Assembly (NCBI GenBank): GCA_040398785.1
Contig: JBBATJ010000005.1
Span: 83,717-147,716, forward strand
Direction of reading: 5' to 3'
DNA: 64,000 nt
From: Cypionkella sp.
Lineage (GTDB): Bacteria > Pseudomonadota > Alphaproteobacteria > Rhodobacterales > Rhodobacteraceae
The position numbers were made by a program, and so were the translations under genes. A model generated the notes under the pieces. It did no database searches and had not been told where the DNA came from. It worked only from the letters and a program-made list of their open reading frames with translations. Of the stretch, positions 1 through 64,000 are shown one piece after another; positions within the stretch are counted from its first letter, which is position 1; every line of letters begins with the position of its first letter.

Positions 1-715
1 GCGCCATCAGTTTTTTATTCCGCAAGGATTCAGGCACATCGCCGTTAACGATCCGCAGGGCCAAGCCTTCGGCAATGGCGGTTTTGCCAACACCAGGTTC
101 GCCGATCAGCACGGGGTTATTTTTCGTGCGCCGCGACAGAACCTGCATGGCGCGGCGGATTTCTTCGTCGCGGCCAATGATGGGATCGATTTTGCCTTGC
201 TCGGCCGCCTCGGTCAGATCGCGGGCATATTTTTTCAGTGCGTCATAGCCGTCTTCGGCGGACGCCGTATCTGCCGTGCGGCCCTTGCGAATTTCATTGA
301 TCGCGGCGTTCAGGTTTTGCGGCGTCACAGATGCGCTGGCCAAGATATCCTTGCATGGTCCCGCAACCATGCCAAAACCCATCAAAATCCGTTCCACAGG
401 AACAAAACTATCGCCCGCCTTTTTCGCCAAATTTTCCGCTTCATCCAGCACTTTGACCAAGGCGGGGTCCATAAAGGGTTGCGCATTGCCCGTTACTTTG
501 GGAATTTTCCCCAAGGCAAGCGCCAGACCCGACATCACCAGTTCAGGCGCACCGCCCGCACGGCGAATCAAATTGCTGGCAAGGCCCTGTTCGTCATCCA
601 TAAATGCCTTCAGCAGATGTTCCGGCGCGAGGCGCTGATGGTTTTCGCGAATGGCAATGGTTTGTGCCGCCTGAATGAAACCGCGCGCGCGTTCGGTCAG
701 TTTTTCCATATTCAT
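1..715 (-). CDS. clpB: ATP-dependent chaperone ClpB (N-terminal part, runs off window)
   Basis: Manual translation from ATG at 715 (SD AGGAG upstream): [18 protein letters not shown]...[43 protein letters not shown] (Walker A of NBD1). Not in the ORF track because it has no stop in the window. Confidence 0.96.
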
Positions 716-773
716 GATCTTCTCCTGATAAGCGCCGTTTTGATGCCCGCAGCACATCCAACGACCTTATGCT

Positions 774-803
774 AGATTTGGGGGGCCTCGGGCTGATTTG
801 CAA
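774..803 (-). promoter_or_regulatory. Candidate sigma32 (RpoH) promoter of clpB
   Basis: Minus strand TTGCAA-N14-CCCCAAATCT about 60 bp upstream of clpB; resembles the CTTGAA-N13-17-CCCCATNT heat-shock consensus. Confidence 0.45.
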
Positions 804-812
804 TATGATTGC

Positions 813-1637
813 TTAATCATACCGCACAAAGGCAAAGGCCGATCCATCAGGCGACCAGTTTGGCACATTGATGCTGCCTTGCCCGCCGATGAATTCGATC
901 AGGCGGCGGCGGTTGGACCCGTCTGGGTTCATCAGGCACAGCGCCACGGGCAAATCGCGCGGATGACCAAGCGTGCCGCTGGGGTAGGCAAGGTATAGGA
1001 TATGTTTGCCATCGGGTGACGGATGCGGAAACCAATTCACATAATCATCGGCGAACAGCTTGCGCTGATCCGATCCATCCGCGTTCATCACCCAAATCTG
1101 GGCATGACCATCGCGGTCGCAGTTGTAATAAATCAGGCTGCCATCGGCGGAATAATCAGGCCCATCGCAGTGGCCTTCGCCATTGGTTAGGCGGCGTTCA
1201 GCCTGCCCAAATTTTTGCACATAAACATCAATTGGCCCTGTGCCCCGCGCCGCGACAAAGGCGATCTCGTCGCCCGAAATCCCATGCCACCAAGACGGGG
1301 CTTTTGGCGTGATAAGGGTCACATTTCCCCCCACCGCAGGAATGGTAAAAATCTGCGATCCCTGCCCCAGATGATGAGACGAGAGGATATAGGTCTGCCC
1401 ATCGGGTGAAATGCCGTGATCGTTGTTGCACCCGCGCGCGACATCGGCGGGAATGTCCATCGGCACGGGGACAAGGCGCGGCGCGTCCAAGGGCACGCGA
1501 AACAATCGCCCCTCGCCATTGACCACCAGGTAACTGCCATCAGGCGACCAATTCGGGGCCTCAATCAGCATCTCTGTCTGCAAAACTTGCCGCGCCTGAC
1601 CCCGCGCCATATTCCAGATCTGCAGATAGGATGTCAT
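813..1637 (-). CDS. TolB-like PD40-repeat beta-propeller protein, no signal peptide
   Basis: Repeated PxWSPDG / PDYSADG / PHPSPDG / PNWSPDG motifs; 274 aa; start overlaps the stop of the upstream gene (ATGA). Confidence 0.8.
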   Translation of the reverse strand: MTSYLQIWNMARGQARQVLQTEMLIEAPNWSPDGSYLVVNGEGRLFRVPLDAPRLVPVPMDIPADVARGCNNDHGISPDGQTYILSSHHLGQGSQIFTIPAVGGNVTLITPKAPSWWHGISGDEIAFVAARGTGPIDVYVQKFGQAERRLTNGEGHCDGPDYSADGSLIYYNCDRDGHAQIWVMNADGSDQRKLFADDYVNWFPHPSPDGKHILYLAYPSGTLGHPRDLPVALCLMNPDGSNRRRLIEFIGGQGSINVPNWSPDGSAFAFVRYD

Positions 1638-2407
1638 TCCCGCGCCTTTGGGGTCAGCAGTTTTTTGGGCCGCAACGCCTCGGCAGCCTTGAACAGGCCA
1701 AAGGTTTGGTTGACGTAATTCACCACCCCGCCGATCTGTTCCATATATTTTTGCAATTCGGGCGTGCGTTCACATTCGACAATCTGCACGGGGCGTTCGG
1801 GGCCTGTCGATTCGAACTGGCAATAAAACAACGGCTCGCCACGTTTCAGGATGATATCCTTTTTCACATCGTGCCATTCAAACGCCCACATCAACGGACG
1901 CGGCCAAGCGTTCAGCGGAAAGCGCCCGCCAAAGATCGTGCCAGGCAATGCATCAGCGCGGTAATGCAAAAACGCCGAAAGCTGGGAGATATAGACCAAT
2001 TCATCCGCGATGAAACAATAAGGCAGTTGCAACTGAATGGTGGGGCGGTCGGGAAAGCGCCACTCGGTCTCGGACACCAGTGTCAAAACCTCGCCCATCT
2101 TATTGGCGCGAATGGGCGACGCCGCACCCGCGCGATTGACCAAGATCGGCTTGCCCTTATCGTCGCGCCCAAATCCGATGTGCAGATCAAACGGGCATTT
2201 GACCATGAAATAGCGGCTTTCCAGCTGGATCACGGCGGGGCAGCGGCTTGCGCTTTTCGAGTGTGTCTTGTTGGTTTGGCGAAACATCACGCGTTCTGGC
2301 GGATCATACATCACCGCGCCCTTGTCACTGGTCAAAAACCAGCCGACTGTGACGGGGCCAGAGTCTGGCCCATCCTCGGGGCGGTCAAAATTGACGTTGA
2401 TTTCCAT
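1634..2407 (-). CDS. Hypothetical protein, possibly dUTPase-like beta-clip fold
   Basis: Long ORF with coding-like codon bias. Start chosen at MEINVNF (2407), 10 bp after the ROK stop. Contains SRCPAV...VKCPFDL and LKRGEPLFYCQF segments. Confidence 0.7.
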   Translation of the reverse strand: MEINVNFDRPEDGPDSGPVTVGWFLTSDKGAVMYDPPERVMFRQTNKTHSKSASRCPAVIQLESRYFMVKCPFDLHIGFGRDDKGKPILVNRAGAASPIRANKMGEVLTLVSETEWRFPDRPTIQLQLPYCFIADELVYISQLSAFLHYRADALPGTIFGGRFPLNAWPRPLMWAFEWHDVKKDIILKRGEPLFYCQFESTGPERPVQIVECERTPELQKYMEQIGGVVNYVNQTFGLFKAAEALRPKKLLTPKARE

Positions 2408-2417
2408 ATCGCACCTT

Positions 2418-3287
2418 TCAAACTTTGCGAACAGAGTCGGCATAAATTTGCCCGCTGTCAATGTGCCCAAACTGTCGCCGCCCTGCCATGGCAGCACCTA
2501 GCAGACCCGCATCGACGGATGTTTGCGCACAGACGACGACGGGCGCGTGCGTTTCCCGCAGAATTTTCCCGCGCACGGCACGATCCAAGGCTGCAATCAA
2601 TTTCGGCGCATTGGCCAGACCCCCGCCCACAGGCACGATATCGGCGTTCAACAAATTGATCGCCATCGCCAAGGGGCCAGCGACCAAATCCAACCAGCGG
2701 GGCACGGCGGGATCCGTTCCGCCCTGTTCCCAATCGCGCACGATGTTCGCGGCCTGTCCCGTGCCCAGTCGTTCCAACCCACGGGCAGAGCCAACGGTAT
2801 CCAAACACCCCACCTGTCCACAGCCACAGGGCCATGCAGGATTTTGCACAATCGGCCCATGCCCCCATTCCCCCGCCCCCGCGATCACCTCGCCGTTCAG
2901 AACAACCCCACCGCCAACGCCGCTGCCCAGAATAATCGCAAAGACGCGGGAAAACCCCTGCCCCGCGCCATGCCCCGCCTCGGCCAAGGCAAAGGCATCG
3001 GCATCGTTCAAAACCAAAACAGGACAGGCAAAGGCCGCCGCAAAAACCGCCCTCACATCCGTGCCATTCAAACAGGGGATATTGGCGATTTTGCTGACAG
3101 GCCCAATCGCGCCCGCAATCGACACGGCCACCCCGATCATATTGGGCTGGGAAAACCCAACCAAGGCCGCCAGCAACTGCCCCAAATCGTCGACGGGGGT
3201 GGCAACCTCGCCCAGCGAAATCAACGCATCCCCCTGCGACAAAGCCGCCTTGATCCGCGACCCGCCGATGTCAAAACACAAGATCAT
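2418..3287 (-). CDS. ROK-family sugar kinase (NagK-like)
   Basis: CFDIGGS phosphate loop, LNDADAFALAEA, IILGSGVGGG, GEWGH and CGCGQVGCL Zn motif. Start at MILCFD (3287). Confidence 0.88.
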   Translation of the reverse strand: MILCFDIGGSRIKAALSQGDALISLGEVATPVDDLGQLLAALVGFSQPNMIGVAVSIAGAIGPVSKIANIPCLNGTDVRAVFAAAFACPVLVLNDADAFALAEAGHGAGQGFSRVFAIILGSGVGGGVVLNGEVIAGAGEWGHGPIVQNPAWPCGCGQVGCLDTVGSARGLERLGTGQAANIVRDWEQGGTDPAVPRWLDLVAGPLAMAINLLNADIVPVGGGLANAPKLIAALDRAVRGKILRETHAPVVVCAQTSVDAGLLGAAMAGRRQFGHIDSGQIYADSVRKV

Positions 3288-3352
3288 CGCCAACCCTTTC
3301 TTGACACAAGCGTCATCCTGCCCCATCACGCCCGAAAACAGAAAGCCGCGCA

Positions 3353-4045
3353 ATGCCTGATGATCGCCTTATCGTTGCCCTTGATGTGCCGAACCTGCTG
3401 CAAGGGATGGAAATCGCCAAAACCTTGGGCGATTCGGTGTCGTTTTACAAAATAGGTTTGGGGATGCTGACGGGCGGCGGACTTGCGCTTGCTAATGAGC
3501 TGAAACAAGAACACGGCAAGCGGATTTTTCTGGATATGAAGCTGTTTGACATCGGCGCGACCGTTCAGGCGGCGGTGCGGGGTCTGGTGCAATATGATCT
3601 GGATTTTCTGACGGTGCACGGCGATCCCCAAGTTGTCGCGGCGGCGGCAATGGGCAAAGGGGCGGCGCAGACCAAGATTTTGGCCGTGACCATCCTGACC
3701 AGTTTGGACCGCAACGATCTGGATGCCAATCTAATAAAGGCGGGGGATCTGGCGGAACTGACGATTGAACGCGCGGCCCGCGCGTTAGAGGCGGGTGCGG
3801 ATGGTGTGATTGCCAGCCCCCAAGAAGCCGCCCGCATTCGTGCCCTACCGCAAGCGGTTGGCAAGTTGATTGTCACCCCTGGGGTGCGGCCCATGGGTGC
3901 GGCGCTGGGCGATCAAAAACGGGTGGCAACGCCGGCGCAGGCGCTGATCGATGGGGCCGATCATATTGTCATCGGACGCCCGATTTGGGCGGCGGACGAT
4001 CCACGCGCGGCGGCCCTTGCGGTCTTGCGGGAAATTGCAAGATAG
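3353..4045 (+). CDS. pyrF: Orotidine-5'-phosphate decarboxylase
   Basis: RLIVALD, FLDMKLFDIGATV (DxKxxD), VTPGVRP and DQKRVATP motifs. Confidence 0.97.
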   Translation: MPDDRLIVALDVPNLLQGMEIAKTLGDSVSFYKIGLGMLTGGGLALANELKQEHGKRIFLDMKLFDIGATVQAAVRGLVQYDLDFLTVHGDPQVVAAAAMGKGAAQTKILAVTILTSLDRNDLDANLIKAGDLAELTIERAARALEAGADGVIASPQEAARIRALPQAVGKLIVTPGVRPMGAALGDQKRVATPAQALIDGADHIVIGRPIWAADDPRAAALAVLREIAR

Positions 4046-4077
4046 ACAGGCCGCGGACAGGGGGCCATAATCGCCCC

Positions 4078-5325
4078 ATGCTGTGCCGCGATTGCCTGAC
4101 CCGATTTGAGAGGGGCGCAAGATGCCCATCTTGCCGCTCGCCAAGGATATTGTCCCATCCCGAACTGTTCGATCTGACCATCGCCCATATGGATTGCGAC
4201 GCGTTTTATGCATCGGTCGAAAAGCGCGACAATCCCGATCTGCGCGACCATCCCTTGATCGTGGGCGGCGGCCATCGCGGCGTGGTCTCGACCGCCTGTT
4301 ATCTGGCGCGGATCCATGGCGTGCGATCCGCCATGCCGATGTTTCAGGCGCTGAAATTGTGCCCGCAGGCGATTGTCGTCCCACCGCGCATGGCGGCCTA
4401 TGTAGAGGCCTCGCGCGCCATTCGGTTCATGATGGAAAAACTGACGCCCTTGATCGAACCCCTGTCCTTGGACGAGGCATTTTTGGATCTGACGGGCACG
4501 GCGCGGCTGCATGGCGCGCCGCCTGCGGTGATGCTGGCCGGCCTTGTGCGGGATATGCAGGACCAACTGGGTCTGACGGGATCAATCGGTCTGTCGCATA
4601 ACAAATTTCTGGCTAAGATCGCGTCGGATCTGGACAAACCGCGCGGGTTTTCGGTGATTGGTCGGGCCGAGACGCAGGATTTCCTTGCCCCCAAATCGGT
4701 GAAAATCATCTGGGGGGTGGGGGCCGCGACCCAAGGCGCGCTGGAAAAAGCGGGGATCAGAACGATTGCCGATCTGCGCCGTTGGGGGCGGGATGATCTG
4801 TCTGCCCGTTTCGGCAGCATGGGGGAACGTCTGTTCAAACTATCGCGTGGTTCAGACAGCCGCCCTGTGATGCGCGACGCGGCCGTGAAATCCATCAGCA
4901 AGGAAACGACGTTCTTTGAGGATACCTCTGACCCCGACCTTTTGGACGGGCATTTGTGGCGATTGTCCGAACAGGTCGCCGACCGCGCCAAGGCCAAGGG
5001 ATTGGCGGGCCGCACGGTGACCTTGAAACTCAAACGCAGTGATTTCACCCAGATCAGCCGCCGTCAGGCCCTGTCAGACCCCAGCCAACTGACCGACCGC
5101 ATTTATCGCCATGCGAAAGCCATGTTTGACCATGCGGTGCATATGGGCCCGTTTCGCCTGATCGGGGTGGGTATTTCCGATCTTGGCCCCGACGCGAACG
5201 CAGATCAAAACGCCGATCTTTTGGACCCAGATGCGACCAAACGGGCGGCCACGGAACGCGCCACAGACGCCATTCGCGCTAGGTTCGGTAAGGACGCGAT
5301 TGTAAAGGGCCGTGCCCTGCGCTGA
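4078..5325 (+). CDS. dinB: DNA polymerase IV with N-terminal CxxC...CxxC Zn ribbon
   Basis: AHMDCDAFYASVE, STACYLAR, SAMP and SLDEAFLD Y-family motifs; N-terminus MLCRDC...RCPSC. Start at ATG 4078. Confidence 0.95.
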   Translation: MLCRDCLTRFERGARCPSCRSPRILSHPELFDLTIAHMDCDAFYASVEKRDNPDLRDHPLIVGGGHRGVVSTACYLARIHGVRSAMPMFQALKLCPQAIVVPPRMAAYVEASRAIRFMMEKLTPLIEPLSLDEAFLDLTGTARLHGAPPAVMLAGLVRDMQDQLGLTGSIGLSHNKFLAKIASDLDKPRGFSVIGRAETQDFLAPKSVKIIWGVGAATQGALEKAGIRTIADLRRWGRDDLSARFGSMGERLFKLSRGSDSRPVMRDAAVKSISKETTFFEDTSDPDLLDGHLWRLSEQVADRAKAKGLAGRTVTLKLKRSDFTQISRRQALSDPSQLTDRIYRHAKAMFDHAVHMGPFRLIGVGISDLGPDANADQNADLLDPDATKRAATERATDAIRARFGKDAIVKGRALR

Positions 5326-6183
5326 TTACTCGGCAGCGACGGATATCTGATCGCGGCCCCATTCTGTGATCTGCCCAATCGCCTTTGAAATACGCCGTTG
5401 CACAGACGCAAATTCGGCCAAGGGGATAATCCGCGCCTCGTCCATATACAGGCTGCGGTCGATTTCGATCTGCACGACATCGCGCCGCGCAAAGGGGCGG
5501 CCATAGCTTTGGGCGATATAGGCGCCAGCAAAGGGGGCATTGCGCGCCACCTTGAAACCGGCGCTTTGAAAGGCGGCCTCAATCATATCGCTGACCTCGC
5601 CGCGCGCGGCGGCCCCGTGGCGGTCGCCCAAAACGATATCCGCCCGCCGTTGACCATGGCGCATATGCATTTCTATCGCCTCATGCGGCATAGAATGGCA
5701 ATCAATCAAAATCGCCTGACCAAAGCAGCGGTGCGTTTCGTCCAGCAATAATTTCAGCGCCGCATGATAGGGCAACCACGCCTGCGCAATCCGCGCCTGC
5801 GCCTGTTCCAGCGGTATTTTGCCCGAATAAATCAGCCGCCCCCCCGATACAACGCGCGGAATCACCCCCAGACCAGAGGCAACGCGCGGATTGTGCGGCG
5901 TGCGCGGCGCGTCCATGATTAAGGCGGGGTCTAATTCATCGGCGGCGCGGTTTAGATCGATATAGGCGCGCGGATAAACCGCATTCAAAATCGGCGATCC
6001 ATAGCGCGTCGCGTCGCCAAACAGTTGATCCACATAGGCATCTTCCGAGGATCGAATCATCTGTGCGTTCAAAATCGTCTGCGCCAAAAACGCCGCTGGA
6101 TAAGCGCGCCCAGAATGTGGGGATGCAAAAACCACCGCATTCGTCTGCCGTTCGGGCCGCAGAATTTGAAAATGATCGTGCAA
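5326..6183 (-). CDS. N-formylglutamate amidohydrolase family protein
   Basis: FASPHSGR, RSSEDAYVD, RAYIDLNR, IDCHSMP and QIEIDRSLY. Probable TTG start at 6183 after GGAGAG. Confidence 0.9.
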   Translation of the reverse strand: MHDHFQILRPERQTNAVVFASPHSGRAYPAAFLAQTILNAQMIRSSEDAYVDQLFGDATRYGSPILNAVYPRAYIDLNRAADELDPALIMDAPRTPHNPRVASGLGVIPRVVSGGRLIYSGKIPLEQAQARIAQAWLPYHAALKLLLDETHRCFGQAILIDCHSMPHEAIEMHMRHGQRRADIVLGDRHGAAARGEVSDMIEAAFQSAGFKVARNAPFAGAYIAQSYGRPFARRDVVQIEIDRSLYMDEARIIPLAEFASVQRRISKAIGQITEWGRDQISVAAE

Positions 6184-6328
6184 AACTCTCTCCAGTTGAT
6201 AAACCACTATAAACGCAAACGATTGCGCGCGGATACCCCTTGATCCGCCCAGCAACTCTGTTTATAGCCGCGCAGACCAACACGGTTTCGCCCGTGCCTT
6301 TTGGGCAAGGGCGGATTGTCACGGCAGT

Positions 6329-6403
6329 GGGCGGTTAGCTCAGCGGTAGAGCACTACGTTGACATCGTAGTGGCCACTGGTTCGATCCCAGTACCGCCCA
6401 CCA
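6329..6403 (+). tRNA. tRNA-Val(GAC)
   Basis: Acceptor stem GGGCGGT/ACCGCCC, anticodon arm CTACG-TTGACAT-CGTAG, GGTTCGATCC T-loop, encoded CCA; 75 nt. Confidence 0.97.
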
Positions 6404-6468
6404 TTCACCACCCCGCAAGGGGTAACGCAATTTAACAGGCGCCAAGACGCGCCGCGAAGGAGACAGCC

Positions 6469-6594
6469 ATGAAGGTTGCAAACTCACTCCGCTCGCTGAA
6501 GTCGCGTCATCGCGATTGCCAAATCGTGCGCCGTAAAGGCCGCGTTTACGTGATCAACAAGACGCAAAAACGTTATAAGGCGCGCCAAGGTTGA
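6469..6594 (+). CDS. rpmJ: 50S ribosomal protein L36 (Zn-free, type B)
   Basis: [41 protein letters not shown] (41 aa, below the ORF-track cutoff), SD AAGGAG. Confidence 0.97.
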
Positions 6595-6629
6595 TCTTGG
6601 CTGGCCTGACGTTCAGCAGCATAGAATAG

Positions 6630-6659
6630 GCCGCCAAGGGTTCCCTTCGGCGGCTTTTT
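6630..6659 (+). terminator. Intrinsic terminator after rpmJ
   Basis: GCCGCC-AAGG-GTT-CCTT-C-GGCGGC hairpin (single C bulge) followed by TTTTT. Confidence 0.75.
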
Positions 6660-6674
6660 CATTGGAAAAATCAT

Positions 6675-7265
6675 ATGCACCCAAACCCCGCCTTTCGCCA
6701 AACCCCAATGGATCGCAATCTAGATTTCGCAAGGTCGCGCGGATTTGGCGCGCTGGCCGTCAACGGCCCGATGGGGCCTATTTTGGCGCATATCCCGTTT
6801 ATCCTGTCCGCCGATGGCAGCTTTGCCGATTTTCATTTGGCGCGGTCGAACGCGGTGATCCAAAATGGCGTGCCTGCAGGCGCGGTTTTGGCGGTGGCGG
6901 GGCCAGACGCCTATATCTCGCCCGATTGGTATGGCATGGCCGATCAGGTGCCAACATGGAACTATGTCGCCGTGCATCTGCGCGGCACAATTCATCCCCT
7001 GCCCGAAGATATGCTAGAGCCGCATCTTAATGCCATTTCCGATATGTTTGAGGCCCACCTTGCCCCAAAACCCATCTGGCGCAGTGCAAAGATGGCCCAA
7101 GGCGTGATGCCGCGCATGATGCGGATGATCTTGCCTTATCGTCTGCAAATCACCACAGTGGAGGGCACATGGAAACTGGGCCAAAACAAACCTGACGCGG
7201 CGCGGTTGGCGGCGGCAGAGGCGCTGGGCCTGTCGGATTTGGCCAGATTGATGAAAGAGATATGA
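6675..7265 (+). CDS. PaiB-like FMN-binding (split-barrel) protein
   Basis: HIPF, HLARSN, YISPDWY, VPTWNYVAVHLRG and WKLGQNK motifs. Confidence 0.9.
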   Translation: MHPNPAFRQTPMDRNLDFARSRGFGALAVNGPMGPILAHIPFILSADGSFADFHLARSNAVIQNGVPAGAVLAVAGPDAYISPDWYGMADQVPTWNYVAVHLRGTIHPLPEDMLEPHLNAISDMFEAHLAPKPIWRSAKMAQGVMPRMMRMILPYRLQITTVEGTWKLGQNKPDAARLAAAEALGLSDLARLMKEI

Positions 7266-7867
7266 TGCAGCTTTACACCTCGCCCACCACACCCTTTGGT
7301 CGCAAAATCGCGGTCTTGTTGCACGAAAAATCCCTGCTGGATCGGGTGGCGCTGACGCTGGCCTCTGGCACGCCTTTGGACCCTGGCACCATGCCTGTCG
7401 TGCACAATCCCTTGGGCAAAATCCCCGTGCTGGTTTTGGATGGCGGCACGGCGATTTATGACAGTCGGGTGATTACCCGCTATTTGGACGATCACTTTGA
7501 TTTGGGTATCTATCCCAAAGGGGCGGCGCTGTGGGCGGCACTGACATTTGAGGCCGCCGTTGACGGGATTATCGAAGCGGCGGTTTTGATGGCCTATGAG
7601 GTGCGCCTGCGCCCCGATGATCGCCAATTCGCCCCCTGGATCGACGCGCAATGGTCGAAAATCACCCGCGCGCTGGATATGTTGGAAACCGCGCCCCTGT
7701 CGGGTGATTTCGATATGCCGCAAATCGCCCTTGCCTGTGCGCTGTCCTATCTGGATTTCCGCCACGACGCGCGGGGCTGGCGCATTGGTCGGCCCAATCT
7801 GGCGGCGTGGTATCAAACCCAATCCGCGCGGCAATCGATGGTTTTAACGGCGCAACCTGTAACCTAG
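7262..7867 (+). CDS. Glutathione S-transferase family protein
   Basis: YTSPTTPFGRK, NPLGKIPVL, IYDSRVITRYLD; ATGA overlap with the upstream gene. Confidence 0.92.
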   Translation: MMQLYTSPTTPFGRKIAVLLHEKSLLDRVALTLASGTPLDPGTMPVVHNPLGKIPVLVLDGGTAIYDSRVITRYLDDHFDLGIYPKGAALWAALTFEAAVDGIIEAAVLMAYEVRLRPDDRQFAPWIDAQWSKITRALDMLETAPLSGDFDMPQIALACALSYLDFRHDARGWRIGRPNLAAWYQTQSARQSMVLTAQPVT

Positions 7868-8054
7868 GTTGGCCCTCATGGGGATATTTTCTGTCAATTC
7901 AAGATAGATCGTCGTGAAAATTATGGGTATCGCCCCCCTGCGCGGCTTTGTCCGCTGGACGGCCCCGCTTTCCTTGGATAAAAGCACCGCCGAAGCGGTT
8001 GCACCGCGTTCAAATCATTCGGCGGCAACAGCCGCGCCAAAAGGGAGAAGGTCC

Positions 8055-8612
8055 GTGTCCCACGCAGACGATACCGCAGGAACCCGTCGGGATTTCCTGT
8101 ATTACGCAACCGCCGGCACTGGTGCTGTGGTGACGGGTGCTGCAGTTTGGCCTTTGGTCAATCAGATGAACCCTTCGGCCGATACCCGCGCCTTGGCCTC
8201 GATCCAAGTCGATGTTTCAGCAGTTGAGGCGGGTTCACAGTTGACAGTGAAATGGCGCGGCAAGCCCGTGTTCATCCGCCGCCGCACACCCGAAGAAATC
8301 GACGCAGGCCGCAAGGTTGTGTTGACCGATTTGGTTGATACCAAAGGTGAAAATGCCAACAAACCCGAGTCGGATGCGTTGGACGCCAACCGCACCCTGG
8401 ATGAGGCGGGCGAATGGCTGGTGATGATGGGCGTTTGCACCCATTTGGGCTGTGTGCCCTTGGGCAATGCGGGCGATTTTGGCGGCTGGTTCTGCCCTTG
8501 CCACGGCTCGCATTACGACACAGCAGGCCGTATCCGCAAAGGTCCAGCGCCGCGCAATCTGCCAGTGCCAATCGCGTCTTTCGTGGACGCTACAACCATC
8601 AAGCTCGGGTAA
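8055..8612 (+). CDS. petA: Cytochrome bc1 Rieske Fe-S subunit
   Basis: Tat motif TRRDFLY; CTHLGC and CPCHGS boxes. GTG start at 8055 after AGGGAG. Confidence 0.97.
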
Positions 8613-8621
8613 GGACAAATC

Positions 8622-9935
8622 ATGGCCGGAATTCCGCACGACCACTACGAGCCAAAGCCAGGCTTTCAAACATGGCTTCACAACCGTTTGCCGATTGTCA
8701 GTGTTCTGTATGACACGCTGATGTTGCCCACGCCCAAGAACCTGAACTGGATGTGGATCTGGGGCATTGTTCTGACCTTCTGTCTGGTGATGCAGATTGT
8801 CACGGGCATCGTTTTGGCCATGCACTACACGCCGCACGTCGACATGGCGTTCAAATCCATTGAACACATCATGCGCGATGTGAACGGCGGCTATATGTTG
8901 CGTTATTTGCACATGAACGGCGCGTCGCTGTTTTTCTTTGCGGTCTATCTGCATATTTTCCGCGGTCTTTACTATGGCAGCTATAAGGCTCCGCGCGAAG
9001 TGACGTGGATCATTGGGATGTTGATTTATCTGCTGATGATGGCAACGGGCTTTATGGGCTATGTTTTGCCTTGGGGTCAGATGTCGTTCTGGGGCGCCAC
9101 CGTGATCACTGGCCTGTTTGGCGCAATTCCTGGGATTGGCGATTCGATCCAGACACTGCTGCTGGGCGGTCCTGCCGTGGACAATGCCACCTTGAACCGC
9201 TTCTTTAGCCTGCACTATCTATTGCCGTTTGTTATCTTGGGTCTGGTCATCGTCCATATTTGGGCGTTCCACACCACGGGCAACAACAACCCCACGGGCA
9301 TCGAAGTGCGCCGCACCTCGAAAGAAGACGCGGCCAAGGATACATTGCCGTTCTGGCCCTATTTCGTGATCAAGGATTTGTTCGCCTTGGCCCTGATCAT
9401 GTTGGTCTTTTTTGCGGTCGTGGCCTTTATGCCCAACTATCTGGGCGACCCCGTCAACTATGTTGAGGCGAACCCGCTGGCGACCCCCGCCCATATCGTG
9501 CCCGAGTGGTATTTCTTGCCCTTCTACGCGATTTTGCGGGCCTTTACGGCGGATGTTTGGATCGTTCAACTGGTGCAGTTCGTCACCTTTGGCATCGTCG
9601 ACGCAAAATTCTTTGGTGTTCTGGCGATGTTTGGTGCGATTGCCGTCATGGGATTGGCACCTTGGCTGGACACATCCTCGGTGCGCTCGGGCCGCTTCCG
9701 TCCCAAGTTCAAGGGGTGGTTCGCGCTGTTGGTCATCGACTTTGTCATTTTGACATGGGTGGGTGCGCAGGTGCCAAACGCGCTGATGTCATGGATTTCG
9801 CTGATCGCTGCGACCTATTGGTTCGCCTATTTCCTGATCATCCTGCCCCTGTTGGGTGTGTTTGAAAAGGCGTCCCCAATGCCTGCCACGATCGAAGAAG
9901 ACTTTAATTCGCACTACGCCAAACCGGCCGAGTGA
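8622..9935 (+). CDS. petB: Cytochrome b
   Basis: Heme-ligand His in RYLHMNG/YLHIF and SLHYL/VHIWAFH; PEWY motif. Confidence 0.98.
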
Positions 9936-9954
9936 GAGAAAGGAACTGACTGAG

Positions 9955-10740
9955 ATGTTTCGCAAAATCACAATCAGCGCTGTCTCGGCACTGGCACTGA
10001 CAACGACCTTCGCCTTGGCGTCGGGCGAGGGTGGTCACACCGAGGATGTCGCCTTTAGCTTTGAAGGCCCCTTTGGATCCTATGATGAGCACCAGCTTCA
10101 GCGCGGACTTCAGGTGTTTACCGAAGTGTGCTCTGCCTGCCACGGGCTAAAGTTTGTGCCATATCGCACCTTGGGTGATGAAGGTGGACCACATCTGCCC
10201 GAAGACCAAGTGCGGGCCTATGCCGCGCAATTCACTGTGACCGACAAAGACACGGGCGAGGATCGCGCAGCGCTGCCAACCGATAACTTTGCTGCAAATA
10301 CGATGGCGGGTGCGCCCGATATGTCTTTGCTGGCCAAGGGGCGGGCAGGCTATTCGGGACCATACGGCACCGGGATCAGCCAATTGATCAACGGCATGGG
10401 TGGGGCCGAGCATATCGTTTCCATCGTGAACGGCTATACAGGCAAGGATAAAACCGAGTTTGGCGAAACGTTCTATGAAAACGTCGCCTATCCAGGCGGC
10501 TGGATCAAAATGCCACCGCCCTTGTCGGATGGTCAGGTGACCTTTGCCGATGGTCGCGAATCGACTGTGCATAATATGTCCGAGGATGCCGCGGCATTCT
10601 TGATGTGGACGGCAGAACCGCATCTGAATGCCCGCAAACAGGCGGGATTTAAGGCGGTTATTTTGTTGGGTCTGCTGGCAAGCCTGTTGTATCTAACGAA
10701 CAAGCGGCTTTGGTCGTCGGTCAAGGGACCAAAAATCTAA
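9955..10740 (+). CDS. petC: Cytochrome c1
   Basis: Signal peptide, CSACH heme motif, IKMPPPL axial Met, C-terminal TM anchor. Start at ATG 9955. Confidence 0.97.
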
Positions 10741-10748
10741 CACCTTAG

Positions 10749-10774
10749 AAACCCCGCAGAAATGCGGGGTTTTT
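10749..10774. terminator. Bidirectional intrinsic terminator between petC and thiQ
   Basis: AAACCCCGCA-GAAA-TGCGGGGTTT-TT, with A and T tracts on both sides. Confidence 0.85.
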
Positions 10775-11459
10775 ATCCCAGATATGCGCGCAAATCGGGT
10801 GGCGGGTTGGCAAACAAATCTGCTGTTTTGATCGGTGGATAGGCCAAACCTTCGTTGACAAAAACTGTCCTATCGGCAAAGCGCTGGGCGTCTTGTGGAT
10901 CATGCGTTACCATCAAAACGGCCGCGCCCCGTGCCAATTCTGTGGTTAAATCCAACATTTCGTGACGCAACGCGGGGCCAAGCGCGGAAAACGGCTCGTC
11001 CAACAGCAAAACAGGCCGCGCCCGCAGCAAGGCCCGCGCCAAGGCCACACGGCTTTGTTGCCCACCTGACAGATCCGCCGGTTTGCGCAAGCCAAACCCC
11101 GTCAGACCGACCCGCGCCAAAACCGACTCAATCTGACGGCGTTGGTGATCGCCCAACCGCAGGCGTGGCGACAGGCCCAACCCCAAATTGTCGGCAACTG
11201 TTAAATGTGCAAACAGATTGTGATCTTGGAACAAAATCGTCATCGGCCGCCCGCCCACGGCTTGGGTCGCTAAATCATTCCCATCCCACAGGATACGACC
11301 CGAGTCTGCGGCCAAAAACCCTGCAATGCCCATCAACAACGTGGATTTTCCTGCACCTGACGGGCCGATGATGGCAATCTTTTCGCCCGCTCCCACCGAC
11401 CAATCGGCGCGCAGGCGAAACCCGTCTTGGTGCAGGCACAGATGATCAAGGTGCAGCAT
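10773..11459 (-). CDS. thiQ: Thiamine ABC transporter ATP-binding subunit
   Basis: GPSGAGKS, FQDHNLF, LSGGQQSR and LLDEPF. Start at MLHLDHL (11459). Confidence 0.92.
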   Translation of the reverse strand: MLHLDHLCLHQDGFRLRADWSVGAGEKIAIIGPSGAGKSTLLMGIAGFLAADSGRILWDGNDLATQAVGGRPMTILFQDHNLFAHLTVADNLGLGLSPRLRLGDHQRRQIESVLARVGLTGFGLRKPADLSGGQQSRVALARALLRARPVLLLDEPFSALGPALRHEMLDLTTELARGAAVLMVTHDPQDAQRFADRTVFVNEGLAYPPIKTADLFANPPPDLRAYLG

Positions 11460-12933
11460 AGTGTCGCCCCCAAGCATCCAGTAAAAAAAACATCCCAGCA
11501 CTGACCAGAACAAGGATCAGCGCGACACCAGACGCCGCCTCCATGCGGTAAGCCCCCATCAGGCGTTGCACCAAAAGGGGCAGGGTGGCAGAACGTTCAT
11601 CGCCAAACAGCGCAATCACCCCCAAATCCCCCATCGACAGGGCCGCCGCCAACCCCGCCCCATATCCCAAAGGCCGCGCCAATCGCGGCAGCGCGATATA
11701 GCGCAACCATATCGAGCCCGTCAGCCCCAAAGACGCGCTAAGACGCCCATAATCGGCGTTCAATCGTTGCGCCTCGGGGGAAAGAATTCGGTATAAAAAC
11801 GGCAAGCTCATCAGCGCATTGACCAAAATCGCCATGGGCAGGGCGTGGGGGCGCAAGATCAAAAACAATCCGGTCCCCAGCACCAGCCCCGATGTCGTAA
11901 AAGGCAACATCGCACCAAAGGCGGGCCATCTGCCGCGCCCAAGCGCAAGGATCAGGCCTGCTGACACTGACAAGATCATCGCCAATATCGCCACCATAAC
12001 CGACCTACCCAACGCAGGCCAAACAGAGGCGGGCAGTTGCTGTAAGCCGCCGATACCGCGAACCATTGCCGCCACCATCGGTAAAATCAAAAACGAACTG
12101 GCAAGTAAAATTACCATCATATCAATTCCCCAGTTTCTGGGCGCAACCACCCCACCCAAGCGGCGCAAACCCCAGCCTAGGCCGCTGTCTTTGGTGAACC
12201 GCAGCACGAACACTGTGACCACAAAGCACAGGCCAAATTGCACAAAGGCCAGAACCGCCGCGCGCCCCAAATCAAATTCGAACCGCAGGGCCTGATAGAT
12301 CGACAGTTCAATCGTACTGGCGCGCGGCCCGCCGCCTAAGGTCAAGGCAATCGCAAAGCTGGTCAAGCAGATCAAGAAAATCGCGGCAAAGATACCCATG
12401 ATTTGACTGCGCAGCATCGGCAATTCCAGATGTCGAAACAGGGCGCTGGGCGGCATATTCAGGGACCGCGCCAGCATGAATCGCTCTGACGGAATCGCCT
12501 GCCAGCCTTGCAGCAAAATCCGCGTCGCCAAGGGCAGGTTGAAAAACACATTCGCCATGACCACGCCATGCAGCCCAAAAATCGAAAAGCGGGGCAGGTG
12601 CAAAAATGCCAAGGCCGCATTGATCGGCCCATTGCGGCCAAAAATACTGAGCAATCCCAAGACCGCCACAATGACAGGCAAAACAAACGGCGCAGACAGA
12701 ATCTGGATCAACAGATCCCGCCCCCAAAAGGAACGGCGAAACAGTGCCCGCGAAAGGGGAATCGCAAGCAAGGTCGCAATCCCCGCCGACAGGCCTGCCT
12801 GTAGAATCGTAAACTGAATCGCCGCCCCGTCTGACGGGGCAAGCCGCCATGCGTCGGCCCGTGTCAACAACATTGCCGCGCTGCCAAAAATTAGCGCGGC
12901 AATCCCGATGGCAAGGGCGGTGGCCAGCTTCAT
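11446..12933 (-). CDS. thiP: Thiamine ABC transporter permease
   Basis: Two-repeat hydrophobic permease; ANVFFNLPLA and SMGDLGVIALFG; lies between thiB and thiQ. Confidence 0.92.
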   Translation of the reverse strand: MKLATALAIGIAALIFGSAAMLLTRADAWRLAPSDGAAIQFTILQAGLSAGIATLLAIPLSRALFRRSFWGRDLLIQILSAPFVLPVIVAVLGLLSIFGRNGPINAALAFLHLPRFSIFGLHGVVMANVFFNLPLATRILLQGWQAIPSERFMLARSLNMPPSALFRHLELPMLRSQIMGIFAAIFLICLTSFAIALTLGGGPRASTIELSIYQALRFEFDLGRAAVLAFVQFGLCFVVTVFVLRFTKDSGLGWGLRRLGGVVAPRNWGIDMMVILLASSFLILPMVAAMVRGIGGLQQLPASVWPALGRSVMVAILAMILSVSAGLILALGRGRWPAFGAMLPFTTSGLVLGTGLFLILRPHALPMAILVNALMSLPFLYRILSPEAQRLNADYGRLSASLGLTGSIWLRYIALPRLARPLGYGAGLAAALSMGDLGVIALFGDERSATLPLLVQRLMGAYRMEAASGVALILVLVSAGMFFLLDAWGRHYAAP

Positions 12934-13907
12934 TTACTCAGCGCAGTCTGCCATTCGCTGATCGCATCGGCGCGCAAAGCTTCTGCTTCCTCGGCGGAAT
13001 AAATTAGCGATTTTGCGGGCTGGATCAGGGTTTCAAATCCCTTGGGCAGACCCGCAGCAGGCGTCCTGGCTGGATACATCCAATTGGTCGTAATCAGGGC
13101 TGATTGCGCAGAATCAGACCCTAAATAGGCCAAAAACTGATCGGCAAGGGCGGGTTGCTTGGCTGTCGCCAACTTCCCCGCCACCTCAATTTGCAGATAA
13201 TGCCCCTCCTCAAACGGTGCCGCAGACTTGGTGTTATCCGATTCCGAAATCAGGTGATAGGCGGGGGATGTGGTATAGGACAGCACCATATCCGCTTCGC
13301 CCGACAGGAACATACCATAGGCTTCGGACCATCCAGGGGTGACGGTAACGATGTTATCCGCCAGATCCGCCCATATCTTGGCGGATTGATCGCCATAGGC
13401 GGCCTTGACCCACATCAGCAAGCCAAGACCCGGGGTAGAGGCGCGCGGATCCTCAATCACGATTTTCAAATCGGATGCTGCCAATTCGACAAAGGATTTC
13501 GGCGGCGCTTTCACCTTGGTCTTATCATACACAAAGGCGAACCAGCCCCAATCATAGGGAATGAAATTCGCATCCGTAAAGGCGACGGGCAATGTGTTCG
13601 CCTGTGCCGCAACAGGCGCAAACAGGGGCCGCGCCGCCGCTGTCAGATTGGTGTCCAGACCGACAACAACATCGGCTTTGGATGCTGCGCCCTCTAACTG
13701 CAACCGCGCCAAAATCGCGGTGCCATCGACAGCCGTTTCAAATTGGACATCACAGGCACAGACCGCCTCAAATTCCTTTTCGATTAAGGGGCCAGGCCCC
13801 CATTCAGAGACAAAGCTGTCATAGGTCAAAACGGTAAGAACGGGTTTTTCCGCCATCGCACAGGTGGCAACAACAGTCAGGCCCGCAGCAAGGAGTGTGG
13901 TTTTCAT
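12930..13907 (-). CDS. thiB: Thiamine ABC transporter substrate-binding protein
   Basis: Signal peptide; LTYDSFVSEWGPGP, DPRASTPG and SYTTSPAYH. Real start MKTTLL (13907) after GGAGA. Confidence 0.95.
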   Translation of the reverse strand: MKTTLLAAGLTVVATCAMAEKPVLTVLTYDSFVSEWGPGPLIEKEFEAVCACDVQFETAVDGTAILARLQLEGAASKADVVVGLDTNLTAAARPLFAPVAAQANTLPVAFTDANFIPYDWGWFAFVYDKTKVKAPPKSFVELAASDLKIVIEDPRASTPGLGLLMWVKAAYGDQSAKIWADLADNIVTVTPGWSEAYGMFLSGEADMVLSYTTSPAYHLISESDNTKSAAPFEEGHYLQIEVAGKLATAKQPALADQFLAYLGSDSAQSALITTNWMYPARTPAAGLPKGFETLIQPAKSLIYSAEEAEALRADAISEWQTALSK

Positions 13908-13951
13908 TATAGTCTCCATGGTGCGACGGGGATCGGGAATGGAGATTTCCA

Positions 13952-14036
13952 TGACCTTCCCTCCGCCGGTATGATCCGGTTCAGGTTCAACGGGTCCGCT
14001 TGCGCATCTCAGCCGACTTAGGCACCCCGAGGTACG
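13952..14036 (-). ncRNA. TPP riboswitch
   Basis: Minus strand GGGGTGCC...GGCTGAGA...ACCCGTTGAACCTGAACCGGATCATACCGGCGGAGGGAAGGT matches the THI-box core; upstream of thiBPQ. Confidence 0.96.
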
Positions 14037-14135
14037 GATAAGGATAGGGCAATTTGGGCGACGTGCAAGAGGTGATGAAATTTTCGGTTTATCCCAATCG
14101 CGCCATCGCATATGCACAGGGAAAAGGAGCCTGCG

Positions 14136-15233
14136 ATGAACACATTCGGACATCTTTTCCGCGTCACCACTTGGGGCGAGAGCCACGGGCCAGCGATTGG
14201 CTGCACTGTGGATGGCTGCCCGCCAGGCGTGCCGTTGACCGAAGCCAATATTCAGCCATGGTTGGATCGTCGCAAGCCTGGCCAGAACAAATTCACCACC
14301 CAGCGCAAAGAACCTGATGAGGTGAAAATCCTGTCAGGTGTGTATGAGGGGCGCACGACGGGCACGCCAATTCAATTGCTGATCGAAAACACCGATCAGC
14401 GGTCCAAGGATTACGGCGACATCGCCAACAGCTTTCGTCCCGGTCATGCCGACATCACCTATCATCAGAAATATGGGCTGCGCGATCCGCGTGGGGGTGG
14501 GCGCTCCAGTGCCCGTGAAACTGCCTGCCGTGTGGCGGCAGGGGGCGTGGCGCGGCAGGTTTTGGCCAGTTTAGTGCCTGATTTGGCGATTACCGGCTAT
14601 ATGGTGCAGATGGGCGTTCGGCGCGCTGATCCCAGCCGTTACGATCTGACCACAGTCGACAACAACCCGTTTTGGTGCCCAGATCCTGTCGCGGCTGTGG
14701 AATGGGAGGCGTATTTGGACGATCTGCGCCTGTCGCATAATTCTGTGGGTGCGGTGATCGAGGTGGTGGCGCATGGTGTTCCCGCAGGTCTGGGTGCCCC
14801 CCTATATGCCAAGTTAGACAGTGATTTGGCCGCAGGCATGATGTCGATCAACGCGGTCAAGGCGGTTGAGATTGGCGACGGCATGGCGGTGGCGGGTCTG
14901 ACAGGCGTGGAAAATGCCGATGAGATTCGCATGGGGCCAAACGGCCCTGAATTTCTGTCGAACCATGCGGGCGGTATCTTGGGCGGGATTTCCAGCGGTC
15001 AGCCCGTGGTCGTCCGCTTCGCGGTCAAGCCGACCTCCAGCATCCTAACCCCCCGCCAGACGATCACCGTGTCAGGCGACGAGATTGACCTGATTACAAA
15101 AGGCCGCCACGATCCTTGCGTCGGCATCCGCGCCGTCCCCGTGGGCGAGGCGATGATGGCCTGTATTCTGTTAGACCACCTTTTGCAGGATCGCGGTCAG
15201 ACGGGCGGGGTGCGGGGGACTATAGGTCTTTGA
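14136..15233 (+). CDS. aroC: Chorismate synthase
   Basis: MNTFG...[22 protein letters not shown] and GRHDPCV signatures. Confidence 0.98.
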
Positions 15234-17247
15234 CCAACCGCAGCGCATCATAAATCGCGGCGTGGGTATTTCGCGCCTCAACGGCGTCGCCAATGCGGAA
15301 CAACTGAAACCCGCTTGGGCCGCCTGACAGGGTCTGCGGCGCGCCCGAAATCAGCGCGTCGTAATCCACCGCGCCAAGATTGACCGACAGCGGCTTCAGT
15401 GCGAAATACAGATCATCCAGCGGCAAGGTGCCGTGATTGACCACGATCTGATCGTAAACAGCGGTGTTCGCCAGCGCCATATAATCCGATCCAATCGTGG
15501 CGCGCAGCTGGTTGCCGTCGCGTTCCACCCCCGTCAAACGATGGGTCACGGTAAACGTCACATCCCGCCCCTGAAGTGCGCGCATATAGGGCACAAGGTT
15601 CATCGCCATGACATCAGGGGCAAAGGTTCGATCTGGGGTCATCACCTCGACATGGGCACCCGATTCGGCCAAGGCCTGCGCGGCCTGCATTGCGGTATGA
15701 TCGCCCGCATCATCAAAGATCAGGACGTTAGATCCACATTTTGCGTCACCCGACAAAATATCCCACGCCGAAATCGTCAGTTCATTGCCAAAATCCAAAA
15801 TATCCTTTTGCGGCAAACCGCCTGTGGCGACGATCACCACATCTGGCGAAAGGGCAGTAATATCAGCCACTTCTGCCCAAGTATTAAAGTGAAATTCCAC
15901 CCCCCGCGCCGCACATTGTGCCATGCGCCAATCAATGATCCCAATCATCTCGGCGCGGCGTTTGGTTTTGGCGGTCAGACGGATTTGGCCGCCTGGGTCT
16001 GCCGCTGCCTCGAACACAGTCACGCGATGCCCGCGCTCTGCGGCGACCCGCGCCGCCTCCAGCCCTGCTGGGCCCGCGCCGACAACCACCAAATGACGCG
16101 CCACAGCAGCAGGCGAAATATCATGCGGCATGGTTTCTTCGCGGCCCGTGGCGGGGTTGTGGATGCACAGGGCCATGCCGCCTTGATAGATGCGGTCAAG
16201 GCAATAGGTCGCGCCGACACAGGGGCGAATGTCCTGTTCGCGGCCTTCCATAATCTTACGCATGATATGCGGATCGGCCATATGGGCGCGGGTCATGCCG
16301 ACCATATCCAATTGGCCAGACGAAATCGCATAGCGCGCCGTTGCCACATCCGCAATTCGGGCGGCGTGAAAGGTGGGCATCCCAACCTCGGCCCGCACGC
16401 GCCCTGCGAAATTCAAATGCGGCGCGGATGTCATGCCTTGGATCGGGATCACATCGGTCATCGCGGGGTCGGTGTGAATGCGGCCTTTGATGATATTCAG
16501 AAAATCGACATTACCAGAATCGCGCAGCATTTTGCCAATCGCAATGCCTTCATCGGCACTAATACCGCCCTTTTCATCCTCATCCGCCGTATAGCGCACG
16601 CCCAGCAGGAAATCAGACCCCACGCGTTTGCGGCAAGCGGCCAGGATTTCCATCGTAAACCGCGCTCGATTTTCCAGACTGCCGCCGTAAGGGGCGGGCA
16701 GGGTATTGGTAAAGGGCGACATGAATTGGTCCATCAAATGGCCGTAACATTCAAATTCCACCCCATCCAAACCTGCCTCTTTCATGCGTTCCGCCGCATC
16801 GGCGTAATCGGTGATGATACGGGCGATGTCCCAATCCTCGATCAATTTGGGAAAGGCGCGGTGGCTGGGTTCGCGGGCATGACTGGCGGCAACAGTGGGC
16901 AGCCAATCGCCTTTGTCCCAACGGGTGCGCCGACCCAGATGGGTCAGTTGGATCATCACCGCCGCACCTGCCTCGTGGCAATCATCGGCGATACGGCGCA
17001 TCCATGGCACCACCTCGTCCTTATAGGCCAGAATGTTGTTGAACACGGGCGGGCTGTCTTTTGACACCGCCGCGGATCCCGCCGTCATGGTCAGGGCAAC
17101 GCCCGCCTTGGCGCGCTCTAGATGATACAGGCGATAGCGATCCTTGGGCATACCGTCTTCGGGATAGGCGGGTTCGTGGCTGGTGGTCATGACGCGATTG
17201 CGCAGCGTCAGATGTTTCAGCTGATACGGTTGCAGCAAGGGATCCAT
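15220..17247 (-). CDS. stcD: Old-yellow-enzyme family NADH:flavin oxidoreductase; closely resembles N-methyl-L-proline demethylase StcD/HpbA
   Basis: [17 protein letters not shown]...[12 protein letters not shown]...[20 protein letters not shown] Fe-S motif, GAGPAG FAD site and [14 protein letters not shown]-terminus match my recollection of Sinorhizobium StcD. Confidence 0.85.
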
Positions 17248-17355
17248 AGGGTTTCTCCTGTTTTGCTCAGCCTAGCGGGTTGGGCGGCGATCACCTGCAA
17301 AAATGCGACATCTGGATGTGAAAATAACCTTTTGTCGAACGCATAAAATTTGGGC

Positions 17356-17380
17356 GATATGATGAATGTTTGATCATATC
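17356..17380. promoter_or_regulatory. Perfect 8-bp inverted repeat (candidate operator) in the divergent stcD/ureD region
   Basis: GATATGAT-N9-ATCATATC. Confidence 0.45.
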
Positions 17381-17472
17381 CACAGCGGATCATGGCCGCG
17401 GGTCGGATTGCACATCGTCCAATATTGAACCCGAACGCCGCCGCGCCTTTGATCGGCGCAAAGGTGGAGAAA

Positions 17473-18297
17473 ATGTTCGATCAATCGGCACAGGCAACAA
17501 TGCAGCGCAGTCATGGCAAGGCCATGGTCAGCTTTGCCCTGCGCGGCGGTCAGGTGCGTCTGCGCGATCTGGCGCAATCTGGATCGGCCAAGGCGATGCT
17601 GCCCCGTGTTTGGGGTGCAGTGCCCGAAGTGGTATTTTTGAACACATCGGGCGGCCTGACGGGGGGCGATAGCCTGTCCTATCAGATGGACATCGGTGCG
17701 GAGGCGCGGATCACCGCGACGACCCAAACGGCGGAACGTGCCTATGCCAGCACGGGATTGGCCGCCGATGTGTCAGTGCGCGCCAATGTGGGGCAGGGCG
17801 GGCGGCTGGATTGGTTGCCACAAGAAACCCTGATCTATGAAGACGCACATTTGCACCGCAACACGGAAATTGATCTGGCCGAGGGGGCAAGTTGTTTGCT
17901 GTCTGAGGCGGTTGTTTTGGGCCGTCATGCGATGGGCGAGCGGCCCGTTCGGGCGCGGTTCACCGACACGCGTGTGATCCGCCGTATGGGGCGTCCTGTC
18001 TGGACGGAACGCTTACATTTTAATCCGCAGATTTTCGCACGTGCCACGGATCCCGCGATTTTGGGCGATGCACGCGCCTTTGCCATTATCGCCCTAATCG
18101 CCGATGGGGCGCAGGATTATCTGGCGCGGGTTCGCGCGATTTTGGATGAACCCGCCTGTCGGTCCGCGGCAAGCGGTTGGGATGGGCGGCTGTTGATCCG
18201 CATTATGGCGGCGGATGGATGGCCGCTGCGAAAACAAATCGCACGGGTTCTAACGGCGCTGCGAGACGCGCCTTTGCCCCGTGTTTGGCAATGTTAG
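17473..18297 (+). CDS. ureD: Urease accessory protein UreD
   Basis: [27 protein letters not shown] and WLPQETL. Start at MFDQS (17473) after GGTGGAG. Confidence 0.95.
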
Positions 18298-18307
18298 AGA
18301 GGGAATT

Positions 18308-18613
18308 ATGAACCTTACCCCGCGAGAGCGTGAAAAATTACTGATCTCTGTCGCTGCAATGGTGGCGCGGGGCCGTTTGGCGCGGGGGGTGAAACTGAAC
18401 CACCCCGAGGCGATTGCCCTCATCACCGATTTCGTCGTCGAAGGCGCCCGCGATGGCCGCACCGTTGCCGATCTGATGCAGGCGGGGGGTCATGTCATCA
18501 CTGCCGATCAATGTATGCCGGGCATCTCCGAAATGATCCATTCCGTCCAAGTTGAGGCCACCTTTCCCGATGGCACCAAACTTGTCACAGTTCATCACCC
18601 CATAAGAGGCTAA
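18308..18613 (+). CDS. ureA: Urease gamma subunit
   Basis: [11 protein letters not shown]...KLNHPEA...[18 protein letters not shown]. Confidence 0.98.
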
Positions 18614-18614
18614 C

Positions 18615-18806
18615 ATGAAAAAGACCTTTGCCCTGATCCTTTTGCCAAACGCCGCGCTTGCCCATGCGGGCGATCATAGTCATGTGAATGTGCTGGTGCA
18701 TCTTTTGACAGAACCTGACCATTTGATGATGATTGCCTTGGCAGTGTCTGTCGTGGGTATTGCGTTGTATCGCAAACGCGCCAAACAAAAGGCTGGAAAA
18801 AAATGA
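18615..18806 (+). CDS. 63-aa His-rich single-pass membrane peptide resembling the N-terminus and TM1 of HupE/UreJ
   Basis: Signal peptide (ALA|H), [15 protein letters not shown], one hydrophobic helix and a basic tail. SD AGAGG; stop overlaps the ureB start. Confidence 0.8.
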
Positions 18807-19108
18807 TCCCAGGCCAAGTTTTCCCCGCAGCGGGTTCCATTGAGATTAATGCAGGCGGTGCGACTGTCACCCTGATGGTCGCCAATACGGGCGACCGCCC
18901 GATTCAGGTGGGCAGTCATTACCATTTTGCGGAAACCAATGCGGGATTGTCCTTTGACCGCGCCTTGGCGCATGGGATGCGACTGGATATCGCCGCTGGC
19001 ACCGCTGTGCGGTTTGAACCTGGGCAATCGCGCGAAGTGCGTTTGACCCCCTATGGTGGTTTGCGGCGTGTGTTCGGCTTTAACGCCAAAGTGATGGGGG
19101 ATCTGTAA
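18803..19108 (+). CDS. ureB: Urease beta subunit
   Basis: MIPGQ...[19 protein letters not shown]...[15 protein letters not shown]. Confidence 0.98.
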
Positions 19109-20806
19109 ATGGCAACGCGCATTGCACGCGCCGATTATGCGGCGCTTTACGGGCCGACTGTGGGCGACCGCGTCCGTCTGGGTGACACCGATCTGATTAT
19201 TGAGGTCGAGCGCGATCTGACCACTTATGGCGAAGAGGTGAAATTTGGCGGCGGTAAGGTGATTCGCGATGGTATGGGACAATCGCAGATTTCCCGCGCG
19301 GGTGGGGCGGTGGATACCGTCATCACCAACGCGTTGATCGTCGATCATTCTGGGATCTATAAGGCCGATGTTGGTCTGCGCGATGGGCTGATTTATCGTA
19401 TTGGTAAGGCGGGCAATCCCGATATCCAATCGAATGTCGATATCATCATCGGTCCCAGCACCGAGATTATCGCAGGCGAAGGCCGTATTCTGACGGCGGG
19501 CGGAATGGATGCCCATATCCATTTCATCGCCCCTCAGCAGGCCGAGGATGCGCTGCATTCGGGCGTGACCACGATGCTGGGCGGCGGCACTGGCCCCGCG
19601 CATGGCACTTTGGCCACCACCTGCACGCCTGGCCCTTGGCATATAGAGCGGATGTTGCAGGCATTAGACGCCATTCCAATGAATTTCGGGATTTCAGGCA
19701 AGGGCAATGCCAGCCTGCCTGCGGGATTGGTTGAAATGGTCAACGCGGGGGCCTGCGCGTTGAAACTGCACGAGGATTGGGGAACCACCCCCGCCGCGAT
19801 TGATTGCTGTCTGTCGGTCGCGGATGATATGGATGTGCAGGTGATGATCCATACCGACACGCTGAACGAATCAGGCTTTGTCGAAAATACCTTGGCCGCG
19901 ATTGGCGGGCGCACCATCCATGCCTTTCACACCGAAGGCGCGGGCGGCGGTCATGCACCTGATATCCTGAAAGTCGTGGGGTCGGAAAATATCATCCCGT
20001 CATCGACCAACCCAACCATGCCCTATACCCGCAACACGGTTGAAGAACATCTGGATATGCTGATGGTCTGCCATCATCTGGATCGCAGTATCCCCGAAGA
20101 CGTCGCCTTTGCCGAAAGCCGTATTCGCCGCGAGACGATTGCGGCCGAGGATATTCTGCACGACATGGGCGCGCTGTCGATCCTGTCATCTGACAGTCAG
20201 GCCATGGGCCGTGTGGGTGAGGTGATTACCCGCACTTGGCAAACCGCGCATAAGATGAAGGTGCAGCGGGGGCGCTTGCAGGACGAAACGGGCGACAATG
20301 ACAATATGCGCGTGCGCCGCTATATCGCGAAATATACGATCAATCCCGCGATTGCGCATGGCATTTCGGCCTATATAGGGTCGATTTCGGTGGGCAAGCG
20401 CGCCGATCTGGTGCTGTGGAATCCAGCGTTTTTCGGCGCCAAGCCCGAGATGATCCTAATGGGTGGGATGATTACTGTGGCACAAATGGGCGATCCGAAC
20501 GGGTCTATCCCCGTGCAGCCGATGTATTCGCGCCCGATGTTTGGGGCCATGGTGCGCGGCAGTCAGGCGACATTTGTGTCGGCCGCGGCCTTGGCGAATG
20601 GGGTTAAGGCGCGACTGGGTCTGTCCAAGGATGTTCTGGCCGTTTCAGGGACACGCAATATCGGCAAAAAGGATATGCTGTTGAACAACGCGCGGCCCCA
20701 AATCGACGTGCATCCCGAAACCTATGAGGTGCGGGCAGACGGCGTTTTGCTGACCTGCGAACCCGCCGTTGAGCTGCCCCTTGCCCAACGCTATTTCCTG
20801 TTCTGA
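19109..20806 (+). CDS. ureC: Urease alpha subunit
   Basis: All Ni ligands present: HIH, KLHEDWG, IHTD, FHTEG, VCHHL flap and SSDSQAMGR. Confidence 0.99.
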
Positions 20807-20808
20807 TC

Positions 20809-21252
20809 ATGCCCATTTGCAACAAAATCCTGCGGGCAGGTCATGGGCGCGTCTGCACAGATCAAGTGATCTTGGATTATGACGGGCGGATGCTGCGGCG
20901 CAAACGCTTGGAAACATCGGGCGGCGCGGGGTTTATGGTGGACCTTGCGGAAACGATATCCCTGAATGAAGGCGATGCGTTTGAACTGATCGACGGACGG
21001 GTGATTGCCGTTGTGGCGGCCGATGAATTGGTGGCGGTGATCACAGGCAATCTGCCGCGTTTGGCATGGCATATCGGCAATCGCCATACGCCCTGCGAGG
21101 TGACGGCGACTCATCTGGTGATTCGCCGTGATCCTGTTTTGGAACAAATGGTGGCGGGATTGGGCGGCACAGTGACGACCGCGATTGCGCCGTTCCGACC
21201 CGAAGGCGGGGCCTATGGCTTTGGTAGAACGATGGGGCATTCCCATGCTTGA
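20809..21252 (+). CDS. ureE: Urease accessory protein UreE
   Basis: RMLRRKRL, LAWHIGNRHTP and FRPEGGAYG; ends GHSHA. Confidence 0.95.
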   Translation: MPICNKILRAGHGRVCTDQVILDYDGRMLRRKRLETSGGAGFMVDLAETISLNEGDAFELIDGRVIAVVAADELVAVITGNLPRLAWHIGNRHTPCEVTATHLVIRRDPVLEQMVAGLGGTVTTAIAPFRPEGGAYGFGRTMGHSHA

Positions 21253-21862
21253 CGCCGATCATCTGCGGCTGGTGCAAATCCTATCGCCCGCCTTTCCCAT
21301 TGGCAGTTTCGCCTATTCCCAAGGGTTGGAAACTGCGATCAATGATGGGTTGATCTGGGATGCGGGCAGTCTGAAAAACTGGATTTCCGCCATGTTAGAG
21401 CATGGATCAGGCCGATCTGACGCCATTCTGTTGGCCCATGCACGGGGCGGCGATATTGACTATCTGTCCGACCTTGCGCTGTCCCTTTCGCCGAGTTTAG
21501 AGCGCAGTTTGGAAACCCTTGAACAAGGCCGTGCCTTTGGGGCGCTGACGGGTTTGACGAAAACCTATCCCCTGCCCGTGGCCGTGGGTCTGGCCACGCG
21601 CGATTTGGCTGTGGACACGCAGACGGTCCTGACGCTGTGGCTGCAAGGGTTGGCGGGGCAGTTGGTTTCCGTGGGTGTGCGGTTTATCCCCTTGGGCCAA
21701 ACTGCAGGGCAAGAGGTTCTGGCACTGCTTGGGGCACCAATACTGCAGGTCGCAACCGAGGCGGCGACTGTGCCGCTGACAGCGATCCATTCCACCGCGT
21801 TGGGTGCTGATTTGGCGACGATGCAGCACGAAGTCCAAGACATAAGGATATATCGCACATGA
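21245..21862 (+). CDS. ureF: Urease accessory protein UreF
   Basis: [27 protein letters not shown] and [11 protein letters not shown]. Start at ATG 21245. Confidence 0.95.
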
Positions 21863-22470
21863 ACGGACCCCTGCGCGTTGGTATCGGTGGCCCTGTCGGC
21901 GCGGGCAAAACCACGCTGACGGAAAAACTTTGCGCCGCTTTGGCCCACCGCTGTTCTATGGCGGTGATTACAAATGATATTTATACCCGCGAAGATGCCG
22001 ATTACCTGACCCGCGCCCAAGTGATCCCCGCCGCGCGGATCAGGGGCGTGGAAACCGGCGGTTGCCCCCATACAGCAATTCGCGAAGATGCCAGCATCAA
22101 TCTGGCCGCCGTAGCCGATCTGCGCGCCAACTTCCCAGATCTGGATTTGATCCTAATCGAATCGGGCGGCGACAATCTGGCCGCGACATTTTCCCCAGAA
22201 TTGGCCGACGTGTCGATCTATGTGATTGATACCGCCGCAGGCCAAGACATTCCCCGCAAAAAGGGGCCAGGGGTGACACGCAGCGATTTGTTGGTGGTCA
22301 ACAAAACCGATCTTGCGCCCTATGTGGGCGTCGATTTGGCAATGTTAGAGACGGATACCAAAACAGCACGCGGCACCAGACCCTATGTCATGGCGCGTCT
22401 GCGGGCCAATCATGGGGTGGATGCCGTGGTGGATTTTCTGATCCACCACGGCGGCCTAACGCTCCGTTAG
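21859..22470 (+). CDS. ureG: Urease accessory GTPase UreG
   Basis: [23 protein letters not shown] and NKTD. Confidence 0.98.
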
Positions 22471-23489
22471 CCCTTTTTCAAAACCCGATTGCCCAGCACT
22501 TCGGCGATTTGCACCGCGTTCAGCGCGGCACCTTTGCGCAGGTTATCCGACACGCACCACAGGTTGATGCCGTTATCAATCGTGCTGTCTTGGCGAATGC
22601 GGCTGATATAGGTCGCATAATCGCCCACGCATTCGATGGGGGTGATATAGCCGCCTGGTTCGCGCTTATCGATCACCATGATGCCAGGGGCCTCGCGCAG
22701 AATATCGCGGGCCTCATGCTCATCTAAGAATTCTTCGAATTCAATATTGATCGATTCCGAATGGCCAACGAACACAGGCACGCGCACGCAGGTCGCGGTG
22801 ACTTTGATTTTCGGGTCCAAAATCTTTTTCGTCTCGGCGACCATTTTCCATTCTTCTTTGGTCGATCCGTCATCCAAAAACACATCAATATGCGGAATGA
22901 CGTTGAACGCAATTTGCTTGGAAAACTTGCGCGGGGGGACGTTGTCGGTGGGGTTATAGATGGCTTTGGTTTGATCCCACAGCTCGTCTATACCTTCTTT
23001 GCCAGCGCCCGACACGGATTGATAGGTGGAGACAACCACCCGCTTGATCCGTGCGCGGTCATGCAGCGGTTTCAGCGCCACAACCATTTGCGCGGTGGAA
23101 CAATTCGGGTTCGCGATGATGTTTTTGTTCTTATAGCCCATGATCGCATCCGCGTTCACCTCTGGCACGATCAGCGGCACGGCGGGGTCATAGCGATATA
23201 AAGATGAGTTATCGATCACGATACAGCCCGCAGCGGCGGCCTTGGGCGCGTAAATCTTGGTGGCCTCTGACCCCACGGCGAACAGGGCAATATCCCAGCC
23301 CGTAAAGTCAAATGTGTCCAGATCCTTAGTCTTTAAGGTCTTATTCCCAAAGCTGATTTCAGTGCCCAAGGATTTTCGGCTGGCCAATGCGGCAATCTCA
23401 TCCACGGGAAACTCGCGCTCGGCGAGGATATTCAGCATTTCGCGGCCCACGTTACCCGTGGCACCCGCGACGACGACCTTATAGCCCAT
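22467..23489 (-). CDS. asd: Aspartate-semialdehyde dehydrogenase
   Basis: [32 protein letters not shown] and [10 protein letters not shown]. Confidence 0.98.
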
Positions 23490-23573
23490 CGGGGTTCTCC
23501 TGTTAGGTCCCTGACCATCAGGGACGCCGCGACTTAGCCCAAGGCGCGGGCGGGCGAAAGGGGAATCGTCATA

Positions 23574-24809
23574 TCAGGCGGGTTTCGCGGCCCAAGGTGC
23601 TTCGCGGATGGGCAGATGGATCAGCGCGGAAAAGGCTCCAACCCCCACGCCAATCCACCAAACCATCGTATAACCGCCCGTCAGATCATACATTTTTCCG
23701 CCCAGCCAAACGCCCAGAAAGCTGCCGATTTGATGCGACAAAAACACAAACCCATACAGCGTGCCCATATAGCGCAGCCCGAAAATATGCGCGACCAGAC
23801 CGCTGGTCAGCGGCACTGTGGCCAGCCACAAAAACCCCATGACAAGCGAGAACAACAGAACCGTGGCGGGGGTCATCGGCGTTAGGATAAACAAGGCCGC
23901 CGTGATGGTCCGTGCGACATAGACGCCCGACAGCAAATATTTCTTGGAATATTTGCGGCCCAGCCAGCCCGCAAGGATACTGCCGCCGATATTCGCCAGA
24001 CCAATGACCGATATGGATATCGCCCCCAGTGCCGATGTGGTGGTAATCCCCATACCCGCCAGCATCCCCGCAGGATCAATCGGGCCACAACGTTCCGTCA
24101 CAAAGGCGGGAAAATGTGCGGTGATAAAGGCCAATTGATAGCCGCAGGAAAAGAACCCCAAAAAGATCATTACATAGGACGGGTCTTTGAAGGCGCGGAT
24201 CAGGACAGTGCCCATAGACTCTTCTAATTCGGCGCGGGTTGCGATTTTGGGACTGCGGATGAATGGCAGTGCAAACAACGCGCATAAAATCACAGCGGCA
24301 AAGATTAGGAAAACGGTTTGCCAAGGATAGTGCTGCAACAATAATTCGGCCACAGGCGCGCCGAACACTTGGCCCGCCGATCCTGCCGCCGTGGCGATGC
24401 CCAGAACCAAACTGCGGCTTTCGGGGGCGGCGGCGCGACCAACCACGGCCAAGATCACACCAAAGCCTGTGCCTGCAATCCCAAATCCGACCAAAATTTC
24501 CAGCAATTGATGTTGCGCGGGGGTGACGGCAAAACTGGACAGAACCAGCCCTGCCGCGTAAAATAGCGCGCCAGCGATGATCGCTTTACGGTCGCCAAAG
24601 CGTTCCGCAAGTGCCCCAAAAATCGGCTGTCCAATCCCCCAAGCCAAGTTTTGCACCGCAATCGCCAGCGAAAAATCCGCTCGCGCCCAGCCGAATTCAG
24701 CAGCAATCGGGATTTGGAACACGCCGAAACTGGCACGAATGGAAAAGCCCAGCATCAAAATGATGCAGCCAGCGATGAGGACGGGGGTGAATATCTTGGA
24801 TTGGGTCAT
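23574..24809 (-). CDS. MFS transporter
   Basis: About 12 hydrophobic helices; GALAERFGDR motif A. Start at MTQSK (24809). Confidence 0.88.
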   Translation of the reverse strand: MTQSKIFTPVLIAGCIILMLGFSIRASFGVFQIPIAAEFGWARADFSLAIAVQNLAWGIGQPIFGALAERFGDRKAIIAGALFYAAGLVLSSFAVTPAQHQLLEILVGFGIAGTGFGVILAVVGRAAAPESRSLVLGIATAAGSAGQVFGAPVAELLLQHYPWQTVFLIFAAVILCALFALPFIRSPKIATRAELEESMGTVLIRAFKDPSYVMIFLGFFSCGYQLAFITAHFPAFVTERCGPIDPAGMLAGMGITTTSALGAISISVIGLANIGGSILAGWLGRKYSKKYLLSGVYVARTITAALFILTPMTPATVLLFSLVMGFLWLATVPLTSGLVAHIFGLRYMGTLYGFVFLSHQIGSFLGVWLGGKMYDLTGGYTMVWWIGVGVGAFSALIHLPIREAPWAAKPA

Positions 24810-24915
24810 AACGTCTTGCTGATCTATATTAATCGCAATGTCCAATCCGTTTTCGCCGCCCCTTGCCTTTGTCGCGACTTTGCCCGACGATTCGTTATAT
24901 TTCGGGGGGGATAAA

Positions 24916-26484
24916 ATGACAGAATGGTGGCGCGGCTCAGTAACCTATCAAGTTTACCCAAGGTCTTTTCAGGACGACAGCGGTGATGGCGTGGGGGATC
25001 TGGCGGGGATCACGCGGCGCTTGGATCATCTGGCCTATCTGGGGGTGGATTGCGTTTGGCTGTCGCCCGTGTTCACCTCGCCCATGTTGGACATGGGATA
25101 TGATGTATCCAATTACACCGATATAGACCCTGTTTTTGGCACTTTGGCCGATTTTGATGCACTGGTCGCACGGGCGCACGCGCTGGGTCTAAAGGTGATT
25201 ATTGACCAAGTGCTGTCGCATTGTTCGGATCAACATCCTTACTTTAAGGAAAGCCGTTCCAGCCGTGACAACCCAAAATCCGATTGGTTCGTTTGGGCGG
25301 ACCCTAGGCCCGATGGCACCCCGCCCAGCAATTGGATTTCGGTTTTTGGGGGGTCATGCTGGCAATGGGATGCGCGGCGCAAACAGTATTATTTGCACAA
25401 CTTTTTGCCGCAACAGCCCGATTGGAATTTCCATAACCCCGCCGTGCAGGATTGGATGATCGAAAATATGCGGTTCTGGTTGGATCGTGGGGTGGATGGG
25501 TTCCGCTTTGATACGGTGAATTACTTTTTCCACGACCGCCAGTTCCGCGACAATGCCGCCGATTATCGGGTGAAAACATCGCCCGAGGCCAATCCCTATG
25601 CCATGCAATACCACCTGTTTTCCAAAAACCAGCCCGAGAACCTGCCGTGGATTGAACGCATTCGGGCCTTGTTAGACACTTATGCAGATCGTGCATCCGT
25701 AGGCGAAATGGGCGAGGCGCATCACGCCATCCGCATGATGGGCGAATACACCGCCCCTGGTCGTTTGCATCAATGTTACAGCTTTGAACTGATGGGCTAT
25801 GATTTTACCGCCGCGTTTTTCCGCGATAAACTGTCCGAGTTTTATACAGGCGCGCCGAACGGCTGGCCGATGTGGGCATTCTCGAACCATGATGTCGTGC
25901 GCCATGTCAGCCGTTGGGCGAAACATGGGGCATCGCAGGACGCGCTGGCGAAACTGTCCGCCGCGATGCTGTTGTCATTCGAGGGGTCGATTTGCCTGTG
26001 GCAGGGCGAAGAGTTGGGCCAGACCGATACCGTCTTGGGTTTTGAAGAATTAACCGACCCCCAAGGCATCAATTTCTGGCCTGAACCGATTGGCCGCGAC
26101 AACACCCGCACGCCAATGGTTTGGGATGACAGCGCGAACGCGGGGTTTTCTGCCGTGAAACCTTGGTTGCCTGTGAAACCGCCGCAACAGGCGCGCAATG
26201 TCGCGGGGCAAAAGGGCGTTGCGGGGTCTGTTCTGGAGTTCTATCGCCAGATGCTGGCCTTTCGCCGTGCCACGCCTGAATTGATCACAGGCAAGACGCG
26301 TTTTCTGGATCTGCCCGAACCGGCCCTTGGGTTTATGCGGGGGAACTTGGCCTGTTATTTCAACCTATCCGCCAAAAGCGTCACTGTTGCTGCAGGAAAC
26401 ACCCTGATCGGCCCCAGCACCAATGCGACATTGATGGGCAATAGCCTGACCTTGGGGCCGAATGGGTTTGCCTTTATAGTTTGA
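24916..26484 (+). CDS. GH13 alpha-glucosidase (AglA-like)
   Basis: WWRGSVTYQVYPRSF, DMGYDVSNY, GFRFDTVN (nucleophile), VGEM (acid/base) and SNHD. Confidence 0.92.
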   Translation: MTEWWRGSVTYQVYPRSFQDDSGDGVGDLAGITRRLDHLAYLGVDCVWLSPVFTSPMLDMGYDVSNYTDIDPVFGTLADFDALVARAHALGLKVIIDQVLSHCSDQHPYFKESRSSRDNPKSDWFVWADPRPDGTPPSNWISVFGGSCWQWDARRKQYYLHNFLPQQPDWNFHNPAVQDWMIENMRFWLDRGVDGFRFDTVNYFFHDRQFRDNAADYRVKTSPEANPYAMQYHLFSKNQPENLPWIERIRALLDTYADRASVGEMGEAHHAIRMMGEYTAPGRLHQCYSFELMGYDFTAAFFRDKLSEFYTGAPNGWPMWAFSNHDVVRHVSRWAKHGASQDALAKLSAAMLLSFEGSICLWQGEELGQTDTVLGFEELTDPQGINFWPEPIGRDNTRTPMVWDDSANAGFSAVKPWLPVKPPQQARNVAGQKGVAGSVLEFYRQMLAFRRATPELITGKTRFLDLPEPALGFMRGNLACYFNLSAKSVTVAAGNTLIGPSTNATLMGNSLTLGPNGFAFIV

Positions 26485-27322
26485 TCTGATGTTCGGCCTG
26501 CCCTTTGGACACATTGGGCAGGGCGAATACTTTGCCCGCGTCGAGGAACGCCGCGCGGGCCTGCGCGTCCATATCCTGCAGCGCGGTCGTGCAAAACAGC
26601 GTCGTCAAATCCGCGCCACCAAAGGCGGGACAGGACGAATGCGGCCCGCCCACATCGACCGCCCGCACGAAACTGCCATCGGGCGCATAGGCCGCAACCC
26701 GCCCCGCGCCCCATTGTGCCACCCAAAACAGACCGCTGGCGTCCAGCACCGCGCCATCGGGGTTCAGACCGTCTTTGGTAAGGTCGAGAAAGACCTGCGG
26801 TTGACCCATTGGCCAACCTTGGGAGTCTAGCGCAACCTTATATACCTGCCCAAGGGCGGTATCTGAAAAATGCGCGAATGTGCCATCGGCGGAAAAACAG
26901 ATTGAATTGCTGATGGTGATCTTGTCAAAAATCTTGCGAACCTCGCCTTGATAGAGCCGATAGATCGACCCCGCCTGAAACTGCGCCGATTTGCCCATCG
27001 TGCCGATCCAAAACCCGCCTTTGGGATCCGCGCGTCCATCGTTCGACCGCGTCACAGGATTATCCGCGTCCAAGGCGGCGATATCCGTCTGCCCGCCTGT
27101 GTTCAAATCCAGCCGCAATAACCGCCGCTCGGTCGCGATTAACAGCGTGTCACGGTCCAGCCAGCCCGCAGCCGAAGCCATTTCATCAAACACATATTCC
27201 CGCGCCCCATTGTCTTGGGTCAGCAATTTGCGGTTCAAAATGTCGAACCAGAAAAACTGCCCCCGTGTGGGATGCCAAAACGCGCCTTCGCCCAGATCAC
27301 AGGGCCGATTATCGAAAATCAT
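26474..27322 (-). CDS. SMP-30/gluconolactonase family sugar lactonase
   Basis: [31 protein letters not shown] and SCPAFGG. Confidence 0.92.
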
Positions 27323-27924
27323 CTGATGGCCTCATCATAGGCTGCCACAATCTCACGGGCGCGGGTCGCCACCTGTTCGGCGGTCAGGCCTGGCGTGTAA
27401 ATCGCCGTGCCCATGCCAAACCCATCCGCCCCCGCCGCAATCCATTGCGCGAAATTCGACGCGCCCGCACCGCCAACAGCAAAGACCTGCGTGCCCTTTG
27501 GCAGAACGGCGCGAATCGCCTTGATCCCTTCGGGACCGACCAGATTTGCAGGGAATATTTTCAGCCCATCTGCCCCCGCCGCCAGCGCCGCGAAACATTC
27601 CGTGGGCGTCATCACGCCAGGCCAACTTTGCAGACCTGCCGATTTCGTGGCGCGGATGACATCAGGATTACAATTGGGCGAGACGATCAGTTTACCGCCC
27701 ACAGCCGCCACTGCATTCACATCCGCCACAGATAAAACAGTGCCCGCCCCGATCAAGGCGCGATCCCCCAGCGCCTGCACCATCAATCCAATCGAGTCCA
27801 AAGGATTGGGCGAGTTCAGCGGCACTTCGATCTGGGTGATGCCAGCCAAAATCAGCGCCTCCGATACGGAAACCGCGTCCTTTGGGGTGATGCCGCGCAA
27901 AATGGCGATCAGGGGGCGTGTCAT
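27319..27924 (-). CDS. dgoA: 2-dehydro-3-deoxy-6-phosphogalactonate aldolase
   Basis: [26 protein letters not shown] and LKIFP. Confidence 0.92.
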
Positions 27925-28796
27925 GCAGTCTCCTTTGCTGCGGTCAGACCCGCAATCGAACAGGCGGTGTCATCCAAAATCTGGGCCGTCACACCCTGTG
28001 CTTGCAAGGCGCGGGCATAGTTGGCCGACAGATTCGGCGCGCCAACCAAGCGCACGGCTTGGCCCAACCAATAGGGTTTTGCCGCCGCCAGTTCCGCCCC
28101 AATCAACAGACCCGACAGGCGAGAATAGGCACTGTCTGCGCCCAATGCGTTCAACAACCCTTCGGCGCGCAAAGAAAACAAGCGCGCCATGATCTTTTCA
28201 GGGCGGGCGATCCCCTCGGCCACGCCATCGTCAAAGGCAGCTAAATCCATTTTTCCATCGACCATCCCATGACGCAAAACCGATTGTTTGGACAGCAGCG
28301 CAAACATCTCACCCGTCATAAAGGTTTGGAAACTAACCACTTCGCCCGCCGAAATATGCGCCCATTTCGAATGGGTGCCGGGCAGGCAGATCACGCCGTC
28401 AAAATGCGGGTTCAGCGCAATCACGCCCGCAATCTGCGTTTCCTCGCCGCGCATGACATCGGCGGGTTTGGCCTGCGACAATCCAGGCACAATATGCACC
28501 GAAATGCGCGCGTCTTGGGTTGCTACGGCCATCAACCCGCCCGTGGGCAGGCATGGCACGGCCCGATAGGGGGCCTCGCGCCAACCTTGTCGCGCGCCGA
28601 CCATGCCGCAAGCGATCACAGGAATGGGCCGATCGGTCAACCAAGGATCGATCAGCCGCAACAGCGCGCCTTCAAACTGATCTGGTGCCAGCGTGCCCAT
28701 GCCGTCGGGCGACGCGGCGTGATCCTGCACGCCATCCGACGCCATCAACCACGCGCGCAGGTTCGACGTGCCCCAATCGACTGCAATCCAGTTCAT
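27921..28796 (-). CDS. dgoK: 2-dehydro-3-deoxygalactonokinase
   Basis: [28 protein letters not shown] and PGTHSKW. Confidence 0.94.
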
Positions 28797-29557
28797 CCCG
28801 TCACCACCACGCCGCCATCAATCACCATCGCCTGTCCTGTCATCATTTTCGACGACTGTGACGCCAAAAACAAAACGCCGCCCGTGATATCTTCGGGGGC
28901 CAAGGTGTCTTTCAGGCATTGGCGGTCCAGATGTGCGGCCAAGCCTTCGGGCGTGACCCACAGATCGCGCTGCTTTTGCGTCAAAACCCAACCAGGGGCC
29001 AGCGCGTTGACACGAATGCGGTCAGGCCCAAATTCCCGCGCCAAGGTCCGCGTCAGCCCGTTGATCCCCGAATTCGCCGCGATGTAAATCGCATAGCCTA
29101 CGGTCGCCATCATATAGCTGATCGACGAAAAATTGATGATCGACCCGCCGCCAGCCGCCTTCATTCCGGGAATGACCGCTTGGGCGGCAAAGAAATAGGC
29201 CTTGAGGTTGATCGCAATCGACCAATCCCAAAAGGCGCTGTCCACGGTCAAGGTATCATGGCGTTTGTCATTGGCGGCGTTGTTGACCAATACCGTGATC
29301 GGCCCATGGGCAGCAGCGGCCTGATCAATCGCGGATTTCAACGCGTTCATATCGGTGATGTCGCAGGGCAAAAACAGCGGTGTTAGACCCGTTTTTTCCC
29401 TCATCTCGACGCAAAAGTCGCGCGCGTCACTGCGTTGGCAAAAGGCGACCTTGGCCCCTTGACGCAAAAAGGATTCGGTGATTGCGGCCCCAATACCCGA
29501 CCCGCCCCCTGTGATAAATACGGATGCGCCCCGCAAATCTGGATAAATTGCTGTCAT
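28793..29557 (-). CDS. SDR-family sugar dehydrogenase (similar to Caulobacter XylB type) with YxxxN active site
   Basis: AIYPDL...TGGGSGIG, NNAANDKRH and SSIS; YIAAN in place of YxxxK. Confidence 0.85.
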   Translation of the reverse strand: MTAIYPDLRGASVFITGGGSGIGAAITESFLRQGAKVAFCQRSDARDFCVEMREKTGLTPLFLPCDITDMNALKSAIDQAAAAHGPITVLVNNAANDKRHDTLTVDSAFWDWSIAINLKAYFFAAQAVIPGMKAAGGGSIINFSSISYMMATVGYAIYIAANSGINGLTRTLAREFGPDRIRVNALAPGWVLTQKQRDLWVTPEGLAAHLDRQCLKDTLAPEDITGGVLFLASQSSKMMTGQAMVIDGGVVVTG

Positions 29558-29575
29558 GTTTCCCCCCAATTGCAG

Positions 29576-30694
29576 TTAAACCAAGTGATTGTCTTGGGGC
29601 AAGTCGGATAAAATATCCGCGCAGGTGCCTGTCAGATGCCAATCTTCGTCAAGCAAAATGATATCGCGGGCCTGCCGACCCGTGATCTTCGCCAATGACG
29701 GGCGGTGGATCACCTGTGATGGAATCGTCACGGCCATGCGTAAGGCACGCGATGGATCAACGCGACATTCGCAAATCATCCGCCGCATTGCCTGCCCCAT
29801 CGTCAAATGCGCCCCTGCCAAGACCCCGTCACTGTTAATCAAGCGCCCGTCTTTCAAGGCAATCTTGCGCCCATACAGATGAAAAGAATCCGGCCCGCCG
29901 ACGGTTGCCATCGCGTCCGAGATCAGAAAAATCCGATCAGGGCAGGCGCGCAGGGCAAGGCGGATCATATCATCCGACACATGATGCCCGTCACAGATCA
30001 GCCCCAAATAGGCGTCCGACAGGATCGCAGCCCCCGTCACCCCTGCCGCACGTCCCAACATTGGCGACATGGCGTTGTAAAGATGGGTAAAGCAATGCGC
30101 CCCTTCGTTCAGCAGCGGCCAAACCTGTTCCGCCGTTGCATCGGAATGACCGATTGCGACAACCGCGCCCATATCGACAAGGTGGCGAACCTGACCCGCT
30201 GTCACCGCTTCGGGTGCGAGGGTGATTTTTGCAACGCGGCCCGCCGCTGTCAGGCGGGCGATTTGGGTGATGGTCAAATCGTCCAAGGGTCTAATATGGC
30301 GTAAATCATGTGTTCCCGCCCGCGCGATATGCGGCCCCTCTAGATGCAGGCCCAAGATATCAGGATCGGCCAATATGGCATCGACAGCGCGCACCATCAT
30401 CGCAGATGTGTCGGAGATCAACGTGGGCAGCATCGCCACTGTGCCAAGGCGGCGATGTGCCGCGATGATCTGCGCCACATCTTGGGGCGCGTTATTCAAC
30501 AAAACCCCACCGCCGCCGTTGACCTGCAAATCGACAAAGCCCGCCGTCAAACATCCCCGCACACGGGTCGCAGTGGGCATATCCGTTGCAGTATGCACCG
30601 CAACCCCGTCTTGAAACCCGACGCACATACCCGACCGCAAATTTTGCCCGTCGAACACCTGATCGGGACAAATCCAGCGGATCATTTCGGCCAA
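29576..30694 (-). CDS. nagA: N-acetylhexosamine-6-phosphate deacetylase
   Basis: GFVDLQVNG, GLHLEGP, THLYNAMS, DGHHV and SDAM. Confidence 0.85.
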   Translation of the reverse strand: MAEMIRWICPDQVFDGQNLRSGMCVGFQDGVAVHTATDMPTATRVRGCLTAGFVDLQVNGGGGVLLNNAPQDVAQIIAAHRRLGTVAMLPTLISDTSAMMVRAVDAILADPDILGLHLEGPHIARAGTHDLRHIRPLDDLTITQIARLTAAGRVAKITLAPEAVTAGQVRHLVDMGAVVAIGHSDATAEQVWPLLNEGAHCFTHLYNAMSPMLGRAAGVTGAAILSDAYLGLICDGHHVSDDMIRLALRACPDRIFLISDAMATVGGPDSFHLYGRKIALKDGRLINSDGVLAGAHLTMGQAMRRMICECRVDPSRALRMAVTIPSQVIHRPSLAKITGRQARDIILLDEDWHLTGTCADILSDLPQDNHLV

Positions 30695-31485
30695 CCATCG
30701 ATGGCGGCAATCGCCTCTTCTGCGGTTTCAACTATTCGAAACAGGTCCATATCCCGCAGCGCGATCACCCCAGCATCGGCCAAGGCTTGCCAGTTGATGA
30801 TCTTTTCCCACCAATCGCGGCCAAACAACAGAAATGGTATCGATTTCATGCGGCCCGTTTGGATCAGGGTCAGGGCTTCGAACATTTCATCAAGGGTGCC
30901 AAAGCCGCCAGGGAAAACGCAAATCGCCTTGGCTCGCATCAGAAAATGCATTTTGCGAATGGCGAAATAGTGGAAATTAAAGGACAGATCTGGCGTCACA
31001 TAGGGGTTCGGGGCCTGTTCATGCGGCAAAACGATGTTCAGCCCAATGGAATGACCCCCCGCCTCATAGGCGCCGCGATTTCCCGCCTCCATCACGCCAG
31101 GTCCGCCGCCTGTGCAAATGACATCCTCAAGGCCTTGGGTTGTCAAACTGCGTTCAGTAATGACCCGCGCAAAGCGGCGCGCCTGATCGTAATACGGCAC
31201 TAACTTGGCCATTTCTGGGGTTTTTGCGTCATGCGCATCGGCGGGAATTCGTGCCCCCCCAAACAAAACAATCGTCGATTTGATGCCCAGTTCATCCAAA
31301 ATCATCTGCGGCTTAAGTAATTCTAATTGCAGGCGCACGGGACGCAATTCTTCGCGCGTCATGAAATCGCGGTCGGCAAATGCCAAACGATAGGCGGGTG
31401 CGCGGGTTTGCGGGGTGTCGGGCAGGCTTTGGGCGGTTGCGATATCTTGGACAGAGTCGCGAAATTGGTGGGGGCGTTTTTTCAT
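30682..31485 (-). CDS. LOG-family (TIGR00730-like) nucleotide phosphoribohydrolase, long type
   Basis: TGGGPGVMEAGNRGA, FAIRKMHF and PGGFGTLDE. Confidence 0.9.
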   Translation of the reverse strand: MKKRPHQFRDSVQDIATAQSLPDTPQTRAPAYRLAFADRDFMTREELRPVRLQLELLKPQMILDELGIKSTIVLFGGARIPADAHDAKTPEMAKLVPYYDQARRFARVITERSLTTQGLEDVICTGGGPGVMEAGNRGAYEAGGHSIGLNIVLPHEQAPNPYVTPDLSFNFHYFAIRKMHFLMRAKAICVFPGGFGTLDEMFEALTLIQTGRMKSIPFLLFGRDWWEKIINWQALADAGVIALRDMDLFRIVETAEEAIAAIDGWPK

Positions 31486-31589
31486 TGGTGCTCTCAAATA
31501 GCGGCAAGATCAGCCTAGGCGTTTCGCGGCAAGATGAAAAGTCCGGCCTGTATCTGGCGATTTGGTCCCAAGACGCATAAGTTCATCCC

Positions 31590-32456
31590 ATGACAACTGC
31601 GATCTTGAATTTTCATGTCCCTGATTGGCGGCGCGCCGAGGTGGCGCAGCCTGCCTCGGTTTTTGGCAAAATTGCCGCTGCTGTCTTGGATGCCGATTGG
31701 CGCATTGTGATCAAAGATGAGAATGCGCCCGTGGAGGGAGCAGGCTATCATCTGGTATACAATCGGCCTGTGACGCATCCTTTGGCGCTGTCCTTGCGGC
31801 GCTGTTATTTTGATCCGTTCTACCGCATCGAATCCACGAATGACCGTTGGGATTGGCAGGTGGCGCGGCATAATTATACCGAGGTCAAGGGGGGTGACTG
31901 GTTTCGCAAATATTGGGCCGAACGGATGTTCAAAGATCATCCGATCCGAAAGCAGGGTTTCGTTTTTATGCCGCTGCAGGGGCGGTTGTGCGAAAGGCGT
32001 CATTTTCAATCGATGAGCCCGATTGACATGATCAAGGCGGCGCTTGCCAATGATCCGAACCGCCAAATTTTGGCAACCTTGCACCCCCGCGAAACCTATA
32101 ACACAACGGATATGGCGGCACTGGCCACCATCAAGGGGAATTTTGCGTTGGTTGATACGCCATCCTTGGCGTTGCTGGCCGATTGCGATTATGTGGTGAC
32201 GCAAAATTCCAGCATGGCGCTGATTGGAATGTTCGCCCAAAAATCCCCAATTTTGTTTGCGAACATAGATTTTCACCACATCGCCGCATCTGTTCCCAAA
32301 CAAGGCCTAGAGGCGGCCTATCGCAATTTGCACAAGGATCGCCATTGGGGCAATTATCTGCATTGGTTTTTTCGTGAACAGGCGCTGTCAATGCGGTCTG
32401 ACGATATCATTGGCCAACTGCAGGCGCGGTTTCGCGCCCACGGTTGGCCGATATAG
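31590..32456 (+). CDS. KpsS/KpsC-like capsule-synthesis family glycosyltransferase (stand-alone)
   Basis: FMPLQ, TLHP and VTQNSS segments as in the Capsule_synth domain. Confidence 0.6.
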   Translation: MTTAILNFHVPDWRRAEVAQPASVFGKIAAAVLDADWRIVIKDENAPVEGAGYHLVYNRPVTHPLALSLRRCYFDPFYRIESTNDRWDWQVARHNYTEVKGGDWFRKYWAERMFKDHPIRKQGFVFMPLQGRLCERRHFQSMSPIDMIKAALANDPNRQILATLHPRETYNTTDMAALATIKGNFALVDTPSLALLADCDYVVTQNSSMALIGMFAQKSPILFANIDFHHIAASVPKQGLEAAYRNLHKDRHWGNYLHWFFREQALSMRSDDIIGQLQARFRAHGWPI

Positions 32457-32460
32457 GGGC

Positions 32461-32787
32461 TTAGACGGCTGAGGCGATCCATGTGGCCAAAGCGGCCTTT
32501 GGGGCGGCACCAACCTTGTTGGAAATCACTTCGCCATCTTTGAACATGAACAGAGCGGGAATACCGCGCACGCCCAAGGCGGCGGGGCTGTTTGGATTTT
32601 CATCCACATTCACCTTGACGATTTTGACGCGGCCCGCATATTCCGCCGCCAACTCTTCAAGGGCAGGACCGATTTGGCGGCAAGGGCCGCACCATTCAGC
32701 CCAAAAATCCACAACAACGGGAATCGCTGATTTGCGAACTTCGGCGTCGAATGTGGCATCCGTGACGGCAACGGTATTTGCACCCAT
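32461..32787 (-). CDS. trxA: Thioredoxin
   Basis: [11 protein letters not shown]. Start at MGANTV (32787) after AGGAG. Confidence 0.97.
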
Positions 32788-32817
32788 GGCGATATCTCCT
32801 GACAATTCTATGAAAGA

Positions 32818-32846
32818 TACCTAAGCATCCGAAGGTGTCAGGTCAA
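32818..32846 (-). promoter_or_regulatory. Candidate sigma70-type promoter of trxA overlapping the addA stop
   Basis: Minus strand TTGACC-N17-TAGGTA, about 30 bp upstream of the trxA ATG. Confidence 0.55.
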
Positions 32847-35800
32847 GATATTGTGGCCCGTTCAAATGCCACCCTCACAATATCGCGATCAAGGGGCATC
32901 AGTTGCGCGGTAACAGTCCATAAAATCGCCAGATCGATCTGATGATTAGGATAGATCAATTCCAGCGATGCCCCATAGGCCCCCATTTGCCGCAACAAAC
33001 CATCGGGAATGTCGGCGGCAGTCGCAGGCACGATCTGATTCGATTTGAAATCCACGGCCAAAACGCGGTCTGCGGTGACAACCAATCGATCGATTGCACC
33101 GATAATCTGACCCTGCGCAACAGGCGCAGTGATCGCGACCTCACTTAGGGTGCCCTGCGCGAAAATATGGCGCAGTTCGAGATGGTGCAAGATTGTCGTC
33201 GCCTCGGTCAAGACATCGGCGCACAGCGCGGCATCTGGAACCAACCGCCCCGCAACGCGCGGCCAATCTGGGGCATCAAAGCGCGGCAGATGTTCCAACA
33301 GCAGATGCAGGGCCGTGCCGCGCAACAGTGCCATGTCATTCGTCATGCCCGACACCACTTTGTCGCCGCCCAAATTCGACGGGTTGATCATGATCGGCGC
33401 GGGTGGGGTCATTGGGACAGGCCGCATTGCCCAAATCGGCAATTGCGGTGCTGATATGTCACCAAGATCCGCCGCGGCCCCGTTCATGGGCCAATCGCCA
33501 AAGGCATAGCGTTGCATCCCGTCGATCAGGTCCACTGCGCCTACCGCCTGCATCCCAGCGGCAACCAAACGATACCACGACATCCCGTCGTCCTTGGCCT
33601 CGCCCGCGCCCGCGACGATCAGCCAAGATTGCGCCCGCGTCAGCGCAACATACAGCAACCGCAGCGCCTCTTGATCCGTCTTTTCCCCCCGAGATGCCCG
33701 CAAACTGTCAATTATCGCGGGTGTTGCATCTTTGGGCGTTTTCCAGATCGGTGTGCCGTCGGGCATCACAAACACCTCGTCGCGTTCGGGGGGTGTGCGG
33801 TCGCAGGTATCTGGCAATATGACAATCGGCGCCTCTAGTCCCTTGGCGCCGTGCACCGTCATCACGCGAATGCGATCCCCTGCGCTGTCCATCTGGCGTT
33901 TGACAGTGATGTCATCGCTGATCAGCCAATTCAAAAACCCTGTCAGACTGGGAATTTCACTGCGTTCAAAGGCAAGCGCTTGGGACAAAAGCGCGTCGAT
34001 CCCATCCTCGGCTTCAACCCCCAGTCGGGTGATCAGACGGCGGCGGCCATCATGCCGCGTCAAAATACGCTCTAACAGATCATAGGGCCGCAAAAAATCT
34101 GTCTGATCGCGCAAATCGATCAGCATCGCCAGGGTGTCGGGGCGTGTTGTGTGGGCGCGCAACGCCTCCCATAAATAGCCCTTACGCAGGGTGGCAAGAT
34201 CATACAGTTCACCCTCGCTCCACCCACCCAAGGGCGAACGCAGGAACGCGGCCAACGACAAGTCATCCTCGGGCGTGGCAAGGAATGATAACAGTGCTGC
34301 CAAATCCTTGACCGCCAGTTCCCCGCCCAAATTCAGCCGATCCGCGCCTGCAATTGGCAAATCGGCCTGTTTGCAGGCACGGATAATTTCGTGAAACAGG
34401 GCGGATCGCCGCTGCACCAAAATCAGGAAATCACCCGCGTGCACGGCGCGATCGCCTTTGTCATCGGGGATATGAACGCCGTCTGCAATCATCGCATGAA
34501 TTTCGGCGGCAATCCGATTTGCCAAGCGCGCGGTGTGATGCGACGCCGCGATCAGATCAATCGGGTTTTCCCACTCTTCATCTTGATCGTCCTTTACAGG
34601 CTGTTCCAGCGCCCACAGATCCACCCGCCCCGGCATTTGCGATTTGGCGGCGATATGCTCGACCACGTCACCCATCGCCTGCGGAAAGCGCGATCCAAAG
34701 ACATTGTCCACCAAGCGCAAAATCGCGGGCGAAGATCGGAACGAATATTTCAATTCGCTGGTTTGAAACTGCAGATCGGCCGCCTGAAAACGGTCTTTGA
34801 AATACAGATGGTTTTCGTCAAAGGCGGCGACATCCGCGCCCTGAAAGGAATAGATTGATTGTTTCTTATCGCCCACAACGAACAAGGTGCGCTGGCCTTG
34901 ACGCGCGCCGATACCTGCACTGAATTCTTCGGTCAGCAGTTTGATGACCTGCCATTGCGTGGGGCTGGTGTCTTGCGCCTCATCGACAAGAATGTGATCT
35001 ATGCCGCCATCCAGTCGAAACAAAACCCAAGCCGCTACATCGCGATCTGTCAACAAATCCCGCGCTCGCAGGATCAGATCGTCGAAATCCAGAAACCCGC
35101 GCTGAGATTTGGCCGTTGCATAAAGCGGCAGGAATGCATTGGCAAAGCGGTGCAGCAGCGCCGTCTTTTGCGCGGCGACAAGGGCCAGGCGGCGCGGCCG
35201 CGCCAATTCAACGCGCTGCATCAGGTGATTAAACGGCGCGAGATGCGCGCCAAGCGCAAGCCTTATATCCTTGGTCGGAAGGGTGTCGACTTTTGCACCA
35301 AAGGGCGTTTTTGCTGTCTCACCAAACAGTAAAAACGTCTCTAATGCCGCTAAATCTGGCAGATTTGGATCGGCAAAATTGACTTGTGCCAAGCGCGTTG
35401 CCAGTTTTTGATCGGTGACCAGACCTGCCTGTAATTGTGGCATAATCGCCGCCACCAAGGCCGTCTCATGTCCCAAAAATACATCGGCGCAGATTTTATC
35501 GCCGCTTTCCCCCGGCTGCAGGCCAAACATTTCTGCAATCTGATCCCATGTTTTTGGCACTGAAAACGCGCTTTGATGCCGCGCAACCTGTTCCATGAGG
35601 GCAAAGAAATCTTCGCCGGTGTATTGGGCGGCCACCTCTGCCATCAGATTAGGGTCAAGGTGATCGGCCAGTTCGTTTATGATCTGTTCCCGCATCAAAC
35701 GTGCCGCGCGGTCGTCCATTTCGGTGAACTGGGGGGAAATTCCCGCCTCTAGGGGAAAACGGCGCAAAAGGGTCGCGCAAAAACTGTGAATTGTCTGAAT

Positions 35801-36157
35801 CCGCAAGCCGCCAGGCGTTTCAATCGCGCGGGCAAACAACTGCCGCGCCTTGGGCAGCGCACCAGGTTTCAACCGCTCCTCGTCGCCCAACTGTGCCAGA
35901 TCGGCCAACAAGTCGCGGTCGGGCTTCATCGCCCATGCGCCTAGGCGTTTGAACAGTCGGTTTTGCATCTCGGTCGCGGCGGCCTTGGTATAGGTCAAGC
36001 ATAGGATATGTTGCGGCTGCACGCCCGACAGCAACAACCGCGCAACGCGATCTGTCAAAACCCGCGTCTTGCCAGATCCCGCATTCGCCGAAAGCCATGT
36101 GCTGGCGGTGGGGGTGGCGGCGTCAACCTGCCGCTGGGTTGCCTCATCGCGGATCAT
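32843..36157 (-). CDS. addA: AddA helicase-nuclease
   Basis: SANAGSGKT, TYTKAAA, LVDEAQDT, TVHGAKGLE, LYVALTRA and nuclease GAIDRL...DFKS. Start at MIRDE (36157). Confidence 0.96.
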   Translation of the reverse strand: MIRDEATQRQVDAATPTASTWLSANAGSGKTRVLTDRVARLLLSGVQPQHILCLTYTKAAATEMQNRLFKRLGAWAMKPDRDLLADLAQLGDEERLKPGALPKARQLFARAIETPGGLRIQTIHSFCATLLRRFPLEAGISPQFTEMDDRAARLMREQIINELADHLDPNLMAEVAAQYTGEDFFALMEQVARHQSAFSVPKTWDQIAEMFGLQPGESGDKICADVFLGHETALVAAIMPQLQAGLVTDQKLATRLAQVNFADPNLPDLAALETFLLFGETAKTPFGAKVDTLPTKDIRLALGAHLAPFNHLMQRVELARPRRLALVAAQKTALLHRFANAFLPLYATAKSQRGFLDFDDLILRARDLLTDRDVAAWVLFRLDGGIDHILVDEAQDTSPTQWQVIKLLTEEFSAGIGARQGQRTLFVVGDKKQSIYSFQGADVAAFDENHLYFKDRFQAADLQFQTSELKYSFRSSPAILRLVDNVFGSRFPQAMGDVVEHIAAKSQMPGRVDLWALEQPVKDDQDEEWENPIDLIAASHHTARLANRIAAEIHAMIADGVHIPDDKGDRAVHAGDFLILVQRRSALFHEIIRACKQADLPIAGADRLNLGGELAVKDLAALLSFLATPEDDLSLAAFLRSPLGGWSEGELYDLATLRKGYLWEALRAHTTRPDTLAMLIDLRDQTDFLRPYDLLERILTRHDGRRRLITRLGVEAEDGIDALLSQALAFERSEIPSLTGFLNWLISDDITVKRQMDSAGDRIRVMTVHGAKGLEAPIVILPDTCDRTPPERDEVFVMPDGTPIWKTPKDATPAIIDSLRASRGEKTDQEALRLLYVALTRAQSWLIVAGAGEAKDDGMSWYRLVAAGMQAVGAVDLIDGMQRYAFGDWPMNGAAADLGDISAPQLPIWAMRPVPMTPPAPIMINPSNLGGDKVVSGMTNDMALLRGTALHLLLEHLPRFDAPDWPRVAGRLVPDAALCADVLTEATTILHHLELRHIFAQGTLSEVAITAPVAQGQIIGAIDRLVVTADRVLAVDFKSNQIVPATAADIPDGLLRQMGAYGASLELIYPNHQIDLAILWTVTAQLMPLDRDIVRVAFERATIS

Positions 36158-39057
36158 GGCGCGCCCACCCGAACGGGCATGGCGCGATCTGTCATTTGCC
36201 ATTCCCCAAACCGCGCAAGGTGATCATAGCTGCGCGCGTAACGCTGTTCAAAGAGGGCGCGTCGGGCAGCGTAAAAGGTATCGCGTTCCATATAGCGGCC
36301 AATCAAAGTGGTCAGTTTCGCCCATTCCAGCGCCAACAGGTCTGATGTGATTTTGGTTTCTTCAACCTTTTGCCCCGCACCAAGGCCGATATAGGTGATC
36401 AAGGCCACTTCAATTGCGGCGAGTTCTGCAAAACCGCCGCGTTCCGCCATAGCCGCGGCCAAAAGCAGTTGTTTGGAAAAGCTTTTCTGCATGGCTTGTG
36501 TGGGCGGAGCGCCCGTTTTGTAATCAATCAAATGCAATCGACCATCGGGCAAACAGTCAATGCGGTCAGGGGTGCCTGTCAAGGTAAAGGGCAGACCATC
36601 AAGCGGCTGACGGCCCTTGGATTCGACCGCAAGTGATATGCCACCATGCCGACCATCTTGGGTCAAAAAGTGATTGGCCGCGCGGTCCATTTTCGCGATC
36701 CACAGGGCGCGCGCGGCGGGAAAGGGGATTTCCGCGCGCATGATGTCACGCGTCAATTGCATGAGATGCGCGCGCGCGTCTGTTTCGGGGCGATCTTGCA
36801 CGAATCGTTGCAGGATTTTATGGATCACTATGCCGCGATCTTGGGCTGTCGCCTCGGGGCGCAAAGGGTCCAGCGGGAACAAACGCAAGATATAGCGCGC
36901 GTAAATCTCATAGGGGTCGCGGATCAATTTCTCAATAGCGGTCAGGGCCAATTCACGGGGCCGCGCGGTCACAGGCGGTTGCGGCGCAGGTCGCAACGCG
37001 GGTGCAAGCTGTGGATCTGCGCGCATTTCGGCGCTGGGTGCATCCAACCCCTCAGCCAGACGCAACCAAATGTTGCCGCGCTGCTGCATTTGCGCAAAGG
37101 CCTCGGTACCGTTGTGCAAGCCACCCATTAGGTTCATCAATCGGTTCAACCAGCGTGAGGGAACTGTCTCTGCCTCGGCATTGCGCAGGGCGCGGGTGAT
37201 CACCACACAAGATGCCCCCATCGCCTGTTGGTAATCATGCGCAGACAATCCAATTTGCCGTTCCGGCAATAACAGACCCGCATCTTTTCGCATTTGGCGA
37301 TTCAACCATGGATCAGGTTCGGGCAATTTGGGCCAGATCGCATCATTCAACCCACCCAAGATAACCAAATCTGCGCCTTGAACGCGCGCCTCAATCGTGC
37401 CCCAGATCATGATATGAGGATGGGGCAGAATGGCGTCGCGCACCTCTTGTGATTGGATCAGATTGTCGAACAGATTGCGATATTCGCTGGCTGATATCGC
37501 GCCGCCAAAGGGGGCCTCGGTCGCCAAATCCTGCATCAAAGCAAGCGCCTTAAGACCCGCATCCTTGTGCCATAAACCGCCACTGTCCGCGCCCGCCAAA
37601 CGTTCAGCCAAATCGCGGTGCCGCGCCACATGGTCTGCCAAGGGGGTGGTTTCCCCCCCCCGAAGTGCCGTGAAAATCGGTGAAAGGGAATCCGCCCACT
37701 GTGCCGCGCCCTCGGTTCTTTGGGTGTCGGCCCATGCCGTGATATCCAAATCGGTCGGAAAAGCCGGCCCATAACGGCGCAGTTTCAATTCCAAATCACG
37801 CGTCAGTTTCAGATGCAGTCCACGATCCCCGCCCGACGCGGTTAAGGGATGTTTCAGCAAAGCAAGCAGCCGATCAGGCGTCAGCCGTTCCGTAAACAGT
37901 CCCGCGATTTGGCGCAAATAACGGCCTGGGGCAGACAAGGCCAAGGGCCGTCCCGCAGAATCGTCTGGGATCAGCGCCCAACGATCCAAGGCGGCGGTGA
38001 CTTGGCGTGTCAGGTTACGATCGGGCGAAATCAGCGCCGCCTTTTGCCCCTGTTCCGCCGCACGCCGCAGGATCAGTGCAATCGCCAGTGCTTCGGCGCG
38101 GGGGGTCATCGCCTCAATCAGGGTGATATCTTGGGTGGCATGGATCAGATCAGGCAGTTTCGGCCCCTCGGACAACCATTGATCGGTGATCGGAGCGGGG
38201 CGCATGGATAGCGAAATCAACTGGTTGCGGTCTGGCGCAGGGGGGGGCGTATCTGTCCATTTTTGCACATCGGTTGGCCCAATCCCCAGCCCATCCATCA
38301 GCCGACGAAACCGAAATTGCGGGTGATCTTCGGCGGTCAGCGCGTCGTCCATTTGGTCCCAAACGTTTGTGGGCAGATCAAAATCATATCCTGGCAGAAC
38401 GATCGCCCCTTGGGGCAGTTTTGCAACCGCCTGCATGAACAGCGCGGTCGCGCCCCGTGATCCTGTTGACCCAGCGATGATTATCGGATCAGCGGGGGCC
38501 TTTGTCTGCCAAATTTCGGCAATTTGCAGCACCGCGGCGCGCGCGCCCGCCCTGTCGCCAAACAGCGGCGCGATGATCTTAAGAAATGTTTGTGATCTTT
38601 CCCAATGCTGAGAATGGTCCTTAACATCCAGTCCCGCCAAGACGGAAGGTGCGACGCCTTCGCTCTGCATTTCGTTCATCAGATTTGCCAAGGACTGCGC
38701 CAGATCGAAAATCGCACTGCGGGGCGCAAGTTCGGGCTGCGCGGACAATAAGGCCGCAATCAAATTGGCCAGTTCCAACCTGCGCCGCAGACTGGACATC
38801 GGCGCGGATATTTCAACGGCGGGGTCAGATTCAATTTCAGTGATCAGGCGCAGTTTTGGCAAAAACCCCGCGCCGCCCTCGGTGAAAATTTCGGTGATCC
38901 GCCGCCGCATCCGCGCGGTGTTCACATAAAGCGTCACCTTGGCGATATCCTGTGGCGGGCGGCCCATCAGACGCCGCTGCAAGCCTGCCACCAATTCGGC
39001 GGGAAAATCACACCCAGGGGGAATGGCAAAAACGTTGGGCTGGTCAGGATCAAACAT
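36154..39057 (-). CDS. addB: AddB nuclease subunit
   Basis: Inactive helicase-like N-terminus; IRDPYEIYA and GTPDRID...DYKTG (PD-(D/E)xK); directly upstream of addA. Confidence 0.95.
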   Translation of the reverse strand: MFDPDQPNVFAIPPGCDFPAELVAGLQRRLMGRPPQDIAKVTLYVNTARMRRRITEIFTEGGAGFLPKLRLITEIESDPAVEISAPMSSLRRRLELANLIAALLSAQPELAPRSAIFDLAQSLANLMNEMQSEGVAPSVLAGLDVKDHSQHWERSQTFLKIIAPLFGDRAGARAAVLQIAEIWQTKAPADPIIIAGSTGSRGATALFMQAVAKLPQGAIVLPGYDFDLPTNVWDQMDDALTAEDHPQFRFRRLMDGLGIGPTDVQKWTDTPPPAPDRNQLISLSMRPAPITDQWLSEGPKLPDLIHATQDITLIEAMTPRAEALAIALILRRAAEQGQKAALISPDRNLTRQVTAALDRWALIPDDSAGRPLALSAPGRYLRQIAGLFTERLTPDRLLALLKHPLTASGGDRGLHLKLTRDLELKLRRYGPAFPTDLDITAWADTQRTEGAAQWADSLSPIFTALRGGETTPLADHVARHRDLAERLAGADSGGLWHKDAGLKALALMQDLATEAPFGGAISASEYRNLFDNLIQSQEVRDAILPHPHIMIWGTIEARVQGADLVILGGLNDAIWPKLPEPDPWLNRQMRKDAGLLLPERQIGLSAHDYQQAMGASCVVITRALRNAEAETVPSRWLNRLMNLMGGLHNGTEAFAQMQQRGNIWLRLAEGLDAPSAEMRADPQLAPALRPAPQPPVTARPRELALTAIEKLIRDPYEIYARYILRLFPLDPLRPEATAQDRGIVIHKILQRFVQDRPETDARAHLMQLTRDIMRAEIPFPAARALWIAKMDRAANHFLTQDGRHGGISLAVESKGRQPLDGLPFTLTGTPDRIDCLPDGRLHLIDYKTGAPPTQAMQKSFSKQLLLAAAMAERGGFAELAAIEVALITYIGLGAGQKVEETKITSDLLALEWAKLTTLIGRYMERDTFYAARRALFEQRYARSYDHLARFGEWQMTDRAMPVRVGAP

Positions 39058-39730
39058 TCAACAACCCTTGGGCAATAGCGATCCCTGCGGCGGTGCCCAC
39101 ATCACACCAACCGCCTTGATGGATAATCCCAAAGGCGCGGCCAGCCGCAATTTGGACATCCCAAACCTGCCCGATGGAAAAAACAGTCTCTGGTATCGCC
39201 AAAACCGATGAAACCTTTTGAATTTGTGCACCCAGATAAATCGGCGCAACCTGACCCTTGGCGCGCGAAATCCGACCATCGGGGGCCAGAATAAAATCCC
39301 CTACCCCTGTGTGGCCCAAGACATCCTTGCGCGCAAGCAGCAACAGCAGGCTGTCCATGCGATCTGGTTGCCAAGCCGCCAACAATTGGGTCAACGGGTT
39401 GGCACCTGTCCAAACCGCATCCGAGTTTAGCAGCAAAACTGTGTCATCGCCCAACAAAGGCAAGGCCGCCCTAAGGCCCCCGCCCGTCTCCAGAATCTGA
39501 TCACGCTCCCACGAAAAAACCACATCTTGCCCCGCCAAATGCTGTTCAATCTGTTCGCCCAGATAATGCAAATTAATCACGGTTTTTTCGATCTGTGCAG
39601 GACCGCGCAGGGCCAAAGCGTGGTCGATCAACGCCCGACCGCCGACGCGGATCAGCGGTTTCGGGGTGTCCTTGGTCAATGCGCCCATACGAGTGCCAAA
39701 TCCTGCCGCAAAGATCATGAGGGGTGGCAT
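39050..39730 (-). CDS. murU: MurU-like nucleotidyltransferase (MurNAc-1-P uridylyltransferase)
   Basis: FAAGFGTRM...PKPL, LETGGG and WCDVGT; follows amgK. The symbol rests on context. Confidence 0.8.
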   Translation of the reverse strand: MPPLMIFAAGFGTRMGALTKDTPKPLIRVGGRALIDHALALRGPAQIEKTVINLHYLGEQIEQHLAGQDVVFSWERDQILETGGGLRAALPLLGDDTVLLLNSDAVWTGANPLTQLLAAWQPDRMDSLLLLLARKDVLGHTGVGDFILAPDGRISRAKGQVAPIYLGAQIQKVSSVLAIPETVFSIGQVWDVQIAAGRAFGIIHQGGWCDVGTAAGIAIAQGLLNV

Positions 39731-39742
39731 CGCTTTGTCTTT

Positions 39743-41104
39743 CTAAATCGGCGCATATTGGGCAAAAACCGCCTGCAAATCCGCCAGCATCGGATGTGCC
39801 AGATTGCGTTGAAGGTGGTCACGCACCCTTGGCATCAGGCGTAGATATTGCGGTTTGCCGTTGCGATTCAATTGCGTGAAAACGCCCAAAATACGCAAGG
39901 CCCGCAGCACCCCTAATGTTGCATATTGCGCTGAAAAATCGGCCGCGGACTGACCGGTTTTTTGGATGAAATACAGCTGCAGTTGCGCCGCGATCGCAGG
40001 GGTGACATCGCGGCGCGCGTCTTGCAGCAAGGACACCAGATCATAGGCCGGTTGCCCCATCTGTGCCGTTTGAAAATCCAAAAGTCCCATCTGTGCAAGT
40101 CCCTGCCGTTCGGGCAAAAACAGCAGGTTTTCGCAGTGATAGTCCCGCAAGATTAACACGCGGGGACCATTGGCATGGGCGCGCAAGGCCGCCGCGAGGG
40201 CCGATTTCAAAGGGGTCGTATCACCGATAATCCCCAGCATGGCAGACGCGGCCCATTCATCCGCAGTCAGATCAGGCAAGTTTGGGGGTGCGGGGTGGGA
40301 TTGCAGATGGATCAGAACATCGATGGCGGATTGCATGAACGACAGTTCGCGACGGGGATCGGTTTCGATCAACCGCGCCAACAGATCGTCGCCCAAATCC
40401 TCTAGCAGTAAAAACCCCTGCACAAGGTCTTGTGCCAAACATTGCGGCGGCGACAGGCCCAATGCCGCCAGATGATTCGAGATCCGCAAAAACTGGGCGG
40501 GGTCGTCGGGCTGACCATGGGGGGCGTCCATCAAAACGGCGGTTTGCACGCCGCGCCTGAGGCGCAAATACCGACGCCCCGAGGCATCACCTGCCAAAGC
40601 CTGTCGTGATGCCATTTCCCAACCTGCGCCGATTAAGAAATCCTCCAAACCTTGCGCGCGCAAGGCCGCCCGCAAGTCGGGATGGTGCGGCGCCATGATT
40701 TCGGCGATGCGGCCGTCGCCGTGGCTGGTTAGGCGCAGATGAATGGGGCGCATAGGCTGCATAGCGCCCAAGCGGTCGGGCCATTCGATCAGACAGACCG
40801 CGGTTTCCATGGCGTCAGCAAGGCCCAATTCTTGGGTCTCATCGGGATGAGTGAGGCGATACAGATCGGCGTGCCAAATCTCAACCGCGTCATTTTGATA
40901 GGTTTGCACCAAGGTAAAGCTGGGCGAGGGAACCTCTTGGCTGGGGCCGAAATGGCTGCGGATAACGGCGCGGGCGAAATGGCTTTTACCGGCGCCGACG
41001 TGACCGGACAACAATACCGTATCCCCCGCCTGCAAATGCTGCGCTATCAGGCGGGCAAAGCGGTCGGTGGCATCTGGGTCGGGCAGGAATATCGTATCTG
41101 TCAT
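39743..41104 (-). CDS. tsaE: Fused TsaE ATPase plus AmgK-like aminoglycoside-phosphotransferase-family kinase
   Basis: N-terminal GHVGAGKS, SPSFTL and HADLYRL; C-terminal GDASGRRY, RDYHCENL and DFQ; one uninterrupted 453-aa frame. Confidence 0.9.
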   Translation of the reverse strand: MTDTIFLPDPDATDRFARLIAQHLQAGDTVLLSGHVGAGKSHFARAVIRSHFGPSQEVPSPSFTLVQTYQNDAVEIWHADLYRLTHPDETQELGLADAMETAVCLIEWPDRLGAMQPMRPIHLRLTSHGDGRIAEIMAPHHPDLRAALRAQGLEDFLIGAGWEMASRQALAGDASGRRYLRLRRGVQTAVLMDAPHGQPDDPAQFLRISNHLAALGLSPPQCLAQDLVQGFLLLEDLGDDLLARLIETDPRRELSFMQSAIDVLIHLQSHPAPPNLPDLTADEWAASAMLGIIGDTTPLKSALAAALRAHANGPRVLILRDYHCENLLFLPERQGLAQMGLLDFQTAQMGQPAYDLVSLLQDARRDVTPAIAAQLQLYFIQKTGQSAADFSAQYATLGVLRALRILGVFTQLNRNGKPQYLRLMPRVRDHLQRNLAHPMLADLQAVFAQYAPI

Positions 41105-41143
41105 GCCCTAGCATAACCCGCCTTAACCCAAGGTTTGAAGCGA

Positions 41144-42721
41144 TTATTGCAACCTTGGCCGCACCTTTTGGCGCGCGCTGAGCGCGACCATCTGTGGTCC
41201 TGCGATTGGAGCAAAGGCGATCATCGTTGCGCCCCCTGCGACTGGGGCGATACGACAGCGGATCAACCGCCCGTCCGACAGCCGCAACTCTCCGATCCAA
41301 GGTTGGCGGTCGCCGATGGTTTGAACAAATTCGTCAATTTCGATCCAAATCTTGCTGGGGGCGGACAGGCTTTTCCAATGGTCGCCCAGATTGCGAATGC
41401 TTGCTTCGCCCAAGGTGGCGTTTGGATCATGCCCCCACAATTGACTATAGGCCATGTTCGACCACATCAGTTGCCCCGCTTGACCAAAGACAACAATCGC
41501 CTCGGCCATTTGGTCGATGACGGAATGGCCCAATTCCAGATCAGACCGATAGCGGCGCGTGCGCTGCATTTCCGTTGAGATATCTTCGATCATCAAGGCA
41601 AGCGCCCCGTTCGGATGAGGCCGGCCCGTGACGCGGAAGGTCTGCCCGTCCGCCAAGGCCCAGTTTTCTTGGAAAACCCCCGAAGATGCCGCCTTTTCCA
41701 TTTCTATGATTTGCCGCCGCCAGCCGATGAAATCCTTTGGCTCTGGCAAAAGATTGCGTTCGCGCATGGCGTCCAAAACCGAAAGCAGGCTGGGCCGCAT
41801 CGACAAAAAATCAGGCGGCAAATTGGTCAGGTCCAGCAAGGCAGGATTGAACATTTGCAATTTGCGATCCTTGTCAAAAATCGCAAGGCCAATGGGCAAT
41901 TGCGCAAAGGTTTTCGACAAGGTTTGCATAAATTCGTGCAGCGACGTTTCTGCAGTCACTGTCCGATCCGCCGGCGTTGCAAAACATAATATCTCGGATC
42001 CGCTGGGGTCTGACTCTAGGTCAAACCAAGCAGGGCCCTTGCCAGAAATGACAATCGATTGGCGTTGGCGGTCGCCAGTTTGCGCATTAAGTGCGCGATC
42101 AAACAAACGCGGTAGCGGCCACGAAAGCTGCGTCCCGCTGCCAGGGGCCATGGCCGCGGCCATGACCAAATAGCGGGTGTTGGCCCAAATTACATCGCCC
42201 GCGCTATTTTCGCGCCACGCCAAAATCGGTGCTTTTGAAATTGTGTCGCGCAAAATAGCCACCTCCTCGGTGGCGGCGTGGTGGGCGACAGCGATGGCAA
42301 CATTGGGGCCGTCCAAAATATCAGGATCCGACAGAACAATTTTGGTCAACCCGCCACTGTAGGACACATCAACCAAAGTCGCGAGACCGTTTTGCGTGTG
42401 ATACACATTGGAAAAACTGCCCAGTTCAGCGATTTTTGTCAGATTGTCTTCGATCTTGGGGAAACGGGGTTTCAAAAATGCCATAAGACAGGCCCAGTCA
42501 TCGCCAAGGTCCAGCGCCTGCGCCAACAGGGCGCGGCCCGACGGACTGCAATCGATCAGACGTGTTTCATCAAATAAAAATACTGGCCCGCTGGGGGTTT
42601 GCGCCAAGATCGGGCTGGGTGCCGCCTTGGGTTTCTGCCGCCATACATTCACCAACAACAACAAAACCGCCGTCGTCATCAACACGGATCCGATAATTTC
42701 TGCGGTTAGGTTAAACGACAT
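41144..42721 (-). CDS. divL: Membrane-anchored multi-PAS protein without kinase domains (Rhodobacterales DivL-like)
   Basis: N-terminal TM, PAS repeats (LPIGLAIFDKDRKLQMFNPA; IVVFGQAGQLMWSN), no H-box or HATPase. Adjacent to regB, as for R. capsulatus divL; upstream CtrA box. Confidence 0.7.
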   Translation of the reverse strand: MSFNLTAEIIGSVLMTTAVLLLLVNVWRQKPKAAPSPILAQTPSGPVFLFDETRLIDCSPSGRALLAQALDLGDDWACLMAFLKPRFPKIEDNLTKIAELGSFSNVYHTQNGLATLVDVSYSGGLTKIVLSDPDILDGPNVAIAVAHHAATEEVAILRDTISKAPILAWRENSAGDVIWANTRYLVMAAAMAPGSGTQLSWPLPRLFDRALNAQTGDRQRQSIVISGKGPAWFDLESDPSGSEILCFATPADRTVTAETSLHEFMQTLSKTFAQLPIGLAIFDKDRKLQMFNPALLDLTNLPPDFLSMRPSLLSVLDAMRERNLLPEPKDFIGWRRQIIEMEKAASSGVFQENWALADGQTFRVTGRPHPNGALALMIEDISTEMQRTRRYRSDLELGHSVIDQMAEAIVVFGQAGQLMWSNMAYSQLWGHDPNATLGEASIRNLGDHWKSLSAPSKIWIEIDEFVQTIGDRQPWIGELRLSDGRLIRCRIAPVAGGATMIAFAPIAGPQMVALSARQKVRPRLQ

Positions 42722-42771
42722 TTTTCAACCCCAAATAGCACCTGCGTTGGTGCAGCTTAGGGGTGATTTTA

Positions 42772-42786
42772 TTAACGAAGGGTTAA
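42772..42786. promoter_or_regulatory. CtrA binding box
   Basis: TTAA-CGAAGGG-TTAA (TTAA-N7-TTAA) about 50 bp upstream of the divL-like start, in an AT-rich spacer. Confidence 0.75.
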
Positions 42787-42824
42787 TAAAATTTAAAATT
42801 CATATAAAATCAATGCGATATTGC

Positions 42825-44192
42825 CTATTCTAGCGCCATATTTTGCCCCAAGACCCCGCCCCGATCTGTCCGCAGTGCGGCCAAGGGCCAAACCACCTCG
42901 ACGATGGCGCCGCAACGGGGGGGACGCTCTTCGGCGTTTAGGAACGGGTCCGTCCCATTGGCAAAGCTAAGCTGAGCGCCCGTGCGTTCCAGCAGTGTCT
43001 TGGCAATGAACAGACCCGTGCCCATTCCTTCATAGCCAGGCCGGGTCTGCGGAAAATCCCGCTTGTTGCGCAAAAATGGATCGCCGATGCGCGGCAGGAT
43101 CTGTTGGGCAAAGCCTGCACCATCGTCACAGATGCGCAAAATCAGATGATCGGCGGTCCAAGTTCCGTCAATCCAAACGCTTTTTTGGGCAAAATCAACG
43201 GCGTTTTGCACCAGATTGCGCACGCCGTGGATCAATTCAGGACGGCGTAAAATGGTGGGTTCTTCGCCCGCAGAGTCAAAAGAAAAGATCAGGGATTTGC
43301 CGCGCTGGGCATGGGGTTCTGCGGCCTCGTGGATCGTGGCGCTATAGGGCGCGCGACGCAGGTGCAGATCATCATTCCCCGCTTTGCCCATTTGCCGCAA
43401 AATATCGCGGCACCGATCTGCCTGATCACGGATCAAGACAGCATCCTCATACCAACTGGGATGCGCGCGCAATTCGTCCAGCAATTCGCTGCTGACCAAT
43501 TTGATTGTGGCGAGGGGCGTGCCCAATTCATGGGCCGCCGCCGCCACAACCCCGCCCAGATCGGTTAGTTTCTGTTCGCGGGCAAGGGCCAGTTGCGTTG
43601 CCAAAAGCGCGTCTGACATTGCGTGAATTTCGGTAGAAATGCGCCGCGCATACAGGCCCAGAAATGCAATCCCCACAAGAATAGACAACCAAAATCCAAA
43701 CTCGAACAGTTTCGGAATGCCAAAAACCTGACCCGACAGTGTGTGCAACGGCACGCGAAACAGGGCAATGACTGTGGTGCAACTGGCGGCAGCCGCGCCG
43801 ATGATCACCGTCGCCCGCAAGTCCAGCGCACTGGCCGACACCACCACAGGCGCCAACAGCAAAAGTGAAAACGGATTGGTAAGCCCGCCCGTAAAATACA
43901 GCAAAACCGCCAATTGCAGCGTATCAAATAACAACAGCGCCATCGATTGCGTTTCGGACAGGCGTTTGTTGCGGGGAAAAATGTTGTTGGTCACCAAATT
44001 GACCAAGATCGCCGCCGCCACCGTCATCAAACACAGGCCCATTGGCAGATCAAAGTCCAGATACAGCCGTGCCACGGCCAGCGCGCTGGATTGCCCGACA
44101 ATTGCCATCCAGCGCAACAAGATCAGGGTCCGCAACGGCAACCAATCTGTGCGATGGTAACGAATACGTGCGTCTGGTCCTGGATGTGTCAT
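42825..44192 (-). CDS. regB: Redox sensor histidine kinase RegB/PrrB
   Basis: GGLTNPF quinone-binding motif, AAAAHELGTPL H-box and DRCRDIL redox Cys. Confidence 0.96.
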   Translation of the reverse strand: MTHPGPDARIRYHRTDWLPLRTLILLRWMAIVGQSSALAVARLYLDFDLPMGLCLMTVAAAILVNLVTNNIFPRNKRLSETQSMALLLFDTLQLAVLLYFTGGLTNPFSLLLLAPVVVSASALDLRATVIIGAAAASCTTVIALFRVPLHTLSGQVFGIPKLFEFGFWLSILVGIAFLGLYARRISTEIHAMSDALLATQLALAREQKLTDLGGVVAAAAHELGTPLATIKLVSSELLDELRAHPSWYEDAVLIRDQADRCRDILRQMGKAGNDDLHLRRAPYSATIHEAAEPHAQRGKSLIFSFDSAGEEPTILRRPELIHGVRNLVQNAVDFAQKSVWIDGTWTADHLILRICDDGAGFAQQILPRIGDPFLRNKRDFPQTRPGYEGMGTGLFIAKTLLERTGAQLSFANGTDPFLNAEERPPRCGAIVEVVWPLAALRTDRGGVLGQNMALE

Positions 44193-44270
44193 TCTGTCCT
44201 ATGTTCTACTATGGTCTAACATATGCGGCCCGCGTAGTGTGAGTTTGCAATTTTCAATATAGGACGAAAA

Positions 44271-44894
44271 ATGACATTGCGTGGAATTTATGCAATTTTA
44301 GGCGCAGTTGCGGTGGTCGGGCTATTGTCTGGGACATTGTATACGGTGATGTCAAAATCCAACACCGATCCTTTTGCGGATTGTGGGGGCGGGGCTGTGG
44401 CGGGCGGGGCGATTGGGGGGCCATTTACCCTAACGGACGAAAACGCCAAGACCGTGACAGATGCTGATATTATCACCAAACCGACCTTGGTTTATTTCGG
44501 CTATACGTTTTGCCCCGATGTCTGCCCAATGGACGGCGCACGCAACGCGGCGGCGGTCGATCTTTTGGATGCGGCGGGGTATGATGTCACGCCGGTCTTT
44601 ATCACAATTGATCCCGCCCGCGACACGCCAGAGGTGCTGCGCGCCTTTACCGACAGTCTGCACCCAAAAATGATTGGCCTTACGGGCACGGATGCACAGA
44701 TTAAGGCCGTTTCAACCGCCTATAAGACCTATTATCAAAAGCAAGAAGGTGATCCGAAATACTATATGATGGATCATTCGACCTTTACCTATTTGATGAT
44801 GCCCAAAATTGGATTTCTAGATTTCTTTGATCGCGATGCCACGGCGGAAACGATGGCAAAGCGCACCGAATGCTATCTTGACCACCTGAAATAA
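44271..44894 (+). CDS. senC: SCO-family copper chaperone SenC/PrrC
   Basis: FGYTFCPDVCP (CxxxC) and MDHS; lies between regB and regA. Confidence 0.95.
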   Translation: MTLRGIYAILGAVAVVGLLSGTLYTVMSKSNTDPFADCGGGAVAGGAIGGPFTLTDENAKTVTDADIITKPTLVYFGYTFCPDVCPMDGARNAAAVDLLDAAGYDVTPVFITIDPARDTPEVLRAFTDSLHPKMIGLTGTDAQIKAVSTAYKTYYQKQEGDPKYYMMDHSTFTYLMMPKIGFLDFFDRDATAETMAKRTECYLDHLK

Positions 44895-44902
44895 AGGCAC
44901 GT

Positions 44903-44936
44903 TTGACCTGACCACAGTTTGGGCTAGCTGTGGTCA
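44903..44936 (+). promoter_or_regulatory. Candidate internal regA promoter with overlapping 9-bp inverted repeat
   Basis: TTGACC-N16-TAGCTG overlapping TGACCACAG-N10-CTGTGGTCA. Confidence 0.4.
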
Positions 44937-44955
44937 AAATAACAGGAGAAGAACA

Positions 44956-45507
44956 TTGGAAGATACCCATCTTGATCTTGGACCTGATGTCAGCCTTTTG
45001 CTGGTGGATGATGACGAGGCCTTTGTGAAGCGTCTGGGTAAGGCCATGGAAAAGCGCGGTTTCCTGCCTGAAATCGCCAGCAGTGTGGCCGCAGGGCGCA
45101 GTATCGCCCTTGCCCGCCCGCCCGCCTATGCCGTGATTGATCTGCGCCTAGAAGATGGCAATGGGCTGGATGTGGTTGAGGTGTTGCGGGATATTCGCCC
45201 AGATTGCCGCATTGTCGTTTTGACGGGTTATGGGGCGATTGCCACCGCCGTGGCCGCGGTAAAAATAGGGGCTACAGATTATTTGTCGAAACCCGCAGAT
45301 GCAAATGATGTGGTTAACGCGCTGCTATTAAAGTCGAATGCAATTCCAACATTGCAAGAAAATCCAATGTCAGCGGATCGTGTGCGCTGGGAACATATTC
45401 AACGCGTATACGAGATGTGCAATCGCAACGTGTCCGAAACTGCGCGCCGACTTTCAATGCATCGGCGCACGTTGCAGCGGATATTGGCAAAGCGCAGTCC
45501 AAAGTGA
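44956..45507 (+). CDS. regA: Response regulator RegA/PrrA
   Basis: LLVDDD, AVIDLRL, and C-terminal SADRVRWEHIQRVYE...SETARRLSMHRRTLQRIL; TTG start after AGGAG. Confidence 0.97.
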   Translation: MEDTHLDLGPDVSLLLVDDDEAFVKRLGKAMEKRGFLPEIASSVAAGRSIALARPPAYAVIDLRLEDGNGLDVVEVLRDIRPDCRIVVLTGYGAIATAVAAVKIGATDYLSKPADANDVVNALLLKSNAIPTLQENPMSADRVRWEHIQRVYEMCNRNVSETARRLSMHRRTLQRILAKRSPK

Positions 45508-45600
45508 TGTCAATCACATAAAATCAGTTAATATTGACATACTTGAAAATTTTATTATGAGAGCGTATGCTATCTGCATCCTCAATTAAGGAATCTTCAA

Positions 45601-45915
45601 ATGTCGATCGATTTATCTGCGCTTTCACTCAAAGAGTTGAAGGGTTTGCAAACACGTATAGTTAAAGAAATTGAAGGGTTTCATGATCGCACAAAGCGCC
45701 ACGCGCTGGCGGAACTTGAAGAAAAAGCCCGCGCTTTGGGATTTTCTTTGGCTGAATTGACGGGCTCTGTGAAAACCCGCAAGCGCGCGCCTGCGGTTGC
45801 GAAATATGCCAATCCTACGGATGCAAGTGACACATGGTCGGGCCGTGGCCGCAAGCCGCGCTGGTTTGCCGATGCGTTGAAATCCGGCAAAAAGCCCGAT
45901 GATTTTGCAATCTAA
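45601..45915 (+). CDS. hvrA: H-NS-family nucleoid protein HvrA/Spb
   Basis: KYANP...TWSGRGRKPRW DNA-binding motif; follows regA. Confidence 0.88.
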   Translation: MSIDLSALSLKELKGLQTRIVKEIEGFHDRTKRHALAELEEKARALGFSLAELTGSVKTRKRAPAVAKYANPTDASDTWSGRGRKPRWFADALKSGKKPDDFAI

Positions 45916-45932
45916 TATCGTTTAGAAAATGA

Positions 45933-45964
45933 AAAACGGGGAAAGCATCAGCTTTCCCCGTTTT
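45933..45964. terminator. Bidirectional terminator between hvrA and cspA
   Basis: AAAACGGGGAAAGC-ATCA-GCTTTCCCCGTTTT. Confidence 0.9.
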
Positions 45965-46000
45965 CTATTTCATAAGGTCCAATTTGAACCCGTTGGCAAA

Positions 46001-46207
46001 TTATGCCAGCGCCAGATTGATCGCCGACTCGCGGCCATCACGGCCTGCTTCGATGTCAAAGGTGACAGCTTGGCCGTCATTCAACTGGCGGATGCCTGCG
46101 CGTTCCATTGCGGAAACGTGGACGAAAACGTCCTTGTTGCCATTTGCTGGTGCAATAAAGCCGAAGCCCTTGGTTGCGTTAAACCACTTCACGGTGCCAT
46201 TAGCCAT
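46001..46207 (-). CDS. cspA: Cold-shock protein
   Basis: [18 protein letters not shown]...DVFVHVSA (RNP1/RNP2); 68 aa from ATG 46207 after AGGAG. Confidence 0.95.
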
Positions 46208-46415
46208 CGTGAGATCTCCTGTTTTAGATGCCATCCGCGTTGTGCGATGACTTGGCTCAGACGTTAGTATCGATCGCTGAAGCCGCAAGGAGACAGGTTT
46301 TTCGAGTAATAGCGTTGTTCGCCTGCCCGATATGCACCTTTTTGTGCTAAAAAACAAGGGGGGCGTGCAAGAAATGATTTCGGGGGCGGATTTGGGGCAA
46401 AAGACCGCCCCAAAC

Positions 46416-46982
46416 TTAATCCTGTGCGCGGCCCTGATAGGACAAATCATCAGTGTTGATGATAACACGGGTCTCGGGCCCAATATGTGGTGGGACCATG
46501 ATCCGAACGCCATTGGTGCAAATCGCAGGCTTATAGGACGAAGACGCCGTTTGCCCTTTGGTCACAGGCTCGGTCTCGGCAATTTCTACTGTGACGCGCA
46601 TCGGCAATTCCAGCGCAATCGCCAAGCCGTCAAAGGTTTTCAGATAGACTTTGATTCCATCTACCAAAAACACCTTATCATCGCCAATCACATCGGGATG
46701 CACGGCAATTTGTTCATATGTGTTCGGCTCCATGAAATGGAACCCTTCGCCGTCTTCATACAGGAAATCATATTCGCGGTCGTCCACATTGGCCTTTTCG
46801 ACCATTTCCGTGGTGCGCCAGCGTTCGGCCACCTTTACCCCGTCGGAAATGCGGCGCATATCGACCGAAGTCGTTGGCGTGCCTTTGCCGGGATGGAAAT
46901 TTTCGGCCTTAAGAACGGCATATAATTTGCCATCCATTTCGACAACATTGCCTTTACGCAGGCTGGACGCGATGACTTTCAC
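46416..46982 (-). CDS. efp: Elongation factor P
   Basis: PGKG tip loop (FHPGKGTPT), FMEPNTYEQ and [11 protein letters not shown]; GTG start. Confidence 0.96.
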
Positions 46983-47075
46983 GGGCGTTTTCCTTGTGTT
47001 CAGACGATTGCGGGCCTATTGCCGCGCAGGATTGGAATTGCCTTTACCGCATTGAAACGGAAATCGAAAGCTGAA

Positions 47076-48104
47076 ATGACAAACGCGTGGTGGACCAGAC
47101 ATAGCGAGCGGCGGCCTTTGCTGATTGCCCGCAATCGTATTCAATCGGCCATGCGGGTTTGGTTGGGCGATCAGGGGTTTACCGAGGTGGACCCCGCCTC
47201 CCTTGCGATCAGTCCTGGAAATGAGGCGCATTTGCACGGATTTGCCACGGATGCGATTGGCAATGATGGTTTGGCGCGGCGGATGTATCTGCACACCAGC
47301 CCCGAATTTGCGATGAAAAAGCTGCTTGCGGCGGGGGAAACCCAAATCGCCGCCTTTGCCCATGTCTTTCGCAATCGCGAAAGGGGGGCGCTGCACAGTC
47401 CTGAATTTACCATGCTGGAATGGTATCGGGTTGGGGCGGATTATAGCGATTTGATGGAAGATGTGGTGGGTCTGATCCGTCTGGCGGCGCAGACTGTGGG
47501 CGTGGATCAATTGCGGTTTCGCGATAAGACCTGTGATCCCTTTGCGCCCGTGGAACGCTTGTCGGTGGCGCAGGCGTTTTTGACCTATGCGGACATTGAC
47601 CTGATGGCGACAATGGACGCCGATGGCACTGTCAGCGCCCCTGCCTTGGCGCAGGCCTGTGCCCTGATTGGTCTGCGCACCGCACCTGATGACACGTGGT
47701 CGGATATGCTGTCGCGGGTTCTGGGTATTGTAGAGCCGCATCTGGGCATGGGCCGTATCACGATCCTAGATCAATACCCTGCGCATGAGGCGGCGCTGGC
47801 GCGCAAACTGCCCGATGATCCGCGTTTGGCCGAACGATTCGAGGTGTATGCTTGCGGCGTTGAACTTGCCAATGGGTTTGGGGAATTGACCGACCCTGCC
47901 GAACAGCGCCGCCGATTTGCCCTGGAGATGGACGAAAAACAGCGGGTTTATGGCGAAACCTATCCGGTGGATGAGGATTTCCTGAGCGCGCTTTCACAAA
48001 TGCCGCCCTCTGCGGGGATTGCCATGGGGTTTGAGCGCGTGGTGATGCTGGCCCTTGGCGCGCCGCGCATTGATGATGTGATTTGGGCACCCGTTCCAGA
48101 ATAG
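47076..48104 (+). CDS. epmA: EF-P lysyl ligase EpmA (GenX/PoxA)
   Basis: LysRS catalytic domain only: YLHTSPEFAMKKLL, FRNRE...HSPEFTMLEWY, ELANGFGEL and GIAMGFER; divergent from efp. Confidence 0.94.
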   Translation: MTNAWWTRHSERRPLLIARNRIQSAMRVWLGDQGFTEVDPASLAISPGNEAHLHGFATDAIGNDGLARRMYLHTSPEFAMKKLLAAGETQIAAFAHVFRNRERGALHSPEFTMLEWYRVGADYSDLMEDVVGLIRLAAQTVGVDQLRFRDKTCDPFAPVERLSVAQAFLTYADIDLMATMDADGTVSAPALAQACALIGLRTAPDDTWSDMLSRVLGIVEPHLGMGRITILDQYPAHEAALARKLPDDPRLAERFEVYACGVELANGFGELTDPAEQRRRFALEMDEKQRVYGETYPVDEDFLSALSQMPPSAGIAMGFERVVMLALGAPRIDDVIWAPVPE

Positions 48105-48152
48105 CGGTTTTCCCCCCTTTCGCATGGGGTTGCCAATGACTAGACTGACCTT

Positions 48153-48818
48153 ATGAAATGGAACCTGCCCAATACTTTGACCCTTGTTCGATTGCTGGCC
48201 GCCCCTGGTGTGCCGCTGATGTTTTTGTATTTTCATCGACCTTGGGCCGATTGGTTCGCGCTGGCCCTGTTCATTGGTGCGGCGATTACGGATTACTTTG
48301 ACGGCTATTTGGCGCGTCTGTGGAAACAAGAAAGCAAATTCGGCGCGATGATGGACCCGATTGCCGATAAGGCGATGGTGGTGATCGCGATTATGGTTTT
48401 GACGGGATATTCGGGGATGAACCCTTGGCTGATTCTGCCCGCGACGATCATTCTGTTCCGTGAAGTGTTCGTGTCTGGTCTGCGCGAATATCTGGGCGAT
48501 AAGGCGGGATTGTTGCAAGTGACCAAACTGGCGAAATGGAAGACCACGATGCAGATGGTCGCGCTTGCGGTGCTGTTTCTGGGCACGGGGTTGGAATATC
48601 TGAACGGCGTCAAAATGGCGGGAATGACGCCCGATCAATATACTTTGGCGGTCGCGGCGGGGCTTGCTGATCCTGTGCGGGCCTGTGGAAAATCAGATTG
48701 CGCATCTGTGGCGGGCTATGTTGGGCTGACATTGATGTGGATCGCGGCGGTTTTGACGGCGCTGACGGGTTTGGATTATTTTCAAAAATCCAAACCCTAT
48801 TTGCGGGATGAACCATGA
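48153..48818 (+). CDS. pgsA: Phosphatidylglycerophosphate synthase
   Basis: LPNTLTLVR and TDYFDGYLAR...GAMMDPIADK CDP-alcohol motif. Confidence 0.95.
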   Translation: MKWNLPNTLTLVRLLAAPGVPLMFLYFHRPWADWFALALFIGAAITDYFDGYLARLWKQESKFGAMMDPIADKAMVVIAIMVLTGYSGMNPWLILPATIILFREVFVSGLREYLGDKAGLLQVTKLAKWKTTMQMVALAVLFLGTGLEYLNGVKMAGMTPDQYTLAVAAGLADPVRACGKSDCASVAGYVGLTLMWIAAVLTALTGLDYFQKSKPYLRDEP

Positions 48819-49063
48819 TTGAGGTTTTGTATTTCGCATGGCTGCGCGAACGCATTGGACTGCCGCGCGAAACGGTGCAAACCAGCGCCGCAACTGCGCG
48901 GGATTTGATCGCAGAATTATGCGAGAAAGACGCGCGCTATGGTCTGGCATTTGCCGATATTTCTGCGGTGCGCGTCGCCTTGGATCAAACATTATCGGAC
49001 TTTGATGCGCCCTTGGCAGGGGTGCGGGAAATTGCGTTTTTCCCCCCCATGACAGGCGGCTGA
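48815..49063 (+). CDS. moaD: Molybdopterin synthase small subunit
   Basis: YFAWLRERIG...EIAFFPPMTGG C-terminus. Confidence 0.96.
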   Translation: MIEVLYFAWLRERIGLPRETVQTSAATARDLIAELCEKDARYGLAFADISAVRVALDQTLSDFDAPLAGVREIAFFPPMTGG

Positions 49064-49064
49064 T

Positions 49065-49502
49065 ATGCTGCGCATTCAAGAGGCGGCGTTTGATCTGGGG
49101 GCCGAGGCGAATGCCTTTGACGCCACGGGCGCGGGGGCTGTGGTTACGTTTTCGGGTATCGTGCGCGATAATGGCGGGCTGTTGATCGGGATGCAGATCG
49201 AACATTACCCTGCCATGACGGAAAAGGCGATTGCAGCAATGATGGATCAGGCGCGTGCGCGCTGGGATTTGGTCAATGTTTTGGTGATCCACCGCCATGG
49301 CTATCTGCCCGTGGGTGCGCCGATCATGATGGTCGCCACCGCCGCCCTGCACCGCGTTGCGGCATTCGAGGCGGCGGAATTTTTGATGGATTATCTGAAA
49401 TCCCGCGCGCCTTTCTGGAAACAGGAAATCACGGCCACGGGCGCCACTTGGGTGCAAGCGAAACCACAGGATGAGGCAGCGTTACGCCGTTGGGGGAAAT
49501 GA
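49065..49502 (+). CDS. moaE: Molybdopterin synthase large subunit
   Basis: FSGIVR, EHYPAM, HRHG and LKSRAPFWKQE. Confidence 0.95.
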   Translation: MLRIQEAAFDLGAEANAFDATGAGAVVTFSGIVRDNGGLLIGMQIEHYPAMTEKAIAAMMDQARARWDLVNVLVIHRHGYLPVGAPIMMVATAALHRVAAFEAAEFLMDYLKSRAPFWKQEITATGATWVQAKPQDEAALRRWGK

Positions 49503-50203
49503 TGGAAAAAGTAGCCGTGATCACCGCAGGCGGGTCGGGCATGGGCGCGGCCGCCGCACGCAGGCTGGCCGAGGATGGATACCGCATTGCGATCCTATCG
49601 TCGTCGGGCAAGGGCGCGGCACTGGCCGAAAGTTTGGGCGGCGTGGGCGTTACAGGATCGAACCAATCCAATGACGATGTGGCGCGGCTGATAGATGCCA
49701 CGATGGACCGCTTTGGCCGCATTGATGTATTGGTCAATTCGGCGGGGCATGGCCCGCGTGCGCCCTTGTTGGACATCACCGACGAGGGCTGGCATCAGGG
49801 CATTGATATTTATTTTCTATCTGCCGTGCGCCCCATTCGGTTGGTCACGCCCATCCTGCAAGCCCAAGGTTGGGGCGGAAGCATTATCAACATCACCACA
49901 TTCGCCACCTTTGAACCCGATCCCGCCTTTCCGACATCAGGCGTGGCGCGGGCGGGCCTTGCGGCCTTTACCAAACTGTTCGCGGATCAATATGCGTCCG
50001 AAGGGATCAGGATGAACAATATCCTGCCAGGTTTCATCGACAGCCTGCCCGAGCGTGAGGCGTTTCGCGCCCGCATTCCGATGGGCCGCTATGGCAAAGT
50101 TGCGGAAATTGCGGGAACAGTCAGCTTTCTGGCGTCGGACGCGGCGGGCTATATCACGGGGCAGAATTTGCGCGTCGATGGTGGGATTACAAGATCGGTT
50201 TAA
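49499..50203 (+). CDS. SDR-family oxidoreductase (SxxxR in place of YxxxK)
   Basis: TAGGSGMG, VNSAGHG, TSGVAR and NNILPGFID. Confidence 0.85.
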   Translation: MMEKVAVITAGGSGMGAAAARRLAEDGYRIAILSSSGKGAALAESLGGVGVTGSNQSNDDVARLIDATMDRFGRIDVLVNSAGHGPRAPLLDITDEGWHQGIDIYFLSAVRPIRLVTPILQAQGWGGSIINITTFATFEPDPAFPTSGVARAGLAAFTKLFADQYASEGIRMNNILPGFIDSLPEREAFRARIPMGRYGKVAEIAGTVSFLASDAAGYITGQNLRVDGGITRSV

Positions 50204-50787
50204 AACTGGGCCAATAGGGCATTGTGCCGCGCGATAAAATCCGCGCGCACCTGCACGGGCGGGCGCAGTTGTATCGACAGGCCACGCAAGACCGCAGGGT
50301 CTGGGGCGCCGAACAAACGATCCGCCTCGGCGCGGTCAAAGCCTGCAATCTCAACCGCCTCGGCCCAAGCGGATATTTTATCCGCCGATTTAATCGCCTG
50401 CTTAATAGCGACGGGTAAAACCGCAGGCAGGCCAAATCGCAAATGCACCGCCGCCGTCAGACGCAAATCTAATTCGCCATAGCCTGGCCCCACGGCGGAT
50501 TTGACGGGGCTGATCATATCACCAATCACATATTCAGGCGCATCATGCAGCAGGGCGGCCAATTGCCATTTCGCCGCCAAACCCGTTTGCCGCGTAAAAA
50601 TCTGTTCCACCAACAAGGAATGTTCCGCCACCGAATAGGGATAATCCCCCCGCGTCTGCCCATTCCAGCGCGCCACAAAGGCCAGACCATGGGCGATATC
50701 CGCAACCTCGATATCCATCGGGGTCGGGTCCAGCAGATCCAGCCTGCGGCCCGATAACATCCTTTGCCATGCGCGGGGTTGTTTCAT
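50200..50787 (-). CDS. HD-domain hydrolase (YfbR/5'-deoxynucleotidase-like)
   Basis: DIAHGL...YSVAEHS...ALLHDAPEY...KSAD. Confidence 0.88.
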   Translation of the reverse strand: MKQPRAWQRMLSGRRLDLLDPTPMDIEVADIAHGLAFVARWNGQTRGDYPYSVAEHSLLVEQIFTRQTGLAAKWQLAALLHDAPEYVIGDMISPVKSAVGPGYGELDLRLTAAVHLRFGLPAVLPVAIKQAIKSADKISAWAEAVEIAGFDRAEADRLFGAPDPAVLRGLSIQLRPPVQVRADFIARHNALLAQF

Positions 50788-50887
50788 CCGATCCTCAATC
50801 TTTATCGCATTTTACTGACATTTGTCGCCTAGGTTGTCGAGAGGGGGCAATCGTGCTAAGTGGCCACCAACACAAAGGAGTGCGGCA

Positions 50888-52270
50888 ATGGATTATGTTA
50901 TCAAAGATATCGGCTTGGCTGAATATGGCCGCAAAGAATTGGTTATTGCAGAGACCGAAATGCCAGGCCTGATGTCCTGCCGCGAGGAATTCGGCCCAAC
51001 CCAGCCGCTGAAAGGCGCGCGGATCGTCGGCAGTTTGCACATGACGATCCAAACCGCCGCGCTGATTGAAACGCTGGTGGCGCTGGGCGCGGATGTGCGC
51101 TGGGCCTCGTGCAACATTTTCTCTACCCAAGATCACGCTGCCGCCGCAATCGCCGCCGCTGGCATTCCGGTTTTCGCGGTCAAGGGCCAGACCCTGACCG
51201 AACATTGGGATTATCTGGACAAATCGTTCATGTTCCCAGAAGGCGCGAATATGATCCTAGATGATGGCGGCGATGCGACGCTGTATGTCCTGCTGGGCGC
51301 CCGCGCCGAAGCGGGTGAGGAAATCATTCCCGTCCCGCAATCCGAAGAAGAAGAAGTCATCAAACTGCAAATCCACAAACGCATGAAAGAATCCCCCGGC
51401 TGGTTTACCAAAACCAAGGCAGCGATCAAAGGCGTGTCTGAAGAAACCACCACAGGCGTGCACCGTTTGTATGAACTGCACAAGGCGGGGCAACTGCCCT
51501 TTCCTGCGATCAACGTCAACGATTCGGTCACGAAATCGAAATTCGACAACAAATACGGCTGCAAGGAATCGCTGGTTGACGGCATCCGCCGCGCCACCGA
51601 TACGATGATGGCGGGCAAGGTGGCCGTGGTCTGCGGTTATGGTGATGTGGGCAAAGGTTCGGCTGCATCCTTGCGCGGGGCTGGTGCGCGGGTGAAGGTG
51701 ACCGAAGTCGATCCGATCTGCGCACTGCAGGCCGCGATGGACGGGTTCGAGGTGACGTTGCTTGAGGATGAAGTTGCTTCGGCCGATATCTTTATCACAA
51801 CCACAGGCAACAAAGACGTGATCCGTATCGAACATATTCGCGAAATGAAGGATATGGCGATCGTCGGCAATATCGGCCACTTTGACAATGAAATCCAAGT
51901 GGCAGCGCTGCGCAACCACAAATGGACCAATATCAAAGAACAGGTGGATATGATCGAAATGCCGTCGGGCAATCGCATTATCCTGCTGTCCGAAGGCCGC
52001 CTGTTGAACCTTGGCAATGCCACGGGTCACCCCAGTTTCGTGATGTCGGCCAGCTTTACCAACCAAGTTTTGGCGCAGATTGAACTGTGGACCAAAGGTT
52101 CAGAATATCAACCTGGCGTTTACATCCTGCCCAAGGCGCTGGATGAAAAGGTCGCCCGCCTGCATCTGAAAAAGATCGGCGTGAAACTGACCGAACTGCG
52201 CAAGGATCAGGCCGATTATATCGGCGTCAAGATTGAGGGTCCGTTCAAGGCGGAACATTACCGCTATTGA
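50888..52270 (+). CDS. ahcY: S-adenosylhomocysteine hydrolase
   Basis: [52 protein letters not shown] and GHFDNEI. Confidence 0.99.
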
Positions 52271-52277
52271 CCATCAT

Positions 52278-52305
52278 AAGGCCCCGCAGTGTCGGGGCCT
52301 TTTTT
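52278..52305 (+). terminator. Intrinsic terminator after ahcY
   Basis: AAGGCCCCG-CAGTGT-CGGGGCCTT-TTTT. Confidence 0.88.
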
Positions 52306-52358
52306 CTGGGAAATAGAAAATTCGATACTTTATTTAGGCATTTTCAAACGAGGGTATT

Positions 52359-52700
52359 ATGAGCAAACGCGACGCATTGATCCAAAAATACGCAGAAGAC
52401 TTGAAAACCAAATGTAAGGTCGATCCAAAGATTGATCTTTTGACCAAGGTGACGATCGGTTGTGGCCCGTCTATCTACAGCGCGGACGGCGAAACCATCG
52501 CCGCATCTGACGCGGCAGAATTGGACCGCGTGCGCAAAAACTTTTTGATCAAGAAATTGGGCCTGCCCGACAGCCCCGCCCTGACCGAGGCGATAGACGC
52601 CGTTATCGACACCTATGGCCGCAGCGAGAGTCAAAAATACCGCGCGGTCGTCTATTATCTGCTGACAGTGCATTTCCGCAAAGAATCGGTGTTTGGATAG
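52359..52700 (+). CDS. DUF2853-family protein
   Basis: LLTKVTIGCGPSIY...ELDRVRKNFLIKKLGL...KYRAVVYYLL matches my recollection of this family. Confidence 0.8.
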   Translation: MSKRDALIQKYAEDLKTKCKVDPKIDLLTKVTIGCGPSIYSADGETIAASDAAELDRVRKNFLIKKLGLPDSPALTEAIDAVIDTYGRSESQKYRAVVYYLLTVHFRKESVFG

Positions 52701-52711
52701 ATCAAGCTTTA

Positions 52712-52752
52712 GGCGCTTGGTCTTTGTGCCAAGCGCCGTTTTGCGATATACA
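52712..52752 (+). promoter_or_regulatory. Hairpin after DUF2853 overlapping a candidate sigma70 promoter
   Basis: GGCGCTTGG-N8-CCAAGCGCC hairpin (52712-52737); TTGTGC (52724)-N17-TATACA (52747). Confidence 0.55.
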
Positions 52753-52759
52753 AAGATAT

Positions 52760-52859
52760 GGGCAGTAGGCCCAAGACCCTTTTGAACAGAACACGTGTGG
52801 TGCTAGGGGAACACGTGGGGTGGATGGGGGGTCTTTAGGGGTAAGGGCCCCCCATTTTT
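52760..52859 (+). ncRNA. Candidate structured small RNA (unassigned)
   Basis: Starts 7 nt after the candidate -10 box; three predicted stem-loops; ends in a G/C hairpin plus T tract. See findings. Confidence 0.4.
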
Positions 52860-53253
52860 AAACCAGTGTCAGCACCAAGCCAATAATCCCGCAGCCAATA
52901 ATCGCATAACCGCCGTCGATCAGCGTCAGCATAAACGGACGGTTCACATAGGCATTGTTGATCATCGTCCAAGGCGCGATGAAAAATGCGCCAACGCCAA
53001 GCCCTGAAATCGCGCCCGCACCTGCGGTATTTATGCCAGAGGTCGCGAAAATATGCCGCATAAAGCCTGCCACAATCACCATGCACAGCGCCGACAAGGC
53101 AAAGGGCAGGGCGCCCGCGCCGTTGATCGGCCGTCCATTTTCGTCGCATTGGATGCCCGCCGCCCGCATCCACGGTTTTGATAAAACCATATACCAAATC
53201 GCCCCAAAGGCCCATGATCCAAAGGCCGCCGCGATGACACTTAGAAATCCCAT
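52858..53253 (-). CDS. DUF1761-family small membrane protein
   Basis: FGAIWYMVLSKPWM...LTLIDGGY; four hydrophobic segments; SD AGGAGG. Confidence 0.8.
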   Translation of the reverse strand: MGFLSVIAAAFGSWAFGAIWYMVLSKPWMRAAGIQCDENGRPINGAGALPFALSALCMVIVAGFMRHIFATSGINTAGAGAISGLGVGAFFIAPWTMINNAYVNRPFMLTLIDGGYAIIGCGIIGLVLTLV

Positions 53254-53299
53254 TGTTCCCTCCTGTTTTGTGACAGGCTAGGACGTTCGCATTGCGCAA

Positions 53300-53707
53300 T
53301 CAAATACTTTCGCCCAAGGCGCAGATGATATCCCATTCCGTCAGCGAAACAGGTTGCACGGATAAGCGCGGGCTTTTCACCAGCGCCATATCGGCCAGAC
53401 TGGCGGTATTTTTGCAGGTTTCTAATGTCACGGGGGTCAACGCCCGCAAAGGTCGCAGCCACACTGACTCCCAGCGCGGATCATCTGTTGTGCTGTCAGG
53501 GCCTGCGGTTTTGGTGATCTCGGCAATCCCCACAATCGCCTTGCCAATATTGGAATGATAGAAAAACGCCAGATCGCCCACCGCCATCGCCCGCAGATAG
53601 TTGCGCGCCTGATAATTGCGAATACCTGTCCATTCTGATTCCCCTGCCGCCAACAAATGCGACCAGCCGAATGTGTCGGGTTCGGATTTCAGCAGCCAGC
53701 GGTTCAC
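53300..53707 (-). CDS. EVE-domain protein
   Basis: WLLKSEP, WTGIRNYQARNYL...GDLAFFYHS and RLSVQPV; GTG start overlapping the yciI stop. Confidence 0.93.
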   Translation of the reverse strand: MNRWLLKSEPDTFGWSHLLAAGESEWTGIRNYQARNYLRAMAVGDLAFFYHSNIGKAIVGIAEITKTAGPDSTTDDPRWESVWLRPLRALTPVTLETCKNTASLADMALVKSPRLSVQPVSLTEWDIICALGESI

Positions 53708-53973
53708 CCGATCACCTTTTTCCATTCACGGATATCGACCGATTGAAACAACCCCGCCCGTGCATAGGGATCATTACCGGCCCAAGCCTCGGCCGCCGCC
53801 ATATCGGCCACGTCCAAAATGATCAGACTGCCGATCATCGCGCCATCTTGCAAAAATGGCCCAGCCATTTCGACCACACCTGACGATTCGATATGCGCCA
53901 AATGTGCGGCACGATTGTCTAGTCGGGTCTGCAATGCCCCCGCTTTGTCGATACAGATAAGGGCAACACGCAT
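53704..53973 (-). CDS. YciI-family protein
   Basis: RLDNRAAHL, AGPFL...GSLIIL and DPYARAG. Confidence 0.92.
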   Translation of the reverse strand: MRVALICIDKAGALQTRLDNRAAHLAHIESSGVVEMAGPFLQDGAMIGSLIILDVADMAAAEAWAGNDPYARAGLFQSVDIREWKKVIG

Positions 53974-53975
53974 GA

Positions 53976-54881
53976 TTATTCCTTTTTCAGTGGGCGCGAC
54001 ATTAGTGCCGATATGGCCAAGTCTAATTCAATTTCCCCGTCCAACAAAGCCGCAACCATCTGGGTGATGGGCATTTCTATGCCCATGATTTTGGCCATGT
54101 TAGAGACTGCTTTTGCTGTGGCGACCCCCTCGACAGTGATTTTGGGATCAAACGGGCGGCCTGCGCCCCGCGCGAAACCGAATTGATAATTGCGCGATCC
54201 GTCCCCGCAGGTCAGCACCAAATCGCCAAGACCCGACAGGCCCGCCAACGTTTCTGCCCGCGCACCATGCGCCAGCGCCATACGCTGCATTTCCGCAAAG
54301 CCGCGCGTCATCAATGCCGCCCGCGCCGAGGCACCCAGACCCGCGCCCATCACAATCCCTGCTGCGATGGCGATAACGTTCTTCAGCGCTCCGCCCAGTT
54401 CTGCGCCGATGATATCCGTGCTGTGATAAAGCCGCAGGTTTTTGGTCGACAGCATTATCTGTAAATCTGCCGCATCCGCGCCTTGATAGGCAAGGGTCAG
54501 CGCCGTGGGCATTCCGCGCAGAATATCGGCGGCGAAACTGGGGCCGGTCAGAACGCCGATCGGTGACTTGGGCATGGCCCGCGCGATCACCGCAGTTGGT
54601 CCCGTCAGGGTGGTCAAATCAACGCCCTTGCAGCAGGCAATCAACGGCTGGTCCCCAAAGGCAGCCGCCTGTTCTGCCATGACCTGCGACAAGACCTGCA
54701 TCGGCAGGGCAATCAAGATCACATCAGCGTCATGCAGATCATAGGCATTTTGCGTGACCGCGAGGTTCGCTGTGCGCAGATCAACCGGCTTGCGGCCCCA
54801 CAGGATCACGTCCCGCCCCTCGCGCGCCAAGACCACGGCAAGCGCGGTTCCAAAGGCCCCCGCGCCCAAAACGCCGATCAT
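53976..54881 (-). CDS. gpsA: NAD(P)H-dependent glycerol-3-phosphate dehydrogenase
   Basis: [39 protein letters not shown] and EGV. Start at ATG 54881 overlapping the tsaD stop. Confidence 0.95.
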
Positions 54882-55966
54882 GCCTTGGCCCCCTTTTTGC
54901 CCGACCCGATCATCGGGGATGCGCGCGCGTCCAAGGGCCATCTGGGACGTGCGATCAGGTCATCGGGTTGAACGACACCCGCAAGATGGCGCTCTATCCC
55001 CGCCCAAGCAATCATCGCCGCATTATCGGTGCACAGCCGCAGGGGGGGGGCATAGAATGCGACAGCCATATCGCCACAAACAGTCTCTAACCTTGCCCTT
55101 AGAGTCTGATTTGCCGAAACGCCACCCGCCACGGCAAAGCTGGGGCTTGGAGGATGAAGATCCATATACAGCATCAAAGCGCGTTTGGTCTTTTCTGCCA
55201 AAACCTCTGATACAGCCATTTGAAAACCGGCGCATAAATCACGGCGATCTTGCAATGTTAGACCCGATTTTTCCGCGATAATCGCATCCCGCGCCCGCAG
55301 AACGGCGGTTTTCAAACCCGAAAAGGACAGATCACAACCGGCGCGATCCAGCAGGGGGCGCGGAAAGGAAAAGCGTTTTGGATCCCCCAATCGCGCCTCT
55401 GACTCAACGGCGGGGCCGCCCGGTTGTGGCAGGGCCAACAGCTTGGCGATTTTGTCAAAGGCTTCGCCCGGGGCGTCGTCGATTGTGCCACCCAAACGTT
55501 CAAATCGGTCAGGCCCATGCGCGATCAGAAATTGGCAATGCCCCCCCGAAATCAGCAGCATTAGATAGGGAAAGGCCAGTCCATCCGTCAGGCGCGGCGT
55601 CAGCGCATGGCCCGCAAGGTGGTTCACACCAATCAACGGCAAACCCGCCCCCGCGGCCAAGCCCTTGGCCAGCATCACACCCGACAAAACCCCGCCAATC
55701 AACCCTGGCCCTGCGGTGACCGCGATGCCATCCAGATCGTGCAAAGCCATCCCCGCCTGTGACAGCGCCGCCTCAACGCAGTGATCCAACCGTTCGGCAT
55801 GGGCGCGGGCGGCGATTTCGGGAACAACGCCGCCGAAATTGGCGTGCAGGGCGGTTTGCCCCTCAACCACGGACGACAGAATATGCGCGACACCCCCGTC
55901 ATAGGACACGACCGCCGCCGCAGAATCGTCGCAACTGGATTCGATCCCCAAAAATGTCAGGCCCAA
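54878..55966 (-). CDS. tsaD: t6A synthase subunit TsaD
   Basis: [45 protein letters not shown] and TDNAAMIA; TTG start. Confidence 0.97.
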
Positions 55967-56012
55967 TGCCCTGTTCCTTTACATTATCCAAGTCGCAGGT
56001 AACACTTTGGGG

Positions 56013-56708
56013 ATGATGCGACAATCCCATGCCCCCATTGTGCTGACCCGACCCTTGCCGCAAAGCCAGCGCTTTGCGGATCAATTGGCGGGTTTGGGGC
56101 GGCAGATTGTTTTGTCGCCTTTGATGGCGGTTCAGATGCTGCCTGCGCCGCGCCCAAGCGGCGCCTTCGCGGCTGTCATCTTTACCTCGGAAACCGCCGT
56201 TTTGGCGCAGATGCAGGATTTGCCAAAACGCGCCTATTGTGTAGGGAAACGCACCGCTGATGTGGCGCGTGCGGCGGGGTTTACGACGCGATCCGCGCAG
56301 GGCGATTGGCGGGCATTATGTGATCTGATCCTTGCTGATCCACCGCAGGGCAGGTTGCTGTTTTTACACGCAGCAGAGGCGGCACAAGATTTACCAAATG
56401 CGTTAAATTTAGCAGGATCAGAGACTGTTTCTGTCCAAGTTTATCGCCAAAACGCCCAAGCGCTGACCGAACAGGCAACCCAGATTCTTTGCCAAGATAG
56501 CCCCGTGATCGTGCCGCTGTTTTCGGCGCGATCGGCGGTGTTATTTGACAATGAATATAAACGTATTGCGGCCACAGCGCCCATTTTCGCCGCCGCCCTA
56601 AGTGCGCAAGTGGCCGCCCATATCGTCGCCGCGCAATTGCGGATCGCCGCCCGACCCGACGCACGGGCGATGGTGGACGCAGTGACAGAATTGGCGGGCT
56701 TGTGCTGA
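56013..56708 (+). CDS. hemD: Uroporphyrinogen-III synthase
   Basis: VLTRPLPQS, IFTSETAV, CVGKRTA, VYRQ and LFSARSA. Confidence 0.88.
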   Translation: MMRQSHAPIVLTRPLPQSQRFADQLAGLGRQIVLSPLMAVQMLPAPRPSGAFAAVIFTSETAVLAQMQDLPKRAYCVGKRTADVARAAGFTTRSAQGDWRALCDLILADPPQGRLLFLHAAEAAQDLPNALNLAGSETVSVQVYRQNAQALTEQATQILCQDSPVIVPLFSARSAVLFDNEYKRIAATAPIFAAALSAQVAAHIVAAQLRIAARPDARAMVDAVTELAGLC

Positions 56709-56778
56709 TCTGGGTCTGTGCGGCTTGAACAGGGGGGCAGCACAGCATAGGTTTAAAAAAACGGATTAGGATTTGGGT

Positions 56779-57777
56779 ATGGCGAGAAAGACAAGCACCA
56801 GCGCGGCACCCGAAGAGGCCCCTGTTCAGCCCCAGATCGTTGAGGCAGAGGTGGTATCAGCGCCTGAAAACCGCACCTCTAAACCCAGTCGATCGGGATT
56901 CTTGGCGGGTGTCCTTGTGGGCATTGTGGCGGCGGGGGCTGGCTATGGGGTGGCGACATTCTATCCGTTGCAAAAAAAATCCGCAGACACTGCCCCTCTG
57001 TTGGCGCAAATTGACGACCTTAGGGCGCAAGTGGCCGCCATTCCTGACCCGACTGCTCGGCTGGACCAGATGGAACAGGCGATCAAATCCGCCCCCGATT
57101 TGGGGCAGATCACCGCACGGCTTGTGGCGCTTGAGGCGCGGCCAAGCGGGGTCTCGGCGCAAATGCAAAACGATATTGCGGCACTTCAGGCGCAATCGAA
57201 ACCCTTTGATCCTACCCCCGCCGTTCAGGCCGCAATTGCCGCAGAGATGGATGCGGTCAAAAAATCTGCTGCTGCCATGCAGGCTGACGCGCAGGCGGCC
57301 GCCCAACAGGCGATGCGCACGGCCGAAATCGCCCTGTTGCGGGCCGCTTTGGACACGGGCGCGCCCTTTGCTTCGGCCAAGTCTCTGGCTGATCTGCCCC
57401 CCGTTTTGGCCGATCATGCCGAAACGGGTCTGCCCAGCCTGACCGCGTTGAAAGACAGCTTTCCTGATGCCGCGCGACGCGCACTTGAGGCGGCTTTGCA
57501 GGCCAATATGGGCGGCACTTGGGCCGAGCGCGTGACGAATTTCCTGCGGGCGCAGACGGGTGCCCGTGCCCTAACCCCGCGCGATGGTCATGATCCCGAT
57601 GCGATCCTGTCGCGGGCTGAGGCGGCGCTGAATGCGGCTGATTTGACCAGCGCCTTAACGGAAATCAAATCCCTTCCGACCGAGGCGCAAACGGCCCTGC
57701 AAGATTGGACAATCAACGCCACCCTGCGCCAATCCGCCCTTGACGCCCTGACGGCGCTTGCCGCGACAAAGGAATAA
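56779..57777 (+). CDS. COG4223 mitofilin-domain inner-membrane protein (alphaproteobacterial Mic60)
   Basis: One TM (FLAGVLVGIVAAGAGYGV), long Ala/Gln-rich coiled coil, C-terminal ILSRAEAALNAADLTSALTEI...DW; lies between hemD and hemY-like. Confidence 0.8.
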   Translation: MARKTSTSAAPEEAPVQPQIVEAEVVSAPENRTSKPSRSGFLAGVLVGIVAAGAGYGVATFYPLQKKSADTAPLLAQIDDLRAQVAAIPDPTARLDQMEQAIKSAPDLGQITARLVALEARPSGVSAQMQNDIAALQAQSKPFDPTPAVQAAIAAEMDAVKKSAAAMQADAQAAAQQAMRTAEIALLRAALDTGAPFASAKSLADLPPVLADHAETGLPSLTALKDSFPDAARRALEAALQANMGGTWAERVTNFLRAQTGARALTPRDGHDPDAILSRAEAALNAADLTSALTEIKSLPTEAQTALQDWTINATLRQSALDALTALAATKE

Positions 57778-57780
57778 TCG

Positions 57781-59208
57781 ATGCTGTGGTCCCTGTTGAA
57801 AGTCACCCTGTTTGTCGCCCTAATCGCGGGTCTAAGTTTTGGCGCGGATCAGTTGATGCACAGTCAACAAGGGTTCCAGATTGCCTTTGCGGGGTGGGAG
57901 TTTAATTTGGGGCCATTACAGGCGGCAATTTTGTTGCTGCTGATTTTGGCGGCCATGTGGGTGTTGATGCGGGTGATCGGGCTGATCGTTGCAACTTTGC
58001 GCTTTGTGACGGGGGATGAAACCGCCCTATCGCGCTATTTTGATCGCAACCGCGAACAAAAGGGGTATCAGGCGTTGAACGATGGCTTGATCGCCTTGGC
58101 GTCAGGTGAGGGGCGTTTGGCGCTGTTGCGCGCCCAACGGGCGGAAAAATATCTGCGCAAACCCGAAATCACCAGCCTGTTGATCGCCCAAGCCGCCGAA
58201 GTGGCGGGGGATACGGCCAAGGCAACATCGGCGTATAAGACACTGCTTGCAAACGATAAAACCCGCTTTGTTGGTGTGCGCGGATTGTTGAAACAAAAAC
58301 TGGCCGAGGGGGATACAGCCACCGCGCTGCAACTGGCGGAAAAGGCCTTTGCCCTACGGCCCAAACATCGCGAAACCCAAGATATTCTGTTGCAATTGCA
58401 ATCGGGGGCCGCGGATTGGTCGGGGGCGCGGGCCACATTGGGTGCAAAACTGCGTGATGGCAGCCTGCCCAAGGATGTGTTTCGCCGTCGCGATGCCGTG
58501 ATGGCCTTGCAACTGGCCAAAGGGGTTTTGGATGCGGACGCAAGCATTGAGGCGCGCGAGGCGGCAATTGATGCCAACAAAAAATCGCCTGATCTGATCC
58601 CTGCCGCCGCAATGGCCGCGCGCGCCTTGATCGACAAGAATGACGGAAAAACCGCTGAACGTATTTTGAAAAAGGCATGGGCCGCGCAACCCCATCCCGA
58701 TCTTGCCGCCGCCTTTGCCGAAATCCATGCGGATGAGACACCCGCCGCGCGGCTGAAACGCTTTCGCGCGCTGACCGATCAAAAACCCAATGATCCCGAA
58801 ACCAAACAGCTTTTGGCTGAATTGAACATCGCCGCCGAGGACTTTCCCGCCGCCCGCCGCGCCTTGGGCGATTTGGTAACAGCGGATCCTACGCAACGCA
58901 GTCTGGTCATTATGGCCGCGATTGAGCGGGGCGAGGGCAGCGATGACGCGGTGGTGCGCGGTTGGCTGTCGCGTGCGTTGACCGCGCCACGCGGACCGCA
59001 ATGGTGCTGTGATACCTGTCAGGCGATCCATTCCGAATGGGGTCCGATTTGCAGCAATTGCAACGGGTTTGACACGCTGTCTTGGCGCCGCCCCTCCGAG
59101 ACATCTGGCCCCAGCGCCACGGGGTCTGAATTGTTGCCGCTTTTGGTCAATTCCCCCAAGGCCGATCCGATCCAAGACCTTGCCGCCGTCGCACGCGGTG
59201 CAAATTAG
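57781..59208 (+). CDS. HemY-like TPR membrane protein (Orf52) with C-terminal Zn/rubredoxin ribbon
   Basis: Two N-terminal TMs, GLIALASGEG...A TPR-like helices, WCCDTC...CSNC motif. Confidence 0.85.
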   Translation: MLWSLLKVTLFVALIAGLSFGADQLMHSQQGFQIAFAGWEFNLGPLQAAILLLLILAAMWVLMRVIGLIVATLRFVTGDETALSRYFDRNREQKGYQALNDGLIALASGEGRLALLRAQRAEKYLRKPEITSLLIAQAAEVAGDTAKATSAYKTLLANDKTRFVGVRGLLKQKLAEGDTATALQLAEKAFALRPKHRETQDILLQLQSGAADWSGARATLGAKLRDGSLPKDVFRRRDAVMALQLAKGVLDADASIEAREAAIDANKKSPDLIPAAAMAARALIDKNDGKTAERILKKAWAAQPHPDLAAAFAEIHADETPAARLKRFRALTDQKPNDPETKQLLAELNIAAEDFPAARRALGDLVTADPTQRSLVIMAAIERGEGSDDAVVRGWLSRALTAPRGPQWCCDTCQAIHSEWGPICSNCNGFDTLSWRRPSETSGPSATGSELLPLLVNSPKADPIQDLAAVARGAN

Positions 59209-59269
59209 GCCGACCGCCCCCAAAAAGCGATGCTAAGCATTCGGCCTTTGGGCGTTCGCTAAGCCGAAT

Positions 59270-59689
59270 TTATTGCCTGCAGTCTGATCCAAAAACATAG
59301 ATTGGCGCGATAACATCGCCTACGGCGTTCCGAACCCTTAAGCCCAAAGATGATAGGCACGCGCTTGCAACGTCAGTTCGACCTGATCCTGGCTGACCCC
59401 AAGAAGGACGGGCACGCTCTATCGCCTGTGCCACAACGCCCTTATGTTCCGACGTTAAACGCGGCCAATCTGACCCTTGCCCGTAACGCCCGTGCAAGGC
59501 AAAGCGGCCCTCGGTCGATGACGAAAGCAACGAAACCGCGCCGAAGCAGAAGGCCAAGAGCGCCAAGCTGGATGCAGACCCTGCCGCATAGGCCAGTGCC
59601 CGGACGCGCGAACCCCGTCCAAAACAGTCAAAAATTGAAGAAAAATGAACCCACAGCGACACATCGGGTCTAGGCATTCCCCCTGTCAT
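59270..59689 (-). CDS. Possible 139-aa ORFan with one hydrophobic segment
   Basis: Fills the gap between hemY-like and tRNA-Thr; hydrophobic ALAYAAGSASSLALLAFCFGAVSLL; no clear SD and no recognisable family. Confidence 0.3.
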   Translation of the reverse strand: MTGGMPRPDVSLWVHFSSIFDCFGRGSRVRALAYAAGSASSLALLAFCFGAVSLLSSSTEGRFALHGRYGQGSDWPRLTSEHKGVVAQAIERARPSWGQPGSGRTDVASACLSSLGLRVRNAVGDVIAPIYVFGSDCRQ

Positions 59690-59709
59690 GATGTAGAGAC
59701 AGGCGCATT

Positions 59710-59785
59710 GCCCCAATAGCTCAGATGGTAGAGCAATTGCTTCGTAAGCAATGGGTCGGCGGTTCGAGTCCGTCTTGGGGCACCA
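59710..59785 (+). tRNA. tRNA-Thr(CGT)
   Basis: GCCCCAA/TTGGGGC acceptor (one G-T pair), ATTGC-TTCGTAA-GCAAT anticodon arm, GGTTCGAGTCC, encoded CCA; 76 nt. Confidence 0.96.
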
Positions 59786-60222
59786 TTTCAATCAGACAAA
59801 CATATAATATAAAACAGTTTTTCGGACTGACTGAATTTCTATGGCCCCAATGATCCACCCTCGCACGCTTGCTAGGCCCCTTTCGTTGATTGTTTTGGCA
59901 CCGTTAAAAACGCCCCCTTTACGGCGCAAGAAAATCACCTTTCCAGCGGTTGGCGGTGCTATCTGCTGGGAGTTATCGACAACATCTGCTTTGGCGCGAT
60001 GTGCCCGAAACCATGTCCCAAAGACATTTATGGCACGCTTTATCCCGCCGCGTTGCTGGCCTTGCCTTTCAGCAGGCAAAAATACAACGCCCCATATTCC
60101 ACTTCTGATAGCGGTTTTACCCATGCCTTGAAGTCGAAAGGTTCTTGATCGGTTGGCGCGGTCATTCTGCCACCCCTAACAGCGCCGCACTCTCGGCACA
60201 AAGCGCGCGGCGGGTCCAGCCC

Positions 60223-61209
60223 TTAGGTAAAGTGAAACGCGCGGCCCGCAACGGGCGACACCCCTTGGGTCGCGCCGATGGCTGGATTGCTATCCCCATC
60301 GGTGCGGACAACCATTTCGCCCAGATTTGGGACATTCAGATAAATCACCGTATCTGCCCCAAGCCGTTCGACGTGTCGGACTGTGCCGATCCAGCGCGGG
60401 CCTTCATCGGTCAGGCGCAGATGTTCGGGGCGGATGCCATAGGTGGTGCAAGCCTCGCCGATAGATGCGCCGTCATAAAGGTTCATTTTGGGACTGCCGA
60501 TAAAGCCCGCGACAAAGGCAGAAACGGGCGCGTGATACAGATCCATGGGGCTGCCGACCTGTTCGATGCGACCCCCGTTCAGGACCACGATTTTGTCGGC
60601 CATTGTCATCGCCTCGACTTGGTCATGGGTCACATAAATCATCGTGGCCCCCAGTTTGCGGTGCAGATCCGACAGTTCGATCCGCATCTGGGCACGCAGG
60701 GCCGCGTCAAGGTTCGACAAAGGCTCGTCAAACAGGAACACTTTGGGATCGCGCACGATGGCGCGGCCAATGGCAACGCGCTGGCGTTGGCCGCCTGACA
60801 AGGCCTTGGGTTTGCGGTCCAACAGCGGGGTCAGTTGCAGCGCCTCGGCGGCGGCACCGACCCTTTGGGCGATCTCGGCCTTGGGGCGTTTTGCGAGTGA
60901 CAGGCCAAAGCCGATGTTATCGCGCACTGTCAAATGAGGATAAAGCGCATAGCTTTGAAACACCATGGCAATCCCACGTGATGAGGGTTCGGCTTGGGTC
61001 ACATCTTGCCCGCCGATTTCAATCGCACCTGTGCTTGCCTCTTCTAACCCTGCGATAATCCGCAAAAGCGTCGACTTGCCACAGCCCGACGGGCCCACAA
61101 AAACGCAGAATTCGCCCGGCGAGATGGTTAGATCAATGCCTTTGATTACCTCAACCGCGCCGAAACTTTTGCGGATGTTTTTCAGAACAACGGAAGATGT
61201 CGAAACCAT
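60223..61209 (-). CDS. Carbohydrate ABC transporter ATPase (MalK/MsmK-like)
   Basis: [35 protein letters not shown] and YVTHDQ. Confidence 0.95.
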
Positions 61210-61212
61210 CGC

Positions 61213-62046
61213 TTATCCTTTCACGGCACCGGCGGTCATGCCTGCCACGATCTGGCGGTTAAAGAAAATGAACACCAACAGGGGCGGGATCGTCACCAGC
61301 AGGATGTTCATGAACAGTAAATTATACTGGCTTTGAAATTGGCTTTGGAAATTAAACAAGGTCAGTTGCACTGTCACGTTTTCCTTGCCAGGCAAATAAT
61401 ACAAGGGATTTGTGAAATCATTAAAGATAGCAATGGCTTGGACGACGATCAGCGTGACGGTAACGGGTTTTAACAAGGGCAGGATCACGCGATAGAAAAT
61501 CTGCCACGGCTTTGCACCGTCAATAATCGCGGCCTCGTCCAGATCGCGGGGGATTGTGCCGATAAAACTGCGAAACAGCAGCACCGAAAAGGCAAGGCCA
61601 TAGGCCACTTGGATCAGGATCATGCCATAGATCGTCTTGAACAATCCCAGACCCTGCAGCACCCAGATCGTCGGAACCACGGCGGGCGGCACCATCAGAC
61701 CGATCAGGATGCAGGCATAGATCAGCCTGTTCCACCCCGAAGGGCGCCGCTGCAATACATAACCCACCATCGCGCCAAACATCACCAACAGGCTGACCGC
61801 GCCCACAGTGATGATTGTAGAATTGAAATAGGCCAAGAGCAGCATATAGTTACGCGTCTGAACAACATCGACCAAATTGGCCCAAAGCTGCCAATGGGAC
61901 GGCCAGTTGAACAAAAACAGCGCCGCCTCTTGTTTGGTTTTTACCGCCATCAAAAAGATATAAGCAAAAGGCATGATGAAAATCACCAGCGCAAAGCCAA
62001 GGGCGATCAGGCCGATATTGCGCTGTCGAATGTGACGTGGGTTCAT
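61213..62046 (-). CDS. Carbohydrate ABC permease (MalG-like)
   Basis: EAA loop DLDEAAIIDGA; ends GMTAGAVKG. Confidence 0.94.
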   Translation of the reverse strand: MNPRHIRQRNIGLIALGFALVIFIMPFAYIFLMAVKTKQEAALFLFNWPSHWQLWANLVDVVQTRNYMLLLAYFNSTIITVGAVSLLVMFGAMVGYVLQRRPSGWNRLIYACILIGLMVPPAVVPTIWVLQGLGLFKTIYGMILIQVAYGLAFSVLLFRSFIGTIPRDLDEAAIIDGAKPWQIFYRVILPLLKPVTVTLIVVQAIAIFNDFTNPLYYLPGKENVTVQLTLFNFQSQFQSQYNLLFMNILLVTIPPLLVFIFFNRQIVAGMTAGAVKG

Positions 62047-62909
62047 ACGTCAACCTCGTTTCGGTTGAACCACAAGGTCAGCGGCAGGATGATGATCGCG
62101 ATCAGCGCGAATAAGATCACATTCCCCGCCGTGGCAAGGCCGTAAAATCCCGCCTGATATTGTTTATAGATCACCGAGGCAAGGACATCGGACGAAAATC
62201 CAGGGCCGCCGCGTGTCGTGGCCCAGATGATGTCAAAGGACCGCAATCCCCCGATCAGCGACAGGGTGACCACGGTCACCGTGGCGGGGCGCACAAGGGG
62301 CACAGTCACGCGCCAAAACTGCTGCATCCGCGTGGCCCCGTCGATGCGACTGGCCTCATAGTATTCGGGGGAAATCGCGGCAAGTCCCGCGATATAGATC
62401 AGCGTGGCCAGACCGACCCCTTTCCAGATGTCGATAAAGGCCACCGAATACAATGCAAGCGCGGGGTCTGACAGCCATGAAGGCCCCTCAATCCCTAGGG
62501 TCGCTAAGCCAAGGTTGATCACCCCGCGTGTCGGATGCATTAAGGCCGAGAATGCGATGCCAATCCCAATGGTTGACACAAGCACGGGAAAGAACACCAC
62601 AGACCGCAGGAAACCTTGCATCCAAATGCCGCTGGTCAGCAATACGGCCAATAACAGCCCCAGAACGGTTTTTGCCCCAGAGGTGATGAACGCATAGATC
62701 AATGTATTTCGCAGTCCTTGGATCAGAAATGGTTCTTTGAAAAACTGACGATAATTGTCTAGGCCAATAAAGTCTGCCTTGAAAAGATCCCAGCGTGTCA
62801 TGCTGAACCAGAAACTGGTGATCGTCGGCACAAGGAACAACGTGACAAAAATCACTGCGGCGGGCAGGACGAACCAATAAGGATAGGGTGACGGGCGCCT
62901 TGATACCAT
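62043..62909 (-). CDS. Carbohydrate ABC permease (MalF-like)
   Basis: FIGLDNY and YYEASRIDGA. Start at MVSRR (62909). Confidence 0.94.
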   Translation of the reverse strand: MVSRRPSPYPYWFVLPAAVIFVTLFLVPTITSFWFSMTRWDLFKADFIGLDNYRQFFKEPFLIQGLRNTLIYAFITSGAKTVLGLLLAVLLTSGIWMQGFLRSVVFFPVLVSTIGIGIAFSALMHPTRGVINLGLATLGIEGPSWLSDPALALYSVAFIDIWKGVGLATLIYIAGLAAISPEYYEASRIDGATRMQQFWRVTVPLVRPATVTVVTLSLIGGLRSFDIIWATTRGGPGFSSDVLASVIYKQYQAGFYGLATAGNVILFALIAIIILPLTLWFNRNEVDV

Positions 62910-62984
62910 TTGGGCCTCACGCAGGGTCAAATTTGCAAGAATGCCCTTGCCCAGAGGGGCAAGGGCAGGAACTGGCAGGGAGTA

Positions 62985-64000
62985 TTACCAGTTCGGCAAG
63001 CCAAGTTGCTTGGCCTGCTTTTCGACGTCTTGGTCATACAGGGCGGCAGCCTCGGCGGCGGGGCGAATACCTGAACCCACCTCAACCGTGATCTGTTCCA
63101 GCGCGGGGCCCTTGATCGGCGACAAGAATTCCAAGGCGGGGGCCGTCATACCTTCGGTTTGGAAATAAGGCAGCATATCGGACACAGCTTGGGGCACATC
63201 AGCGGGCAATTCACAGCCTTTGATCAGATAGGGGCCTGATGCGCCGCTGCCTTTGATCATCGCGTTACAGCCGTCGATCGAGGCGACAAAATCCAGGAAT
63301 TTACTGGCTTCTTCGGCGTTCGGCCCGTCTTTTGGCATATAGAGCGCGGCAGGCATCCAAACCGTCAGACCGTTCTTAGCCGCATCCGTCCCAGGTTGGG
63401 CAAAGAATCCCAGATCAGGCAGGCTGTCGGGGTTGTTCTGTTTGACGGTGCCAATGCCAAAGGTCAGCATCGGATAATGCGCGCCTTCGCCTGTGGCGAC
63501 CATGCGCATCCCATCTTCAAACTTGGCGACGCCGAAATCTTTGTTCATATAATTGGCTTTGAAAACCGCCTCTAGGTATTCAAATCCCTTGGACGCGGCC
63601 GGTGTCGTGGCATATTTCGCCTTATTGTCGGTATAGTCGGCGGCAAAGTTTGGATCCGCCGCCTGCACGTTGAAAAAGTCAGCCAGAACAAAAAGCTGGC
63701 TTGTCCAAGTGTCGCCAAAGGTGGTGATCACGGGAACCTTGCCCGCAGCGGCGATTTTGGCATTGTTGGCCATGAATTCGTCCCAAGTTTTGGGAATGGT
63801 CAGGCCCAGATCGGCATAAATCTTGCGGTTATAAAAAATGCCACCCCCCATCGCAGGGCCAAAGGGCACGCCGCGCACAGTGCCATCAGGGGCGGTGACA
63901 ACCTGTTTGAAACTGTCCAAAACATTGGCTTGCCCTGCAAGGCCAGTCAAATCGGCAAGCGTTTCTTGAGGGCGCAGGGCCTGAAACAATGACCCCGAAT
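62985..64000 (-). CDS. Carbohydrate ABC substrate-binding protein (C-terminal part; 5' end outside window)
   Basis: FYNRKIYADLGLTIPKTWDEF cluster-D SBP motif; the frame is open to the window edge. Confidence 0.9.
   Translation of the reverse strand, partial: SGSLFQALRPQETLADLTGLAGQANVLDSFKQVVTAPDGTVRGVPFGPAMGGGIFYNRKIYADLGLTIPKTWDEFMANNAKIAAAGKVPVITTFGDTWTSQLFVLADFFNVQAADPNFAADYTDNKAKYATTPAASKGFEYLEAVFKANYMNKDFGVAKFEDGMRMVATGEGAHYPMLTFGIGTVKQNNPDSLPDLGFFAQPGTDAAKNGLTVWMPAALYMPKDGPNAEEASKFLDFVASIDGCNAMIKGSGASGPYLIKGCELPADVPQAVSDMLPYFQTEGMTAPALEFLSPIKGPALEQITVEVGSGIRPAAEAAALYDQDVEKQAKQLGLPNW

Follow-up and report, generated by a model that had tools for sequence, protein, structure and literature searches.

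HupE/UreJ proteins are secondary permeases for nickel and cobalt, represented for example by the HupE proteins of Rhizobium leguminosarum and Synechocystis (PMC7689651, PMC2667541), and some HupE proteins carry cobalt (PMC7689651). The window analysed here (the whole stretch of DNA, 64,000 nucleotides) encodes a peptide, mini-UreJ, which resembles these permeases (Pfam family PF04955) in having an N-terminal His after its signal peptide, and an H-x5-D-H motif that opens the first helix. It differs from them in size: it has 63 aa and one helix, where the permeases have six helices and about 180-200 aa. The mini-UreJ ORF is a genuine gene and, judged by its sequence, a one-helix paralogue of the HupE/UreJ nickel permease; the feature is real, and a function in nickel supply appears plausible. 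According to ORFs and Pfam matches, it lies in a urease operon with the order ureD-ureA-mini-UreJ-ureB-ureC-ureE-ureF-ureG (Table 1).

Table 1. Features of the urease operon and of the mini-UreJ gene, in positions of the window.
Feature	Position	Strand	Basis and remarks
ureD, urease accessory	17392..18297	+	Pfam UreD E=9.9e-45; start codon unrefined
ureA, urease gamma subunit	18308..18613	+	Pfam Urease_gamma E=1.3e-45; stop TAA 18611-13
Shine-Dalgarno sequence AAGAGG	18604..18609	+	Within ureA 3' end; 5 nt ahead of mini-UreJ ATG
mini-UreJ gene, 63 codons + TGA	18615..18806	+	Sequence, homologues, Pfam, dN/dS
Signal peptide (predicted Sec), residues 1-16, A-x-A site	18615..18662	+	Sequence; cleavage inferred
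Periplasmic interfacial His-rich segment (predicted), residues 17-36	18663..18722	+	H-x-G-D-H, HX5DH, N-terminal His
Single apolar transmembrane run (predicted), residues 37-52	18723..18770	+	Kyte-Doolittle; AF2; low body conservation
Cytoplasmic basic tail (predicted), residues 53-63	18771..18803	+	Sequence
ureB, urease beta subunit	18803..19108	+	Pfam Urease_beta E=8.5e-43
ureC, urease alpha subunit	19109..20806	+	565-aa ORF; 70-91% identity to related-locus UreC
ureE	20809-21252	+	ORF; order matches homologues in related loci
ureF	about 21245-21862, longest ORF from 21185	+	ORF; order matches related loci
ureG	21859-22470	+	ORF; order matches related loci (ureEFG block 20809..22470)

The mini-UreJ ATG at 18615 is found 1 nt past the TAA of ureA, and its TGA (18804-06) overlaps the ATG of ureB (18803-05) in an ATGA. 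The interval of 192 nt between ureA and ureB is thereby filled exactly by the ORF, with no residual ureJ sequence. Two antisense ORFs of 67 and 91 aa (18585..18788 and 18610..18885, minus strand) overlap the gene and were taken as chance frames. In the homologue P0038 and at several Paracoccaceae loci (e.g. L032, L051, L058, L067) the frame is open upstream into the 3' end of ureA ('MAPSLSPSTT...'), and because of such open frames gene callers sometimes give mini products of 75-107 aa. The conserved MKR/MKK start fits the predicted signal peptide. In Tabrizicola (L035:6543-7753) two extra genes separate ureB from ureC, and similar gaps of 1.7-2 kb were seen at L034 and L036. Judged by eye, one of these genes encodes a protein of 271 aa that has a Tat-like signal and a motif of cyclase/formamidase type, HxGTHxDxPxH, and the other a 131-aa carboxymuconolactone-decarboxylase-like protein.

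The translated peptide has His residues at positions 17, 21, 23, 29 and 36, the last two being part of an intact H29-x5-D35-H36. Its N-terminal junction reads A-L-A/H17-A-G-D-H (the slash marks cleavage, as predicted by the -3/-1 rule and by comparison with the family). Kyte-Doolittle analysis revealed a single hydrophobic run at residues 37-52, and 7 of the final 11 residues are Lys or Arg. An AF2 monomer model built on a 77-sequence alignment (pLDDT 83.7; single-chain, and so uninformative on assembly) predicted a coil at residues 10-24, a helix at 25-32, a kink at E33/P34 and a long helix at 34-61. Residues 6-55 aligned to positions 2-53 of the 179 positions of the Pfam HupE_UreJ profile (E=5.5e-4) with 19.9 bits, which is under the 23-bit gathering threshold; an NCBIfam scan of mini-UreJ returned nothing relevant. 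The H-x5-D-H spacing of HupE/UreJ is kept, but the Pro at +1 and the Gly at +4 are replaced by Leu and Glu, and a Pro stands at +5, giving H-L-L-T-E-P-D-H instead of H-P-x-x-G-x-D-H. The second HupE/UreJ signature, HGxxHGxE, is absent from mini-UreJ. Much of this agrees with the earlier note, which had been made from the DNA letters: its layout (63 aa, own Shine-Dalgarno sequence, 1-nt gap, overlap with ureB) was confirmed by the sequence, its translation and five His were reproduced exactly, and the single transmembrane helix and basic tail that it had proposed are borne out by the hydrophobic run and the Lys/Arg count. The homology that it had drawn to the first module of HupE/UreJ is supported: mini-UreJ has the signal peptide, the His at the N-terminus and, where its helix opens, the HX5DH. 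Conservation of its His pattern held in part: H17, H21, H29 and H36 are conserved, together with G19, P34 and D35, but H23 is replaced by Tyr or Gln in close relatives.

A word-indexed search produced 13 close mini-UreJ homologues of 54-66 aa. Seven of these close relatives were traced, by exact look-up, to metagenomic contigs, and all seven occupied the ureA-ureB slot and showed the stop/start overlaps of the window; a scan of metagenome contigs with the close alignment gave 600 pattern matches, none of which was confirmed. No frameshift or stop was seen in the mini-UreJ genes of these seven contigs or of the congeneric genomes. For the operons of these seven contigs and of the window, mean dN divided by mean dS gave 0.22 for mini-UreJ, 0.02 for ureA and 0.09 for ureB, and the pairwise dN/dS values against the mini-UreJ of the window ranged from 0.09 to 0.24 at dS values of 0.5-1.3. 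The gene is clearly under purifying selection, looser than that on the urease subunits.

A profile of the close set was then used to search 1.84 billion cluster representatives (clusters at 50% identity, E<=1e-3), and 387 related clusters were found. Among the best 150 of them, all but three had lengths of 43-120 aa, and nearly all fell within 56-120 aa; the three exceptions were long repetitive proteins rather than small members, and the two that were read proved spurious. The one-helix family was defined by a length of 56-90 aa, a signal peptide, A/H-x-G-[DE]-H at the junction, H-[LF]-[LV]-[TS]-[EQ]-P-D-H, some 15-18 apolar residues and a basic tail, and mini-UreJ carries every one of these elements. 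The H-x5-D-H spacing was present in 136 of 159 small members. The variant signature H-L-L-T-E-P-D-H is constant across the family, with column frequencies (125 members, near-duplicates removed) of 0.60 for the first Leu, 0.72 for the second, 0.92 for Thr/Ser, 0.90 for Glu/Gln and 0.96 for Pro; Asp35 is replaced in a minority of members, for instance in SPFH or EPAH. Among 148 non-redundant members, a small residue followed by H-x-G was found at the predicted cleavage site in 134 (91%), H-x-G-x-H in 83%, and a net-positive tail in 118 of the 123 that could be scored. In the 123 members with both motifs the ectodomain had a median of 22 residues with 4-5 His, and the apolar run after the motif measured 15-18 residues, none of them polar. 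PF04955 was matched by 62 of 77 diverse members, some of which reached 24-26 bits. Members occur in Alpha-, Beta- and Gammaproteobacteria. Neither Pfam nor NCBIfam has a model that covers them, no description was found in full-text searches of the literature, and in public databases they are labelled 'hypothetical protein' (NCBI) or 'hydrogenase/urease accessory protein HupE' (JGI). The one-helix peptides are a large family that has so far been neither named nor curated. Because of the same-length homologues, the identical operon layout, the low dN/dS and the 387 clusters, mini-UreJ is not a chance ORF, and the view that the gene is maintained rather than decayed was borne out by the dN/dS of about 0.2, the conserved length and the extent of the family.

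To see the genomic settings, one genome per prokaryotic species was scanned with a 17-sequence alignment and the exact pattern HLLTEPDH, which returned 50 loci and biases this sample toward the canonical motif. All 50 encode the same mini architecture. The alphaproteobacterial carriers are Paracoccaceae/Rhodobacteraceae, Hyphomicrobiales and Phenylobacterium; the betaproteobacterial ones are Burkholderiaceae, Rhodocyclaceae, Gallionella, Sulfuriferula, Thiobacillaceae, Hydrogenophilales and Methyloversatilis; and the gammaproteobacterial ones are Marinobacteraceae and Steroidobacteraceae. Cultured Paracoccaceae with the mini in the ureA-ureB slot include Stagnihabitans tardus CYK-10 and Rhodobacter sp. 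SW2. A urease operon surrounds the gene at 35 of the loci, where it takes one of three slots (ureA-ureB, ureB-ureC or directly after ureG). Two more loci have it between hupL and hupC, the genes for the NiFe-hydrogenase large subunit and cytochrome b (L042 by Pfam, L072 by ORFs), which brings urease and NiFe-hydrogenase clusters together to 37 of 50. Since the mini sequence is kept while its slot changes within the same operon type, selection acts on the product and not on the position. HMM scans covering 6 kb to each side of the 50 minis found no full-length HupE/UreJ. A conserved downstream partner of the minis that follow ureG was considered and rejected, as the downstream genes were common only to near-identical genome pairs.

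We then compared the minis with the full-length proteins. The signature H-P-x-x-G-x-D-H-x-x-A-M-V-A-V-G-L-W was found in all 24 full-length proteins examined and the mini signature in none of them; the junction of signal peptide and N-terminal His is also present in these 24, and HGxxHGxE is present in full-length relatives. The window peptide scored 62 bits on an HMM of beta- and gammaproteobacterial minis against 18 bits on an HMM of the full-length N-termini of its own family, a difference partly inflated by the HLLTEPDH pattern with which the mini loci had been fetched; the unbiased profile search likewise ranked small proteins above every full-length N-terminus. In a survey of one genome from each of 301 genera of the window's family, full-length HupE/UreJ was found in about a third. 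The slot between ureA and ureB was occupied by a mini in seven genera (that of the window included), by a UreJ of 175-208 aa in four, and by a variant short His-rich peptide in three. These variants (L026 in G206, L027 in G053, L011 in G019) are other single-helix peptides devoid of the canonical motif, and read A/HEGAHMHPHG..., A/HGGAHMHPHGIDH... and A/HADHSHEALSAEH..SPFH. The shared denominator of the ureA-ureB slot may be an N-terminal-His peptide on a predicted anchor.

Within the genus of the window, for which 24 species genomes and the own genome were surveyed, the mini was detected in eight species (the own genome counted) and a 185-aa UreJ in at least nine. Nine of the 185-aa UreJ genes and six further minis were fetched, and all of them sit in the ureA-ureB slot of orthologous operons, whose UreA and UreC share 89-96% and 82-91% identity, respectively, with those of the window. 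In a tree of UreA+UreB+UreC the nine full-length operons formed a shallow clade (branches of 0.004-0.02, support 98/93) nested within successive mini lineages (L137, the window, L043, L135/136, then other genera). In a broader tree a Paracoccaceae clade of 20 rows was all mini, and Phenylobacterium, which has the mini in the same slot, was sister to the Paracoccaceae urease clade. As the full-length clade is young and nested in mini lineages, the mini is ancestral and was replaced by the full-length gene. The mini is thus the older occupant of the slot, and full-length ureJ displaced it in one young clade. This displacement in situ is the strongest indication in our data that both genes serve the same need of the operon. 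One genome of the genus (G312) has a mini in its urease operon (L132:2514-2711) though its UreABC falls inside the full-length-UreJ clade, and a 203-aa HupE is encoded separately, in another part of this genome (L138:2487-3095), a pattern that points to recombination or to the slot having switched a second time. The earlier note had named a full-length ureJ in the same slot of relatives, as the sign of a recent truncation, as the finding that would speak against it. Such genes are there, in at least nine congeners, but the polarity of the change is reversed; recent truncation is also unlikely because the mini carries the family-wide H-L-L-T-E-P-D-H, which is absent from the local full-length proteins.

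The genome from which the window comes (G000) is 99.94% complete and has a complete urease operon. By profile search and tblastn it contains no full-length PF04955 protein, it has no HG.[AVGS]HG.E motif in any of the six frames, and PF01891 (CbiM/NikM), PF03824 (NicO/NiCoT) and PF13795 (HupE_UreJ_2) gave no members in it. When four full-length UreJ relatives were used as tblastn queries, only residues 1-54 were matched. A weak PF04955 match at C6:150031-150165 was discarded as spurious, being an antisense frame in an ORF for a 200-aa Fe/Mn superoxide dismutase-like protein. A split gene was likewise rejected: no C-terminal half of UreJ was found in the genome (tblastn, motif scan) or near the 50 minis (HMM). 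[quoted passage not shown] A full-length HupE is kept in 2 of 10 mini-bearing genomes, and several keep NicO, CbiM or HupE_UreJ_2. The earlier statement that the operon holds no other nickel transporter was therefore correct, and extends to the whole genome for the four permease families that the survey covered. The mini depends on none of these four families and is not confined to genomes without them.

On this basis, the reading that we prefer, with a probability of roughly 60%, is that mini-UreJ is processed to a bitopic peptide, about 47 aa long, which supports the supply of nickel to urease by capture and hand-over at the membrane. The 63-aa precursor would be exported by Sec and cut after Ala16, leaving a peptide of about 47 aa in the inner membrane, N-out/C-in by the positive-inside rule, with His17 as its new N-terminus. 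Its 20-residue segment (H-A-G-D-H ... H-L-L-T-E-P-D-H) would lie at the periplasmic face or in the upper leaflet, anchored by the apolar helix and the basic tail; P-D-H is placed in the interface of the outer leaflet because the apolar run has only about 15 residues. There, Ni(II) might be bound at the membrane surface by the N-terminal amine, His17, His21, His29, Asp35 and His36, and the bound metal would raise the nickel supply to the cytoplasmic maturation of urease by UreDEFG. Capture and hand-over would be the likeliest mode, in which oligomerisation or a non-specific cation route may take part. The pattern of conservation agrees with this proposal. Entropy over the motif is 0.26 bits in the minis against 0.70 in the full-length proteins, and over the helix body 1.60 bits in the minis against 0.74 in full-length TM1, so that a conserved motif followed by a variable helix fits an anchor plus a putative interfacial site. 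The favoured description is that the conserved part comprises the predicted ectodomain and interface, and that the helix is a generic anchor. Were the peptide only to capture nickel, another carrier would be needed to take the metal across the membrane in genomes without known permeases.

One alternative is that the peptide is itself a minimal permease, in which several copies of the single HX5DH helix associate to form a Ni(II)-selective conduit and so fulfil the entire task of the six-helix UreJ. The exchange of mini and UreJ in one slot within one genus speaks for this idea, as do the finding that the two never occur together in an operon and the three near-complete urease-positive genomes without any of the four Ni/Co permease families, and the small residues (Ala, Gly, Ser) at helix positions +9, +12, +14 and +18 of the minis could support helix packing. 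The membrane part itself argues otherwise: polar and charged residues are absent from every position of the 15-residue run in 125 sequences, and a selective pore lining should be conserved whereas this helix is far more variable than TM1 of the full-length proteins. An apolar and weakly conserved helix favours a collector or anchor over what would be a self-sufficient pore. Moreover, HGxxHGxE is missing from the peptide and from the whole genome, and some mini-bearing genomes retain full-length HupE, NicO, CbiM or HupE_UreJ_2. We consider an autonomous permease unlikely. The bolder form of the idea, in which a single HX5DH helix would be the minimal unit of HupE/UreJ-type uptake, so that the mature peptide (about 47 aa) would form a Ni(II)-selective conduit by self-assembly, or make a non-specific cation route selective, and fully replace the permease, is suggested by the swaps in situ among congeneric species but strikes us as equally doubtful.

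The metal could also be a different one. It could be Co, Cu or Zn that is bound, and the peptide might capture or buffer such a metal or, as small regulatory membrane proteins do, modulate a general cation transporter. About 13 of the 50 loci lie outside nickel-enzyme neighbourhoods. In 8 of these, all in Hyphomicrobiales/Aestuariivirga, the upstream gene encodes a protein with the amidase signature, a metal-independent enzyme; the other 5 loci have other contexts, one of them probably on a truncated urease contig. The eight amidase-linked minis (L040, L041, L048, L050, L059, L066, L068 and L073, from Hyphomicrobiales and Aestuariivirga MAGs) start some 20-150 nt downstream of an amidase gene of 468-500 aa (Pfam Amidase E=1e-107 at L041), and no urease gene was found within 6 kb of them. 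The amidase association is unexplained by a role in nickel supply. Synechocystis HupE carries cobalt (PMC7689651), the N-terminal-His domains of Ang-1 bound copper (PMC12537917), and a similar architecture exists in the unrelated, non-urease DUF6732 proteins described below. Set against this are the 37 loci in urease or NiFe-hydrogenase clusters and the exchange with ureJ in situ, and on balance a role with another metal or in the envelope seems improbable.

The tight coupling of the gene to its neighbours, which is the same in all close relatives, raises a further alternative, namely a regulatory leader: a nascent exported peptide that senses the periplasm and tunes ureB/ureC by translational coupling. 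The precedent is the CutF-type nascent exported metal sensor, a small exported peptide with a metal motif linked to the downstream gene, and His-rich CutF-like proteins occur beside HupE/UreJ genes (bioRxiv 10.1101/2022.11.11.516240). Mini-UreJ is likewise a small exported peptide (by prediction) with a metal motif, and its translation is coupled to that of the next gene in a metal-related operon. CutF, however, has no transmembrane anchor and needs a C-terminal stalling motif, whereas mini-UreJ has a predicted transmembrane anchor and a basic tail, and no proline-rich C-terminus is present in its sequence. In many Betaproteobacteria the mini closes the operon, standing after ureG with unrelated genes downstream of it, and the ectodomain keeps its amino-acid sequence in all three classes; this leaves little room for a leader function. 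Finally, the idea that the gene is the decaying rest of a truncated ureJ, still open only by chance or for the sake of coupling to ureB, can appeal to the full-length ureJ in the same slot of congeners and of other genera, but it is contradicted by the conservation data (dN/dS of about 0.2, 387 clusters with a common architecture), as well as by a family signature unlike that of the local full-length genes, the ancestral position of the mini on the UreABC tree, and the failure to find leftover ureJ in the 192-nt gap or, by tblastn, elsewhere, and it has almost no chance of being right.

To our knowledge, neither a structure nor a transport mechanism is known for the HupE/UreJ permeases. A widespread natural one-helix derivative that retains only the N-terminal His and HX5DH, and that is swapped with the full-length gene in the same operon slot, offers a direct way to assign functions to the parts of the permease. 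Its small size makes it accessible to chemical synthesis, and its mutants are simple to build. A role in nickel supply, if correct, would explain the nickel source of many freshwater and marine urease-positive Proteobacteria that apparently have no transporter. Genome surveys of nickel acquisition miss or miscount the minis because these are labelled either as hypothetical proteins or as full HupE.

Several described protein families share parts of this design. DUF6732 (PF20506) has a signal peptide, A/H-P-G-H, a second His cluster and one transmembrane helix, but it differs from the minis in its GHxHW motif and acidic tail. It weakly matches some members of the mini family (best E=4e-5), and the window peptide gave no match to it even at E<=10 (Pfam threshold 27 bits); DUF6732 was rejected as the home of the mini family on account of the different motif, the acidic tail and the absence of a match in the window. 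Its proteins, with the consensus A/H-P-G-H-L-x-E-V-A-G-H-x-H-W, occur once per genome in 69 of the 301 genera of the window's family. At the ten loci inspected (L114-L123, from ten genera of that family, e.g. G063:C1:219488-219700) no urease gene was found within about 1.5 kb to either side, and our literature search found no paper on DUF6732.

Small single-helix components are also known from metal uptake systems, among them CbtB of CbtAB and the CbiN/NikL subunits of ECF nickel/cobalt transporters. Such proteins are short, some are His-rich, they are encoded beside genes for metal enzymes or transporters, and they are needed for transport. Their genes adjoin that of a multi-helix partner, which sets them apart from mini-UreJ, as no conserved partner gene was found near it at the loci scanned. 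Pfam scans of mini-UreJ and 77 family members gave no match to the CbtB, CbiN or NikL families.

The mini family stays closest to HupE/UreJ itself, as it is also found in urease and NiFe-hydrogenase operons and holds the slot in which sister species have their 185-aa UreJ, and departs from it in the features given above, namely the lost second signature, the altered first one, the weakly conserved helix body and the score below the Pfam cut-off. The anglerases Ang-1 and Ang-2, described in 2025, are periplasmic domains with an N-terminal His that are fused to HupE/UreJ-2 (PMC12537917). They differ from mini-UreJ in that they are folded domains of about 170 aa joined to an eight-helix permease, whereas the mini would present a 20-residue segment on an anchor of its own, unattached to any permease; the two are unrelated in sequence, and the own genome has no PF13795 member. 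What they would have in common is the principle of metal capture in the periplasm by a protein tethered to the membrane, with a ligand, the N-terminal His, that is exposed by cleavage: the anglerase domains have been proposed to 'fish' for metal (PMC12537917), and mini-UreJ may do likewise on a much smaller scale.
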